Shown: positions 1 to 64,000 of the stretch, piece by piece
Layout: every line of letters begins with the position of its first letter
Position numbering within the stretch: the stretch's first letter is position 1
Source of the DNA: Spirochaetia bacterium
GTDB lineage: Bacteria; Spirochaetota; Spirochaetia; SZUA-6; Bin103
DNA: 64,000 bases
Reading direction: 5' to 3'
NCBI GenBank assembly: GCA_965198005.1
Contig: CBDAOI010000001.1
Coordinates: 160,001 to 224,000, forward strand
Program-made: the position numbers and the translations under genes
Notes under the pieces: generated by a model
The model's database searches: none
Told to the model about the DNA's origin: nothing
The model's input: the letters and a program-made list of their open reading frames with translations, nothing else

Positions 1-265
1 GAGCCGCGACACCCGCCAGGGGATGATGAACGGCCACATCCGGGTGGGCAAGGAGTATCCCGACGTCGACCAGCTCCTTCTGTATTCGGTGGGACTGCAG
101 GATCAGGAGTTCGTCGTGGTGTACGAGACCGACGATCTGCCCCGCTTCTCGGATCTGGTGAATCGACTGCGCAGCACAGAAGCGCGCGCGTACACGGAAC
201 GGGACACGCCGCTGTACACCGCGCTCCACCATCCGCACGGGGGCGCCCTGGAGCTGTTCGCGTGA
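1..265 (+). CDS. chdC: Chlorite dismutase-family protein, probable coproheme decarboxylase (5' partial)
   Basis: C-terminal motif YSVGLQDQEFVVVYETDDL...LRSTEARAYTERDTP; lies directly upstream of hemE/hemH. Confidence 0.75.
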   Translation, partial: SRDTRQGMMNGHIRVGKEYPDVDQLLLYSVGLQDQEFVVVYETDDLPRFSDLVNRLRSTEARAYTERDTPLYTALHHPHGGALELFA

Positions 266-338
266 CCGGCGGCGCAGCTCGTCACGGCGTGGCCGGTCGC
301 AGCACCGCTCGTCGCAGTTCGGCTCGTCGCGGCGCGGC

Positions 339-1409
339 GTGAGCGCGACCGCGCCCCTGCTGGACGCCTGCCGGCGCCGGCCGGTGGCCCGCGTTCCGAT
401 CTGGCTCATGCGCCAGGCGGGGCGCTACCTGCCCGAATACCGTGCCCTGCGCGCGGCGCACGGCATCCTGGAGATCATCGGCAATCCCGAGCTTGCGGCC
501 ACCGTCACGCTGCAACCGCTCCGCCGGTTCGACCTGGACGCTGCGATCATCTTCGCCGACATCCTGCCGCCGCTGACCGGCATGGGGCTGGAGTTGTCGT
601 TCGGCGCCGGCACCAGCCCCCGGATCCACAACCCGATCCGCTCCGCGGCGGAGGTCCGGGCGCTGCGGGTTCCGGACCCGCGCGAATACCTGGCGCCGAC
701 GCTGCGCGCCCTGGAGTTGGTGCGTGCCGCCCTGCCGCACCCGGTTGCCCTGCTCGGCTTTGCCGGCGCGCCGTTCACGCTGGCCACGTACGCGATCGAA
801 GGCTCCTCCTCGCGCCACTTCGCCCGCACCAAGCGGCTGATGTTCGAGCAGCCGGCCGCGTGGCGCACGCTGATGAGCAAGCTGACCCGCTTGGTGACCG
901 CCTATCTGACCGCCCAGGTGGAAGCGGGCGCACAGGCGGTGCAGGTGTTCGACAGTTGGGCCGGCACGCTGGGCAGGACGGATTTTCGCGCCCAGGTCCT
1001 GCCATGGGCGCGGCAGGTATGCGCCGCCGTGGCGCGCACCGGCGCCCCGGTGATCTACTTCAGCACCGGCACCGGTGGGCTGCTGGACGACTTGGCGACC
1101 CTGGGCTGCGACGTGCTGAGCGTGGACTGGCGGGTGGACCTGGGCGCGGCCCGCCGCCGCCTGCCGCGGTCGATGGCGCTGCAGGGCAACCTGGAACCGG
1201 CGCTCCTGCTCGGGCCGCCCGCGTTGCTGCGCGCGCGCGCGCGCTCGGTGCTGGCCGCGGCCGCCGATGCGCCGGGCTTCATCTTCAATCTCGGGCACGG
1301 GGTGCCGCCGGAGACCCCGCCGGAGGCGGTGGCGCAGCTCGTGGACGAGGTGCACGCCGCACGGCCGGGGTCTGCGGAACCGCGCCCGGCGGCGCTCCCG
1401 CCAGCATGA
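339..1409 (+). CDS. hemE: Uroporphyrinogen decarboxylase
   Basis: PIWLMRQAGRYLPEY, DAAIIFADIL, QVFDSWAG and IFNLGHG motifs. Confidence 0.97.
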   Translation: MSATAPLLDACRRRPVARVPIWLMRQAGRYLPEYRALRAAHGILEIIGNPELAATVTLQPLRRFDLDAAIIFADILPPLTGMGLELSFGAGTSPRIHNPIRSAAEVRALRVPDPREYLAPTLRALELVRAALPHPVALLGFAGAPFTLATYAIEGSSSRHFARTKRLMFEQPAAWRTLMSKLTRLVTAYLTAQVEAGAQAVQVFDSWAGTLGRTDFRAQVLPWARQVCAAVARTGAPVIYFSTGTGGLLDDLATLGCDVLSVDWRVDLGAARRRLPRSMALQGNLEPALLLGPPALLRARARSVLAAAADAPGFIFNLGHGVPPETPPEAVAQLVDEVHAARPGSAEPRPAALPPA

Positions 1410-2347
1410 CCCGCGACCCGGGCGGCCCCCTCGGCGTGGTGGTGATGGCCTACGGCGGGCCCGACTCCCTGGACGAGGTCGCCCCCTACCTGCTCGACAT
1501 CCGCGGCGGGCGCCCGACCCCGCCGGAGCTGATCGCGGAGGTACGCGAGCGCTACCGCCGGATCGGCGGCCGGTCACCGCTGCGCGCCGTTACCGAAGCC
1601 CAGGCCCGCGCCTTGGAGATGGAGCTGCAGGCGCGCGGCAACGCGGTCGCCGTAACCGTCGGCATGCGCCATTGGAAGCCGCGCATCGCGGAAGCCGTGG
1701 CGCACCTCGCTGGGCGCGGCGTGCGCGCGGCGGTGGCGGTGGCCATGGCTCCGCACTACGCGCGGCGCAGCGTCGGCGAGTACCACCGGCAGGTGCAGGC
1801 CGCCTGCGGCGCGCTGCCGGCGGCCCCGCGCTTCGCCTTCGTCTCGCACTACTGCGACCACCCGCGGTTCGTGGCCGCGGTGGCGCGCGACCTGCGCCGG
1901 GTGCGGGCGGGCCTGGCCGATCCCGAACGGGTCCGGGTGCTGTTTTCCGCCCACAGCCTGCCGGCGGCGTGGCTCGAGGAGGGCGACCCGTACGTGGCGC
2001 AGCTCCGGGAGTCGGCGGCGGCGGTCGCCGCCCGCGCCGGCCTGCCCGCCGGGAGCTGGCGGCAGTGCTTCCAGTCCGCCGGCGCCCGGCCGGGCGCGTG
2101 GCTGGGCCCTTCCCTGACCGCGGAGCTGCACGCTGCCGCGCGGTCCGGCGTGCCGGCCGTGCTCGTAGTGCCGTTCGGGTTCGTAGCCGATCACGTGGAG
2201 GTGCTGTACGACATCGACCTCGAGCTGCGCGAGCTGGGAGCGACCCTCGGCGTGGCGGTGGCGCGCACGCCCGCCCTCGGCACCGATCCGGACCTGATCG
2301 CAGCCGTGGCCGACCGAGTCTTGGATGCGGCCAGCACCGTACGATAG
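1406..2347 (+). CDS. hemH: Ferrochelatase (probably coproporphyrin ferrochelatase CpfC)
   Basis: MAYGGP, GMRHWKP, LFSAHSLP and FVADHVEVLYDID motifs; ATGA overlap with hemE. Confidence 0.95.
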   Translation: MTRDPGGPLGVVVMAYGGPDSLDEVAPYLLDIRGGRPTPPELIAEVRERYRRIGGRSPLRAVTEAQARALEMELQARGNAVAVTVGMRHWKPRIAEAVAHLAGRGVRAAVAVAMAPHYARRSVGEYHRQVQAACGALPAAPRFAFVSHYCDHPRFVAAVARDLRRVRAGLADPERVRVLFSAHSLPAAWLEEGDPYVAQLRESAAAVAARAGLPAGSWRQCFQSAGARPGAWLGPSLTAELHAAARSGVPAVLVVPFGFVADHVEVLYDIDLELRELGATLGVAVARTPALGTDPDLIAAVADRVLDAASTVR

Positions 2348-2587
2348 CTCTGATTGTAGTTGGGGAACGAACGAATCCGGTTGAAGGCGAACCGGTAGTC
2401 TGATAGTATCGGATGGAGTTCTCACGACTGAGCCGCGGCATCCCATTGTGTTGTATTGCTGAACACAGCCATTCTGGAGCGACTGTCCTGGACATATCCG
2501 ACTCACGCAGCCGCTCTCGTCGATGGTTCCGCCTGCCTCGGAAGGTTCGCGAGGGGCCAAAATGGAAATACTGGAGGGAGACAGAAG

Positions 2588-3654
2588 ATGAAGTCGCTTG
2601 AGGGCATGGATCTCATTGATCGGATGCGAGAGATTGCGAACCGAATGCGTGCGCGACTGGACAAGATAGAGACGGAAGAAGCAACAAAAAACGCTCTGGT
2701 GATGCCGTTCATTAAAGAAGTGCTCGGTTACAACGTCTTCGATCCTTCAGAGGTTGTGCCCGAGTTCACCGCTGACATCGGCACGAAGAAGGGTGAGAAG
2801 GTGGACTACGCACTCCTCCAAGACGATAAGCCGGTCATGCTTTTCGAATGCAAGCGCTACGACTCGAACCTGGATACCGAGCCGGCATCGCAACTCTACC
2901 GTTACTTCAGTGTTACTCCGGCACGTTTCGGCGTCCTGACGGACGGCATCATCTATTGAACAAAATGGATAGCAAGCCGTTCTTCGAGATCAACATGTTG
3001 GACTTCAACGAAGCGGAGGTTGAGGAGCTTCGGCGTTTTTCCAAGACATCGTACAACCTGGAGCAGATCCTCAGCACCGCGAAGGACTTGAAGTACTCCC
3101 GTGAGATCAAGAGGCTCTTGGCCAGCGAGTGGTCGGAGCCGTCTGAGAGTTTTGTCCGCTATGTCGCTGGGCAGGTGTACGATGGGCCCAGGACGAAAGC
3201 TATCATCGACCAGTTTAGCCGGATCACTAAGAAGGCGCTCAATCAGTTCTTGGCCGACCGGATCAACGACCGACTCACTTCGGCGTTGCACGGGGAGGAC
3301 GTAACTGACGAGGCAGAGGAGCAAACGGGAACAGTTCCAGACGATGAGAGTGACACCATCGTCACCACTGAAGATGAGTGGCAAGGGTACTTTGCGGTCA
3401 AGGCGATCCTCTCGCCAGAAGTATCCCCGGAACGCGTGACCATCCGCGACAGAAAGAGCTACTGCACGATCCTGCTAGATGGCAGCGTCCGCAAACCTAT
3501 ATGCCGCCTGTATTTCAACAGGGCACAGAAGTACTTGGGCCTGTTCGATGGACAGTTGGAACGTCTGCCGGTTGATTCCGTGAATGACATCTTTCAGTAT
3601 TCAGCGCGGCTGCTGGCAACGGTTCAAGGATACGACAACGACGTCGATAGGTAG
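2588..3654 (+). pseudogene. Type I restriction HsdR N-terminal-domain protein, split by a short deletion/frameshift at about 2956
   Basis: TEEATKNALVMPFI...GEKVDYA...FECK...QLYRYF...GVLTDG stops at 2959; homology resumes in another frame (NKMDSKPF...KPICRLYFN); lower GC than its neighbours. Confidence 0.8.
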
Positions 3655-3829
3655 ATACTGTTCAGGGAATCGGAGCGGCCACACGATACTACCAGCCGCT
3701 CCAACCAAGACTCGCTTCCGGAGGAACTTCAAGTCACCGTTGTGATGGAATGAACCACATATCGCGCAAGAATACGGCGCAGCGCGTCAGCTTGCCGTCA
3801 CCGAACAAACACGACCGTGAGCAAAGCTC

Positions 3830-5251
3830 ATGGCCGTGCCGCGGGTAGTGGTGATCGGCGGTGGCATTACCGGTCTGGCCACCGCCTTCTACCTGCAGCG
3901 GGCCGCGGCCGGAGGCGCCCGCCCCCGGTGGGAGGTCGTGGTGCTGGAGGCGGCGCGGCAGGCCGGCGGCAAGCTGCGGACCGAGCAGGGCGCCGGGTTT
4001 CTGGTCGAAGCCGGGCCCGACTCGTTTCTCACTTCCAAGCCGGCCGCGGTGGAGTTGTGCCGCGAGGTGGGGCTGGAGCCGGCGCTGATTCCGCAGCAAC
4101 CGCCCCGTGGGGCGTACGTGCTGCGCCGCGGCCGCCTGGTCCCGATTCCGGCCGGCATGCGCCTGGTCCATCCCACCCGCCCGTGGCCCTTCCTGCGCTC
4201 GCCGCTGCTCTCGCTGCCCGGCCGGCTGCGGGCGCTGCTGCACCCGCTGACCGGACGCCCGCAGACTCCCGGCGACGAGAGTGTCGGCTCGTTCGTGCAG
4301 CGCCGCTACGGGGCGGAAATGTTGCGCGTGCTCGGTGAACCGCTGCTGGCCGGGATCCACTTGGCCGACCCGTGGCAGTTGAGTCTGGCCGCGACCTTCC
4401 CGGCCCTGCGCGCCAGCGCCGGGAAAGCCGCCGCGCCGCCCCCTGCCCCGCCCCCTGCCCCACTCCCGCCGCACCTGCGCGGCAGCCCGTTCGCGAGTCT
4501 TGCCGGCGGTATGGACGAGTTGGTCAGCAAGCTTTGCGCCTGCCTGGGCGACGCGCTGCGGACCGCGGCGCCGGTGGCGGAAGTCGCCGGCGCCGGCGGC
4601 GGCTACCGCATCCGCCTGCGGTCGCAGCCGGACCCGCTGGCGGCGGCGGCGGTGGTGATCACCACTCCCGCCGCCGCCGCCGGGCGCATCGTCACGCGCC
4701 TCAACCCGCGGCTGGCCGGGCTCCTGTCCGGCAGCGACGCCGTGTCTTCGGCAGTCGTCACCCTCGGGTTCGCGGACACCGGCGCGCGGTCGGTGCCCGG
4801 CCGGCGCGGACTGCGCGGTTCGGGGTTCGTGGTGCCGCGCGGCGAAGGCAGCGAGTTGCTGGCCTGCACCTGGAGCTCCAGCAAGTGGGCCGGACGCGCC
4901 CCTGCCGGCGGGCTGCTGGTGCGGGCGTTCCTGGGCGGCTGGCGCCACCCCGAGCTGCTGCAGCGCGACGACGCGCACCTGATCGGGCTGGTGCAGCGCG
5001 AACTGGCCACGATCATGGGCGCCGCGCTGCCGGCCGCGCCCCCGGCGGTGACCGCCGTGCACCGGTGGCCGGCGGCGACCCCGGTGTACCGCGTCGGCCA
5101 TCGCGACTGGGTGGCGCAGGTGAACGCCGCCGCGGCCGCCACGCCGGGGCTCTGGCTGGCAGGCGCACCCTACGACGGGGTCGGCATTCCCGACTGCGTG
5201 CGCCAAGCCCGACAGACCGCGGCCGCGGTGGCCGCCTTCCTGTCAGCCTGA
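3830..5251 (+). CDS. hemY: Protoporphyrinogen/coproporphyrinogen oxidase (HemY/CgoX type)
   Basis: VIGGGITGL FAD motif, EAGPDSF, SSKWAGRAP and YDGVGIPDCV. Confidence 0.93.
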   Translation: MAVPRVVVIGGGITGLATAFYLQRAAAGGARPRWEVVVLEAARQAGGKLRTEQGAGFLVEAGPDSFLTSKPAAVELCREVGLEPALIPQQPPRGAYVLRRGRLVPIPAGMRLVHPTRPWPFLRSPLLSLPGRLRALLHPLTGRPQTPGDESVGSFVQRRYGAEMLRVLGEPLLAGIHLADPWQLSLAATFPALRASAGKAAAPPPAPPPAPLPPHLRGSPFASLAGGMDELVSKLCACLGDALRTAAPVAEVAGAGGGYRIRLRSQPDPLAAAAVVITTPAAAAGRIVTRLNPRLAGLLSGSDAVSSAVVTLGFADTGARSVPGRRGLRGSGFVVPRGEGSELLACTWSSSKWAGRAPAGGLLVRAFLGGWRHPELLQRDDAHLIGLVQRELATIMGAALPAAPPAVTAVHRWPAATPVYRVGHRDWVAQVNAAAAATPGLWLAGAPYDGVGIPDCVRQARQTAAAVAAFLSA

Positions 5252-5439
5252 CCGCACCTGCCCCACGTGAGCCGGGTGCGCGGCTGACCATCAGCGCCGG
5301 TGTAGCGGCACGTCACCGGCTCTTCATCATGTCCATCATGTCCCATGAAGCGCCGGTGAAGCATCGGCGACCGCACGCAGTTATCGGGAGTACGGCAACG
5401 CCGATGCTGTACGACGCCGCACCCGTCGCGGGGAGATAC

Positions 5440-6048
5440 GTAACCGTGGTGGACCACCTCGAAGTCGAACCGCGCCGTGTGCCCCAGACGCCTCCAGTCC
5501 GCCCCGCCCACCCGCACTTCGCACTCCAACGCGGGCACGCGCCGTGGCCGTGCACCCAGAAGCCGCGCGCACGTACCGGTCGCTCCATCGGCCCCTACCA
5601 CAAACCGAGCGCTCACTTCTTCCCCGGCTTCCGTTCCGAGGGTCACGCACCCGGCCGCCGGACCCGGACCCAACCGCTCCACGGCGGCCACCATCAAACG
5701 CGCGCCCGCCCGCACCGCGGCACGGACCAGGGCCGCGTCGAAGCTGGCCCGCATCACCAGGTAGATCGGAGGCCGGCGCGGCTCGATCACGGTCTCGGTC
5801 CCGCGGCGCAGCAACCCGACGGCGATCCGCCGGCACACCGCCTCGACCGCCTCGACCAGCAGCGCAGCCCGTACGTCGGGCGGCAGGGGTTGCAGCGCAC
5901 GCCGCACCACCCCGCCGCCGCAGGTCTTGGAGCGTGGCGGCGCCCGGCGTTCCAGCAGCACCACGCGCAGTCCGCCCCGCGCCAGATGCAGGGCCGCCGT
6001 GGCGCCCGCGGGGCCGGCGCCGACCACCGCCACGTCGCAGCAGGTCAT
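5440..6048 (-). pseudogene. Geranylgeranyl reductase-family FAD oxidoreductase, C-terminally truncated
   Basis: DVAVVGAGPAG, KTCGGG, RASFD and VGADG motifs; family-like sequence ends after FDFEVVHHGY. Confidence 0.7.
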
Positions 6049-6758
6049 CGCGCCACCAGCTCCGCGATCGCGTGCACGATACGGTCCGGCCGCACCGGAG
6101 CGTCCGCCGGCAGTCCGCGCCGGCGGCTGTCCACCCACACCGTGTGCAGGCCCAGAGCCAAGCCGCCGGCGATGTCCTTCGCCAGATCGTCGCCCACCAT
6201 CCAGGCGTCCGCGGCGGTCGCGCCCAGGCTGGCCAGCGCGTGCTCGAACACCGCCCGGCCCGGCTTGCCGCTGCCGAACTCGCCTTCCACCACCACCACG
6301 TCGAACCGGGACGCCAACTCCACCCGCGCGATCTTGGCGCGCTGGCCGGCCGCCTCGCCGTTGGTCACCAGCCCAAGCGCCACCCCGTGGCGGCGCAACT
6401 CGCCGAGCGTCTCCAACGCCCCAGGGAACGGTCGCAGCAGCCGCACCCGCTCCGCCACCACGAACGGGCCGACCCAGTGCGAGATGCCGTCGTCCGGCAC
6501 CCCGAGTTGCCGCAGACCGCGGCGCGCGATGCAGGTTCGCGCCCCGGCCTGGTCGAGCCGGCCCCAGTCCTGGCGGTCCGGCGCCTGCCAGAACCAGCGG
6601 TCGGCGGCCTGGAACTCCGCGAACGCCCGCTCCCGGTCCAGGCCATGGGTGCGCTCGATCCGGGCGGCTGCTTCCTGCCAGGCACCGAGCGCCGCCCGGT
6701 GGGTATCGACCACGGTATCGTCCAGGTCGAACAGGATGGCGCCGGGCAGGGCATTCAC
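6045..6758 (-). CDS. HAD-family hydrolase
   Basis: FDLDDT, LVTNG, GKP and MVGDDLAKDI motifs. Confidence 0.9.
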   Translation of the reverse strand: MNALPGAILFDLDDTVVDTHRAALGAWQEAAARIERTHGLDRERAFAEFQAADRWFWQAPDRQDWGRLDQAGARTCIARRGLRQLGVPDDGISHWVGPFVVAERVRLLRPFPGALETLGELRRHGVALGLVTNGEAAGQRAKIARVELASRFDVVVVEGEFGSGKPGRAVFEHALASLGATAADAWMVGDDLAKDIAGGLALGLHTVWVDSRRRGLPADAPVRPDRIVHAIAELVAR

Positions 6759-6900
6759 GCTCCCACCCTAGACAACGCGGCCGCCGTTGGCAACGCCCGC
6801 CCATCGGCCCGCTCCGCCCGACACCGCCCCCACGCGGCCTGCGAATTCGGTTGATTTTTTCGGCAGTTGCGTCCACATTTAGATTGGGAGACAATCGGAC

Positions 6901-7368
6901 GTGTCGGTGTATCATGAGTTGGAGCACCATCCGATCGGGTCGATCACGCTCGAGCAGTCGCTTTCGGTGCGTGACACCGCCGCGGTGCGCGAGGTGGTGG
7001 CGGCCATGCATGATGCCGGGACCGACCACGCACTGGTGTTCACTGGGGAGCGCTTGGCCGGCATCTTCACCGAACGCGACCTGCTGGCCCGGACGGTGCG
7101 TCCCGACGGGCTGCCGGACGCACCGGTGCGCGACTTCATGACCCCGGATCCGACCGTCCTGGAAGCGTCGCACGCGGTCAGTCTGGCCCTGGAACCGATG
7201 GCCAGAAGGCGCTACCGCCACCTGCCCATCGTGAACGGCCAGCGCGAGTTCATCGGGGTCCTGACCGCCCACAATCTGTTCCAGTTTCTGGCCGAGATGC
7301 TGCCCGACCGGATCCTCAACCTGCCGCCCCGGCCGCATCAGACCCTGCAGGCGCCGGAGGGAGCATGA
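6901..7368 (+). CDS. CBS-domain protein
   Basis: GIFTERDLL...FMTPDP...RHLPIV CBS pair; overlaps the korA start. Confidence 0.9.
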   Translation: MSVYHELEHHPIGSITLEQSLSVRDTAAVREVVAAMHDAGTDHALVFTGERLAGIFTERDLLARTVRPDGLPDAPVRDFMTPDPTVLEASHAVSLALEPMARRRYRHLPIVNGQREFIGVLTAHNLFQFLAEMLPDRILNLPPRPHQTLQAPEGA

Positions 7369-9233
7369 TCACCGCCCAGCGAACCACGGTCGACCGCGTT
7401 ACCGTGCGCTTCGCGGGCGACTCGGGCGACGGCCTGCAGGTGATCGGGTCGCAGCTCACCAACACCTCCGCGGTGCTGGGCAACGACCTCGCGACCCTGC
7501 CCGACTTTCCGGCCGAGATTCGCGCCCCGGCCGGAACCCTGCCGGGGGTGAGCGCCTTCCAGATCAGCTTCGCCAGCGAAGACATCCACACGCCCGGAGA
7601 CATGCCCGACGTGCTGGTGGCGCTCAACCCGGCGGCCTTGAAGGCCAACCTGGCCGAGATTCCCGAGGGCGGCACGCTGATCGTGAACGAGGACGCCTTC
7701 ACCGCCCAGGGGCTGAGCAAGGCCGGTTACGAGCAGAATCCGCTTACCGACGACTCCCTGAGCGCATTTCGGCTAATTCCGCTGCCGATCACCTCGCAGA
7801 ACCAGCGCGCGCTGGCGCACCTGAAGCTGAGCCCGCGCGAGGCGGGGCGGTGCAAGAACTTCTACGCGTTGGGCATCGTGTACTGGCTCTACGACCGCAC
7901 GCTCGACCCGACGTTGCGCTGGTTCAAGCAGAAATGGGGCTCGCGCCCCGCGGTCGTCGCCGCCAACAGCGCCGCGCTCACGGCAGGCTACGCCTTCGCG
8001 GACACCACCGAACTGTTCACCACCGCCTATTCGGTGCCGGCCGCCGACCTGCCCGCCGGCACCTATCGCAACATCACCGGCAACCACGCGACGGCGCTCG
8101 GCTGCATCACCGCCGGCCATCTCGCCGACCGCCCGCTGTTCTACGCCAGCTACCCGATCACCCCTGCCAGCTCGATCCTGCACGAGCTGGCGCGCCACCG
8201 GAACCTGGGAGTCGTCACCTTCCAGGCCGAGGACGAGATCGCCGCGATCGGCGCCGCCATCGGGGCGGCCTTCGGCGGATCGCTGGCGGTGACCGCCACC
8301 AGCGGCCCCGGGCTGGCCCTGAAGAGCGAGGCACTGGGGCTGGCGGTAGTGGTCGAGCTGCCGCTGGTGGTAATCGACGTGCAGCGCGCCGGCCCCTCCA
8401 CCGGCATGCCGACCAAGACCGAGCAGGCGGACCTGCTGCAGGCGATGTTCGGCCGCAACGGCGAGGCGCCGGTCGCCGTGGTCGCGCCCGCCACCCCCGG
8501 AGACTGCTTCGAGCTGATCATCGAGGCGTTCCGCATCGCAGTGCACTACATGACCCCGGTGCTGTTTCTTTCCGACGGCTACCTCGCCAACGGCTCGGAA
8601 CCGTGGCGCATCCCGGCAATGGACGATCTGCCCTCGATCACGGTGCAGTTCCGCACCGACCCCGACGGATTTCAGCCCTACGCCCGCGACCCGCGCACCC
8701 TGGCCCGGCCGTGGGCGATTCCCGGCACGCCGGGGCTGGAACATCGCGTGGGCGGCTTGGCCAAGGCCGACGTTACCGGTAACGTAAGCTACGATCCCGA
8801 GAACAACGAGCGCATGGTCCGCTTGCGGGCGCGCAAGATCGCCGCGATTGCCGACAGCATCCCGGACGTCGCGGTGCACGGCCCGCAATCGGGGCGGTTG
8901 CTGGTGCTCGGCTGGGGCAGCACCTACGGCGCCATCATCACCGCGTGCGAGAAGCTGCGCGCGCAGGGAGTGGCGGTAGCCAACGCCCATCTCCGGTACC
9001 TGAACCCGTTTCCGTCCAACCTGGGCGACGTGCTGAGGCGATTCGAGCAGGTGCTGATTCCCGAACTGAACCGGGGTCAGCTCCGGCTCCTGATCGCCGA
9101 CACGTTCGGGGTCAACGCGCACCGGCTGTCCAAGATCAAGGGCAAGCCGTTTCTGGTGCGCGAGATTCAGGATGCCGTCGTCGAGGAGTTGGCGGCGCCC
9201 GCAACCAACGGCAACCGTGGAGGTATGAAGTGA
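7365..9233 (+). CDS. korA: 2-oxoacid:ferredoxin oxidoreductase alpha subunit
   Basis: FAGDSGDG, YPITPAS, QAEDEIAA, TSGPG and QRAGPSTGMPTK. Confidence 0.95.
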   Translation: MITAQRTTVDRVTVRFAGDSGDGLQVIGSQLTNTSAVLGNDLATLPDFPAEIRAPAGTLPGVSAFQISFASEDIHTPGDMPDVLVALNPAALKANLAEIPEGGTLIVNEDAFTAQGLSKAGYEQNPLTDDSLSAFRLIPLPITSQNQRALAHLKLSPREAGRCKNFYALGIVYWLYDRTLDPTLRWFKQKWGSRPAVVAANSAALTAGYAFADTTELFTTAYSVPAADLPAGTYRNITGNHATALGCITAGHLADRPLFYASYPITPASSILHELARHRNLGVVTFQAEDEIAAIGAAIGAAFGGSLAVTATSGPGLALKSEALGLAVVVELPLVVIDVQRAGPSTGMPTKTEQADLLQAMFGRNGEAPVAVVAPATPGDCFELIIEAFRIAVHYMTPVLFLSDGYLANGSEPWRIPAMDDLPSITVQFRTDPDGFQPYARDPRTLARPWAIPGTPGLEHRVGGLAKADVTGNVSYDPENNERMVRLRARKIAAIADSIPDVAVHGPQSGRLLVLGWGSTYGAIITACEKLRAQGVAVANAHLRYLNPFPSNLGDVLRRFEQVLIPELNRGQLRLLIADTFGVNAHRLSKIKGKPFLVREIQDAVVEELAAPATNGNRGGMK

Positions 9234-10240
9234 ACGCAACGGCAGCGCCTGCCCTTACCCGCAAGGACTTCGTTTCCGATCAGGAAGTGCGCTGGTGCCC
9301 GGGGTGCGGCGACTATGCGGTCCTGGCGCAGACCCAGCGCGTGCTGCCCGAACTCGGGGTACCGCGCGAGAACATCGTGTTCATCAGCGGGATCGGCTGC
9401 TCCAGCCGCTTCCCCTACTACCTCAACACCTACGGGTTCCACTCGATTCACGGCCGGGCGCCCACCTTCGCCTCGGGATTGAAGATCACCCGCCCCGAGC
9501 TGCTGGTGTTCGTGATTACCGGCGACGGCGACGGTCTCTCGATCGGCGGCAACCACCTGATTCACGCGCTGCGGCGCAACATGGACCTGAACATCATCCT
9601 GTTCAACAACCGCATCTACGGCCTCACCAAGGGGCAGTACTCCCCGACCAGCGCGGTGGGCAAGAAGACGGTCAGCTCGCCCAGCGGCTCGATCGAGCAT
9701 CCGATCAGCCCGGCGCGCATCGCGCTGGCGGCCGAGGCCAGCTTCGTCGCCCGCACCATCGCCACCGACACCAAGCACCTGGGGGCCGTCCTCAAGCGCG
9801 CCGCCCACCACCGCGGCGGCTGCTTCGTGGAGGTCTACCAGAACTGCAACGTGTTCAACGACGGCGTGTTCGACTACGTCGCCGAACGCACGGTACGCGC
9901 CGAACGCACGGTCAACCTGGAACATGGCAAGCCGCTGATCTTCGGCAAGAATCGGGACAAGGGCATCAAGCTGGACGGGCTCAACCCGGTGGTGTGCGAC
10001 GCCGACGATCCGGACGTGCTGATCCACGACGAGACGGTGCCGAAGAACGTCCTCCCCTACCTACTGGCGCACATGTCGCCGAGCACCGGCGTGCCGCTGC
10101 CGTTCGGGGTGCTGCGCGCGGTCGACAAGCCCACCTACGAGGAGGGCATGCGCGAGCAGATCCGAGACGCGCGCGAGCGGATGGGCGACGGCGACGTGAA
10201 CGCACTCCTACGCGCAGGAGATACCTGGAACGTTGCCTGA
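9230..10240 (+). CDS. korB: 2-oxoacid:ferredoxin oxidoreductase beta subunit
   Basis: WCPGCGD, SGIGCSS and the GDGD...NNRIYGLTKGQ TPP motif; GTG start overlaps the korA stop. Confidence 0.95.
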   Translation: MNATAAPALTRKDFVSDQEVRWCPGCGDYAVLAQTQRVLPELGVPRENIVFISGIGCSSRFPYYLNTYGFHSIHGRAPTFASGLKITRPELLVFVITGDGDGLSIGGNHLIHALRRNMDLNIILFNNRIYGLTKGQYSPTSAVGKKTVSSPSGSIEHPISPARIALAAEASFVARTIATDTKHLGAVLKRAAHHRGGCFVEVYQNCNVFNDGVFDYVAERTVRAERTVNLEHGKPLIFGKNRDKGIKLDGLNPVVCDADDPDVLIHDETVPKNVLPYLLAHMSPSTGVPLPFGVLRAVDKPTYEEGMREQIRDARERMGDGDVNALLRAGDTWNVA

Positions 10241-10787
10241 CTCGAACCCGACCGACATCAGACCGGCCGACACGTTGATCTGCATCGAGTGTGGCTTCGC
10301 CAACGAGACCGGCACCGCGGAGTGCGAGGCGTGCGACGCGGATCTGTTCCGCTCCGAGCAGGTGCGCTGGCAGACCCCGTTCGACCAGCACCTGCTCGGC
10401 GACCTGGTGGACGTGCTGCAGCCGCGTACGCCGCTGCTGGTGGAGGCGCGCGCCCCGGTCACGTTCGCCGTGGAAGAGATGCGCGCGCATCACACCGGCT
10501 GCGTGCTGGTGGTGGAGAACGGAACCGTACGCGGCATCTTCACCGAGCACGACCTGCTGAGCCGCGTGCTGGCGCCGGGGCTGGCGCCGCGCGACGTGCC
10601 GCTGGACCGGGTGATGACGCCGGACCCGGTGGTGCTGCGCCGGGATGACAGCCTGGCGGTGGCGATCAACAAGATGGTGGTCGGGTCGTTCCTGCACATC
10701 CCCCTGGTCGACCCCGCCGGCCGGATCGACGGCATCGTGTCGGCGCGCGACCTGCTCACGCGGCTGTACGACTTGATTCAGCTCTGA
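10233..10787 (+). CDS. CBS-domain protein with N-terminal zinc ribbon
   Basis: CIECG...CEAC followed by a CBS pair (GIFTEHDLL, VMTPDP). Confidence 0.88.
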   Translation: MPDSNPTDIRPADTLICIECGFANETGTAECEACDADLFRSEQVRWQTPFDQHLLGDLVDVLQPRTPLLVEARAPVTFAVEEMRAHHTGCVLVVENGTVRGIFTEHDLLSRVLAPGLAPRDVPLDRVMTPDPVVLRRDDSLAVAINKMVVGSFLHIPLVDPAGRIDGIVSARDLLTRLYDLIQL

Positions 10788-10840
10788 CCTGATTCAGCTC
10801 TGACGCCCGGGCCGGCGCTCCTGCCGCTCGACGGCGCCCG

Positions 10841-11806
10841 CTACCCGTCGCGCGCGAACTTCGCGCGGTAGGCCGCCAGCTCGATCATCGGCGGCCGCTC
10901 CAGTTCCCGAATCTCGTGGCTGACCTGCTCGTAGCGGCCCTCGTCCACCATGAACTGGCGCAGCGTGGTGTTGAGTTCCGGCAGCCGGCTGATGATGCCC
11001 AGCGACTCGACCCGGGTCAGGAAGGTCTGCAGGATGCGGAACCCCATCCGTCCCAGCGCCGCGGTGGGCTGGTTGGTATGGATGCGCCGGTCGAGATCGG
11101 TCTGCGCGAACGCGGTCATGCCCCAGCGGTGGTGGACGTCGATGATGTGGGAGGTCTCGACGCCGTACCCGATCGGAAACGGAATCTTCTCCAGCACTTC
11201 CCGGCGCACCGCGTATTCCCCCGACAACGGCTGGATCAGGGCGCTCAGCTCGGGAAAGAACAGCGAGAACAGCGGCCGGATCAGGATCTCGGTTACCCGC
11301 CCGCCGCCGGACGGCCGCAGCCGCGCCGACTGCGCCAGCGGCCGGTCGTAGAACGCCTTGACGTATGACACTTCCGGCATGCTCAGCAACGGCCCCACCA
11401 GTCCGTACACGAAGCGCGGGTGGATGTTGGTGATGTCGGCGTCGACGTAGACGATGATGTCGCCGGACAACTGGTACACCGCCTTCCACAGATTCTCGCC
11501 CTTGCCGCGATGGTGCCCGCACTCCGGCAGAATCTCGGCGGCCGGATACACGTCGGCGCCGAACGCGCGCGCCACCGTGCGGGTATCGTCCTCGGAACCG
11601 GAGTCGATCACCGCAATCTCGTCGACCAGTCGGTGGCGGTCCATCAACTCCGACTTCAGCACCACGATCTCCTTGCCGATGGTGCGCTCCTCGTTGAGGG
11701 TCGGGATGCACAGCGAGATGGAGAGGCCGAGGTCGCGCTTGCGCCGCTCCAACTCGGCCAGCTCGAACTGGCTGTGGTGGAAGGTGTTGGTTTCCAGCCA
11801 GCTCAC
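10841..11806 (-). CDS. gpgS: Glucosyl-3-phosphoglycerate synthase
   Basis: PTLNEE, DSGSED, GKGENLW, DADI, GGGRVTE, QPLSGEYA and GYGVE. Confidence 0.9.
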   Translation of the reverse strand: MSWLETNTFHHSQFELAELERRKRDLGLSISLCIPTLNEERTIGKEIVVLKSELMDRHRLVDEIAVIDSGSEDDTRTVARAFGADVYPAAEILPECGHHRGKGENLWKAVYQLSGDIIVYVDADITNIHPRFVYGLVGPLLSMPEVSYVKAFYDRPLAQSARLRPSGGGRVTEILIRPLFSLFFPELSALIQPLSGEYAVRREVLEKIPFPIGYGVETSHIIDVHHRWGMTAFAQTDLDRRIHTNQPTAALGRMGFRILQTFLTRVESLGIISRLPELNTTLRQFMVDEGRYEQVSHEIRELERPPMIELAAYRAKFARDG

Positions 11807-13011
11807 TCGCAGCAGCCTCCGTCCATGGCCAGCAGGATGCCCAGGAGCTGCGCCAAGCCGGTGTAGATCGGCTCGATCCGAATCGACTCGGTCGCCTGCC
11901 CCAGCGCCTCGCCCGAAGTCAGCCCCACGGTCACCGCCGGAATCCGATGGTCGATGAAGGCGGACAGCTCCGAGGTGCTGGGCGACAGCCGCGGAGTGAG
12001 CGCCAGGCTCTGCATCAGCCGCCGGGTGCGGCGCACCAGCGGGTGGGTGAAGCCGAGCCCGCCCGGACGGCGGCGGGCGAACACGTTCAGGCTGATGTCG
12101 GCCGCGGTCTGGGAGGAGACCTCGTCAATGATGTCGGAGATGTCCTGCAGGAGCTGGCGCACCATCGCCCCCGACTCGCTGCGCGCCTCGAACTGCAGCG
12201 TGGCGCTGGTCGCCACCCGGCTGGCCGACGTGCCGCCCTCGATCCGCCCCAGCACGATGGTGGTGCGCGGCCGTTCGGGAGTGGGGATCTCCAGCATGCG
12301 GCTGATGATGTCGTTGAGGGTGGAGATTGCGCCGCGGGCGCCGAACCGGGTCCAGTCGTATTCCTCCGGCACGGTGCAGATGATCTCGCCGCGAATCATG
12401 CCGATCGAGCTGTAGCTGAGGCGGCCGAGCTGCACCCCCTCCACGCACAGCCCGAACTGCAGCGGCAGGTCGGCGTGGTCGAGAAAGAAGCGCACCCCCG
12501 CCAGGTTGCCGCGCCCGAGCCCGCGGCTGCAGGCCAGGCCCAGCAGATTGGAGCGCAGCGACAGTCCCAGGCGCTCCAGCACCGTCGGCAGCGCGGTCAC
12601 CGCGGCCAGCCCCAGCGCGTTCTCCGCGACCGACGCACCGGTCACGCGATCCGGCTGCACCACGACGGTGTGGTTCACGCTGGCGGCCACCGGCGTGTCG
12701 ACGTGCGCTACCACCAGGATGTTGCGCTGGCCGTCCGGCTCGCCACCGGGCAGCACGCCGGCGACGTTGCCCATTTCGTCCAGCGAGCAGTCGAGGTAGC
12801 CCAGCTCCGCGAACCGTTCCTGCACGAACGCGGCCCGCGCCTCCTCGCCGAAGGTGGGCGCCGGAATCTCGGCGATCATCGCCAGGTTGGCCAGCACCAG
12901 GTCGTGCACGCGATGGAGCTGCTCCGGCAGCGCCTCGGTGCGCCGCAGCACGGTATCGAACCCTGTCACGCTGACCTTGCTCACGCCGCGCCCAGTGTAG
13001 CCCAGCTTCAC
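11803..13011 (-). CDS. M20/M25/M40-family peptidase-like protein (start uncertain)
   Basis: EIPAPTFGEEAR, DEMGNV and LVVAHVDT; several metal-ligand positions look atypical. Confidence 0.75.
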   Translation of the reverse strand: MKLGYTGRGVSKVSVTGFDTVLRRTEALPEQLHRVHDLVLANLAMIAEIPAPTFGEEARAAFVQERFAELGYLDCSLDEMGNVAGVLPGGEPDGQRNILVVAHVDTPVAASVNHTVVVQPDRVTGASVAENALGLAAVTALPTVLERLGLSLRSNLLGLACSRGLGRGNLAGVRFFLDHADLPLQFGLCVEGVQLGRLSYSSIGMIRGEIICTVPEEYDWTRFGARGAISTLNDIISRMLEIPTPERPRTTIVLGRIEGGTSASRVATSATLQFEARSESGAMVRQLLQDISDIIDEVSSQTAADISLNVFARRRPGGLGFTHPLVRRTRRLMQSLALTPRLSPSTSELSAFIDHRIPAVTVGLTSGEALGQATESIRIEPIYTGLAQLLGILLAMDGGCCE

Positions 13012-13158
13012 CCGTGCCGGCTACGCCCGACTGGCTGCCCTGGCTTGGCTGTGGCTGCGTGGCTGCGGGAGGGGGTGACACCGCTTCCGCTGGTGTCGAT
13101 AATGGTGCGTCATGGCCATGATTCGCCGGTGGATTGCCGCAGGTTTGGGTTAGTCGAC

Positions 13159-14307
13159 ATGAAGGCGCCGGGACAGCGTGTATTCACTCCCGGCACGGGC
13201 GCCGACCCGCCGGCGCTCACCGGGCGCGAGCGGGAGCAGGCGGTATTGACCCAGTGCTTGGCGGACCTGCTCGGCGGGACCTCCCCGCCGCACGACGTCG
13301 CTCTGACCGGGCCGCGCGGCAACGGCAAGACCGTGCTGCTCAACTGGTTCAAGCGCGCCTGCCGCGAGCGCGAGCCGGAAGTGGACGTGGCGGCCCTGAC
13401 TCCGAGCGATATCCCCACCCGTGACGCATTGGTCGATGTCCTGTCGCCGCCGCCCGGGCTAGCGAAGCTGCTGCCCCGGAAAGTGGGCGTCGCGGCGGTC
13501 GGCTCGGTCGAATGGGCGCCCCGATCCGGGGGCATGCGGAACCTGCAGACGGTATTGGCCGCGCGGTGCCGCAAGCGACCGCTTGCGGTCCTGCTCGACG
13601 AGGCGCATACGCTGGACCTGGAGGTGGGCAGAACGCTGCTCAACGCCAGTCAACAAGTGCGCGATGAGGCGCCGTTTCTGCTGGTGCTGGCGGGCACGCC
13701 GGGCTTGGCGGCGCATCTCGGCGCCATGAATGCATCCTTCTGGAGCCGCTTGGGCGTGGGCCGACTGGGCATCGGCCTGCTGAGCGACGCGGCCACCCGA
13801 GCCGCCCTGGTCGAGCCGCTGGCCGCCCACGGCGTGCGCATCGACGCCGAGGCCCTCGATGCGGCCGTCGAAGACAGCCAGCGCCATCCGTACTTCGTCC
13901 AACTCTGGGGCGAGGCCCTGTGGAAGCGGCACCTCGCCACCGGCGCCACGCGGCTGACCGCCGACCACGCGCTTGCGGCGCGACCTGACGTGGCCGCCCG
14001 AGTCACCGACTACTACGAGGATCGGTATCTCGAGTTGGATCAATCGGGCTGGCTGGCAGTGGCCGAGCGGGTGGCCGCCCGGTTTCAATCCGTGCCGACG
14101 CTGACCTATGAGGAGTTGAAGTCCGCGGTCGCCGCCGGCCTCGCGCCCAACGCGGACCCGGGGCAGGCGCGGGCGGCGCTGGCCGTCCTGCAGCGCCTGG
14201 GCTTCGTCTGGCGACCGCCGGGCCAGCTGCCGCCGGTTCGCTACGAGCCCGGTATTCCCTCGCTGATGGCCCACGTGCTCGCCCACGGCGCGCCGTCGGG
14301 TTCGTAG
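13159..14307 (+). CDS. AAA-family ATP-binding protein
   Basis: FTPGTGADPPALTGRE, Walker A GPRGNGKT, Walker B LLDEAH, HPYFVQL. Confidence 0.85.
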   Translation: MKAPGQRVFTPGTGADPPALTGREREQAVLTQCLADLLGGTSPPHDVALTGPRGNGKTVLLNWFKRACREREPEVDVAALTPSDIPTRDALVDVLSPPPGLAKLLPRKVGVAAVGSVEWAPRSGGMRNLQTVLAARCRKRPLAVLLDEAHTLDLEVGRTLLNASQQVRDEAPFLLVLAGTPGLAAHLGAMNASFWSRLGVGRLGIGLLSDAATRAALVEPLAAHGVRIDAEALDAAVEDSQRHPYFVQLWGEALWKRHLATGATRLTADHALAARPDVAARVTDYYEDRYLELDQSGWLAVAERVAARFQSVPTLTYEELKSAVAAGLAPNADPGQARAALAVLQRLGFVWRPPGQLPPVRYEPGIPSLMAHVLAHGAPSGS

Positions 14308-14328
14308 GGGCTTGAACGAGGTCAAGAA

Positions 14329-14365
14329 ATGAGTGCCTACGTAATCCGCCGGCTGCTGATGGTAG
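14329..14365 (+). pseudogene. Orphan 5' fragment of a DppB-like permease
   Basis: Encodes [11 protein letters not shown], matching the permease starts at 53047 ([11 protein letters not shown]) and 39597. Confidence 0.55.
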
Positions 14366-14411
14366 AGCATCGCTCAGCGTTCGCACCCGACCCCAACCAG
14401 GAGGCAGCGAT

Positions 14412-14735
14412 ATGATTCTGACGACTACGCCGACCATCGAAGGCAAGACCATTCGCGCCTACTGCGGCATCGTCACCGGAGAGGCGATCATCGGCGCCAA
14501 CATCTTCAAGGATTTCTTCGCCGGCATCCGCGACATCGTCGGCGGCCGCTCCGCGGCCTACGAGGCGGAGTTGCGCAATGCCCGCGAGCTGGCCCTGGAG
14601 GAAGTGACCGAGGCGGCCCGGCAGCAGGGCGGCAACGCGGTGGTGGGCATCGACCTCGATTACGAAGTCGTGGGCCAGGGCGGCAGCATGCTGATGGTGT
14701 GCGCCAGCGGTACCGCCGTCACCGTCGAGTCGTAG
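14412..14735 (+). CDS. ybjQ: YbjQ/UPF0145-family protein
   Basis: [29 protein letters not shown]...[12 protein letters not shown]. Confidence 0.92.
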
Positions 14736-14754
14736 CCAGGTTTGCCTGACGCAG

Positions 14755-14938
14755 GCGGGCGAAGATGCTTCGCCAGATACTGCTGGCGCGGGGCATCGAG
14801 GTGTCAGCGAGGTTCCCCGCCGACGCGGCGGCGTTTGCCGCGGTGTCCGAGGACGCGCTGCTGGCGGCGGCCCTTGGCTGCACGGACGAGGAGGAGTTCC
14901 TTGCCGCGCTCCGTGAATCGCGCGCCGCAGGCGGCTGA
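14755..14938 (+). pseudogene. C-terminal remnant of a Uma2-like gene
   Basis: Nucleotide similarity to 27962-28146, continuing through the stop codon. Confidence 0.75.
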
Positions 14939-14968
14939 CTTCACCAGCACAGCCGCAGCGACCGCGGC

Positions 14969-15793
14969 TCATCGGCCGGCCGCGCCGCTCCGGCGCTGGC
15001 GCAGCGCCTCGAACAAGAGGGCGGTCCCCGCCATGGCGACGTTGATCGAATCGGCGCGGCCCAGCATCGGGATCGACACCGCGCCGTGTGCGCCGCTCAG
15101 CCACGCGGCGTCGAGGCCGAACTGCTCGTTGCCGAGGACCACGGCCAGCGCGCCGGTAAGGTCGTGGTCGGTATAGCACCGCTCGGCGGCGGGTGTGGTG
15201 ACCACCGTACGCACGCCGCGGGCGGTGAGCCAGCGGCGCGTGGCCGCGGCGTCCGCTTGGGCCGCCGGGACCGTGAACAGCGTGCCGACGCTGGCGCGCA
15301 CCACGTTCGGATTGAACAGATCGGTCACCGGGTCGCAGGCGATCAGCGCGGCGGCGCCCACCGCGTCGGCGGTGCGCAGCAGCGTGCCCAGGTTGCCCGG
15401 TTTCTCGATGGCGGTGGCCACCACGTACAACGGATCGGGCGGCGGCGCGGGCAGGCGGTCGAGCGTCCAGGCCGGCTGCGGCGCCACCGCGAGCAGGCCG
15501 TCGGGGCGGTCGCGGTAGGACAGCCTGGCAAATACCGCGGGTGCCGTTTCGAGCAGCCTGGCGCCGCAGGCGTGGCAGGCGCGGTCCAGCAACGCCGGCT
15601 CATTGCTGCCCAGGTAGAACGGCGGACAGTGGTACACCGACTCCAGCGGCAACCCCGCCTCCACCGCCCGCAACAACTCGCGGTAGCCTTCGATCAGGAA
15701 CAGCCGCTCGCGGTCGCGCGCCCGCCGGCGGCGCAGCCGCATCACCCGTTTCACCCCGGCGTTCCGTGTGCTCACCACCGGCGGCTGCTCCAT
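14969..15793 (-). CDS. TrmH/SpoU-family RNA methyltransferase
   Basis: IEKPGNLGTLLRTADA, LGNEQFGL and IPMLGRADSINVA. Confidence 0.93.
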   Translation of the reverse strand: MEQPPVVSTRNAGVKRVMRLRRRRARDRERLFLIEGYRELLRAVEAGLPLESVYHCPPFYLGSNEPALLDRACHACGARLLETAPAVFARLSYRDRPDGLLAVAPQPAWTLDRLPAPPPDPLYVVATAIEKPGNLGTLLRTADAVGAAALIACDPVTDLFNPNVVRASVGTLFTVPAAQADAAATRRWLTARGVRTVVTTPAAERCYTDHDLTGALAVVLGNEQFGLDAAWLSGAHGAVSIPMLGRADSINVAMAGTALLFEALRQRRSGAAGR

Positions 15794-15956
15794 CGCCGGC
15801 CAGTATGGCGCCCGCCCACCGGCGCTGTCCATCGCTCATCCGGAGTATCCGAAGTATGCTACGGTACCACGCACGCACGGCACGCGGACGACGGCGGCCC
15901 GACACGCCGGCCTGCCGAACATGAGAGGGACATGACGAAGTCACACGAGGTTGCGC

Positions 15957-17660
15957 ATGGCGTCCGGTAAGCTCACCGGCGCGCAGATACTGGCGCGCAC
16001 GCTGGCGCTGGCGGGAGTCCGCGAGACGTTTACCATCGTCGGCGATCACGTGCTGCCCGTGCTGGACGAGATGACCGGCGGCGAGTTCCGCCTGATCGAC
16101 GCCCGGCACGAGCAGGCGGCGGCGCACATGGCCGACACCTGGGCGCGCATCACCGGCAAGCCCGGAGTCGTGATCGCCACCACGCCGGGGTTCGCCAACG
16201 TGGTGCCCGCGCTGGCCAACGCGGTCCACACCGAGGGACCGCTGCTGTCGATCGGCGGGTCGGCGGAGCTGGCTGAGCTGGGCCGCGGGGCGATGCAGGA
16301 GATCGATCAGGTGGGCATGGCGCGGCCGGTCACCAGGCTGTCCGAGATGGTCACCGATCCGCGCCGCATCCCGGACACGGTGGCGCGCGCCCTGCGGCTG
16401 GCCTACTCCGGCCGGCGCGGGCCGGTGCACCTCACGATCCCGCTGGACCTGCAACGCAGCGCCGTCCCCGCCGCCGAGGTCGACTTCACGGTGGTGACGG
16501 ACCGCCACGCGCGGCCGGTCGCGGCTGCCGACCCGGACGCGGTGCGCACCGCCCTCGATCTGCTGGCGGCCGCCGAGCAGCCGGTGGCGATTGCCGGCGG
16601 CGCGGCCGCCTACTCCCGTTCGGGGGAGGCGCTCACGCGGTTCGCCGAGGCCACGCGCACGCCGGTGATGACCGAGGGCGACGCGCGCGGACTGATCCCG
16701 GATGACCACCCATGGTGCGCCGGCTTCTACGACACCGGCCTGAACTGGGCCGCCAGGCTGGTCAGCGAGGCGGACGTGGTGGTGCTGGTCGGACGCAAGC
16801 AGGACCTCGTGATGCGCTACGCGGCGCCGCCGGCGGTGGCCGCCGCGGCGCGCCTGATCCAGATCGACCCCGAGGCGGCCGAGATCGGCCGCAACCGCCC
16901 GGTCGACGTGGGCCTGGCCGGCGACACCGACGCCGTGCTGACCCAACTGGCCGACGCCGCCGCCGGCCGCGACCGGACCGGCGGCGCCGGGGATGCCCGC
17001 GACCAGTGGCGCGCACGGCTGGCCGGGGAACGACAACGCATGGACTCGTGGCTGGAGGAACTGGACGGCGACACCGAGCCGCTGCACGGCATGGCGATCT
17101 TCACCGAACTGCGGAAGCTGCTGGGGAAGCAGGACTCCATCGTGTTCGAAGGCGGCGACTTCGGCCACTTCGGGCGCGCCTACGTCGGCGCCTATCGCCC
17201 TCTGGCCTGGTCCTACTTCTCGACCTTCGGGATGCTCGGCTCGGGGCTGCCCACGGCAATGGCGATGAAGCTGGCGCGCCCCGACACCAACGTGGTGCTG
17301 GCCACCGGCGACGGCGCGTTCGGGTTCAACGGGTTCGAGCTGGACACCGCGGTGCGCCACGGGATCGACGTGGCGCTGGTGGTGGGCAACGACGCGGCGT
17401 GGGGCATCGACCGCCAGATCCAGCTCGGCGTGTACGGGCGCACGGTGGTTACCGATCTGCTGCCGGCGCGCTATGACCTGGTCGCCCGCGGGCTGGGCGC
17501 CGACGGCTTCCACGTCCGGCGCCGGGAGGAGTTGCGGCCGGCGTTGCAGGCCGCGCTCACGGCCGGCCGCCCCGCGCTGGTGAACGTGGCGATCGCCTGC
17601 TCCCGCAGCCCGCGCTCGGCCGCGGCGATCGAGCGCTGGCGCGCGTTCAAGCAGCAGTAG
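15957..17660 (+). CDS. Thiamine-pyrophosphate-binding enzyme (acetolactate synthase-like)
   Basis: RHEQAAAHMAD, GPVHLTIP and GDGAFGF...GND. Confidence 0.9.
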   Translation: MASGKLTGAQILARTLALAGVRETFTIVGDHVLPVLDEMTGGEFRLIDARHEQAAAHMADTWARITGKPGVVIATTPGFANVVPALANAVHTEGPLLSIGGSAELAELGRGAMQEIDQVGMARPVTRLSEMVTDPRRIPDTVARALRLAYSGRRGPVHLTIPLDLQRSAVPAAEVDFTVVTDRHARPVAAADPDAVRTALDLLAAAEQPVAIAGGAAAYSRSGEALTRFAEATRTPVMTEGDARGLIPDDHPWCAGFYDTGLNWAARLVSEADVVVLVGRKQDLVMRYAAPPAVAAAARLIQIDPEAAEIGRNRPVDVGLAGDTDAVLTQLADAAAGRDRTGGAGDARDQWRARLAGERQRMDSWLEELDGDTEPLHGMAIFTELRKLLGKQDSIVFEGGDFGHFGRAYVGAYRPLAWSYFSTFGMLGSGLPTAMAMKLARPDTNVVLATGDGAFGFNGFELDTAVRHGIDVALVVGNDAAWGIDRQIQLGVYGRTVVTDLLPARYDLVARGLGADGFHVRRREELRPALQAALTAGRPALVNVAIACSRSPRSAAAIERWRAFKQQ

Positions 17661-17695
17661 TGTCAACGAAGGATCGGGGAGGCCAGGGAGGCATC

Positions 17696-18742
17696 ATGGC
17701 GCAACGGGCAATCGAGGAACAGGCTCTGGATCCGGGGCGGGTGGTGGTGGACGCCCATCACCATCTGTACGACACGCCGCGCGACGGCGGCGTCTATCTG
17801 CTGGACGACCTGTGGCGCGACACCGGGTCGGGCCACCGCGTGGTGCAGACCGTCCACGTCGAGGCCGGCTCCGGCTACCGCCCGGCCGGTCCCCCGGAGC
17901 TGCGCCCGGTCGGCGAGACCGAGTGGCTGGCGGACATCGCCCGCACCAGCGCCGGCGGCGCCGGATCGACCCTGGCGGGGATCGTCGCCCGCGCCGACCT
18001 GGGCCTGGGGCGCGCGGTCGGCGGCGTGCTCGACGCCCACGCCGAGGCCGGGGCGGGGTTGTTGCGCGGCATCCGCCACGCCATCGCGCGCGCCGAGAAC
18101 CCCGCCATTCACCCCCGCCCGCCCGGCCGCGCGCCCGCCGGCCTGGCCGCCGACCCGAAGTTCCGGGAGGGGGTGCGGCTGCTCGGCGAACGGAGCCTGA
18201 CCTACGAGAGCTATCACTATCACTTCCAGCTTCCCGAGTTCATCGCCCTCGCCCGCTCCGCCCCGGATACGGTGATCATCCTCGACCACGTCGGCATGCC
18301 GCTCGGCTTCGGCCCCTACGGCGCGCGCCGGCAGGAGATCTTCAGCCAGTGGCGGCGCGACCTCGCCGAGCTGGCCCGCCTGCCGCACGTGTTCGCCAAG
18401 CTCGGCGGCCTGGCGCAGCCGGAGAACGGCTTCGGCTGGGAGCGCCGGGCGACCTCCGCGACCTCCGACGAGATCGTCGCCGCCCACCGCCCGTACTACG
18501 AGTTCGCCATCGAACAGTTCGGCCCGCGGCGGTGCATGTTCGAGAGCAATTTCCCGGTCGACAAGCTGTCGGTGACCTACTCGGCCCTGTACAACGCCTT
18601 CAAGAAGATCGTCGCGGCCTGCTCCGACGACGAGCAGGACGCGATGTTCAGCGGCACCGCCCGGCGCGTGTACCGGCTGGACGAACCGGACGAGCCGGGC
18701 GAGATGGACGCGGGGGTCGGCGGCGGTGCTGGCCAGTCTTGA
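17696..18742 (+). CDS. Amidohydrolase_2-family protein
   Basis: DAHHHL, ILDHVG and MFESNFPVD. Confidence 0.9.
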   Translation: MAQRAIEEQALDPGRVVVDAHHHLYDTPRDGGVYLLDDLWRDTGSGHRVVQTVHVEAGSGYRPAGPPELRPVGETEWLADIARTSAGGAGSTLAGIVARADLGLGRAVGGVLDAHAEAGAGLLRGIRHAIARAENPAIHPRPPGRAPAGLAADPKFREGVRLLGERSLTYESYHYHFQLPEFIALARSAPDTVIILDHVGMPLGFGPYGARRQEIFSQWRRDLAELARLPHVFAKLGGLAQPENGFGWERRATSATSDEIVAAHRPYYEFAIEQFGPRRCMFESNFPVDKLSVTYSALYNAFKKIVAACSDDEQDAMFSGTARRVYRLDEPDEPGEMDAGVGGGAGQS

Positions 18743-19148
18743 GCGCCTGACCGGCGCCCTGCGGCAGGTGGCGGCGCGCTGTCCGTGGCTGAAGCAGTGC
18801 ACCATCGAACAGTACGCGCGCGAGTTGCACGCCGAGGCGGGCGAGGTGCTGCAGGCGGTCGCCAATCGGGATCCCGCCAACCTCAAGGAAGAATTGGGCG
18901 ATCTGCTGTGGGATACTCTGATCTGCGCCCTGCTGGCCGAGCGCGCCGGCCACTTCCAGGCGCACGAGATCGTGGACGGCGTCGTGGCCAAGATGCGGCG
19001 GCGCAAGCCCTACGTGTTCGACGGCACCGAGGTAACGGTGGATGAGGCGAAGCGCATCTGGGCGGCGGTCAAGGCCAGCGAGAAGCGCGAGCAACGCACC
19101 GGCACGCGGCCGCCAACCGTAGTCAGGGAGGAGACGACAGTTACATGA
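18726..19148 (+). CDS. Single-domain MazG nucleotide pyrophosphohydrolase
   Basis: CPW, EAGEV, LKEELGDLL and KMRRRKPYVF. Confidence 0.85.
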   Translation: MLASLERLTGALRQVAARCPWLKQCTIEQYARELHAEAGEVLQAVANRDPANLKEELGDLLWDTLICALLAERAGHFQAHEIVDGVVAKMRRRKPYVFDGTEVTVDEAKRIWAAVKASEKREQRTGTRPPTVVREETTVT

Positions 19149-19771
19149 GCCGCGTATTCATCTATTGGGACAACTCGAACATCTTTCACGAACCGCAGCG
19201 CTTCGCAGAGGAACGCAACGAAGGCCCCGACGCTCGCTATCGCGTGCGCATCAACTTCGACAACATCCTCCGTTTGGCGCATGCCGACCGCACGCTTGGG
19301 CGGGCGGTGGCCGCGGGCTCGATACCCCCGGAGATGCGCCAGTTGTGGAATCGAATGGAAGCTGCGGGAGTGGAAGTCCAGCTCTTCGACCGTGGAAGCG
19401 CGGAGCGGAGCGAACAGGACACGCCGGATCGGATACTCCAGTTGCGAATGCTGGAAGATGCCCTCGACTACAACGGAAACCCCGGCGTTGTGGTCTTGCT
19501 GACCGGCGACGGCGCAGGGTACCATGGAGGCACGGGCTTCCACCGGACACTGGAGCGCATGCATAAGCGTGGCTGGCGCGTTGAAATCCTGTCGTGGAGG
19601 CATTCCTGCAATCAGCGGATGCGCCGGTGGGCGGAAGATAATGGGTTGTTCGTCGCTCTCGACGACTTTTTCGAGTCGATCACCTTCATGACCCCGTCGC
19701 GGCCCGGGTTCGAGCATGCTTTGGGACGCGAATCGGCAGCCCTGGACTTGGCACTGCGGAAGACCGCCTGA
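19145..19771 (+). CDS. NYN-domain protein
   Basis: VFIYWDNSNI, LLTGDG and GWRVEILSW. Confidence 0.85.
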   Translation: MSRVFIYWDNSNIFHEPQRFAEERNEGPDARYRVRINFDNILRLAHADRTLGRAVAAGSIPPEMRQLWNRMEAAGVEVQLFDRGSAERSEQDTPDRILQLRMLEDALDYNGNPGVVVLLTGDGAGYHGGTGFHRTLERMHKRGWRVEILSWRHSCNQRMRRWAEDNGLFVALDDFFESITFMTPSRPGFEHALGRESAALDLALRKTA

Positions 19772-19917
19772 CCGAGTCGCACGCGTTGGACGAGTCGGAC
19801 ATATGGGATCGATAGGATCGATGGGATTGGCGGTGACAATGATTGTCGTGTACAGTCTGCCCATGGTCGTCGACGCCGTACGAGACGTGCTCGGCGTGCG
19901 GCCGGGAGACACGGCCC

Positions 19918-22671
19918 ATGCCGCCTGATGGCGCGCCGCCGCTGGCGGGAGTGCGGGTGGTCGACTTCGGCCACTACATTGCGGGGCCGCTGACCGGCAT
20001 GCTCCTGGCCGACCAGGGGGCCGAGGTGATCAAGGTCGACCGGCCCGGCAGCCGGAGCGCCGACCGCGCGGATCACGGCGCCGCCGCGGATGCGATGTAC
20101 AACCGCGGCAAGACGCGGCTCGAGCTGGACCTCAAGAGCCCCGCCGGCTTGGCCGCCGCCAAGCGCCTGATCGCCGCCGCCGACGTCGTCATCGAGAACT
20201 TTCGCCCGGGCGTGATGGACCGGCTCGGTCTCGGAGCGCGCGTGGTCACCGAGCGGCATCCGCGCCTGATCTACCTGTCGCTGCCCGGATTCGCGTCGAC
20301 CGACCAGGAGAAGGCCAACATCCGCGCCTTCGAAGGGGTGCTGAACGCGGCCTGCGGGCTGTTTACCGACCTCGACTCGCTGGGCCGCCTGGTCGGAGCG
20401 CCGCCGGTCTACACGCCGATCCCGCTGGCCTCCACCTACGGCGCCATTCACGGCGCGCTGGCGGTGACCCTGGCCCTCTACGGGCGCGCCGAGACCGGGC
20501 GCGGCGAGGTGATCGAGGTGCCGCTGCTGGGGGCGGCGCTGGCGGCGACCGGCGTGCTGCTGTACCGCGTGGCGAAGCAGCCGGTCCGGTACGGCATGCC
20601 GATCATGCCGCGCTGCACCGAACGGTTCCTGGTGCCGCTGGTGCGGGCGTACGTGCGCCTCACCGGCGGCCGCGGCTGGCGCGCCATCCTGCGGCGACTG
20701 GGCCGCATCCACCCCGGTCCGAACGACAGCTACCGCACCGGCGACGGCCGCTGGGTGTTCCTGCTGGCCGGCGGCAACTCCAACCACAGCCAGGCGTTCC
20801 TCAAGGCGATGGGGCTGTACGACGAGCTGATCCAGGCCGGCATGGTCGACCGCTACGTGTACGAAAACCTGGAGCTGACCAACAACGTCCAGGATTGGAC
20901 CATGCTGCGCAGGTCCTGGAAGCGCAGGATCCGGAAGCGGCTGACGCGGCTGTTCGCCGAGCAGCCGGCGGCGCACTGGGAGCAGCTGATCGACGGGAGC
21001 GTGCCGTTCTCGCCGCAGCGCACCGCCGGCGAGTGGCTGCACGCGCCGGAGGCCCTGACCGCCGGGCTTACGGTCGACGTCGACGATCCCCGCCACGGGA
21101 CGATGCGGCAGTTGGGGGTTCAGGTTTCGCTGCGCGGGACCGCGGACCGGTGGTACGACCCGCGCGCCGCGGTCGACGGCGAGCTCGAGGCCGTGCTCAC
21201 GGAGCTGGAGCAGACGCCGGCTGCCGGCCGGACCGCGTCCGGGGCGGCAGCCGGCGGCGCCGGCGGCCCGGAGCGCACGGCCGGCGTCCGGGGCTCGGCA
21301 AGCCGCCCGGCGGCTCCACCGGACGCCGTGTCCCAAACCACCGTGTCCCAAGCCAGCGCGGCCCCGGCCGCAGCGCCCCGGACTGACGCGCCGCAAGCCA
21401 CCGCGCCCCAGGGCACCGACCCCCAGGGCACGGCTCCCCAGGGCACCGCGACCCGGCAGCTCCTGAGCGGCGTCCGGGTGCTGGACCTGTCCAACGTGCT
21501 GGCCGGCCCGTGCAGCGCCCGCACGCTGGCCGAGTACGGCGCGGAGGTGATCAAGATCGACCCGCCCACCACCTACCTCGGCCCGCTGCGGTTCTGCTGG
21601 TTCCCGCTCGAAGTGAGCCAGGGCAAGCGTTCGATGGTGCTCGACCTCAAGACCGAGCAGGGGCTGGGCATCTTCTGGGACCTGCTGCAGACCGCCGACG
21701 TGGTGGTGCACAACTTCCGCCTCGGCGTGGCGGAGCGGCTGGGCATCGACTACGAGAGCGCCAAGCGGCGCAAACCCGACATCGTCTACCTGAGCTTCAC
21801 CGCCTACGGCGGTCCGCGGCCGGGGCCGTGGGCGGCCTGGACCTCGTTCGACCCCGCGGTCCAGGGCGCGACCGGGATCATGCGCCGTTACGGCGGCGAC
21901 GGCAAGCCGGTCCTGCACGGCTGGGGATCGTGCATCGACTACATGGCCGGCTACTCGGCCGCCTACGGAATGGCGCTTGCCCTGTACAAGCGCAGAACCG
22001 GACGCGGCGGCGACCGCGTGTCCGCTTCCCTGGCGCAGGCCGCGCAGCTGGTGCAGGCGCCGTTCATGGTGGCCACCGACAGTCACCGGCCGGGCGGCGA
22101 GCCACACGGACAGCGCGCCCGCGGCGAGCACGCGCTGGCGCGGCTGTACCGCGCGCGCGACGGCTGGCTGTTCGTGCAGGGTCTGCCGTCGGACCTGGCG
22201 CGGGCAGCCACGATCGACGAGCTGGCCGACCTCCCGCTGGGCGAGGCGCGGGACACCGACCGCGTCAGGTTCCTGGAAGCCGCGATCCGGCGGCGTCCCG
22301 TGGCGTTCTGGACCGTGGCCTTCAACCAGGCCGGCCTCGGGTGCCACCGCGTCGATTCGATCGAGCATATCCGCCGCGAGTACCTGCACGAGATGAGCGC
22401 GGACAACCTCACGCGCAACTGGGATGACGGGCGGTCGATCTCGGCCATCAGGATCGCCGACCACCCGGCCGGCGTTCCGGTGGATACGGTGGCGCCCGCC
22501 TATGCCCGGTTCCGCAACACGTCGCTGCGGCTGTGCGGGCCGATGCCGTACATGGGCGGCGATACCCGCGCCATCCTGCTCGAAGCCGGCTATCCCGAAG
22601 CGCGCGTCGACGAGCTGCTGGCCAAGGGCGTGGTCAAACAGCGCTTCCACCGCGACTACCTGCCCGACTGA
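19918..22671 (+). CDS. CaiB/BaiF family III CoA-transferase with two tandem domains
   Basis: Two repeats of L.GVRV.D...AGP...LA..GAEVIK.D and NFR.GV; low-complexity linker with 15-nt repeats at about 21405-21448. Confidence 0.9.
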   Translation: MPPDGAPPLAGVRVVDFGHYIAGPLTGMLLADQGAEVIKVDRPGSRSADRADHGAAADAMYNRGKTRLELDLKSPAGLAAAKRLIAAADVVIENFRPGVMDRLGLGARVVTERHPRLIYLSLPGFASTDQEKANIRAFEGVLNAACGLFTDLDSLGRLVGAPPVYTPIPLASTYGAIHGALAVTLALYGRAETGRGEVIEVPLLGAALAATGVLLYRVAKQPVRYGMPIMPRCTERFLVPLVRAYVRLTGGRGWRAILRRLGRIHPGPNDSYRTGDGRWVFLLAGGNSNHSQAFLKAMGLYDELIQAGMVDRYVYENLELTNNVQDWTMLRRSWKRRIRKRLTRLFAEQPAAHWEQLIDGSVPFSPQRTAGEWLHAPEALTAGLTVDVDDPRHGTMRQLGVQVSLRGTADRWYDPRAAVDGELEAVLTELEQTPAAGRTASGAAAGGAGGPERTAGVRGSASRPAAPPDAVSQTTVSQASAAPAAAPRTDAPQATAPQGTDPQGTAPQGTATRQLLSGVRVLDLSNVLAGPCSARTLAEYGAEVIKIDPPTTYLGPLRFCWFPLEVSQGKRSMVLDLKTEQGLGIFWDLLQTADVVVHNFRLGVAERLGIDYESAKRRKPDIVYLSFTAYGGPRPGPWAAWTSFDPAVQGATGIMRRYGGDGKPVLHGWGSCIDYMAGYSAAYGMALALYKRRTGRGGDRVSASLAQAAQLVQAPFMVATDSHRPGGEPHGQRARGEHALARLYRARDGWLFVQGLPSDLARAATIDELADLPLGEARDTDRVRFLEAAIRRRPVAFWTVAFNQAGLGCHRVDSIEHIRREYLHEMSADNLTRNWDDGRSISAIRIADHPAGVPVDTVAPAYARFRNTSLRLCGPMPYMGGDTRAILLEAGYPEARVDELLAKGVVKQRFHRDYLPD

Positions 22672-22726
22672 CGCGCCCGGTCAGTCGACGAGTCAGCCGT
22701 CCTGCACGCGTAGCAGGCCGAACGAC

Positions 22727-23647
22727 CTACTTGACCGACCTCGCGGCATCGGCATCAAGACGCCCTTCGCCACCCCTCAGCCGCGGGTCGAGCAGGTCGC
22801 GCATGGCATCGCCGAACATGTTGAGAACGTACACGACAACCGTCAGGCACAGACCGGGCCACAGCGCCAGCCATGGCGCCACCTCCATGTGCGTACGCCC
22901 ATCGCCGCTGAGCATCGCTCCCCAGCTCGGAATCTGCGCGGGCAGACCGAATCCCAGGAAGCTCAGGGACGCCTCGGCCATGATCACCCCGCCGACGTTG
23001 ATGCTGAAGATGACGATCACCGGAGCGGCAATATTGGGCAGGACATGGCGGATGAGTGTTCGCCACTTGGTGCTGCCACTCGCCTCTGCCGCCTGAAAAT
23101 AGACCCCCTCCTTCACACCGATAACCGCGCTGCGCAGCACCCGCGAGCCGCCGATGCCTCCCGATATCCCCAGGACCAGGACGATCTGCGGTATACCCCG
23201 TCCCGTTATGGACATCACGGTGAGCAGGATGAGCAGTCCCGGGAAGGCCATCCAGGCATCGACAAACCTCTGCACCACCAGGTCGAGCTTGCCACCGAGG
23301 AATCCTGAAGTGCCGCCTACCAGGAAGGCGACGATAACGTTGACCGTGGTCGCCGCCAGACCGACACCCAACGAGAGACGGGCCGCGAAGATGAGGCGGC
23401 TCAAGAAGTCTCGCCCCAACTGGTCGGTACCGAGCAGATACGTGGCCGATGGGGCCTGCAGCCGGTCTACCAGGTGTTGTTCATCCATTGGATAGGGGGC
23501 CAGCACCTCGGCAAAGATGCTGACCAGAATCAACAGCAACACCACAATCCCGCTGGCGGTACCCAGCGGCTTCTCCCTGACCAGCCTCAGGAAGAAATCG
23601 GCCAGCCCGGCATGGCGCGCGGACTCACGCACCGGAGAGCGCCTCAT
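22727..23647 (-). CDS. ABC peptide/nickel permease (DppC-like), module 1
   Basis: LLGTDQLGRD, RHVLPN, AEASLSFLGFG and GDAMRDLLDPR. Confidence 0.93.
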   Translation of the reverse strand: MRRSPVRESARHAGLADFFLRLVREKPLGTASGIVVLLLILVSIFAEVLAPYPMDEQHLVDRLQAPSATYLLGTDQLGRDFLSRLIFAARLSLGVGLAATTVNVIVAFLVGGTSGFLGGKLDLVVQRFVDAWMAFPGLLILLTVMSITGRGIPQIVLVLGISGGIGGSRVLRSAVIGVKEGVYFQAAEASGSTKWRTLIRHVLPNIAAPVIVIFSINVGGVIMAEASLSFLGFGLPAQIPSWGAMLSGDGRTHMEVAPWLALWPGLCLTVVVYVLNMFGDAMRDLLDPRLRGGEGRLDADAARSVK

Positions 23648-24654
23648 CGATACCGCACCCTGGGGTCCAGATAGGGATAGAGCAGGTCGATGAACAGGTT
23701 GCTTAACAGAACGACACTGGCGAACACCAGATTGACTCCGGAGACGATCGGGTAGTCTCGCTCGGTGAGTCCATTCACCAGGAGCCCACCCAACCCGGGC
23801 AGGTTGAAGATGCTCTCCATGATAACCGAGCCACCTACCAGGATAGGCAACTGCATGCCTACCAGGGTAACCATCGGGATGAGAGCATTCTTGACGGCGT
23901 GGCGCATGATAGTCGCCCCCTCCTTGAGGCCCTTCGACCGCGCAGTCCTGATATAGTCTTGCCGCAGCACCTCCAGCATCATGGTGCGCGTCATCCGCAT
24001 CATGCCGGCGGACAGGGCCGTCCCGAGAATCACGCTGGGAATGATGAGAATCCCGAGATTCCCCAGCGGGTCTTCCATCAGAGAAATGTATTGCAGCGGG
24101 GGCGCCCAGCCCCACCAGATTGCGGGGAAGATCATGACCATGATGCCGAGCCAGAAGTTGGGCGTTGCCATGCCGATGACGGCGATGGTGCGCCCGGCGT
24201 AGTCGGCGGGCGTATCCTGGCGAATCGCCGAGTAGATGCCGACCGGCAGCGCTATCAGCTGCCCGAGCACGAGTGCTATGAGGCCGAGCTGTATCGTTAC
24301 CGGTAGGCTGGCGACGATTCTCTGCCGCACGGTAAGACCGCCAAACAGTGAATCGCCGAGGGAGCCCTGCAGCAGACCGTTGAAGCGAGGCTCACCGGTC
24401 ATCCAGTCAGGGGTCGGCAACACTCCCATCCAGCGTCCATACTGCACGTAGACGGGCACGTCCAATCCCAGCATACGCTCCACAGCTTCACGGTCTATGC
24501 CGCTATCGGCCTGGCCGCCTTCGTAGAACATGCGACCTTCGATGATGTCTATGACATCGCCGGGGATGAAGCGCACCAACAGAAAGACCAGGATGGTCAG
24601 TATGAACAGAGTGGGGATGATGAGCAGTAACCGCCTGATAATATAGGCTCTCAC
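23644..24654 (-). CDS. ABC peptide/nickel permease (DppB-like), module 1
   Basis: YIIRRLL, TPNFW, QDYIRTARSKGL and LYPYLDPR. Confidence 0.93.
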   Translation of the reverse strand: MRAYIIRRLLLIIPTLFILTILVFLLVRFIPGDVIDIIEGRMFYEGGQADSGIDREAVERMLGLDVPVYVQYGRWMGVLPTPDWMTGEPRFNGLLQGSLGDSLFGGLTVRQRIVASLPVTIQLGLIALVLGQLIALPVGIYSAIRQDTPADYAGRTIAVIGMATPNFWLGIMVMIFPAIWWGWAPPLQYISLMEDPLGNLGILIIPSVILGTALSAGMMRMTRTMMLEVLRQDYIRTARSKGLKEGATIMRHAVKNALIPMVTLVGMQLPILVGGSVIMESIFNLPGLGGLLVNGLTERDYPIVSGVNLVFASVVLLSNLFIDLLYPYLDPRVRYR

Positions 24655-24691
24655 CTCAAACACCTCATGACGATTTCCCCATCAATGCACA

Positions 24692-24725
24692 GGGGAGCTG
24701 GAAAGCGCGGCGCCTCCCAGCTCCC
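24692..24725 (-). terminator. Stem-loop between the SBP and permease genes
   Basis: gggagctgg...ccagctccc inverted repeat; a homologous hairpin lies at 53477-53510. Confidence 0.55.
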
Positions 24726-24758
24726 TCTTCTCAAGGTCCGTCGGATACGACGAAAACC

Positions 24759-26579
24759 CTAGTGACCCGATGCGGCCTTGAGCTGACTGTCGACCCAGAG
24801 ACGGGCCCAGACATTTCCGTACTGTTGGGATCCGAAGCCGCCTTCGCCACCATAACCCATCACCCACGGCTGGTGCACGGCAAACTGCGGAGCCTCGGGC
24901 CCCCAGATCATCCAGTGCTGCTCTAGGTGGCGCATGTCCATCTCTCTAATCGGCCTGGTCTGCTCCGCCACGGTGGTAGCGGCTACCATTTCGTCATACA
25001 GGGCGTCATATTGCGCGTCGTGCTGTGGTATCTGATGCCACCCGGTAGAACCTCCATAAGACATGGACATCTGCGACCACGGATCAGCCTTGGCGCCGGT
25101 AGACCCCACCCACATGTCCCAGTCATCACTACCTTGTAGGAGAGGGATCAGTTCACTAATGGGAATTGGCTGAATATTGAGCTGAATGCCAACGGCGCCC
25201 CAGAATCCGCTCAGTAATTCTGGCCAGCTCACATCCGAAGTCGAGATGTGTAGGTAGGTGGCCTCGAATCTGGTGCCGTCCGCGCCACGGGGAAGCCCGG
25301 CCTCATCGAGCAGCCTGTTGGCCCCGTCCGGGTCATACCCATAGTATTGCTTGATCTCTTCGGGCCACGCTGCAAACGGGACGCAAAAACCCGCGGAACA
25401 GAAATTGTTGTTCACCAGCCCCATAGGTGTCGTAGAGGCAAATCCCTTGAAGTAGGTAGCGTTGATGGTCTCGAGGTCCAGTGCCATCTGCATCGCCCGG
25501 CGCACCCGGATGTCGTCAAAGGGCGGCTTGGCCGTGTTGATCTTGGTCGCATGATTCGACCGCTCTGTAAACGGGATCACCACGAGCTCCGGGTTGGTCC
25601 GCATGAGGCTCTCTGCCTGGTCAATGGTCCTGATTTGAGAGTTGCCGTGCCAACCTGCGTAATCGGCCTGACCCGAGCGCAGTGCCGCCATGATGGTTGC
25701 CGGCTCGCTCATATACAGGCCCTTTAGCTCGTCAATATAGGGTAAGCGGTTCTCTGGATATTTCTCGTCGAAGCCCCAGTAGTTGGGATTCTTGGTCCAG
25801 GTGATAGAGCTGTCGAGGACAAAGTCAGTCATCATGAAGGGCCCGGTGCCGACAATATTCCTCCAATCCTGCATGTCCCCGTATTGCTCGATTACCTCGG
25901 GAGGCTGTATGAACATATAGAGTTGGTCCAACATATGCTGTTCGGCACGGAGTCTGGGCTCCTTCAGCCTCACCACGAGCGTGTATTTGTCGGTGGCCGT
26001 TAGCGATTCCCAGGGCAAAGTTCCGAGCGCATCTACTCGCGGGGAAGGTTCGGCTTCGCTGAACCGGGTGCCGGTCAGTTTGTTTCCCAACATGCGGTGA
26101 AAGTTGAACTCGACATCCTGGGCAGTGAGCTCCCGCCCGTTCATCGGCGGCTTGTCATGCCAGTGGACGCCCTGGCGGATGTGGAAGATATAGGTGGTGG
26201 CGTCGGGCTGTTCCCAGCTTTCAGCTAGTGCCCCGCTAAGGGCGGACAGAGGCGGGGGATAGCCGCCGACGAAATGAAATGCGTCCCTGTCTATGGCCCA
26301 GTCCACCGTGCCCAGTTTCTCTAGCACGCCACTCATGACTTGACCCGCTCCCTGGCCAAACCAGGCGTCACGAGGCTCAACGGTGGTATTCAGCACGTAG
26401 ATCATTGTCCCGCCATACTCTGGCGCGGTGAACACCTTGCCGGTGACCGGGTCGGTGACGTATTGCTTGTCGGCGGCGGCGGCCGGCTGCTCTTCTTCGC
26501 CGGCGGCCCACAGGGCGGTTGCGGCAAGAACGAGACCGACCAGCACGGCCAGGCACGTTCTGCAGGTTGCGAATCTCAT
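24759..26579 (-). CDS. Family-5 ABC substrate-binding protein, module 1
   Basis: Signal peptide, PEYGG, LAESWE, GVHWHDKPPMNGRELTA, GTGPF and PFDDIRVRRA. Confidence 0.93.
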   Translation of the reverse strand: MRFATCRTCLAVLVGLVLAATALWAAGEEEQPAAAADKQYVTDPVTGKVFTAPEYGGTMIYVLNTTVEPRDAWFGQGAGQVMSGVLEKLGTVDWAIDRDAFHFVGGYPPPLSALSGALAESWEQPDATTYIFHIRQGVHWHDKPPMNGRELTAQDVEFNFHRMLGNKLTGTRFSEAEPSPRVDALGTLPWESLTATDKYTLVVRLKEPRLRAEQHMLDQLYMFIQPPEVIEQYGDMQDWRNIVGTGPFMMTDFVLDSSITWTKNPNYWGFDEKYPENRLPYIDELKGLYMSEPATIMAALRSGQADYAGWHGNSQIRTIDQAESLMRTNPELVVIPFTERSNHATKINTAKPPFDDIRVRRAMQMALDLETINATYFKGFASTTPMGLVNNNFCSAGFCVPFAAWPEEIKQYYGYDPDGANRLLDEAGLPRGADGTRFEATYLHISTSDVSWPELLSGFWGAVGIQLNIQPIPISELIPLLQGSDDWDMWVGSTGAKADPWSQMSMSYGGSTGWHQIPQHDAQYDALYDEMVAATTVAEQTRPIREMDMRHLEQHWMIWGPEAPQFAVHQPWVMGYGGEGGFGSQQYGNVWARLWVDSQLKAASGH

Positions 26580-26932
26580 GATATGTCTCCTCTTCTTCAA
26601 GAGTCGGCACGGTCACACCGTGATACGGAGGACCATGAACAACGATGCTCAGGCATCGCCCGCTGGTCAGCTCTTTCGGACCAGCATGCAACGGACTGCC
26701 GCCCCTCGTCGGCTCTCGAAGGCTGGCTGCGGTAGCCGGTTCCGGCGAGGGGGACATCTTCGGTTATTCGGTTATTCGGTTATTCGGTTGATCGTGAATT
26801 ACATCCGCACCTCCTGATTCGTGCGCCAGCTACCGGCCGCCCGGCGAGCGTTCGGGACAGGAGTCGAAAACCCGGTGCAGGGAGATCGGCGAAGCGCGGA
26901 GTCTGATTGGCCGGCACCGCCGGCATGGTGGA

Positions 26933-27065
26933 CGTAGACGAACGGAATGGGCCAATGCGGCACCCCGGGGGCGGTGCTCGGGCGCCAGTAGCGTGGGCCG
27001 GTGAACTGCAATGCGTAGTCAAGCATCATCCGTATCCGTTCGAGTCCCCAACCCCGATACCATCG
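26933..27065 (-). promoter_or_regulatory. Repeated promoter/leader element, copy A (no G tract)
   Basis: Shares gcgtagtcaagcatcatccgta..cgttc.agtccccaaccccgataccat with 34212-34372 and 55716-55877. Confidence 0.7.
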
Positions 27066-27121
27066 CGAAGGGCCGGCCCGCCGGCCTTGCAGGCCCGCGC
27101 GAGACGGCCTACGCTGCCGCC

Positions 27122-28146
27122 ATGGCCAGCATCAAGGCACCGCCCACCAGGCGGCACGACGTATACGAAGTAGGGCAACCCCGGCACGCCCAGCCGCCGG
27201 CATTCCCGGGCTGCAAGCCCGTCCGCCTGCCGCGCACCGAGATCGACCGCTTCGAGGGGCGCCTCGAGTATTGGGATGCGGCCACCGAGACCGCCTGGAT
27301 CTGCGAGCCGACCACTCCCTATCACGAGCGGCCCTCGCGGCTCCTGACGCGCCTGGCCGAGCGGATTGCCGGCGTGCGCGGTTCGCCGATCGAATGCTAC
27401 GGCTCGATGGACCTGCTGCTGCGCGACGCCGGCGGCGAGCCGCGGCGCATCATGCAGGCGGACGAGTCGGTGTACCTGCATCCGGCGCGGGCCAAGCCGG
27501 GGCGGCCATGGTGGTCGGCGAGGACGACTTCCCCGACGTGGTGCTGGAGCCGGGGCCGGCGGCCATGGTGGTCGGCGAGGATGACTTCCCCGACGTGGTG
27601 CTGGAAGTGGATCACACTACGGACGCGCGGCGGGCCAAGCTGGCGCTGTACGAGGACTGGGGCTTCCCGGAAGTGTGGGTGGAGGTGCCGGACACGCTGT
27701 CGCCGAGGCGGGCACGTGGGCGCCGCCCGGGACTGACGATTCACCTGCTGGAGCATGGTCGGTTCCGGGTTGCGGCCGAGAGCCGGGCGTTTCCCGGCTG
27801 GCAGGCGGACGAGATTCACGAAGCGTTGAACGAGCCGGCGCCGTCCGCGCGCACCAGCACGGTGGTGGAGCGAGTCGGGGCGGCGCTGGGCGCGCGCGCA
27901 GGCACCGGCCCGGACGACGACCCGCTGCTGCGCTCGCAACGGCGCCAGGGGTTCGAGCGCGGTCGGGCGCAGATGGTCCGTCAGATACTGCGGTCACGGG
28001 GCATCAAGGTGTCGCCGAGGTTCCCCGCCGACGCGGCGGCGTTCGCCGCGGCGTCCGAGGAGGCGTTGCTGGCGGCGGCGCTTGGCTGCGCGGCTGAGGC
28101 GGACTTCATTGCCGCGCTCCGAAGATTGCGCGACCAGGGCGGCTGA
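27122..28146 (+). pseudogene. Uma2-family endonuclease-like gene, frameshifted at an internal tandem duplication
   Basis: GRLEYWD, QADESVY, PDVVLEVDHT, KLALYEDWGFPEVW; duplicated segment 27501-27548/27558-27605. Confidence 0.8.
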
Positions 28147-28224
28147 CCTCGACGATGATGATGCCGCCGAACCCGGCCTCGGTTGCCTTCCCGCTGGCCG
28201 AGATGGTACGTTTCCAGCGGTTTC

Positions 28225-28638
28225 ATGCGCCATACGACGGAAATCTCGTTAGTCAATCGAGCCGATGAAATCCGGGCTGAGAGCGGCATCATCGAGCGCG
28301 CGAGAGTGCGGCGGCTGGTAGTGCGCGATGCGTTGGTCGACACCGGTGCCACCCGGCTCTCGTTGCCTCAATCCCTGATCTCCCAGTTGGGGCTCACGCC
28401 GGTCGGCACGACGCGTTCCTTTACCGCCAACGGCACCGTGGAGCGGAGCATCTATTCGGAGGTCAGATTCACCGTCCTGGGGAGGTCCGGCACGCTCGAG
28501 GTTACCAACCTCCCCGACGGCGCGCCGGTGCTGGTCGGCCATATGGTCATGGAATTACTGGACTTGGCCGTGGACATGCAGCGCGGTCTCATCTACAACC
28601 CCGCCCACGATGGCAAGTGGATCGAGGAGCAACTCTGA
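28225..28638 (+). CDS. Clan AA aspartyl protease-like protein
   Basis: ALVDTGAT and PVLVG...ELLDL. Confidence 0.85.
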   Translation: MRHTTEISLVNRADEIRAESGIIERARVRRLVVRDALVDTGATRLSLPQSLISQLGLTPVGTTRSFTANGTVERSIYSEVRFTVLGRSGTLEVTNLPDGAPVLVGHMVMELLDLAVDMQRGLIYNPAHDGKWIEEQL

Positions 28639-28644
28639 ACCGGG

Positions 28645-29342
28645 GCACCACATGGCATGCTCAGTGGGTCTCTCTCGTTGAGGGCGAGCAGCATGAGACG
28701 CCCGAGCCCCGGCTAGCTAGTGCGTTCTTGATGGCGTGTCGCACGACCACCACGCGCTCGCGCGCCCCTTTGGCCCACGCAGTGCGAATGTAGTCCTGCC
28801 TCAGCACCTCGAGCATCATCGTGCGCGTCATGCGCATGACGGCGGCGGCGCCTGCGGTGCCGAGGATCAGACTCGGTACGAAGAACCCAGAAGTTGGGCG
28901 TGGCCAGGCCAACGATCGCCACCGATCGTCCGATGTAGTCGCCCACCTTGTCCCGCCTGATGGCGGAGTAGATGCCCACCGGCAGCGCGATGACCAGGCC
29001 AATCAAGATCGTCAGCAAGCCTAGCTCAAACGTGACCGGCACGCGTCCGAGAATTCGCTCGCCGACCTCCCAACCGTGCAACAGGGATTTGCCGAGGCTG
29101 CCGCGTAGGATGATGTCGCCCACCCAGCGCCCATACTGGACGTATATGGGCTGGTCGAGCCCGAACATCTTCTCGACCGCCGCGGGATCCGCATCGAGAA
29201 TGCCACCGGTCAGCATCATCTGCTCCATCATCACGTCGACGATGTCGCCGGGGATGAAGCGGACCGACAGGAACACCAGCATCGACAGGATGACCAGGGT
29301 CGGAATCGCAAGCAACAGACGACGGATGAGGTACGCTGTCAT
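28645..29342 (-). pseudogene. DppB-like permease with internal deletions, module 2
   Basis: Near-identical to 38635-39597 but lacks about 110 bp near 28885 and most of the 3' part. Confidence 0.85.
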
Positions 29343-29499
29343 CTCACTTGGCAGCCGCAGACCACGCTCCCGCCATACCCGTTCTTGGGAAATTGCAGAG
29401 TCCGCCCTGAGGCGGGTCCACTGCGAGTCGCTTACGGCGAGACGCTCGGGGAGCCCGCCCCAAGGCGGGCTCCTTAACGATCCGTCCGTGGACGGATCG

Positions 29500-31293
29500 T
29501 CAGAACCCCATCTCCCGCTTCAGATCCTGATCGATCCAGAGACGCGAGTAGATCAGAATACGGTCCATGTCGCCGGGGTCGGCCTCGCCGTTGTAGCCCT
29601 TCACCCACGGCCAGAACGCGTTGAACTGTGGCACGCGGGCGCCCCAGATCGGAACGTGCTGACGGTTGAGATAGTCGGAGGCCTCCCTGGAGAGTCGCTG
29701 GCGCTCTTCCAACGTGGTGGCCGTCTGCACGCGCCTGACCATCTCGTCGTAGACCGGATCGTCGAGTCTGCGGGGCGGGTCGTTTGCCCAGTATAGGAGT
29801 TGACCCGTCGGATTCCACTCGTATCCGGAAACCCCCATGCGGACGTCGAAGTCCTTCGCGCGGCGCCGAGCCATCACTACGGGGCCCTCAAGATAGGAGA
29901 TCGTTACATCAATGCCGATCTCTCGCCAGCCCGCCGCCAGGAGCTCATTCCAGCCTTGGTCGCCAAACGTTGGTGTAGAGATTGCCTCCATCTCGAAGCG
30001 GGTCCCGTCGGCGCCGCGCGGTAAGCCGGCTTCGTCGAGCAGCCTCTCGGCCTCTGCCGGATTGTAGGAATACGCCGCCTTGAGGTCCGCCGGCCAGTCC
30101 TCGTAGCGAGTCATGTAGGGATACAGGGCTCGCCCCAACCACCCCTGTGGCTGGGTGACTGCATAGCCCTTGAAGTAGGTTTCGCCCCAGCCCTCGATGT
30201 CGAGGGCCAACTGCAGAGCGCGGCGCACGCGGACGTCGTCGAAGGGCGGCTTGTTCGGGTTGACGACGGGGGACGTCTCAGACCGATAGGAGTAGCCCTC
30301 GACAACGATGTCAGGGTTGGTGCGTTGCAGGCTCTCCACCTGGTCGATCGACGTAAGCTGTGCGCTTCCCTGGAAGCCGACGAAATCGACCTTTGCCGAG
30401 CGCAAGGCGGCAAGACGCGTCTGGGGCTCGGACATCACCAGTGCGGTGATGGTGTCGACATAGGGCAGCCGGTTCTGGGCGAACTTCTCGTCGAAGCCCC
30501 AGTAGCCGGGAGCCTTGTCCCAGGTGATGGAGCTGCCTTCCACCCAGTCCGTGAGCTCAAAGGGTCCGGTGCCTACCAGGTTCTGCCAATCGCCGATATC
30601 GACTCCGGTCCCCGCCCGAATCACCTCCGGCGGATAGATGAACAGGACGTTCTGCGTCAGGAGCGTCTTGACCGCGTCCAGGTTCAACTCCGCCAGCTTG
30701 AAGACGACGCTGTTGCCCTGGGCCGTTACGGAGGTGATGCCGAGGTTGTCCGCGGACGACACGGCAGCGACGCCTTCCGGCACCTCGGTGAAGCCGCTAC
30801 CCAACCCGAGGAAGCGGTGGAAGTTGAACTCCACGTCCTTGGCGGTGAGCGCGCGACCGTTCATCGGCGCCTTGTCATGCCAGTTCACGCCCTGGCGGAT
30901 GTGAAAAACGATGGTCGTGGGGTCGGGCTGCTCCCAGCGCTCGGCCAGGCGTCCGACGATGATGTCGTCGGGCAGGTAGGTGGTGCGGAAGTCGAACTTG
31001 TCGCGACTGACGCCCCAGTCACCGATACCGAGCTTCTCCACCACGAGGCCTGCCACGATCGCGGGCGGGTGGCGGTAGTACGTGTCCACCGTTGGCGGAT
31101 CCTCGCGCAGCGTGACGGTGAGCGTGCCGCCGTACTCTGGGGCGGTGACCATCTTTCCGGTGGTCGGGTCCGTCACCATCGGCTTCTCGGTCGCCGCAGC
31201 TGCCCCTTCGCCTTCTCCGCTGGCAAACGTAACGGTAGCCACCAGCGCGAGCGCCAGTGTCAATAAAGCGATTCTGAAAATGAAGTAGTTCAT
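29500..31293 (-). CDS. Family-5 ABC substrate-binding protein, module 2 (near-identical paralog of 39724-41514)
   Basis: SBP5 motifs; direct sequence comparison. Confidence 0.93.
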   Translation of the reverse strand: MNYFIFRIALLTLALALVATVTFASGEGEGAAAATEKPMVTDPTTGKMVTAPEYGGTLTVTLREDPPTVDTYYRHPPAIVAGLVVEKLGIGDWGVSRDKFDFRTTYLPDDIIVGRLAERWEQPDPTTIVFHIRQGVNWHDKAPMNGRALTAKDVEFNFHRFLGLGSGFTEVPEGVAAVSSADNLGITSVTAQGNSVVFKLAELNLDAVKTLLTQNVLFIYPPEVIRAGTGVDIGDWQNLVGTGPFELTDWVEGSSITWDKAPGYWGFDEKFAQNRLPYVDTITALVMSEPQTRLAALRSAKVDFVGFQGSAQLTSIDQVESLQRTNPDIVVEGYSYRSETSPVVNPNKPPFDDVRVRRALQLALDIEGWGETYFKGYAVTQPQGWLGRALYPYMTRYEDWPADLKAAYSYNPAEAERLLDEAGLPRGADGTRFEMEAISTPTFGDQGWNELLAAGWREIGIDVTISYLEGPVVMARRRAKDFDVRMGVSGYEWNPTGQLLYWANDPPRRLDDPVYDEMVRRVQTATTLEERQRLSREASDYLNRQHVPIWGARVPQFNAFWPWVKGYNGEADPGDMDRILIYSRLWIDQDLKREMGF

Positions 31294-31454
31294 GAGAAAA
31301 ACCTCCGATTCTCGATTCTCGATTGTTGTGCGTTCCGGCAACGCCGGGGGTGATTGCTGACTGAGGACCAAGCAGGGCGGTGGCCAACGCGCGGGGGCGT
31401 CGGTTCACCGTGCCGGGCGCTCGGAGTGTGACGTGAGAGTTGGAGCTTACTGCC

Positions 31455-31513
31455 GGCCCTGGTGCCACTGGCGGTTGCAGCACCAGGCGCGCCCACTCGC
31501 CGGCGTTCCCTGG
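31455..31513 (+). pseudogene. Uma2 5' remnant
   Basis: Matches 41926-41986 and 55912-55971, which continue into the Uma2 N-terminal sequence. Confidence 0.6.
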
Positions 31514-31555
31514 GTAGAGATAGGCAGAAATAGCAAGTACACTTGACACTTCGGT

Positions 31556-32059
31556 ATGAGGGGAACTACTCTCGGCGAGATGTATCTCAGCGTGCTCAAA
31601 GCCGCGATGGCAAAGAAGGCGTATCGCCAGTCAGACGTGGCCCGGGCAGCCGGGGTGACCCGGCAGGCCGTCTCGCTGTGGTTTGCACAGCATCATGATT
31701 TCCAGAACGTGCACGTGGCCACCCTCCTGAACCTGAGCGAGAGTCTCGGTATCGACCCAGCCGAGTTCCTCCAACCGCTTCCGGGTATCTCCGATCTCTC
31801 CACTGCACGACGACTGTACGCGGAGTTCTGCTGGGATCGCTCCTATCCGAATATCTATAGCTTCCTGGTCGCACTGGCCGGATCAGAGCCGCGTGCCGTC
31901 GCCCGCTTCATCGAGAGCCGCGGAATATATGAGGCGGCGGCCCTGTTGGGCGAGCGGACGTGGCGCGCCTACCGCGGCCTCCGCAAGCATCTGCCTCCGG
32001 CGAGGCGCAAGGAGATCGACACCGTATGGCAGGTTCATCACGATTTGACCCGTCGCTAG
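31556..32059 (+). CDS. XRE-HTH protein, putative type IV antitoxin
   Basis: QSDVARAAGVTRQAVSLW helix-turn-helix; overlaps the AbiEii-like gene. Confidence 0.75.
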   Translation: MRGTTLGEMYLSVLKAAMAKKAYRQSDVARAAGVTRQAVSLWFAQHHDFQNVHVATLLNLSESLGIDPAEFLQPLPGISDLSTARRLYAEFCWDRSYPNIYSFLVALAGSEPRAVARFIESRGIYEAAALLGERTWRAYRGLRKHLPPARRKEIDTVWQVHHDLTRR

Positions 32060-32775
32060 CAGATCGTGTCCTACCGCCTGCGCTGCTGGAATCTCTCCGC
32101 CATCTGTTCGCGCAGGGGATCGATGACTGCATCCTCGTTGGCGGTACCGCCTTGGCCGGCTTCTACGCCGGGCATCGTCGGTCGGACGACCTCGACCTGT
32201 TCACCGGCGATGCGGTCTCGTTCCGACAGACCGTTCTGGCGACTCGCTCGCTGCGTTCCATTGGCGTCGAGGTGGAGGAGCGGAGTCGCAGCAACCAGTA
32301 TTATCGCGCCGTCTGTGATCTCAAACAGCTTAGTTTCACGGTGGACGTCGTTCTTGACGAGCGAATTCTCGGTACTGCCGAATCCAACTCCAGCGGCGCA
32401 GTGGTCGTTGCCGGTTTGCCCACGCTCTTTGCCATGAAGGCAGCCACGCTTGTTTCGCGGTGCAGCGAAAAGGACCTCTACGATCTTCTGTGGCTGTTCA
32501 ACGCCCATCCCGACACAGAACTCTCCGCGCTCATTGAGCTTGGGCAGACTGTCGATGCCGGAATGAACGGTGAGGCCCTCGTCTACAGTATCGGGAGTGT
32601 CGAGCTGGAGCGGCAAGCATGCGCATTCGCGGTGCACTTCGGCGTCTCCGAGGCCACGGCATTCACCAGAATAACGGCGTTCCGAAACAAGCTCCTGAGA
32701 GCGCTGGATCTCCACCTTACCGCTGGAACGAACAGCACGCTCCAGGACATTGTCCGCCGAATAGCAAGACTGTAA
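32026..32775 (+). CDS. AbiEii/AbiGii-family nucleotidyltransferase toxin
   Basis: LVGGTALAGFYAGHRRSDDLDLF, AMK and SRCSEKDLYDL. Confidence 0.88.
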   Translation: MAGSSRFDPSLADRVLPPALLESLRHLFAQGIDDCILVGGTALAGFYAGHRRSDDLDLFTGDAVSFRQTVLATRSLRSIGVEVEERSRSNQYYRAVCDLKQLSFTVDVVLDERILGTAESNSSGAVVVAGLPTLFAMKAATLVSRCSEKDLYDLLWLFNAHPDTELSALIELGQTVDAGMNGEALVYSIGSVELERQACAFAVHFGVSEATAFTRITAFRNKLLRALDLHLTAGTNSTLQDIVRRIARL

Positions 32776-32814
32776 GTGTAGAAGTGAGCATTCTCGAGAG
32801 CGTGAAGCGGGAAT

Positions 32815-32926
32815 TGATCGGGCAGGCGCAGGGGAATCACGCGGTGGGAGATCAAGCCGGCCTCGGACGGGCATGTGCGGAGACCGTTTATTGCGCCGTA
32901 ACCAAATTGTGCGCTACGTGTTGAGT
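32815..32926. repeat. About 110-bp direct repeat, second copy at 56062-56173
   Basis: tgatcgggcaggcgcagggg...gctacgtgttgagtg appears identical at both sites. Confidence 0.9.
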
Positions 32927-32927
32927 G

Positions 32928-33774
32928 CGTGGCGAGCCAGAAATTGGGCGTCGCCAGACCGATGATGGCGATGGAGCGGCCGGTGTAGTCGCCCGCGGTG
33001 TCCTGCCGCACCGCCGAGTAGATGCCCACCGGCACGGCGATCACCAACCCGATGAGGATGGACAGGACACCCAGCTCGACGGTGATCGGCAGCCGCCCGA
33101 TGATTCTCTCCTCGACGGTAGCTCCGCCGAACAGCGAGTCGCCCAGGGTGCCGCGCAGGAAGATGCCGCCGAGCCAGCGCACGTACTGCACCGGCGCCGG
33201 CACATCCAGCCCGAGCATGCGCTCAATCCGTTCGCGGTCCAAGTGTGCTCTGCCGCCTACTTCCTGCCCCAGCCGGGCCATGGTGTGGGACCCGGACCCG
33301 AGACATGCCAGTGCTGGCTTATGGCGTACAGATTCCCCTCTTTGACGAGCCGAGTCCGCTCCTCAAGCGTGGTGGCCGCCTTGGCGGCGTCGACCAGCGC
33401 GTCCATGTGCGGGTCGTTGACGCCCAATCCGTCGTTGTTCACGCCGTAGAAGGAATCGGAGCGGTAGAACACCTCAAGGTGTACGAGATCGCCATACACG
33501 GCAGCGCCTTCGCGTTCTCGTTGACCACGCCCATGAAGTGGGTTGCCCAGCCGCTGATCGACCAGTAATCGCAGTGCTCGCCGGTGCCGGTCCGGCCGTA
33601 GGTGAGGGTCCCTCCATACTGCGGCGCCTCCACCATCTCGCCGGTGGCGGGGTCGAGCACCATCTCCTTCTCGGCCGCGGCGGCCGCTTGGTCGCTCTCG
33701 CCGCTGGCAAACGTAACGGTAGCCACCAGCGCGAGCGCCAGTGTCAATATGCCGATTCTGAAAACGTAGTTCAT
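32928..33774 (-). pseudogene. Collapsed module 3: SBP N-terminus, SBP C-terminal scrap and DppB fragment
   Basis: MNYVFRIG...APQYGGTLT; DPHMDALVDAAKAATTLEER; ERMLGLDVP...ATPNFWLA, joined by large deletions. Confidence 0.8.
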
Positions 33775-34191
33775 GAGAAGAACCTCCGATTCTCGATTCT
33801 TGTTCGAGAGCATTCGCTGATCTTGCTGCCGGCCCCTCGCCTGCTCTCGTTGCCTGTCTGCCGCCCTGTGTCGTGTGCGGCGCAGGCGGGTCCCGATGAG
33901 GGCGACAACCTGGAACTCACCCCGGGGGCGATCAGGCGCAACTGCCGTCGATCGCGTCCGGCGGTGGATTACGGCTTCACGGGCACCTCCTGAATGGGTA
34001 CCGGACAGACGCAGGACGGCGCCGGTTGGAGGCGTGAACGGGTCTGGCCGGTGGATTGTTCTGTTGTCCGGCAACGCCGGGGGTGATTGCTGACTGGGGA
34101 CCAAGCAGGGCGGTGGCCGACGCGCGCGGTCGTCGGTTCACGGAGCCGGGCGCTTGGTGGGTGACGTGAGAGCTTACTGCCCCTGGGGAGC

Positions 34192-34372
34192 GGGGGGGGG
34201 AGAGGGAGGGAGTAGACGGACGGGATGGGCCAAGCAGCACGCCGGACGGCAGTGCTCGGGCGCCACTAGCGTGGACCGGTGGCAGGGCTGTAGTGCGTAG
34301 TCAAGCATCATCCGTATTCCGTTCAAGTCCCCAACCCCGATACCATAGCACATCCCCGCCAGAGCGGTCAAG
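34192..34372 (-). promoter_or_regulatory. Repeated promoter/leader element, copy B, with G9 tract
   Basis: Minus strand TTGACC-18-TATGGT with TG extension; homologous to copies A, C and D. Confidence 0.72.
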
Positions 34373-34479
34373 CGTTACTTCGTGCTTGACGAGCGGCGCG
34401 TAGGGGCGGACGATTTACCGAGCCGCAATCGGATGAGCGCGGTGATCGGGTTGGAGCAGAGCCGGTCGCTGAGCGATGA

Positions 34480-34612
34480 TCTTGCGGGATGCCCTGCCCC
34501 ACCACGGTCATGATCGTGAGCGGCAGCAACCGGCCGGGGAACGACATCCAGGCGTCGACGCCGCGCTGCAGGAGCATGTCCAGCTTGCCGCCCATGACCT
34601 CGCCCGCGCAGC
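34480..34612 (-). pseudogene. DppC fragment
   Basis: GGKLDMLLQRGVDAWMSFPG...IMTVVGQGIPQ. Confidence 0.7.
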
Positions 34613-34639
34613 CGGCGTGTGGCGACCACGTTGCTCGGC

Positions 34640-34915
34640 TCAGGAACGCGTCTCCGGCAAACGGTCCCACTCGGGAACGGTTCGTTCCGGAACCGTAGCG
34701 AGGATCTCATCCACCGCCCGCAGTAGCTGTTTCTTGTTGACGTTGCTCAGGATACCGTCGAAATAGGACTGATTCTCCAGTTCCGCGATCTCCTTGGTGA
34801 ACGCGTACAGGGCAAACTGATTGATCGAGACCCCTTGCAGGGCTGAGACCTTCTCGATCCGTTTCTTCAGCACTGCGGGAACCCTGATCGTCATCGTATT
34901 CGTGCTACTTCCCAT
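34640..34915 (-). CDS. Ribbon-helix-helix/HicB-like antitoxin
   Basis: MTIRVP..LKKRIEK.S..QGVSINQF; overlaps the PIN gene. Confidence 0.75.
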   Translation of the reverse strand: MGSSTNTMTIRVPAVLKKRIEKVSALQGVSINQFALYAFTKEIAELENQSYFDGILSNVNKKQLLRAVDEILATVPERTVPEWDRLPETRS

Positions 34916-35345
34916 CCGACTTCCTCCACTCAACGAGAAACTGGTACGGCGTCACAACTCGAAAGGAATCGTGCTTCAGTTCCGAGCCAGACACGAAGTC
35001 TCTAGTGTTCTGCGTAATCAAGTGGCTGCTCTCACTCGCCACCGCGAGCTCTACGAACATGTTGTCCGCCTCATCTTGCAGATTCGGGCGCCACAGGTAG
35101 TACACCCGGCTTGGGCTCGAAACGAATGCGACGAATCGCAAGACCGTATCGAGCTGATCCGCAGAGAGACTCAGCAGCGCCATGTTCTCCGGGCGGGTGA
35201 GCACCGCCCGATACTCCTCAAACACGGGAACTGACAGCGCCAGCCGGAGATGCCCGTCTCGAATCAAGCGAAACACCGCGTGTGACGCACCCGATCGACT
35301 GCAGAACGCCTGAAACAGAACGTTCGTGTCGAGAGTGACGGTCAC
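34905..35345 (-). CDS. PIN-domain toxin
   Basis: VTLDTNV, LQDEADNMFVELA and LITQNTRDF. Confidence 0.88.
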   Translation of the reverse strand: MTVTLDTNVLFQAFCSRSGASHAVFRLIRDGHLRLALSVPVFEEYRAVLTRPENMALLSLSADQLDTVLRFVAFVSSPSRVYYLWRPNLQDEADNMFVELAVASESSHLITQNTRDFVSGSELKHDSFRVVTPYQFLVEWRKSDGK

Positions 35346-35462
35346 AGACAAGAGATACCATATATGCTGGCAAAGGGCCAGGTGCCGAAGACACCGTAAC
35401 GCACGCCACCGTGCCCGACGTGGCGGCACCCGGTCGCGGACAGGCATGGCCGCCGGCCGGTA

Positions 35463-36425
35463 TCAGCCGGAGCGCTCGGCCTTTTGCAGGGCGCGGCGGG
35501 CGCCTTCGATGGCGCGGGCGCTCATGCCGCCGCTGCCGAGGCCGGCGCCGCCGCCACCGCCCCGCAGCCGGGGGTCGAGCAGGTCGCGCACCGCGTCGCC
35601 GAACATGTTGAGGCAGTACACCACCACCGTGAGCGCCACCCCCGGCCACATCGCCAGGCGCGGCGCCATCTCCATGAACTGGCGCCCCTCGCGGCTCAGC
35701 ATGCCGCCCCAGCTCGGCACCGTGGTCGGCAGCCCGAACCCCAGGAAGCTCAAGGACGCTTCGGCGATGATGATGCCGCCGATCGTGATCGAGAACACGA
35801 CGATGACCGGCGCGGTGATGTTCGGCCACACGTGGCGCCTGAGGATGTGCCAGGGAGCGCTGCCGATCGCGCGCGCGGCCTCGAAGTAGGGGTTCTCCTT
35901 GATCCCGATCACGGCACTGCGGATCACGCGCGAGTTGCCGATGCCGGAAGTGACGCCGAGCACGACGATGATCTGCAGGATGCCCTGGCCGACGATGGTG
36001 ATGATCGTCAGCAGCAGCAACAGGCCGGGGAAGGACATCCAGGCGTCGACGAAGCGCTGCACCAGTATGTCCAGCTTGCCGCCCGCGAAGCCGGCCACGC
36101 CGCCCACCAGCAGCGCCACCACTGTGCTCAGCAGGGTGGCGGCAAAGCCCACCCCGAGCGAGGTGCGGGCGCCGTACACCAGCCGGCTCAACACGTCGCG
36201 GCCGAGCTGGTCGGTGCCCAGCAGGTAGGTGGCCGACGGGTCGCCCAGCCGGTCGACCAAGTGCATCTCGGCGAAGGGGAAGGGAGCCAGGACATCGGCC
36301 AGGATGGCGATCAGCGCCAGCAGCAGGACTACCACCGCGCTCGCCGCCCCCAACGGCCGCTCCCCCACCAGCCGCCGCAGCAGGTCGAGCAGAAAGGGCC
36401 GCGGTTTGGGCTGAGTCGGTCGCAT
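35463..36425 (-). CDS. DppC-like permease, module 4
   Basis: Complete permease motifs. Confidence 0.92.
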   Translation of the reverse strand: MRPTQPKPRPFLLDLLRRLVGERPLGAASAVVVLLLALIAILADVLAPFPFAEMHLVDRLGDPSATYLLGTDQLGRDVLSRLVYGARTSLGVGFAATLLSTVVALLVGGVAGFAGGKLDILVQRFVDAWMSFPGLLLLLTIITIVGQGILQIIVVLGVTSGIGNSRVIRSAVIGIKENPYFEAARAIGSAPWHILRRHVWPNITAPVIVVFSITIGGIIIAEASLSFLGFGLPTTVPSWGGMLSREGRQFMEMAPRLAMWPGVALTVVVYCLNMFGDAVRDLLDPRLRGGGGGAGLGSGGMSARAIEGARRALQKAERSG

Positions 36426-36435
36426 GCGCCAGACT

Positions 36436-37352
36436 CTACCGGTACTGCACCCGCGGGTCCAGGTAGCCGCAGAGGATGTCGATGAACAGGTTGATCGTCA
36501 TCACCGCGGTCGCGAAGAACAGGTTGATGTCCGATGTCCGATACCAGCGGGTAGTCGCGCACGTTGAGCGCTTCCAGCATCAGTCGGCCCAGACCCGGCA
36601 GCGCGAACATGTTCTCCATGATCACCGAGCCGCCGACCAGGATCGGGAGCTGCAGGCCGATCAGGGTCACCACCGGGATCAGCGCGTTCTTGATCAGTGC
36701 CGGAGGATGATCAACCGCTCCCTGAGTCCCTTCGCCCAGGCGGTGCGGATGAAGTCCTGGCGCAGCACCTCCAGCATCATGGTGCGCGTCATGCGCATCA
36801 CGGTGGCCGACAGGTAGGTGCCCAGAATGAGGCTGGGAATGAACAGGTGGCCGAGATTGCGAAGCGGGTCGTCGGCGAACGCCACCATGCGCAGCGGCGG
36901 CGCCCACGCCCACCAGATGGCGGGAAAGGTCAGCATCAGGGTGGCGAGCCAGAAATTGGGCGTGGCCAGGCCGATGATGGCGATGGAGCGGACCGGAAGG
37001 TAAGCTCCCACATGTTGATGTCGGGATCGGTATTCTGCAGGTTCTCGACCTGGTCGAGCGCCCGCAATTGGGTGTCGCCTACCGTCCCCAACATATCGAG
37101 TTGACCCGAGCGCAGGGCCACGATCCGCGCCGCTGCATCCGGCATGATCAGGACGTTCACCTCGTCGACGTAGGGCAACCGGTTGTTCGGAAACTTATCG
37201 TCAAACCCCCAGTAGTCGGGAACCCTGCGCCAAGTGATGGAGCTGTCTTCGACCAGGTCGGTCAGCTCCATCGGCCCGGTACCCACCAGATTCATGCAAT
37301 CCTGCAGGTCGCCGTGTTGCTGGATCACCTCCGGCGGGTAGATGAAGGTAAC
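36436..37352 (-). pseudogene. Module 4 DppB 3' half (frameshifted) fused to an internal SBP fragment
   Basis: YPPEVIQQHGD...GTGPMEL...INMWEL joined to SIAIIGLATPNFW...LDPRVQYR. Confidence 0.8.
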
Positions 37353-37436
37353 CCACGCGTCGAGTGTCGTTTCTTGTTGTGTCAGCGTTAGTGCTCAGTT
37401 ACTGGTATGGAACCATAAATACTGTAGTATTGCATC

Positions 37437-37739
37437 ATGAAGACCACCATCGATCTGCCGGATGCCCTCTACCGGAGAGCGAAGATCCGCGCGGCCGAGC
37501 GCCGCACCACACTGCGCGCACTGCTCACCGAGTCGCTGGAGGCTCACCTGCTCGAACAGCAGGCGCCGGGTCCGGAGTTGCCGCAACGGGACCGGTTCCG
37601 CACCGATGAGCGCGGCTGGCCGATTCTCCAACGGCCAGCCGGCGACCGCCGAGTGATCACCGATGACTTCATCAACCAGCTTCGGGAAGAGGAAGACCCC
37701 GGCGGCCCCGGATCGCCGGCCGGCGCTACCCACCCCTGA
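37437..37739 (+). CDS. VapB/CopG-like antitoxin, orphan
   Basis: MKTTIDLPDALYRRAKIRAAER...; no cognate toxin follows. Confidence 0.72.
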   Translation: MKTTIDLPDALYRRAKIRAAERRTTLRALLTESLEAHLLEQQAPGPELPQRDRFRTDERGWPILQRPAGDRRVITDDFINQLREEEDPGGPGSPAGATHP

Positions 37740-38622
37740 GCCGCGGGTCGAGCAGGTCGCGTAGCGCATCGCCGAACATGTTGAGGCTGTAGATGACTAT
37801 GGTGAGGCACAGCCCCGGCCACAGCGCCAGCCAGGGCGCCGTTTCCATGTACTGCATGCCCTCTCGACTGAGCATGCTACCCCAGTCCGGCGTGCTCGGC
37901 GGCAGGCCGTAGCCGAGAAAGCCCAGCGACGCGGCGGACAGAATATTGCCGCCAATGCCCACCGAGAACACGATGAGCATCGGCGCCATGATGTTCGGCA
38001 GGACGTGTCGGAACAGCGTCATCCGCAGCGGGGTGCCAATGGCGCGCGCCGCCTGGAAGTAGTCGTTCTCTTTGATGGCGACCACGGCTCCCCGCGGCAC
38101 GCGCGAGCCGCTGATGCCACCCGATACGCCAAGCACGACGATGATCTGCACTAGCCCGGGGCCCGTCAGCGACATGATCGTCAGCAGCAGGAGCAGGCCC
38201 GGGAAGGCCATCCACGCGTCGACGACCCGCTGCACCGCCAGGTCAAACCTGCCGCCGACGAAGCCCGACGTGCCGCCAACCAGAATCGCGACGACGATGT
38301 TGAGCGTAGTCGCCGCCAGACCGACGAACAGCGAGATGCGACCGCCGTTGATGAGACGACTCAACAGATCGCGGCCGACCTGGTCAGTGCCGAGCAGGTA
38401 CTTCGCCGAAGGACCCTGCAGCCTGTCGATCACATGCAGCTCGTTGTGCGGATACGGCGCGACGGCGTCGGAAAAGATGGCAACGAAGATCAGAATCAGG
38501 AAGACGGCGGCACCGGCCGTTCCCAGCGGCTTGGTCTTGACCAGCCGAGTCAAGAAGTCGATCAGACCCGTGCGCCGCGCTGTCCTGGGCGTCGTGACAG
38601 AAGTCGTTGTCGAGTCACTCAT
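37726..38622 (-). CDS. DppC-like permease, module 5
   Basis: Complete permease motifs. Confidence 0.93.
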   Translation of the reverse strand: MSDSTTTSVTTPRTARRTGLIDFLTRLVKTKPLGTAGAAVFLILIFVAIFSDAVAPYPHNELHVIDRLQGPSAKYLLGTDQVGRDLLSRLINGGRISLFVGLAATTLNIVVAILVGGTSGFVGGRFDLAVQRVVDAWMAFPGLLLLLTIMSLTGPGLVQIIVVLGVSGGISGSRVPRGAVVAIKENDYFQAARAIGTPLRMTLFRHVLPNIMAPMLIVFSVGIGGNILSAASLGFLGYGLPPSTPDWGSMLSREGMQYMETAPWLALWPGLCLTIVIYSLNMFGDALRDLLDPRLRGG

Positions 38623-38634
38623 CAGTCCGCGTCC

Positions 38635-39597
38635 TCACCGGTACCTGATTCTCGGGTCCAGGAATGCGTAGACCACGTCGATGATGATGTTGTTCAAGAC
38701 CACAACGGTCCCGAACACCAGATTCACGCCTGACACGACGGTGTAATCGCGATCCTGCAACGCGAGCAACATCAGCCGCCCCAGTCCCGGAAGATTGAAG
38801 ATGTTCTCCATGATCACCGAGCCACCTACCAGGATTGGCAGCTGCAGGCCGATGAGTGTCACGACGGGGATCAGTGCGTTCTTGATGGCGTGTCGCACGA
38901 CCACCACGCGCTCGCGCGCCCCTTTGGCCCACGCGGTGCGAATGTAGTCCTGCCTCAGCACCTCGAGCATCATCGTGCGCGTCATGCGCATGACGGCGGC
39001 GGCGCCTGAGGTGCCGAGGATCAGACTCGGTACGAAGAAACCCGAGAGGTTCCGTAGCGGGTCCTCGAGGAAGGGGACCAACCGGAGCGGAGGCGACCAC
39101 GCCCACCAGATCGCCGGGTAGATCATCACCATGACGCCCAGCCAGAAGTTGGGCGTGGCCAGGCCAACGATCGCCACCGATCGTCCGACGTAGTCGCCCA
39201 CCTTGTCCTGTCTGATGGCGGAGTAGATGCCCACCGGCAGCGCGATGACCAGGCCAATCAAGATCGCCAGCAAGCCTAGCTCAAACGTGACCGGCACGCG
39301 TCCGATAATTCGCTCGCCGACCTCCCAACCGTGCAACAGGGATTTGCCGAGGCTGCCGCGTAGGATGATGTCGCCCACCCAGCGCCCATACTGGACGTAT
39401 ATGGGCTGGTCGAGCCCGAACATCTTCTCGACCGCCGCGGGATCCGCATCGAGAATGCCACCGGTCAGCATCATCTGCTCCATCATCACATCGACGATGT
39501 CGCCGGGGATGAAGCGGACCGACAGGAACACCAGCATCGACAGGATGACCAGGGTCGGAATCGCAAGCAACAGACGACGGATCAGGTACGCTGTCAT
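38635..39597 (-). CDS. DppB-like permease, module 5
   Basis: Complete permease motifs. Confidence 0.93.
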   Translation of the reverse strand: MTAYLIRRLLLAIPTLVILSMLVFLSVRFIPGDIVDVMMEQMMLTGGILDADPAAVEKMFGLDQPIYVQYGRWVGDIILRGSLGKSLLHGWEVGERIIGRVPVTFELGLLAILIGLVIALPVGIYSAIRQDKVGDYVGRSVAIVGLATPNFWLGVMVMIYPAIWWAWSPPLRLVPFLEDPLRNLSGFFVPSLILGTSGAAAVMRMTRTMMLEVLRQDYIRTAWAKGARERVVVVRHAIKNALIPVVTLIGLQLPILVGGSVIMENIFNLPGLGRLMLLALQDRDYTVVSGVNLVFGTVVVLNNIIIDVVYAFLDPRIRYR

Positions 39598-39723
39598 CTC
39601 ACTTGGCAGCCGCAGACCACGCTCCCCGCCCTGAGGCGGGTCCACTGCGAGTCGCTTACGGCGAGACGCTCGGGGAGCCCGCCCTAAGGCGGGCTCCTTG
39701 ACGATCCGTCCGTGGACGGATCG

Positions 39724-41514
39724 TCAGAACCCCATCTCCCGCTTCAGATCCTGATCGATCCAGAGACGCGAGTAGATCAGAATACGGTCCATGTCGCCGG
39801 GGTCGGCCTCGCCGTTGTAGCCCTTCACCCACGGCCAGAACGCGTTGAACTGTGGCACGCGGGCGCCCCAGATCGGAACGTGCTGACGGTTGAGATAGTC
39901 GGAGGCCTCCCTGGAGAGTCGCTGGCGCTCTTCCAACGTGGTGGCCGCCTGCACGCGCCTGACCATCTCGTCGTAGCCCGGATCGTCGAGTCTGCGGGGC
40001 GGGTCGTTTGTCCAGTATAGGAGCTGACCCGTCGGATTCCATTCGTATCCGGAAGCCCCCATGCGGACGTCGAAGTCCTTCGCGCGGCGCCGAGCCATCA
40101 CTACGGGGCCCTCAAGATACGAGATCGTTACGTCGATGCCGATCTCTCGCCAGCCCGCCGCCAGGAGCTCATTCCAGCCTTGGTCGCCCCACGTTGGTGT
40201 AGAGATTACCTCCATCTCGAAGCGGGTCCCGTCGGCGCCGCGCGGTAAGCCGGCTTCGTCGAGCAGCCTCTCGGCCTCTGCCGGATTGTAGGAATACGCC
40301 GCCTTGAGGTCCGCCGGCCAGTCCTCGTAGCGAGTCATGTAGGGATACAGGGCTCGCCCCAACCACCCCTGTGGCTGGGTGATTGCATGGCCCTTGAAGT
40401 AGGTTTCGCCCCAGCCCTCGATGTCGAGGGCCAACTGCAGAGCGCGGCGCACGCGGACGTCGTCGAAGGGCGGCTTGTTCGGGTTGACGACGGGGGACGT
40501 CTCAGACCGATAGGAGTAGCCCTCGACGACGATGCCAGGGTTGGTGCGTTGCAGGGTCTCCACCTGGTCGATCGACGTAAGCTGTGCGCTTCCCTGGAAG
40601 CCGACGAAATCGACCTTTGCCGAGCGCAAGGCGGCAAGACGCGTCTGGGGCTCGGACATCACCAGTGCGGTGATGGTGTCGACATAGGGCAGCCGGTTCT
40701 GGGGGAACTTCTCGTCGAAGCCCCAGTAGCCGGGAGCCTTGTCCCAGGTGATGGAGCTGCCTTCCACCCAGTCCGTGAGCTCAAAGGGTCCGGTGCCTAC
40801 CAGGTTCTGCCAATCGCCGATATCGACTCCGGTCCCCGCCCGAATCACCTCCGGCGGATAGATGAACAGGACGTTCTGCGTCAGGAGCGTCTTGACCGCG
40901 TCCAGGTTCAGCTCCGCCAGCTTGAAGACGACGCTGTTGCCCTGGGCCGTTACGGAGGTGATGCCGAGGTTGTCCGCGGACGACACGGCGGCGACGCCTT
41001 CCGGCACCTCGGTGAAGCCGCTACCCAACCCGAGGAAGCGGTGGAAGTTGAACTCCACGTCCTTGGCGGTGAGCGCGCGACCGTTCATCGGCGCCTTGTC
41101 ATGCCAGTTCACGCCCTGGCGGATGTGAAAAACGATGGTCGTGGGGTCGGGCTGCTCCCAGCGCTCGGCCAGGCGTCCGACGATGATGTCGTCGGGCAGG
41201 TAGGTGGTGCGGAAGTCGAACTTGTCGCGACTGACGCCCCAGTCACCGATACCGAGCTTCTCCACCACGAGGCCTGCCACGATCGCGGGCGGGTGGCGGT
41301 AGTACGTGTCCACCGTTGGCGGATCCCCGCGTAGCGTGACGGTGAGCGTGCCGCCGTACTCTGGGGCGGTGACCATCTTTCCGGTGGTCGGGTCTGTCAC
41401 CATCGGCTTCTCGGTCGCCGCAGCTGCCCCTTCGCCTTCTCCGCTGGCAAACGTAACGGTAGCCACCAGCGCGAGCGCCAGTGTCAACAAACCGATTTTG
41501 GAAACGTAGTTCAT
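39724..41514 (-). CDS. Family-5 ABC substrate-binding protein, module 5
   Basis: Complete SBP5 motifs and signal peptide. Confidence 0.93.
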   Translation of the reverse strand: MNYVSKIGLLTLALALVATVTFASGEGEGAAAATEKPMVTDPTTGKMVTAPEYGGTLTVTLRGDPPTVDTYYRHPPAIVAGLVVEKLGIGDWGVSRDKFDFRTTYLPDDIIVGRLAERWEQPDPTTIVFHIRQGVNWHDKAPMNGRALTAKDVEFNFHRFLGLGSGFTEVPEGVAAVSSADNLGITSVTAQGNSVVFKLAELNLDAVKTLLTQNVLFIYPPEVIRAGTGVDIGDWQNLVGTGPFELTDWVEGSSITWDKAPGYWGFDEKFPQNRLPYVDTITALVMSEPQTRLAALRSAKVDFVGFQGSAQLTSIDQVETLQRTNPGIVVEGYSYRSETSPVVNPNKPPFDDVRVRRALQLALDIEGWGETYFKGHAITQPQGWLGRALYPYMTRYEDWPADLKAAYSYNPAEAERLLDEAGLPRGADGTRFEMEVISTPTWGDQGWNELLAAGWREIGIDVTISYLEGPVVMARRRAKDFDVRMGASGYEWNPTGQLLYWTNDPPRRLDDPGYDEMVRRVQAATTLEERQRLSREASDYLNRQHVPIWGARVPQFNAFWPWVKGYNGEADPGDMDRILIYSRLWIDQDLKREMGF

Positions 41515-41925
41515 GATGAGAACCTCCGATTCTCGACTCTCGTTCGAGAGCATGTACTGATCCTGGTGCCGGCCCCTCGTCTGCTCTCGTGGCCTGTCTG
41601 CCGCTTTGTGTTGTCTGCGGCGCAGGCGGTTCCAACGAGGACGACAACGTAACTTCGCGATGACCCCGGGGGGCGATCAGGCGCAACCGTTGATCGCGTC
41701 CCGCGGTGGATTACGGCTTCACCGGCACCTCCTGTATGCGTACCGGTCAGACGCAGGTCGACGCCGGTCGGCGTGAACGGGTCTGGCCGGTGGATTGTTC
41801 TGCGGTCCGGCAACGCCGGGGGTGATTGCTGACTGAGGACCAAGCAGGGCGGTGGCCGACGCGCGGGGGCGTCGGTTCACGGTGCCGGGCGCTCGGAGTG
41901 TGACGTGACAGTTGGAGCTTACTGC
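41515..41925 (-). repeat. Long upstream leader shared with 33775-34180 and (internally deleted) 31294-31455
   Basis: ccggcaacgccgggggtgattgctgactg.ggaccaagcagggcggtggcc occurs in all three. Confidence 0.85.
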
Positions 41926-42050
41926 CGGCCCTGGTGCCTCTGGCGGTTGCAGCACCAGGCGCGCCCACTCGCCGGCGTTCCCTGGGCTGCAAGCCCGTCC
42001 GCCTGCCGCGCTCCCGAATCGACCGCTTCGAGGGGCGACTCGAGTATTGG
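41926..42050 (+). pseudogene. Uma2 5' remnant
   Basis: GCKPVRLPRSRIDRFEGRLEYW, as in the gene starting at 27122. Confidence 0.75.
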
Positions 42051-42517
42051 CACGGCTGCGGTCGCCGGCAAGGGCGCGGGCGGTCCGCATGCCGGTTCGG
42101 CGATGGACCGAGCCGGCGCCACGGATAACTACGGCGGTGGTGAAGGCGACGGCGTGCGCGCTTTCGCGTACGGGGCGATCAGCCGGAGCGGTTAGTTGTT
42201 TCTCGGTTCGAAAATGTTGTGTGTGTGGGGGGGGGGGACTCCTCACCATAAGCAAGCGCGCCGCGAGCTGATTTTCAGCAAATCTCGGCGAGCGGCTGTC
42301 AGGGGAACAGAGTGTCATAAGCGTTGACGTGTTATAAGTCACTCAAGCCCTCCGCAGGTGAGGCACAGCCATACCCAGATGTAGTCGCGATGTCGCGATT
42401 GACTGCATCCCACCCTATCATAACCTCCGCTCCCGTGGACGTCAACCACGAATGATGGCCTGAAGAGACAGTCTGGGGGGCCCACCATTTGCCAACCCCC
42501 GCCGCGAAAGGATTTCC

Positions 42518-42664
42518 GGGGGGGGGGGGGGGGATGGGCAAGGGTAGGACACGCCGGCTGCGCTGCCGCTAACCGGTGGCAGCGCTGAGTAGCGTTTTCA
42601 GCCATCTTTTGCATCCGTTCAAACCTGAGACTCTTAGTATACCACCTCTGCGGCAACCAATCAA
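42518..42664 (-). promoter_or_regulatory. Repeated promoter/leader element, diverged copy C, with G16 tract
   Basis: Minus strand TTGATT-17-TATACT; accggtggcag.gctg and catccgttcaa shared with copies B and D. Confidence 0.65.
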
Positions 42665-43078
42665 CAGAAAAAAACAGGCGAATTGAAGGTTTCTTGAGAT
42701 TTCTTTCAGGCAGCCGCGGCAGCCGAGAGCCCCTCGCGGCGCCGACTCGGGCGCATCGCCCCTCCGGAGCCGTCATTCGCCGGCGATGTGGCCGTCCCCA
42801 GGCCGTTCACCGTCCACGTCGGCCTCACAGCGGCCCGCCGCTGAGGGCCTTCCAGCCCCTCGGGGGTAAGCCTGGGGTACCCCCTGCAACACCCGTCAAC
42901 GCCGATTCCCGGCACCGCTGGCTCCGTATTGACCGCGCCGCCACCGCCCGCAGCCCAGCCTGGTCGGGTCGCAGCCACCTCCAGGACCAGCTACAGGAGT
43001 CTGTCGGATTGCGACAGACTCCTAGCGGTCGGACGGGATGGGCCAAAAGCGGCGCCCCGGCGGTTTTGGGGCGCTAGG

Positions 43079-43332
43079 CGACGGCAGACCTCCTCGAGCG
43101 TCAAGCCGCCGCTCCGTCAGTCGCCGCGCGCGGGGGGAATGGGCCGTTGCTGCGGCCGTCGCGGCGCTCCGGAGGTGCAACCGCGAGCCGCTCGTCGGTT
43201 GAGTTCGAGGCTGCTCGGACAGGAGCGGCAGCACGAGCGCCGCCGCGGCGACGATCTCGGCACTCGGACCCGTTCAGGGCCGGCATTCACCGCCGATTGG
43301 CCGGCCCCCTGAGGGCCTTCCAAACCCAGGGA
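43079..43332. repeat. About 250-bp direct repeat flanking the IS1634 remnant (second copy 44379-44670)
   Basis: cgacggcagacctcctcgagcg...ccttccaaacccagggag at both sites, with a few mismatches and one indel. Confidence 0.9.
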
Positions 43333-43333
43333 G

Positions 43334-44378
43334 GTGCTCACCGGGGCGCGCATCCGTGAAGACCTGCAGGGCGTCGACGGGCTGCGCTGGATCACGACCT
43401 TGCGCGTGCCTACCATCCGCAAGCTGATTGCGAACGGTCAGGTGGCGCAGTCGATGTTCGACCAGCGTGATCTGGCCGAGATCAGCTCACCCGACTTCCC
43501 CCGCGAGCGGCTGATCGTGTGCCGCAACCCGGTGTTGGCTGACCAACGCCACCGCAAGCGGCTGGAGTTGCTGGCCGCCACCGAGGACAAGCTGGCCCCC
43601 ATCGTGAGAGCCACGCAGCGTGCCAAAGATCCGCTGCGCGGCGCCGCTGAGATCGGTATGCGGGTGGGCAAGGTGATCAATCAGCACAAGGTGAGCAAGC
43701 ATTTCATCACCACGATCACTGAGGACTCATTCACCTATGAACGTGACCTCGAGAAGATCGCTGCCGAAGAAGAACTGGACGGGCTGTACATCGTCCGCTC
43801 CAACGTCGAGCCGGAGTTGTTCGACGCCGATCAGACGGTACGCGCGTACAAGGACCTGTCCAAGGTAGAGCGCGCCTTCCGCAGTATGAAGACGGTGGAT
43901 CTGAAGGTGCGCCCGATCTACCACCGGCGCGCTGACCGGGTACGGGCGCACGTACTGTTGTGCATGCTGGCCTACTACGTGGAGTGGCACATGCGCAGCG
44001 AGTTGGCGCCGGTGCTGTTCGATGACCACGATCCGGAGGCGGCACAGCAGCAACGGTCATCGGTGGTGCGACCGGCACAGCGGTCGCCCCGGCGGCACAG
44101 AAGAAGGCGGCCAGGAAGCGCACCGCTGACGATCTGCCGGTGCACAGTTTTCGCAGCCTGATGAACGACTTGGGGACTCTGACGGTCAACAAGATGCAAC
44201 TTGCCAAGGCAGGGAGCACGTTCTTGCTGCCGACGCAGCCGACACCGGTGCAGCAGCGCTGCTTCGAGCTACTGGGGGTATCGCCCCGGATGTAGCCACG
44301 CACGGCACATGCCATTTTGAGCGTAACTATATGACCCCTCGTGACTTACCAAGCATTTGGCTCTGGAACTTCGGGCTA
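43334..44378 (+). mobile_element. IS1634-family element remnant (5' truncated transposase, frameshift at about 44090, stop at 44295)
   Basis: ERLIVCRNP, DGLYIVRS, YKDLSKVERAFRSMKT.DL..RPIYH...RVRAHVLLCMLAYY; probable right end ggaacttcgggcta. Confidence 0.88.
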
Positions 44379-44670
44379 CGACGGCAGACCTCCTCGAGCG
44401 TCGAGCCGCTGCTCCGTCAGTCGCCGCACGCGGGGGGAGGGGCCGTTGCTGCGGCCGTCGCGGCGCTCCGGAGGTGCAACCGCGAGCCGCTCGTCGGTTG
44501 AGTTCGAGGCTGCTCGGACAGGAGCGGCAGCACGAGCGCCGCCGCGGCGACGATCTCGGCACTCGGACCCGTTCAGGGCCGGCATTCACCGCCGATTGGC
44601 CGGCAGCGGGCCGCTCGGCGTCCGAGTCGGCCTCATAGCGGCCCCCTGACGGCCTTCCAAACCCAGGGAG

Positions 44671-46586
44671 GGCGCGGTAGGAACGCCGGTTACCCGGCGC
44701 CCCCCGCACAGATCCGGACGTGGTCGTTAAACCATCCGGCTCCTACCTTCGGTGGTTGACGGCAAATCGCCGGTCCGGCCATGAGTGTACGATTCGGGGT
44801 TGGGGCCACAGCTTGATGCTGATCGCCAGCATCCAAGCCCAGGAGAATCGGTCCTTCTGGGACCTCCGGCGTAGAATCTTTACCCAGATTCCTCGCAGAC
44901 GCCACACGAATCGGTGCAGATAGCGGTAGCTGGTGGGTACCGCGTAGTAGTTGAGCCATCCGCGCAGTACCCGTCCCAGCCAGCGCCCGGTTTCCATCAC
45001 GTCATCATGCATTCGTCTGCGGAGCTCGATCTTGATCCTCTTCAGCGTACGATTCATCCGCTTCCGAATTGGCTTCCGCCCCAGCCCGAAGCGTCCTTTC
45101 CTGTCCTTCCTGCAATAATGCGTGAAACCCAGAAAGTCGAACGTCTCCGGTCGCCCTTCCCCACGTGCTCGGCGGTTCCTTTCGGCATACCGTCCAAACT
45201 CGAGGAGTCGGGTCTTGTCGGCGTTCAGTTCCAGCTCGAAGCCTCTGAATCGCTCCTTCAGTTCCCGCAGGAAGCGTTCCGCATCGTCACGATGCTCGAA
45301 CCCGGCGACATAGTCATCTGCGTAGCGCACTATGATCATGTCTCCGCGCGCCTCCTGCGGCCGCCACTTCTTGGTGACCCACAGGTCCAACACGTAGTGC
45401 AAGTATATATTCGCGAGCATCGGTGAAATCACCGACCCTTGCGCTGTACCCCGCCCCGCGTCGATCTGTCGGCCTTCTTCCAGTACCCCAGCGCGCAGCC
45501 ACTTCTTTATCAGCCGCAGCACCCGCCGATCTCCAATCCGATGCTCCAGGAATCTGATCAACCAGTCCCGCGAGATCGTGTCGAAGTAGGCGCGAATGTC
45601 CGCGTCCAATATCCAGTTCACTTCGCGCCGTTCGATGGCGTAGGCCAGTGCGTCCAACGCATCGTGTGCCCCGCGCCCCGGTCGAAACCCATAGCTGATC
45701 CCGAGAAATTCCTCCTCATAGATCGGTGTCAGGATCACATCCACCACGGCCTTCTGGACGATCTTGTCCTCCAGCGCGGCCACCCCCAGCGGTCGTGTGC
45801 CTCCGTCCGGCTTGTCGATGTTGACCCGCCGTACCGGGGTCGCTCGGTACGCTCCTGTGTGTACTCGCCGGTGCAGGTCGTGCAAGCGCACTTCCAACCC
45901 CGTCTCGTACTCCCGCCACGTCATCCCGTCCACCCCCGGGGCCGCTTCACGCTTCAGCGCGTAATAGGCCACCCGCAGCGCTTCCGGCGTCACGTGGTGC
46001 AGCAGCGCAGTGAGTTTCTCCTGCGGTTCTCTCTTTACGAATTGCCGTATCCGCTCGGCCGCCTGTGTCACGGTTGCCCGACTCTGCGTCCGGCCCGTGC
46101 TTTGACCTTGCGAATTCCCGTTGGTCATGGGCCTTCGCTCCACCGTCTCCGCAGTCGCTTGCGCTCCCTTGTTCGCCGGCTTCGCCGCTACTATGCCCAT
46201 GTCCGACTCCTTCGGGTCGTTCATCTTTGGTCCAGCCTCACGCCTTCCCTCCGCGGTCCCGGCGACGACTCGCCGGGACGACCCGAAGACCTCCCAGGTC
46301 CCGGTATATGACGTACGCACGTGCCTGAGTTCTTCGACGCCGTGGAGCCCGGTCGATCCTCACCATACTGGCTCGACCGGTGTTGCCTTCGACCGAGTAC
46401 AGAGTCTCGGCACTCCAGATGTCGTATTTTGCGGCGCTCCATAACTCTGCCCGCACGCACCGCTGCCGACGCTTCGCCTGCACCCTCGCAGGTGCCAACG
46501 CACGGCTCGCGGAGAAACGTGGATTGGCTGCTCCTTCGTTCCGAGGGACTTTCACCCTCTGTCATATGCCAGTTTGCCTGGCGCTC
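44671..46586 (-). mobile_element. Group II intron (IIB-like, resembles bacterial class E)
   Basis: 5' GAGCGCCAGGCAAACTGGCAT; domain V GAGCCGGATG...ACGTCCGGATC; domain VI ending CCTACCGCGCC; RT ORF inside. Confidence 0.9.
44743..46224 (-). CDS. ltrA: Group II intron reverse transcriptase/maturase, no endonuclease domain (start uncertain)
   Basis: APGVDG, KPDGGTRPLG, SYGFRPGR, GTAQGSVISPMLANIYLH, RYADD, FDFLGF and GWLNYY. Confidence 0.95.
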   Translation of the reverse strand: MNDPKESDMGIVAAKPANKGAQATAETVERRPMTNGNSQGQSTGRTQSRATVTQAAERIRQFVKREPQEKLTALLHHVTPEALRVAYYALKREAAPGVDGMTWREYETGLEVRLHDLHRRVHTGAYRATPVRRVNIDKPDGGTRPLGVAALEDKIVQKAVVDVILTPIYEEEFLGISYGFRPGRGAHDALDALAYAIERREVNWILDADIRAYFDTISRDWLIRFLEHRIGDRRVLRLIKKWLRAGVLEEGRQIDAGRGTAQGSVISPMLANIYLHYVLDLWVTKKWRPQEARGDMIIVRYADDYVAGFEHRDDAERFLRELKERFRGFELELNADKTRLLEFGRYAERNRRARGEGRPETFDFLGFTHYCRKDRKGRFGLGRKPIRKRMNRTLKRIKIELRRRMHDDVMETGRWLGRVLRGWLNYYAVPTSYRYLHRFVWRLRGIWVKILRRRSQKDRFSWAWMLAISIKLWPQPRIVHSWPDRRFAVNHRR

Positions 46587-46786
46587 ATACCCCAGGGCAC
46601 CCCCCGGAATCCCGCAAGTGCCCGTCAAAGCCGTTTCCCACCACCGCTGACACCGCTGACACCGCTGACACGCCGCGCGGTCCGCCACCCGGCTCCCGTG
46701 TGCCACCTCGAACATCAATCCGAGACCGGCACTGATCAGCGCTTGCAGGTCAGGAACGACGTGAGGTGCGGGCTGCAGAGCCCCCC

Positions 46787-47074
46787 TCAGTCGCGCCCAT
46801 ACCCGCGCGGCGGCTCGACGCTCTCCAGTTCGGCAAGATCAAGCCCGCACATCGCCTCCAGCCGCTGTGCGAGCGCGGACTCCTGGAGACTGTCGGGCAA
46901 GTGGTCGAGCCACGCTTGATACTCACCCTGGAGGTCAAGCAGGGTGCGTACCGCATGCTGCCAACGCTGCGGTCGGGACCTGCGGTCTTGCGGCCTGCGG
47001 TACTGCACCCGGGGCTGCGCTGCCTTGCGGCGCTCTCGATAGCGCCGTTGTCGTTCCGCGTTACTTACCGCCAC
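46787..47074 (-). CDS. Small hypothetical protein
   Basis: SNAERQRRYRER basic N-terminus, acidic helical C-terminus ending PPRGYGRD; plausible RBS. Confidence 0.65.
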   Translation of the reverse strand: MAVSNAERQRRYRERRKAAQPRVQYRRPQDRRSRPQRWQHAVRTLLDLQGEYQAWLDHLPDSLQESALAQRLEAMCGLDLAELESVEPPRGYGRD

Positions 47075-47213
47075 TGCTCTACTTCCCGTTACGCTCCGTT
47101 ACGTAACAGGTTCGGATTATCCGTGCACCGGTGCCGGTTCGCGCCGCGCAGTCTCCGGTCGCTCCCGTGAGCGGCGGGGACGACGCTTCCCGCGCCCGGC
47201 CCACCTTCCCCCA

Positions 47214-48476
47214 TCAGGCGGTCAGCGGTCGCGGAGCCCGGTGCTGTGGATCAAACTGCGTGCGGTCACGCAGCATCGCGCACGCCACCGCGAGCAACCG
47301 GTCCGCGACCGTACGCAGCGCCCGGCCATGGCGCTGCCCGCGCGCGCGCAGCGCCGCATACCGCTCCCGACTCACCGGATCGTGCTGGATCGCCACCCGC
47401 GCCCAGTGATACATCGCGTTGCTCAGCCGCTGGTTGCAGGCACGGCGCATGCTCACCTGGCAACTCTTCCCCGACCGCTTGGTCACCGGCGCCACCCCGG
47501 TCAGAATCCGCAACCTGTGGTAGTCTCGCTCAGCCAGCAACTGTGAGGCCTCCGCGAACAGCGTGGCGAGCACGATCCGACCGACACCGGGCATCGAACG
47601 CAGGATGACGGCGTCACGCTGCTCTTCTGGTTCACCCGAGTCGTCGGCGGCCACAATCTCGGCCAGCAGTTCGTCGAGCCGGCTGTGCGCCTGTTTGAGT
47701 TGCTGGTCGACCAGCTTCAGCCGGGCGATGACGCTCGCGATGTGCGCCGTAGCCGCCGCTATCGTCCCGCGGCCCACCTCAAGCGGCTGCTGCCGCAGGA
47801 TGCGCAGCACACCGGCAGCAGCGTGGCGCCGGATGCGGTTGCGCTTCAGGATGGCCGCGACCGACGCCTTCCGGACCCGCGCTGCCTCCGCCGGCGTCGA
47901 AGCCTTCTCCCACAACTCCAGAACCCAGCCCGCGCCGAGGTCACCGCCCAGCTCGATCATCTGCGGGTAGTAGCGGCGCAGTTGCTCGCGCATGCGATTG
48001 ATCAGCCCGTTGCGTTCCTCCTGCAACTCGGCAGTCAGGCGCGACCATTCCCGCAACTCGATCACCGGCGGTGCCTGCACCTGCAACTGACGAAAGCTGC
48101 GTCGGTCGGTGCGCAGCGAGTCTGCCAACACCCGCGCGTCGCGCCGGTCATCCTTGGCGCCGGCCACCGTAAACCGGTCACGAAATCGATCCAGCTGCTT
48201 CGGATTGATCGCGTACACCTGCACCTCCCGCTCCAGCAGCATCTCGACCACCGCGCCATGCGGCACCTCGATCCCCGCGTGCACGCGCTCCGGGTGCCCG
48301 CCGGATAGCTCGTGCAACCACGCGCACAAGTCGGCGATGCCGGCGCCGCTATGGGCCACCTGCCGTTCCGCGACCACCGCGCCGTCATCCTCAAGCACAC
48401 AAATCTGATGTTGCTGGGTCGCCCAATCGATACCCACGAACCACTGTTCGGTCTGTTCGGTCTGTTCGGTTGACAT
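47214..48476 (-). CDS. IS110-family recombinase/transposase
   Basis: FVGIDWA, GIE and AKDDRRDARVLA (DEDD); SMPGVG; GVAPVTKRSGK serine motif. Confidence 0.95.
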   Translation of the reverse strand: MSTEQTEQTEQWFVGIDWATQQHQICVLEDDGAVVAERQVAHSGAGIADLCAWLHELSGGHPERVHAGIEVPHGAVVEMLLEREVQVYAINPKQLDRFRDRFTVAGAKDDRRDARVLADSLRTDRRSFRQLQVQAPPVIELREWSRLTAELQEERNGLINRMREQLRRYYPQMIELGGDLGAGWVLELWEKASTPAEAARVRKASVAAILKRNRIRRHAAAGVLRILRQQPLEVGRGTIAAATAHIASVIARLKLVDQQLKQAHSRLDELLAEIVAADDSGEPEEQRDAVILRSMPGVGRIVLATLFAEASQLLAERDYHRLRILTGVAPVTKRSGKSCQVSMRRACNQRLSNAMYHWARVAIQHDPVSRERYAALRARGQRHGRALRTVADRLLAVACAMLRDRTQFDPQHRAPRPLTA

Positions 48477-48479
48477 CCT

Positions 48480-48770
48480 GTCACCTCCCGAGATTGTGGA
48501 GCTCGGCTGCCACGATGTCGTTCCACCCCTGTACTGGTGCTCCGGTGCTCCGGTGCTCCTGCCTGTCATCGTACCGGGGCACATGCACCTTCCCACCTGG
48601 CACTACTCCTCACTGGGTATCCATCGCGGCACTCCTACCGGGGCACATGTCCCCCCCGGGCGCTCTACGGCGCGGGGGGCTCAAGGTTGCTCCCGGTAGG
48701 CTGCCTTGCCCGCCTGGGATTCTAGCAGTCCCTGGCGAACTATCTAATCTCTATAAAGGGTACAGGGGGT
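48480..48770 (-). ncRNA. IS110 non-coding left end, candidate bridge RNA
   Basis: About 290 nt of non-coding sequence upstream of the recombinase; duplicated internal motif; segments matching the element ends. Confidence 0.6.
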
Positions 48771-48779
48771 ATGATGCAC

Positions 48780-49445
48780 CGGTCGCGTCACAGCGAACCG
48801 GTCACTGCGCTGCCTGTCATCGTGACGCTTCATGACCATCCGTCGAACCCCAAGTGAGGCACGCTAGCATAGGCGCGGCGCGCCGTCAACGACTCGTGGG
48901 GGTCACCGGGGTGAGCGAAGGTCACCGGCAACCCGTCACTGCGCTGACTGTCATCATGGCGCTTCATCGGCATCCGTCGCCCCAAGCCAAGCACGCTAGC
49001 ATAGGCGCGGCGCGCCTGTCAACGACTCGGCGGTCACCGAACGTCACCGCCAACCGGTCACTGCGCTGACTGTCGTCATGGCGCGTCATCATCGATCCGT
49101 CGAACCCCAAGCGAGGCAAGCTTGCTATGGACGCGACCACCCTGTCAACGACTCGGACGTCACCGAGGTCACCGACCGTGACCGCCAACCGGCCACTGCG
49201 CTGGCTGTCGTCATGGCGCTCGATCCGCATCTGATCAACCCGAATCACCATCTTCCACGGGCGACTCAGAAAAAGTCAACAGCGATTCTGGCCTGGTGCA
49301 CCTTGCCACGCCAAGCTCTGTGATCGGCTGAACTTGCGCACCTCAGCCCTTCACTGCGCTGGCGGTCGTCGTGGCGCATCATCCGCATTCGCCGAACTCC
49401 TAACGGTGCACTCTCTCGCGAGCGCGGCCACCCTGTCAACAGCGC
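48780..49445 (-). repeat. Tandem array of 5 degenerate units (122-158 bp spacing), each with a -35-like TTGAC
   Basis: cactgcgctg core at 48803, 48937, 49059, 49194 and 49352; gtcaac at the right edge of each unit. Confidence 0.85.
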
Positions 49446-49589
49446 CGACCCGTGGATCCCGTGGACCCGTGGACCCGTGGACCCGTGGCTGTGCGCGAAC
49501 GAAGTTCGCGCCGGAGACCGGCACGTCCCGCGGTATCACACCGGGTGAACGGTGACCTCCACCCGTGGCGCCATCCCTGGCCCCCCGGG

Positions 49590-49902
49590 TGGCATGCAGC
49601 TCCCGGCCCGCCTGGAGCGATGGAAGGACGCTCAGAAGGAGAGGGGCGAGAGGTTCCAGGGTTTCGATTCGGTTGTCGTGGACAACGAGGACGGCGACGG
49701 CGACCGGAAACCGGCCGAGGTTTTGCTGGTGTTGGAGGTTCTGGTCAACGGTGACGAACACATCGAACTCGGTCGCAGCCCTGCGGAGCAGCTCGCCGTT
49801 GCGGACGCCTGCCCAGCCCTTCCGTGGCACGGTCTGCACCTCAAGGCCTTCCAGGAGCCGAGCACACTGACGCGGGACCGACTCATTGAGCAGAATGTGC
49901 AC
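49590..49902 (-). CDS. DUF5615 PIN-like toxin (3' end disrupted; ORF reads through to 49351)
   Basis: ILLNESVP, GWAGVRNGELL and FDVFVTVDQNL. Confidence 0.75.
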
Positions 49903-50110
49903 GGTCTATGAGCAGTTCGCCGGCAAGCTCGAGCACCTCCTTGGCCTGTCGGCGGGACACCGAGGGGAAGGAATCGAGGAACTTGTCCAGGCTGTCGCCG
50001 GCTTCGAGATGGTCCCACAGACTCTGGACGCGTACCCGTGTGCCGGCGAATACGGGCGTTCCTGACATGATCTCTGAGTCCTGGATAACCAAGCCGGAGA
50101 GGCTACGCAT
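49883..50110 (-). CDS. DUF433 antitoxin
   Basis: DSEIMSGTPVFAGTRV...HLEAGDSLDKFLDSFPSV. Confidence 0.88.
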   Translation of the reverse strand: MRSLSGLVIQDSEIMSGTPVFAGTRVRVQSLWDHLEAGDSLDKFLDSFPSVSRRQAKEVLELAGELLIDRAHSAQ

Positions 50111-50470
50111 CTGTGCTGGCTCCCTTGATACGAGGATAAGGCAATCTCGGTGTTGGTGGAAGAAGAACGTTGACCGCTCTGAGGTTTCAGATCCACCGCA
50201 CGGGAACAGCGATTGCGGACTCTGCCGCGGCCGATGAAGCGGCGACGCCACCGTGATCCGCGCCGGCACCAGCGGCCAACCGTCACTAGCGGTGCGCCCG
50301 CGGCATCAGCACAATGGCGATACCTGCGATCCGGCAAAAGGGCCCACTGGCCGATTCAGAACGTGTCCGAAGGCCCCTTCGGCGCGGGCAGGCCGCGTCT
50401 CGGCGATCACCTGGCAGAGTCGCGGCCGCCGTTCAGACGAATGCTCCCCCATCACCGATTGTACGTGAGC

Positions 50471-50499
50471 TCAACAGTGTGTAGTATACACACTGTTGA
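50471..50499. promoter_or_regulatory. Perfect 13-bp inverted repeat, probable HicB operator
   Basis: tcaacagtgtgta-gta-tacacactgttga directly before the hicAB remnant. Confidence 0.6.
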
Positions 50500-50625
50500 A
50501 AAGTCACGGTGCCCCACCCTAACGCGGATCTGCCCATCGGTACGCTGAAGAGCATCTTTCGCCAGGCTGGGTGGGACTGGAGAGAACGACGAACTACCCG
50601 GTCGTGATCCACAAGGATACGGAAA
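50500..50625 (+). pseudogene. hicA C-terminus / hicB N-terminus remnant
   Basis: KVTVPHPNADLPIGTLKSIFRQAG followed by NYPVVIHKD. Confidence 0.75.
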
Positions 50626-51043
50626 TGCAGCTCCCTCCGGACGCGCCCCAAGCTGTCCAGAGCACAGCCGCTGTGCACAGGGCAGCCGCACGCTTGTCCT
50701 CCATGGCGCGGGAACGCCTGTGTCTGTGCGGGCGGCGCATTGCGTCTGACCGGGCCCAGGAACGGACGACGCGTCAGTCGTGTGATGAGGTACCTGTACA
50801 CTTCGCCGACTGGGTCTGCGGTGCCCGATGATGCGCCGACACTACGATGCCAGGCGCCGCCTCGAGCTGACCGGCCAGGTCACACCCATGCACAGCCCGG
50901 CGCTGGCTGACCTGGTCGGGCGCGTTCCGGGCGCGCCTCCGGAGCAGCCAACGGGCTCCCAGCCCACGACGTCCCTGTCGCGGTCTGGGAGCTGCATGCC
51001 ACCCGTCGCGCCACGGATGGTGCCACGGTGCCACGGTTGGAGA

Positions 51044-52039
51044 TCACCGAGCATCGGGCATGACACCGCCCCGGCGGGCGGTCGGCCGCGCAGGCACGGG
51101 TCGGTGCGACCTGGCGGCATCGGCACCCAGCCGGCCCTCACCACCAGCGCCCCTTAGCCTGGGATCGAGCAGATCCCGCACCGCGTCGCCGAACATGTTT
51201 AGACAGTAAACGGTAATAGTCAGAGCAAGACCCGGCCAGAGAGCCAGCCATGGCGCCATCTCCATGTATTCACGGCCTTCCCGGCTGAGCAGACCTCCCC
51301 AGCTAGGAATGGTGGGAGGTAGTCCAAAACCGAGGAAGCTCAGAGAAGCCTCAGATATGATCACCCCCCCGATGTTGATGCTGAATATGATGATTACGAC
51401 AGGCATAATATTGGGCAGGACATGCCGCATCAGTGTTGCGTTGGTGGGGCTGCCAATTGCCCGCGCCGCCAGAAAGTAGTCATTCTCTTTAATGCCGATC
51501 ACGGCGCCTCGGAGTACTCTTGACCCGCCAATGCCTCCGGCGATCCCCAGGACGACGATGATCTGGAGGAGACCCGACCCGGCTATGGACATTATGGTTA
51601 ACAACAGGAGCAGTCCCGGGAAAGCCATCCAGGCATCGACAAATCTCTGCACACCCAGGTCCAGTTTACCACCAAGGAATCCTGAAGTGCCGCCGAGCAG
51701 GACGGCGACCAAAACATTGATAGTGGTCGCCGCGAGACCGACAGTTAACGAAAGACGAGCCCCGTAGATAAGGCGGCTCAAGAAGTCTCGCCCCAAGTGG
51801 TCGGTACCCAGGAGATACCGGGCTGATGAGCCCTGCAGCCTGTCTGCCAGGTGTAGTTCAAGAAAGCCATAAGGGGCCAGAACATCGGCAAAGATAGCCA
51901 CAAGAATCAATATCAATACTATAATCCCGCAGGCAGTACCCAGTGGCTTCTCCCTGACCAGCCTGATAAAGAAATCAGCCAGCCGGGAACGTCTCTTTGG
52001 CGCAATTTCTACTGATGGTATCCCTATGGCGTCGCTCAT
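51044..52039 (-). CDS. DppC-like permease, module 6
   Basis: Complete motifs; lower GC. Confidence 0.92.
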   Translation of the reverse strand: MSDAIGIPSVEIAPKRRSRLADFFIRLVREKPLGTACGIIVLILILVAIFADVLAPYGFLELHLADRLQGSSARYLLGTDHLGRDFLSRLIYGARLSLTVGLAATTINVLVAVLLGGTSGFLGGKLDLGVQRFVDAWMAFPGLLLLLTIMSIAGSGLLQIIVVLGIAGGIGGSRVLRGAVIGIKENDYFLAARAIGSPTNATLMRHVLPNIMPVVIIIFSINIGGVIISEASLSFLGFGLPPTIPSWGGLLSREGREYMEMAPWLALWPGLALTITVYCLNMFGDAVRDLLDPRLRGAGGEGRLGADAARSHRPVPARPTARRGGVMPDAR

Positions 52040-52048
52040 ATTCCCCCT

Positions 52049-53047
52049 TTAGCTGTATCGGACCCTGGGGTCTAAGTACTGATAAATCAGGTCGATCATT
52101 AGATTGATCCCCACAACTGCGGTTGCAAAAAACAGGTTTACTCCGGAGACCACCGGGTAGTCTCTGTCCTGGAGTGCATTCACCATGAGACGACCTAGTC
52201 CCGGCAGGGCAAATATGTTCTCCATGATAACGGAGCCACCTACCAGCAGAGGCAACTGCAAGCCTATCAGGGTAACTACCGGGATGAGGGCATTCTTGAT
52301 GGCATGTCTCATAATAACTACCCTCTCCTTGAGACCCTTGGACCAGGCAGTCCTGATATAGTCTTGGCGGAGCACCTCCAGCATCATGGTGCGGGTCATC
52401 CGCACTGTGGCTGCAGCCATGGCCGTCCCCAGAATCACGCTGGGAATGATGAACACCCCGAGATTGCCCAGCGGGTCTTCGGTGAAAGGAACCAGCTCCA
52501 GCGGTGGCGACCAGCCCCACCAGAGTGCCGGGTAGAGCATGACCATAAGTGCCAGCCAGAAGTTAGGGGTTGCCATGCCGATGATGGCGATGGAGCGCCC
52601 CAGGTAGTCGGCGGCCGTATCCTGGCGAATCGCCGAGTAGATGCCGACGGGCAGGGCTATCAGGAGCCCGATCACGATTGCCATGACACCAAGCTCAATG
52701 GTTACCGGCAATCTACCTATTATCTTCTCCTCTACCGGAGAACGGTCGTAAAGCAGTGAGTGGCCAAGGCTGCCCTGGAGGAGACCTTTAAGGTGGGACT
52801 CACCGGTAACCCAGTCAGGGGTCGGCAACACTCCTATCCAGCGTCCATACTGCACGTAGCCAGGCACGTCTAACCCCAGCATACGCTCAAGAGCTTTACG
52901 GTCTACGTCAACCAGGAAGTCCACCTTGCCCAACATTGCGTCTATTGTATCGCCGGGGATGAAGCGCACCGAGAGAAAGACCAGGATGGTCAATATGAAC
53001 ATGGTGGGGATTATCAGCAATAACCTCCTGATGACATAAGCTCTCAT
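52049..53047 (-). CDS. DppB-like permease, module 6
   Basis: Complete motifs; lower GC. Confidence 0.93.
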   Translation of the reverse strand: MRAYVIRRLLLIIPTMFILTILVFLSVRFIPGDTIDAMLGKVDFLVDVDRKALERMLGLDVPGYVQYGRWIGVLPTPDWVTGESHLKGLLQGSLGHSLLYDRSPVEEKIIGRLPVTIELGVMAIVIGLLIALPVGIYSAIRQDTAADYLGRSIAIIGMATPNFWLALMVMLYPALWWGWSPPLELVPFTEDPLGNLGVFIIPSVILGTAMAAATVRMTRTMMLEVLRQDYIRTAWSKGLKERVVIMRHAIKNALIPVVTLIGLQLPLLVGGSVIMENIFALPGLGRLMVNALQDRDYPVVSGVNLFFATAVVGINLMIDLIYQYLDPRVRYS

Positions 53048-53129
53048 GTCACGTGCCTCATCATTCGTCGGACTAGAACTGAATCTCTAGCGTCCATCAT
53101 ATTTCCCGGCAATTTCTTACAATGTCCCC

Positions 53130-53445
53130 CGTCATTGCGAGCCCCGATTTATCGGGGCGTGGCAATCTCGTTGCCCTCTTCCCCCGTCATTGCGGTGAAA
53201 ACCGCAATCCACTTAGACCATCCCCTTGCCCGGCTGGCGCGGCACTCTCTAAGGTGCGAATGACCCCTGCCAAGAAACTCGCCTCTCACCGTTTTGGGGA
53301 GTCCAGAGGGGTGAAACCCCTTTGAAACGGGGGTTCAAGGGGGTGTCCCCCTTGATTCCCCCCGTCATTCCGCCGAAAGGCGGAATCCAGAGTAATTTCA
53401 AATGGTTGCGTTTTCTGGATTCCGGGTCTTCGCGCGGAATGACAG
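53130..53445. repeat. Cluster of REP-like palindromes
   Basis: gtcattgcg...gcaatc twice; gtcattccgccgaaaggcggaatccag and its inverted partner ctggattccg...cggaatgac; aggggtgaaacccct. Confidence 0.7.
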
Positions 53446-53544
53446 TAAGAAAGCGCTCCTCGCAAAGACATCTTGTGGGGGAGCTGGGAAGCCTGAACCT
53501 CCCAGCTCCCTCTTTCCTGAGCTCAGCCACAAGGGGCGAAACCC

Positions 53545-55346
53545 CTAATAACCCATTGCTTCCTTCAGCTCACTATCAACCCAGAGGCGGGTCATGATGA
53601 GACTATCCTCCTGGGGTCCCAACATCGTTTCACCGTTATAGCCTATGACCCATGGCTGGAGCGCCCACCACACTGGACTTTTAGGACCCCATATCTGCCA
53701 TTGCTTCTCTATAGTGTACATATCTGCCTCTCTAATCAGCCTCTGCTGCTCCTCAAGGGTAGTAGCGAGTTGGGCGGCTTCAATCTTGGAGTCCATCACA
53801 GGGTCCTGGTGTCCAATGACGCGGTTCCAAATTGAATCAGCATCCGAGTGAAACCAGCCTACCATCGAGAGAGGGTCAAAAGTTTGGAAACCCGCAATGG
53901 AACTCATCATGCCTTCAAAAGTATCCGAGGATACCCTCTCGTTAATTTCCCCGCCGGTATATACATCAATCTCAAGATCGACGCCAATCTCAGCCCAGTA
54001 GGAGCGAGCTATTTCTGAATAGCCTAGATCATAGACGTCGCGGAAGTGCAGGATGGTCTTGAATCTAATGCCGTCCGCGCCGCGCGGATATCCAGCCGCA
54101 TCAAGCAACGCTTCTGCCCTTGCCGGGTCATACATATAGCCTTTCTTGACCTCTTCGGGCCACTCTTCAAATGGGATGTAATACCCTGGCACCCCTACCA
54201 TCCCCTGAGGTGTCGCATTTGCCTGACCCTTAAAGAAGGTATTGTTAAAGGTCTCGAGGTCCAGTGCCATCTGCATTGCCTTGCGCACCCGGATGTCGTC
54301 AAAGGGCGGCTTGCTCGCGACAAGAGCATAAGAAACACCATTCGACCGCCACCACTGCTTGTGCAGCACGATTTCGGGGTTGGTCCGCTGGAGGCTCTCT
54401 GCCTGATCAATAGTAGATATCACACCCCCTGAAGGGCCTCTGAGATCAAGCTTGGCTGAGCGTAGTGCCGCCATAAGTGTTGCTTCCTCTGGAATAAACA
54501 GGTGCATTAACTCGTCAACGTAGGGCAAGCGGTTCTGCGGGTACTTTTCGTCATAGCCCCAGTAGTCAGGATTTTTGGTCCGGGTGAGCTCTCCTCGACC
54601 AATTCAGTCAGCATAAAGGGCCCGGTGCCGACCACGTTCCTCCAATCCCTAACGTCCCCGTGTTCCTTGATTACCTCGGGGGGCATTATGTAAACAGATT
54701 GATCGATGAGGATAGACCACAGCGCAGGGAGGTATGGCTCCTTCAGCTTACAAACAACCGTCCATTTGTCGGTGGCCTCTACCGATTCGAATGGTATAGC
54801 GACGAATCCGACACCAAACATAGGAGGAGCAGGTTCGGTGAAGCCGCTGCCCAGACCCAACATACGGTGAAAGTTGTATTCGACGTCATAGGCAGTCAGC
54901 TCCCGACCGTTCATCGGTGGCTTATCATGCCAGCGAACGCCCTTGCGGATGTGGAAGACATAGGTTGTGTCGTCAAGCACTTCCCAGCTTTCAGCCAGCC
55001 TCCCTGTCATGTAAGACACAGGGGTCGGGCCCGAAAAGTCCCATTCGTCTCTATCTATCCCCCAGTTGCCGATACCTAGCTTCTCTACGACGCCCGTCAG
55101 TTGAGGGTCCAACCAGGCGAAATAGGGGTCACTACCCCACGAACCTAGGGCTTTGGTACTGTAGGTCAATGTCCCGCCGTACTGTGGCGCCACCACCACC
55201 TTGCCGGTGGTGGGGTCGGTCACCATTTCCTTCTCCATGGCGGCTGCCGGCTCCTCTTCCCCGGACGGGCTTGCCCACAGGCCGGTTGCGGTCAGGACGA
55301 GACCGAACAGTACCGCGAGGATCTTGCGAAAGATTGCGTAATGCAT
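53545..55346 (-). pseudogene. Family-5 SBP, module 6, frameshifted at about 54585
   Basis: N-half (55346-54590) and C-half (TKNPDYWG...EAMGY) are in different frames. Confidence 0.85.
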
Positions 55347-55701
55347 GTTTCACTCCAAAATTGTCGAGAGTGCCAATTCCACTGCCCGTCGCTCGCCCAC
55401 TCTCGAAGTACACCCGCAATGGCAGGTGCCGGAAGCGAGGGACGCCAGCCCGGAGTCCGAATCGGTGAATCAGTTCTGCATCGGCCACCTCCGTGAACGC
55501 GTGCGCGCACCTGATCCGGAGGCTCCGCGGGGGGCGGTGGTCGGCGACGCAGCGAAGGTGAATGACCGGCAACGCCGGCGGTGTGGTTTGCAGGCGGACG
55601 GGGTAGCGGTGGTGCGGGCGAAGTGGCGCGCGCGGCGCGCTGCGCCCTCAGCCTTGACTACCTGGATAGTGTTAGTGCTTCTCGTGCAACTACTTGCCCC
55701 C

Positions 55702-55877
55702 GGGGGGGGGGGGGGGTAGACGGACGGGATGGGCCAAAGCGGCACGCCGGGCGGCGGTGCTCGGGCGCGAGTAGCGTGGGCCGATGGCAGGGCTGCAGTG
55801 CGTAGTCAAGCATCATCCGTATCCGTTCAAGTCCCCAACCCCGATACCATAGCACATCCGCGCCAAAGCGGGCAAGC
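55702..55877 (-). promoter_or_regulatory. Repeated promoter/leader element, copy D, with G15 tract
   Basis: Minus strand TTGCCC-18-TATGGT with TG extension; homologous to copies A and B. Confidence 0.72.
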
Positions 55878-55911
55878 GCTGATTGCACTTTCTTCACGTT
55901 TTTTTCCGGCG

Positions 55912-56062
55912 GCCCCTGGTGCCTCTGGCGGTTGCAGCACCAGGCGCGCCCACTCGCCGGCGTTCCCTGGGCTGCAAGCCCGTCCGCCTGCCGCGCTCCC
56001 GAATCGACCGCTTCGAGGGGCGGCTCGAGTATTGGGATTCGGCCACCGAGACGCCTGGATCT
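55912..56062 (+). pseudogene. Uma2 5' remnant
   Basis: GCKPVRLPRSRIDRFEGRLEYWDSATET. Confidence 0.75.
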
Positions 56063-56198
56063 GATCGGGCAGGCGCAGGGGAATCACGCGGTGGGAGATC
56101 AAGCCGGCCTCGGACGGGCATGTGCGGAGACCGTTTATTGCGCCGTAACCAAATTGTGCGCTACGTGTTGAGTGGCCGCAAGCCTGTACCGGGTTGTA

Positions 56199-57805
56199 TC
56201 AGGCTGACCGGGCGGCCTTTTGCAGTGCCCGGCGGGCGCCTTCGATGGCGCGGGCGCTCATGCCGCCGCTGCCGAGGCCCGCGCCGCCGCCACCGCCCCG
56301 CAGCCGGGGGTCGAGCAGGTCGCGCACCGCGTCGCCGAACATGTTGAGGCAGTACACCACCACCGTGAGCGCCACCCCCGGCCACATCGCCAGGCGCGGC
56401 GCCATCTCCATGAACTGGCGCCCCTCGCGGCTCAGCATGCCGCCCCAGCTCGGCACCGTGGTCGGCAGCCCGAACCCCAGGAAGCTCAAGGACGCTTCGG
56501 CGATGATGATGCCGCCGATCGTGATCGAGAACACCACGATGACCGGCGCGGTGATGTTCGGCCACACGTGGCGCCTGAGGATGTGCGAAGGAGCGCTGCC
56601 GATGGCGCGCGCGGCCTCGAAGTAGGGGTTCTCCTTGATGCCGATCACGGCACTGCGGATCACGCGCGAGTTGCCGATGCCGGAAGTGACGCCGAGCACG
56701 ACGATGATCTGCAGGATGCCCTGGCCGACGATGGTGATGATCGTCAGCAGCAGCAACAAGCCGGGGAAGGACATCCAGGCGTCGACGAAGCGCTGCACCA
56801 GTATGTCCAGCTTGCCGCCGACGAAGCCGGCCACGCCGCCGACCAGCAGCGCCACCACGGTGCTCAACAGGGTGGCGGCAAAGCCCACCCCGAGCGAGGT
56901 GCGGGCGCCGTACACCAGCCGGCTCAACACGTCGCGGCCGAGCTGGTCGGTGCCCAGCAGGTAGGTGGCCGGTAGAGAGCCTCAAGATGAAGGAGATCCC
57001 ACCCCATGGCGGCGTTTTCGCCGTGTGCGAGTCCGTCCGAGGTGTGCCCTGGCAGGATGGCCTGGCTCTCCGGGCTGCTGTGAATGCTCATCTCGACGTC
57101 CACGCCAATCTCAGCCCAGTAGCCAACGACGAGCTCCGCGTAGTTCGCATCGTAGCGTTCGAAGTATTTCAGTTCGGTCTTGAGGCCATCGGGATAGCCC
57201 GCCTCGGCCAACAACTGCTTCGCCCGTTCCGGGTCGTAGCGGTAGTACTGCTTGACCTCCTCCGGCCATTCGTCGAACGGCGTCCCAAAAAGGGGGTCCT
57301 CGTTGTTAATGATTCCGTGCGGCGTCGGGTCGATCGAGTTCAACTGACTGTCGCCCCACTGCCCCAACGTATCGATTTGACCCGAGCGCAGGGCCGCGAG
57401 CCGCGCCGCGGAATCCGGCATGATCAGGGCGACGATCTCGTCGACATAGGGCAAGCGGTTCTCCGGAAACTTCTCGTCGAACCCCCAGTAGTTGGGGGTT
57501 CTTGGTCCACGTGATAGAGTTGCCCTCGACGTAGTCCGTCAGCTCCATGGGACCAGTGCCAACCAGATTCCTCCAATCCTTGACGTCGCCGTATTGCTGG
57601 ATGACCTCCGGTGGGTAGATCCAGGCAAGCCGGTTGTTGACTAGCTTGTCGAGCGCAAAGAGGTCTGGCTCTGCCAGCTTGAAGACCACCGTCGATTCGT
57701 CGGTGGCCGTCACGGATTCGATCTTGGGCAGCTGACCCTCAAACGGCGAGGCTTCGCTGAAGCCGCTGCCGATCCCCAAGTACCGATGAAAGTTGAATTC
57801 GATGT
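56199..57805 (-). pseudogene. Collapsed module 7: SBP fragments fused to a 5'-truncated DppC (near-identical to 35463-36235)
   Basis: DIEFNFHRYLG...GTGPMEL...PYVDEI...YDPERAKQLL with deletions, joined at about 56970 to TYLLGTDQLGRD. Confidence 0.85.
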
Positions 57806-57964
57806 CGCTGGGGGCCGGGGGGGGGGGGGGGGGGGGGGGCGCCGCGACCGACCGCGCCACGCTGCTGTACGGCGGGCACGACCGCCACCACCGCGGCGGA
57901 ATCACCGTGTGTTCCTGGTTCGCGATTTAGGTATCTTAGCTGCTACGATGTGGTGGCGCCTCCC

Positions 57965-59137
57965 ATGACCACGGAACCGGAACCGACGGCACGATCGGAG
58001 TCTGGCGGCCGCACCGCTCCGAGCCGCTCGTTGCGCGAACGGCTGGCACGCTTCGTGGAGCGTACGCGGGAGCGGGCCGAACACGCCAAGGCGGGGTTCA
58101 ACATCCACGCCGTCACCTTCGCCGCGGTCAACTCCCTGCTCCTGCTGATCAACCTGATCTTCTCCTCCGGGGTTCTCTGGTTCCTGTTTCCGCTGGCCGG
58201 CTGGGGGATCGGGCTGCTGCACCACTACGTCGAGACGCGCAACCGGGCGCGGGACGCGCGCGATGCCGCCACCCTGCCGCCGGTCGCGAAACGCACCCTG
58301 CAGCAGGTACGGAAGCTGTTCTTCGTCCGCCGCCGCCTGCGCCATCACCTCATCGCGGTCGCCGGCGTGTCGGCATTTCTGGCCGGCGTAAATGTCCTGC
58401 TCGCTCCCGGGGAAGGGCCATGGGCGCTCATCCCGGCTTGCCTGCTCGGCGTTCCGCTGGCCATCCACTACGGGGTGGCGCGGGCCCGGCGCCGGCGCCT
58501 GCTGCGGCGCCTGCGGGAAGCGGGAGTGGACCTCGATCCGCGCACCGCGGCAAACCTGGCGGCGCTGGAGTCCGACGCCGGCATCACCCTGACGCCGGGC
58601 GACGCGCCGCTGCTGGCGGAGGCGGCGGAGCTGCGCGAAACGATCCTGGCCGAGCTCCAGGACGGCGGCGAGGAGGCGGCGCGCTGGCGGTCGGAATTGC
58701 AGCCGGAGCTCGACACCTATGTCCGCCACGTCGGCTCCCTGCTGCAGGCACGTCGCGAGCTGGAACGGGCCGGCGCCCGCGTGTCGGCGGAGGACGTGAC
58801 CCGGCAGCTCGCCACGCTGCGCGGCAAGCTGGAGAACACTGCCTCCGACGCTCTCCGGCACGAGTATCGGACGGCCATGAACCAGTACGAGCGCCAGCTT
58901 TCGTCGCTCGCCCACCTGCGCGAACAGGCGGAGATGATCGACCTGCGCGCCAAGTCCGCGGTCCTCGCCCTGCAGCAACTCTCGCTCGACATCCCCCGGC
59001 TCCGCACCGCCCCCGCGGGCGAGTCCGCCGCCCTGCTGGCACTGCGCGACAAGTCCCAGGACCTGACCCACTACCTCGACGACCTGCGCACCGGCTTCCG
59101 CGAACTCGATCCCACGGCTGACCCGGCGCCCCAGTAA
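57965..59137 (+). CDS. Protein with two 2TM-like hairpins and a coiled-coil C-terminus
   Basis: GFNIHAVTFAAVNSLLLLIN...WFLFPLAGWGIGLLHH and a second degenerate copy. Confidence 0.75.
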   Translation: MTTEPEPTARSESGGRTAPSRSLRERLARFVERTRERAEHAKAGFNIHAVTFAAVNSLLLLINLIFSSGVLWFLFPLAGWGIGLLHHYVETRNRARDARDAATLPPVAKRTLQQVRKLFFVRRRLRHHLIAVAGVSAFLAGVNVLLAPGEGPWALIPACLLGVPLAIHYGVARARRRRLLRRLREAGVDLDPRTAANLAALESDAGITLTPGDAPLLAEAAELRETILAELQDGGEEAARWRSELQPELDTYVRHVGSLLQARRELERAGARVSAEDVTRQLATLRGKLENTASDALRHEYRTAMNQYERQLSSLAHLREQAEMIDLRAKSAVLALQQLSLDIPRLRTAPAGESAALLALRDKSQDLTHYLDDLRTGFRELDPTADPAPQ

Positions 59138-59141
59138 CTCA

Positions 59142-59185
59142 AACAGCACGCTCCAGGACGTTGTCCGCCGCGTACAAAGACTATA
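59142..59185 (+). pseudogene. 3' end remnant of an AbiEii-like gene
   Basis: aacagcacgctccaggac.ttgtccgccg...aagact.ta matches 32731-32775. Confidence 0.65.
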
Positions 59186-59221
59186 GGACGGCGATATTAT
59201 GCTTGCAAGAATAATGTTTGC

Positions 59222-60628
59222 ATGCATAATATCCGAGTGGAGTTCGTAGATCGTCGCGACGAGTTGCTCCGGCTGGATCGGGCGATGCGGCAGCCGGGGG
59301 CGTTTGCCGTCATCTGGGGCCGGCGCCGCGTCGGCAAGTCGCGTCTACTCATCGAGTGGTCGCGGCGGAATCACGGGCTGTACACGGTCGCCGATCAGTC
59401 GGCGCCTGCCATCCAGCGACGTTACCTCGCCGCCGCTGTCGCGCAGCGATTTCCCGGGTTTGCCGATGTCGAGTATCCGGATTGGCGTGCCTTCCTGGAG
59501 CGCCTCTCGACGGCTGCTGCGCACGCGGACTGGCCGGGACCGTTCATCGTCGACGAGTTGCCCTACCTGATCGCCGCTGATCCGTCGGTCGTGGGGGTGC
59601 TGCAGAACTGGCTCGACCGTCCCGAGCGGCGCCCCTGCCTGGTGGTCAGCGGATCGAGCCGGCACATGATGCACGGCGCCGTGCTCAGCGCCGATGCCCC
59701 TTTGTTCGGCCGTGCAGTCGAGGCATTCGCCGTGCGCCCGCTCAGACCGGGATACCTGGCCGACATCTTCGGCGGGTTACGCCCCCGGGACTTGGTGGCC
59801 CTGCACGCGCTGTGGGGCGGTATGCCGCGCTACTGGGAGCTCGCCCGGCCGTACGGAGACGACCTTGGCACGGCGATTGACACGTTGGTTCTCGATCCGG
59901 CCGGGCCGTTGCACGACGAACCGGATCGCCTGCTGCTGGCGGAGACGCCGCCCGCTACCGCGCTACGGCCGGTGCTGGACGTGATCGGTGCCGGTGCGCA
60001 CCGCATGAGCGAGATTGCCGCCCGACTCGGCCGGCCGGCCGCCAGTCTGTCGCGGCCGCTGGCGACCCTGACCGAGATGAACTTCGTGCGGCGCGAGATC
60101 CCATTCGGGAGCAATCCGGCGTCGGGCAAGCGCAGTCTCTACCGGATTGACGATCCGTTCCTGAGACTGTGGTTCCGCGCCGTTGCGCCGCACCGGGCGG
60201 TCTTGGCGGAAGCGCCGCGTGACACGCGGCTGGCCTACTGGGGCCGCCACCGGACGAGTCTGGAAGCGTACGCGTGGGAGGAGTTGTGCCGGATGGCGGT
60301 GCCGATGCTCCATCGGGACGACTCTCCGTTGGCGCGCCTGGGTCCGTGGGAGCCGGCGCAGCGTTACTGGCGCGGCAACGCCCCGGAGTTCGACATCGTG
60401 GCGCGTTCCGTCGACGGACGGCGGCTGCTGGTGGGCGAGACGAAGTGGTCGGCGCGTGAGCGGACGGTGTCCCGTGCCGGCCGGCGAATGGGGGTCGACG
60501 CCATACCCGGGACGAACGACCGTGAGGTAGTCAGCGCTACGTTCGTGCCCGCCGCATCGTCGAAGATGGATTCGGCGACCGGCGTGCACTTGGTTGACGC
60601 CCGCACGATATTGGACCTTCTCCGGTAA
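59222..60628 (+). CDS. Archaeal-ATPase/DUF234-type ATP-binding protein with C-terminal nuclease-like motif
   Basis: FVDRRDEL, GRRRVGKS, IVDELPY, GGMPRY, DPFLRLWF and EFDIV...GETKW. Confidence 0.88.
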   Translation: MHNIRVEFVDRRDELLRLDRAMRQPGAFAVIWGRRRVGKSRLLIEWSRRNHGLYTVADQSAPAIQRRYLAAAVAQRFPGFADVEYPDWRAFLERLSTAAAHADWPGPFIVDELPYLIAADPSVVGVLQNWLDRPERRPCLVVSGSSRHMMHGAVLSADAPLFGRAVEAFAVRPLRPGYLADIFGGLRPRDLVALHALWGGMPRYWELARPYGDDLGTAIDTLVLDPAGPLHDEPDRLLLAETPPATALRPVLDVIGAGAHRMSEIAARLGRPAASLSRPLATLTEMNFVRREIPFGSNPASGKRSLYRIDDPFLRLWFRAVAPHRAVLAEAPRDTRLAYWGRHRTSLEAYAWEELCRMAVPMLHRDDSPLARLGPWEPAQRYWRGNAPEFDIVARSVDGRRLLVGETKWSARERTVSRAGRRMGVDAIPGTNDREVVSATFVPAASSKMDSATGVHLVDARTILDLLR

Positions 60629-60694
60629 ACAGCCAGCGGCCCGGTGAGGTCGATCTCCCTGGCGACCTGGCCGCCTCCTTGGAGCGACCGCCGT

Positions 60695-61711
60695 CTACTT
60701 GGTCGGATCGTCGCTCACCTGCACCAGCAGCTTGCCGAAGTTGGTGCCCTCCAGCATGCCGAGGAAGGCGGCAGGGGCGTTCTCCAGTCCGATCACCACC
60801 TGTTCCCTGTACTTGAGCGCGCCGCTGCGCACCCAGGTCGCCAGCAGCGCCAGCGCCTCCTCGTGGCGGTCGGCGAACTCGCCCTGGTTGAATCCGCGCA
60901 TGGTGGCGCGCCGGGCTTGGATAAAGCGGCTCAGGTGCGGGCCGGTCCACTCGCTGTCCAGCGCGTCGTTGTATTCGGCGATGGCGCCGCACAGCGACAG
61001 GCGGGCGCCCAGGGCGAGGTGGGCGGCGACCGCGTCGATCACCGTGCCGCCGACGTTGTCGAAGTAGACGTCGATGCCGTTCGGGCAGGCGGCGGCGAGT
61101 TCGGCCGACAGGTCGCCGGTCTTGTAGTTGACGCACGCGTCGAACTGCAGCTCGTCGACCACGTAGGCGCACTTCTCGGCGGTGCCGGCAGTGCCGACCG
61201 CGCGGCAGCCCTTCATCCGGGCGAGCTGGCCGACCACCGCGCCCACCGCGCCCGATGCCGCGGACACCACCACCGTTTCGCCGGCGACCGGCCTGCCCAC
61301 TTCCAGCAGACCGAAGTAGGCGGTGACGCCGGGCATGCCGACCACGCCCAGGGCGGTCGTAATCGGCACCAGCTCCGGGTCCAGGACGCGCAGCTGCGAC
61401 CCGGCGACGGCGCCGTAACTCTGCCAGCCGTAGCCGCCCACGTATTGGCACACCAACTGCCCCGGCTCGAAACCGGCGGCGTTCGAGACCACCACTTCCC
61501 CGACCACGCCGCCGACCATCACCTCGCCGACCGCCGCGGGCGTGCTCATGCGGCCGCGCATGTAGGGGTCGAGCGAGAGGTAGATGGTGCGCACCAGTAC
61601 TTCTCCGGCCTGCGGTTCCGGCACCGGTCCCTCGACCAACTCCAGGTCGTCAAGGGTGGGCCTGCCCGCTACCAGCCTGCGCAGCACCACTTGCTTGTTC
61701 GTTTCGGCCAT
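60695..61711 (-). CDS. NADP-dependent oxidoreductase (CurA/prostaglandin reductase-like)
   Basis: YLSLDPYMRGRM, GMPGVTAYFGL, SAASGAVG, YFDNVGG and NFGKLLV. Confidence 0.92.
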   Translation of the reverse strand: MAETNKQVVLRRLVAGRPTLDDLELVEGPVPEPQAGEVLVRTIYLSLDPYMRGRMSTPAAVGEVMVGGVVGEVVVSNAAGFEPGQLVCQYVGGYGWQSYGAVAGSQLRVLDPELVPITTALGVVGMPGVTAYFGLLEVGRPVAGETVVVSAASGAVGAVVGQLARMKGCRAVGTAGTAEKCAYVVDELQFDACVNYKTGDLSAELAAACPNGIDVYFDNVGGTVIDAVAAHLALGARLSLCGAIAEYNDALDSEWTGPHLSRFIQARRATMRGFNQGEFADRHEEALALLATWVRSGALKYREQVVIGLENAPAAFLGMLEGTNFGKLLVQVSDDPTK

Positions 61712-61974
61712 TGGACCTCCTCGCGCCGTCGCGGACGCTTCACTGAAGCTCTTGGATAACGCCATTGGATCATGCCAGCGCGGGTGAATGCAACCGCGCC
61801 GACTGAGCTGCGCTTCCGACGAACGTCAGGCTGTCCCCGACGCTCTGTTTCACGCCGGCCGACTCAGTCGACTTTGAGAATCTGCAAGCCGCGGTGCTGG
61901 TTGCGTTAAGCAGGGTCGGCTTGCTGCTCGTCTGATCACTTCGGGTTGCTTCCGCTCGACCGTTGCGAGGTTCC

Positions 61975-62742
61975 GTAGCGGCCGGCTCCACCCCGCAGCC
62001 GCGGATCGAGCAGGTCGCGCACGGCATCGCCGAACATGTTGATGCCGTACACGACAATGGTCAGGCACAGGCCCGGCCAGATCGCCAAGCGCGGCGCGAT
62101 CGTCATGTACTGGTGTCCTTCCCGGCTGAGCATGCCACCCCAGCTCGGCACTTCCGGCGGCAGCCCGAAGCCGAGGAGGCTCAGCGAGGCCTCGGCCACG
62201 ATCATGGCGCCGATCGTGATCGAGAAGATGATGATGATCGGGGGCATGACGTTGGGCAGGACGTGTCGGCGCAGGGTCTGCGCGAGCGGGCCGCCAACCG
62301 CCCGGGCCGCCCGGAAGTAGTCGTTCTCCTTGATGGCGATGACGGCACTGCGCACCACCCGGGAATTGGTGACGCCCGAGGATATGCCGAGAACGAGAAT
62401 GATCTGCAGCAGACCGCGGCCGGCCAGCGACAGGATCGTCAGCAGCAACAGCAGCCCGGGAATGGACATCCACGCGTCGACGAAGCGCTGCCGGACACCA
62501 TGGGATAGTCCCGCTCCAGGAGGGCGTCCAGCAACAGACGGCCGATCCCCGGCAGGTTGAAGATGTTCTCCATTATCACCGATCCGCCGACCAGGATGGG
62601 GAGCTGCAGACCGGTCAGGGTGATTACCGGAATGAGGGCATTCTTGATGGCGTGCCTGAGCACCACCACTCGTTCCCGCAGCCCCTTGGACCAGTTCCAC
62701 CAGATCGCCGGGAACACGGTAACCATCACCCCCAGCCGGTGC
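61975..62742 (-). pseudogene. Collapsed module 8: DppB fragments fused to the DppC 3' half
   Basis: LGVMVTVFPAIWW|SKGLRER...ERDYPMVSG|QRFVDAWMS...DLLDPR. Confidence 0.85.
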
Positions 62743-62744
62743 GG

Positions 62745-62850
62745 AATCAATACTCAGCCGAGCGCCTCTCAAGTAATCCAATCCCAGAATGCCGTCGACA
62801 CTCGTACTCGGCGGCAGAGTGTGAGCGAGGACGCTCGTCGGCGTAGCGAA
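62745..62850 (-). pseudogene. Retropepsin-like aspartyl protease C-terminal fragment
   Basis: VLAHTLPPSTSVDGILGLDYLRG. Confidence 0.55.
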
Positions 62851-62864
62851 CGTCGGATGAACGA

Positions 62865-63690
62865 GTCTCCAGCGTACCGGAGGTAACGTCGACGGCCGTA
62901 CGGTTGTGCGAGTCAAGCTTATCTTCGAGGCCTCCGATCAGGGGTCCGATCGGGCCATCGAACAGGCGTTCATCCACGATCGGACAGTCGAGCGCGGTGC
63001 CGGCGATGCGGAGGAATTGAACGTAGGCACCCGGAAGGTAGTCCCGCGGGTGCTTTCCCAGGATCAGTATCCCGCAGATCGTGGGCCGCGGGTCGTCGGC
63101 CGAAGCGAGCATCTTCATGCTCGCGAGCCGCTCGATGGTGCTCCGGTCGTTCTGCTCCAACGCCGCCGCATCGATCGCCCGCGGCAGATATTCCTGCTCG
63201 AAGTAGCGCAGATCCAGGTCAGTGAGCCGCGCTCCGGGCGCCGGATGGGCGTCGAATGAGCTTTCGCGGTGACGGCGCTTCTCGTTCAGGATCCGCTCGT
63301 CCTGCAAGCTCGCCACGGCTCGCCGCGGCCCCACGCGGATCCAGGTGCGTCCCCGATAGCGGACCGGCGGGGAGTCGGCGGGTTGCACCGTAACGACTGC
63401 GACCTCGTGTCCTGCCAGAACCTGTTTGCTGACGGTCAGGGTCGGTGGTGGCACGATGTTACCGTCGGTCTTGATGTCGGCAAGCTGGCGCAGGAGTGCG
63501 TCGGTGATCGGCAGACCGATGGGCCTGCCGGCGTCATCCGCCCCCACGAACACGACGCCGGGCCGTTGGTGGTCGGGGAGGTCATTGGCAAACGCACAGA
63601 CCGCCTCCCTGATGCCGGTTGGGGCGTCTCCGCGCAGCGACTCCTTGCGCTCGACCAAGTCGGACTCGACATCTTGCAACATGGACTCAG
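62865..63690 (-). pseudogene. AlbA_2/Schlafen-domain ATP-binding regulator, truncated
   Basis: ESDLVERKES, EAVCAFAND, VFVGADD and PGAYVQFLR; C-terminal domain missing. Confidence 0.78.
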
Positions 63691-63744
63691 AACATCTGTT
63701 CCATGATGACCGCGCCGGTAGGTCGAGCGCGAGGTAGTCTCCAG

Positions 63745-64000
63745 TCTCCAGCACGAAGTCAGGCACCTTGCGCTCCTCCCACAGCCGGTAGCTGGAGCGG
63801 TCGGCGTTGGCCACGCCCAGCACCACGAACACGTCCGGCGCCACCCGGCGGCTGCGAAAGTGGTGCCGCAGCCGGTCGACGGCGTAGGTCAGCGGGGTGC
63901 GCTGGAAGTCGCTTTCCGCCATCGGCCGGCCGTCGGATGAGGGGTAGTGGACCTTGGCGGGAGCGAGCAGCGGGCTGGCCAAGGCTATCCTCCATTCCAC
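63745..64000 (-). pseudogene. Uma2-family fragment with internal deletions
   Basis: YPSSDGRPMAESD, VAPDVFVVLG, RSSYRLWEE and PDFVLE. Confidence 0.75.

Follow-up and report, generated by a model that had tools for sequence, protein, structure and literature searches.

The closest described counterparts of the array analysed here are the promoter VNTRs of Mycobacterium tuberculosis, in which head-to-tail copies of a promoter-bearing unit, variable in number, precede a gene, and for which it has been argued that more copies lead to more initiation. A second group, the MIRUs (mycobacterial interspersed repetitive units), are dispersed intergenic tandem repeats with a small frame oriented as the neighbouring gene and are reported to insert at start codons and to couple translation at -4 nt (PMC12548453). 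As regards mobile elements, the IS110-family members IS621 (PMC11208160) and ISPpu10 (bioRxiv 10.64898/2026.03.19.712850) are reported to be guided by a bridge RNA and to target repeated intergenic sequences.

The locus considered here lies in a 64,000-nt stretch of a Spirochaetia genome (contig CBDAOI010000001.1, positions 160,001 to 224,000; hereafter the window) and shares features with each of these systems. Its array has the head-to-tail arrangement, the position upstream of a gene and the variable copy number of the M. tuberculosis VNTRs, but the unit of about 127 nt also carries the start of a leader peptide, a single unit family is found at about 50 paralogous operons of one genome in up to 7 copies, and a poly-C tract and a shared leader follow. 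The units are dispersed, intergenic and provided with a gene-oriented small frame like the MIRUs, but they carry a putative promoter, are situated about 500 nt upstream of the gene and display no sign of mobility of their own. The IS110 element adjoining the array has in common with IS621 and ISPpu10 a DEDD recombinase, a long non-coding left end upstream of the gene and orientation-specific insertion into one short recurring multi-copy sequence. In contrast to the targets reported for these elements, that sequence is a homopolymeric C tract in operon leaders and not a REP-type palindrome; the element also has a long region after the recombinase gene, of which more than 600 nt are shared between copies, and its bridge RNA is only predicted. 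In the main texts of the open-access literature, no description was found of stacked promoter-uORF arrays or of a poly-C-targeting IS110.

The array consists of five head-to-tail units on the minus strand at 48770-49445, three of them good and two degenerate (Table 1). A repeat search of the window finds a 73-nt family with four copies at 48768, 48902, 49024 and 49159 (66-81% identity to the reference copy; start-to-start spacings 134, 122 and 135); the fifth copy, at 49351, is weaker and comes from a 78-nt family. There are exactly three occurrences of GTCAACGACTCG, a MAFFT alignment of the five units gives a mean column identity of 67% with CAGCGCAGTG invariant, and the 22-nt core is matched four times when up to 3 mismatches are allowed, while 100 shuffles give no match. 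Repeat search and alignment thus bear out the five tandem units and the spacings of a preliminary description made from the sequence, and the extent given there, 48780-49445, needs correction only at the 3′ edge, which is at 48770 and is followed by a CCCCC remnant. All five units have the minus-strand TTGAC(A/G/T) noted in that description, and the accompanying TGC-TAGCGT-type -10, with TGCTAGCGT 17-18 nt downstream of TTGAC, is present in units 1 and 2. The small reading frame of unit 1 starts with ATGGTCATGAAG at 48839/48833 (MVMKRHDDRQRSDRFAVTRPVHH) and enters the C tract. Units 4 and 5 are only partial hits of a profile HMM built from the three best units; at other loci the unit 4 variant opens arrays or comes after their first unit, and the unit 5 variant, together with a preceding conserved hairpin-rich region, opens 10 of the 24 arrays with at least three units.

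Table 1 Features of the array and its surroundings in window coordinates
Feature	Position	Strand	Details
Unit 5, first-unit variant	49329..49445	-	TTGACA ... GAGAGT
Unit 4, variant	49171..49328	-	TTGACT; unit profile matched by 3′ half (uORF part) only
Unit 3	49036..49170	-	TTGACA; AAGCTT-type -10
Unit 2	48914..49035	-	TTGACA 49022-49017; 18-nt spacer; TGC-TAGCGT
Unit 1, last (gene-proximal)	48770..48913	-	-35 TTGACG 48889-48884; 17-nt spacer ending TGC; -10 TAGCGT 48866-48861
Poly-C remnant CCCCC	48765..48769	-	3′ edge of array; IS110 insertion point
IS110 non-coding left end, 288 nt	48477..48764	-	starts TGTACCCTTTATAGAG
23-nt insertion private to the window IS110 copy	48562..48584 (ambiguous by ~2 nt)	-	holds most of the 14-nt match
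IS110-family recombinase gene, 420 aa	47214..48476	-	DEDD_Tnp_IS110 PF01548 2.4e-34; Transposase_20 PF02371 1.3e-15
Group II intron	44671..46586	-	RF02005 169.5 bits, E 3e-50; RT ORF 44743-46320, RVT_1 1.7e-34
Two promoter-uORF-C-run modules of other sequence families	42227..42994	-	each ends in a C tract
Copy C module	C17 tract 42514-42530; copy C motif 42566-42587	-	
228-nt module	42227-42453; C12 tract 42233-42244	-	TTGACG-N17-TATGAT promoter-like site; frame MTLCSPDSRSPRFAENQLAA...
Shared leader	41554-42232	-	precedes the window's next same-strand SBP gene
SBP_bac_5 gene	39724-41553	-	followed by two Opp-type permease genes

A CRISPR array, already rejected in the preliminary description, is ruled out, as the units abut directly with no unique spacers between them and match no Rfam family; the sole CRISPR-DR match lies inside the recombinase gene at chance level (21.1 bits against a gathering score of 42, E 0.85). 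The array is absent from the Tandem Repeats Finder list, which reports only short repeats. Among these is the 8-nt repeat GACCCGTG, present five times at 49447-49488 immediately upstream of the array and differing in copy number between sister arrays, and it is upstream of this repeat that the hairpin-rich region of the 10 arrays is located. The minus strand at 49351-50269 further holds a DUF433 gene (2e-15) and then an ORF whose first 78 aa are DUF5615-like (22.6 bits; cut-off 23.8), which are probably a toxin-antitoxin pair; the second ORF extends into the first unit of the array, so the annotated 3′ part of that ORF is doubtful.

The array is ordinary for this genome and not a local oddity. 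Used as a query against its own 4.9-Mb assembly, it gives 63 matches; nhmmer with the three-unit profile finds 152 unit hits that make up 56 loci with 1-7 units each, and a profile of 90 full units finds 145 hits in 51 loci, of which 19 have one unit, 6 have two, 8 three, 6 four, 8 five, 2 six and 2 seven, counts that come from a four-contig, 90% complete assembly of a kind in which repeat arrays may be collapsed. Arrays sharing the same first-unit variant differ in size from 3 to 7 units. Within the genus, the repeat recurs in 6 of 10 further species, some of the same-genus genomes without it being fragmented and 76-88% complete, and was found in none of 13 sister-genus genomes and none of 17 genomes from other families of the order. 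A 16-nt unit pattern compared with public genome contigs gave, among the matches listed, single chance ones in unrelated phyla and is uninformative on distribution.

The genomic setting of the arrays is that of peptide-transporter operons. For 46 of the 56 arrays an SBP_bac_5-like gene lies within 2.5 kb downstream on the same strand, which upholds the earlier proposal that the units belong to the same family as the leaders of SBP genes, and behind most arrays about 500 nt of conserved sequence lead up to an ORF that encodes about 600 aa. The SBP_bac_5 (Opp/Dpp-type) family is extremely expanded in this genome: tblastn finds 168 loci of one family, mutually 25-55% identical, in the 4.9-Mb assembly, and a unit or array precedes 46 of them within 2.5 kb on the same strand. 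A 7-unit array in a relative likewise precedes a leader and an SBP gene. The best-matching array in the closest relative was considered as the orthologous IS-empty site and rejected, being a paralogue with a leader and SBP gene of its own. Elsewhere in the window, at 53545-55346 on the minus strand, an SBP_bac_5 gene appears as two overlapping ORFs of 279 and 327 aa and is probably frameshifted.

The leaders themselves are modular, composed of one or more promoter-uORF modules, a C tract and a constant part, as judged from the frames of an anchor search that read into C-runs. The anchor search found 49 leaders, 46 of them with a run of at least six C (6-28), and in 43 of these 46 an ATG-started frame enters the run, whose codons would accordingly be those of proline. 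At least six sequence families can be told apart among the frames, including the unit type (M.MKRHDD.QRSDRLAVT.PVH) and the copy C type (..TQ[HR]CHRLAA.QPA); the QR[SC][DH]RLA motif common to both is in keeping with the likeness between the unit core and leader copy C that had been pointed out before. At IS-free loci the last unit ends in ...GACCGGTGCATCATA, followed by the C-run and then ACTTTTTCAAACCGAGAAACAACTAACCGC. In the constant part, a second mini-ORF, MILKEPHARAA, overlaps a GC hairpin followed by TTTT that was seen by eye, and this terminator-like hairpin was not called by a terminator scan. The leader modules in front of the window's next SBP gene belong to families other than that of the units, and the 228-nt module among them recurs at about 22 other loci with 88-99% identity, in many leaders. 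The five-unit array is the homologous version of the module stacking seen there with unrelated modules.

A promoter is the element of the unit that its conservation most readily suggests. The 127-nt consensus reads GGTGACC..CCGAGTCGTTGACA, 18 nt ending in TGC, (T/A)AGC(G/T)T, about 27 nt and ATGAAGCGCCATGATGACAGTCAGCGCAGTGACCGGTTGGCGGTGAC. When 174 units, taken from this genome and from loci of six relatives, are compared, the columns of TTGAC show an entropy of about 0. In the -10 hexamer entropy is low only at A2 (0.27) and T6 (0.29) and runs from 0.8 to 1.5 at the other four positions; the G of the TG in front of the hexamer is again low (0.18). Promoter-critical bases and the ATG are thus what the units keep best, and the entropy pattern of the -10 is the one that a working promoter would impose. 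A sigma-70-type promoter is taken here as a TTGACA-like -35, a 16-18-nt spacer and a -10 whose second base is A and whose sixth is T; in the 117 units of the genome in which both hexamers could be aligned, TTGAC is found in 109, A2 together with T6 in 108, and both in 100, at 18-nt spacing and usually with TGC before the -10. A TANNNT -10 occurs in 46 of the 117, most internal units having AAGCTT instead. A strict scan of the E. coli type called none of the five window units; in a 7-unit sister array it called two units with TATCAT, against 0.2 expected. The stacked promoters that the preliminary description offered as one option fit this pattern. Structured small RNAs are not supported, the folds of four unit transcripts being no more stable than shuffled sequences (z 0.26, 0.45, 1.98 and 0.11) and Rfam models up to an E of 1 giving no match in the array.

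In RNA libraries the array is represented by contigs of four sponge metatranscriptome runs, which belong to four studies; some of these contigs join unit, C tract and leader, one running from the last unit into an IS-free leader; such contigs attest presence only and not starts, strand or level, and DNA can be in RNA libraries. The summed depth over the array is high, as expected from about 150 copies, and being pooled across copies and organisms it is not an expression level; parts that lack coverage are likewise uninformative. Two contig joints inside the array, one skipping 131 nt and one going back 196 nt, may come from paralogues and are therefore not evidence for length polymorphism.

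The most solid new result concerns the IS110 element, whose place beside the array is a site-specific insertion into the poly-C tract. The recombinase has the DEDD (RuvC-like) N-terminal and Transposase_20 C-terminal domains of the family. The left junction, fixed by aligning the IS110 copies, is CCCCC followed by TGTACCCTTTATAGAG, between 48765 and 48764 of the window. All eight IS110 left ends in the genome read CCCCC and then TGTACCC, behind six different flank types, and all eight flanks have IS-free paralogues in which the same flank continues as a C-run, with the SBP gene 250-650 nt further for seven of them and 907 nt in the single paralogue of the eighth; in the IS-free paralogues of the window junction the run has 7-28 C and is followed by ACTTTTTCAAACCGAG. 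In sister species, the five junction-bearing copies, found in four species, all adjoin a C-run, two further matches that are truncated and have no junction being left out of this count, and at least one of the flanks is a clear unit-type module. The same junction in independent copies, together with IS-free versions of the site, defines site-specific targeting on the left side, and the C-run at all left ends and in the paralogues of all eight flanks indicates that the target is the C tract and not the units. Of the 22 transposase matches, which fall in about 18 places, the one in the window alone has a profile-detected array within 1.6 kb, so the link of IS110 is to the C tract of leader modules of any family. 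The association between array and element that the preliminary description proposed hence holds through the poly-C tract that ends the promoter module and fails for the units, and the co-occurrence of the units expected there is found with SBP loci and not generally with IS110. In three IS-free leaders (G000:C4:368048, C4:2393493 and C4:2346635), TGTA(CCC), the first bases of the IS110 left end, is present inside the C tract, which may mark sites of past excision or variants of the target that the element prefers.

Elements of the IS110 group are characterized by a long non-coding left end, a right end that is short, and an RNA whose loops bind target and donor. The left end of the window copy has a promoter-like site, TAGATA-16-TAGAAT, at 48746-48719, and its RNA is predicted by a minimum-energy fold to form two long stem-loops, with C6 and G7 runs in the first that would fit guides for the C tract. 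The right end was sought and not found; the shared sequence continues past the gene through a group II intron and repeated modules, so no right-side target sequence can be read, and the sequence to the right of the window element differs from the expected continuation of the leader. All eight copies share one orientation relative to the upstream promoter module, which makes read-through from the promoter of the host module into the element likely; in the window this orientation puts first the non-coding end and then the recombinase gene downstream of the stack.

About 6.5 kb separate the array from the next same-strand SBP gene, and this mobile block, bounded by C tracts on both sides, comprises IS110, the group II intron, a DDE transposase remnant and the two leader modules. 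The intron is located in sequence common to the IS110 copies, and its boundaries are set by an intron-less joint, 44670 to 46587, in a contig from an RNA library. The genome contains at least 15 copies of the intron with 97-99.8% identity, several at the same position after IS110 copies, which suggests a homing site in or beside IS110. The transposase remnant (DDE_Tnp_1, 2.5e-06; 43334-44161, plus strand) is placed between two copies of a repeat of about 300 nt (44376-44670 and 43074-43305).

The array is best explained, and probably so on the pattern of its conservation, as a stack of 'promoter + leader-peptide start' modules of transporter leaders, in which unit number would tune the operon. 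Within the long leaders of the genus's greatly expanded Opp/Dpp-type operons, the module forms the 5′ part. The most likely function of the array would be to provide multiple transcription starts, with unit number as an evolvable setting: each unit would fire as a promoter and several RNA polymerases would be sent into one leader, and the unit number, different between sister arrays, would set a heritable level of expression. The stack may have arisen when GGTGAC motifs, which stand at either end of a unit, underwent unequal exchange. The bridge RNA of IS110 would be programmed for the C tract, and in the window the stack would have become separated from the next SBP operon by the nested mobile DNA between two C tracts. 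Against this explanation, the high identity of the units could result from recent duplication or gene conversion rather than from selection, and the invariant CAGCGCAGTG core is not accounted for by a promoter.

A broader role of the poly-C tract is conceivable and is put forward tentatively, namely that it is a built-in docking point at which exchangeable promoter-uORF modules join a constant leader in about 50 transporter operons, and that copies of a bridge-RNA-type IS110 programmed for the tract swap the stacks between operons or silence them reversibly. The element would then always enter in the way that places its guide RNA and recombinase under the stacked promoters of the host, and the window would be a possible case of swapping or silencing, with a 6.7-kb block, extending from IS110 into the first part of a leader, that is found at two loci and lies between two C tracts here. 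The second locus, on another contig, holds the block from 48769 to 42049 of the window at 95-99.8% identity; its left flank, its upstream module and its SBP gene (only 74% identical) are not those of the window. The duplicated block is consistent with IS-associated exchange of upstream modules, as a single case.

That the array is a neutral minisatellite seems rather unlikely, though the proposal has several observations to its credit. Only the last unit would then work as a promoter and leader-peptide start, and the copies upstream of it would have been left behind when paralogous leaders recombined unequally, gene conversion maintaining their likeness. The best -10 sequences indeed occur in last units, 18 of 32 of which have TTGACG-TGC-TAGCGT, compared with the prevalent TTGACA-TGC-AAGCTT of internal units (28/62); units across loci are 80-97% alike, and the first units of arrays are the most degenerate. 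However, internal units keep TTGAC in 54 of 57 aligned cases and the ATG in 60 of 62, the variation in the -10 is limited to positions at which promoters tolerate it, and unrelated promoter-uORF modules are stacked as well (42227-42994), which slippage alone does not explain.

It is improbable that the units are primarily operators that bind a regulator, with the stack titrating it or binding it cooperatively. GTGAC motifs recur every 13-14 nt across the unit junctions, GTCA-N6-TGAC surrounds the invariant core, the core and the conserved GGTGAC and CCGAGT blocks fall outside the promoter hexamers, and the palindromes GCAAGCTTGC and GCTAGC overlap the -10, all of which would suit an operator. 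The arrays have no associated regulator gene, however, and the conserved blocks are also within the small reading frame and the 5′ UTR; regulator binding would moreover be compatible with promoter function and may add to it.

A functional coupling of the array to IS110, with the units as recombination targets or as a source of transcripts or guides for the recombinase, is quite improbable, even though the array points into the IS110 left end and the shared orientation of the copies makes read-through likely. Unit 1 and the left end do share 14 identical nt, which speaks for such a coupling: in the whole window CTGCCTGTCATCGT is found at 48559 and 48810 only, with no occurrence expected. Most of this match, however, is within a 23-nt insertion that is absent from the four other IS110 copies covering the stretch, one of which is only 80% identical in protein, the remainder being native IS110 sequence. 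The insertion is made up of a 13-14-nt copy of the left-end segment 48637-48650, 65 nt away, and 10 nt identical to unit 1, and is probably templated filler copied from nearby DNA after the element had landed, though the match may also be due to chance. Its location in the apical loop of the second predicted stem-loop and the 47 nt between the matched site in unit 1 and the insertion point further oppose a role of the match as a guide, and the scarcity of transposase matches near arrays and the insertion into the C tract instead of a unit disfavour the coupling as a whole.

Finally, that the units individually encode small proteins (about 45 aa for internal units) or structured small RNAs is highly improbable, since, although the ATG is kept in 136 of 145 units, mean entropy at the three codon positions (0.52, 0.41 and 0.58 for codons 2-16 of the unit frame) has the order expected of coding sequence and QR[SC][DH]RLA is common to the units and the divergent copy C, that codon signal is weak and does not decide coding, the shared motif is conserved also as DNA, unit length varies from 122 to 135 nt and that of the consensus, 127 nt, is not divisible by 3, so that the C-terminal part and stop of internal frames differ between units, and fold z-scores of 0.1 to 2.0 with no Rfam match provide nothing for an RNA.

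If, as in the favoured explanation of stacked promoter modules, unit number sets promoter strength, the arrays would constitute a simple heritable dial on dozens of nutrient-uptake operons in the genus and, if true, would show with unusual clarity how the copy number of promoters regulates genes in nature, going further than the mycobacterial examples, which concern single genes. An IS110 lineage aimed at a leader homopolymer would extend the known targets of bridge-RNA recombinases and would offer a natural system in which to study host-promoter use and possible rearrangement of regulatory modules by such elements. For annotation, the long spurious ORFs over arrays and leaders should not be called genes, and the array should be labelled neither a CRISPR nor an IS110 accessory.

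A second tandem-repeat family of leaders is found elsewhere in the genome (G000:C1:19900-21300), where three to four tandem units of about 350 nt lie upstream of another SBP gene; the unit contains the insertion-site sequence of the intron, GGGGGGTACCCTGGGGTAT/CTCCCTGGGTTTGGAAGG.
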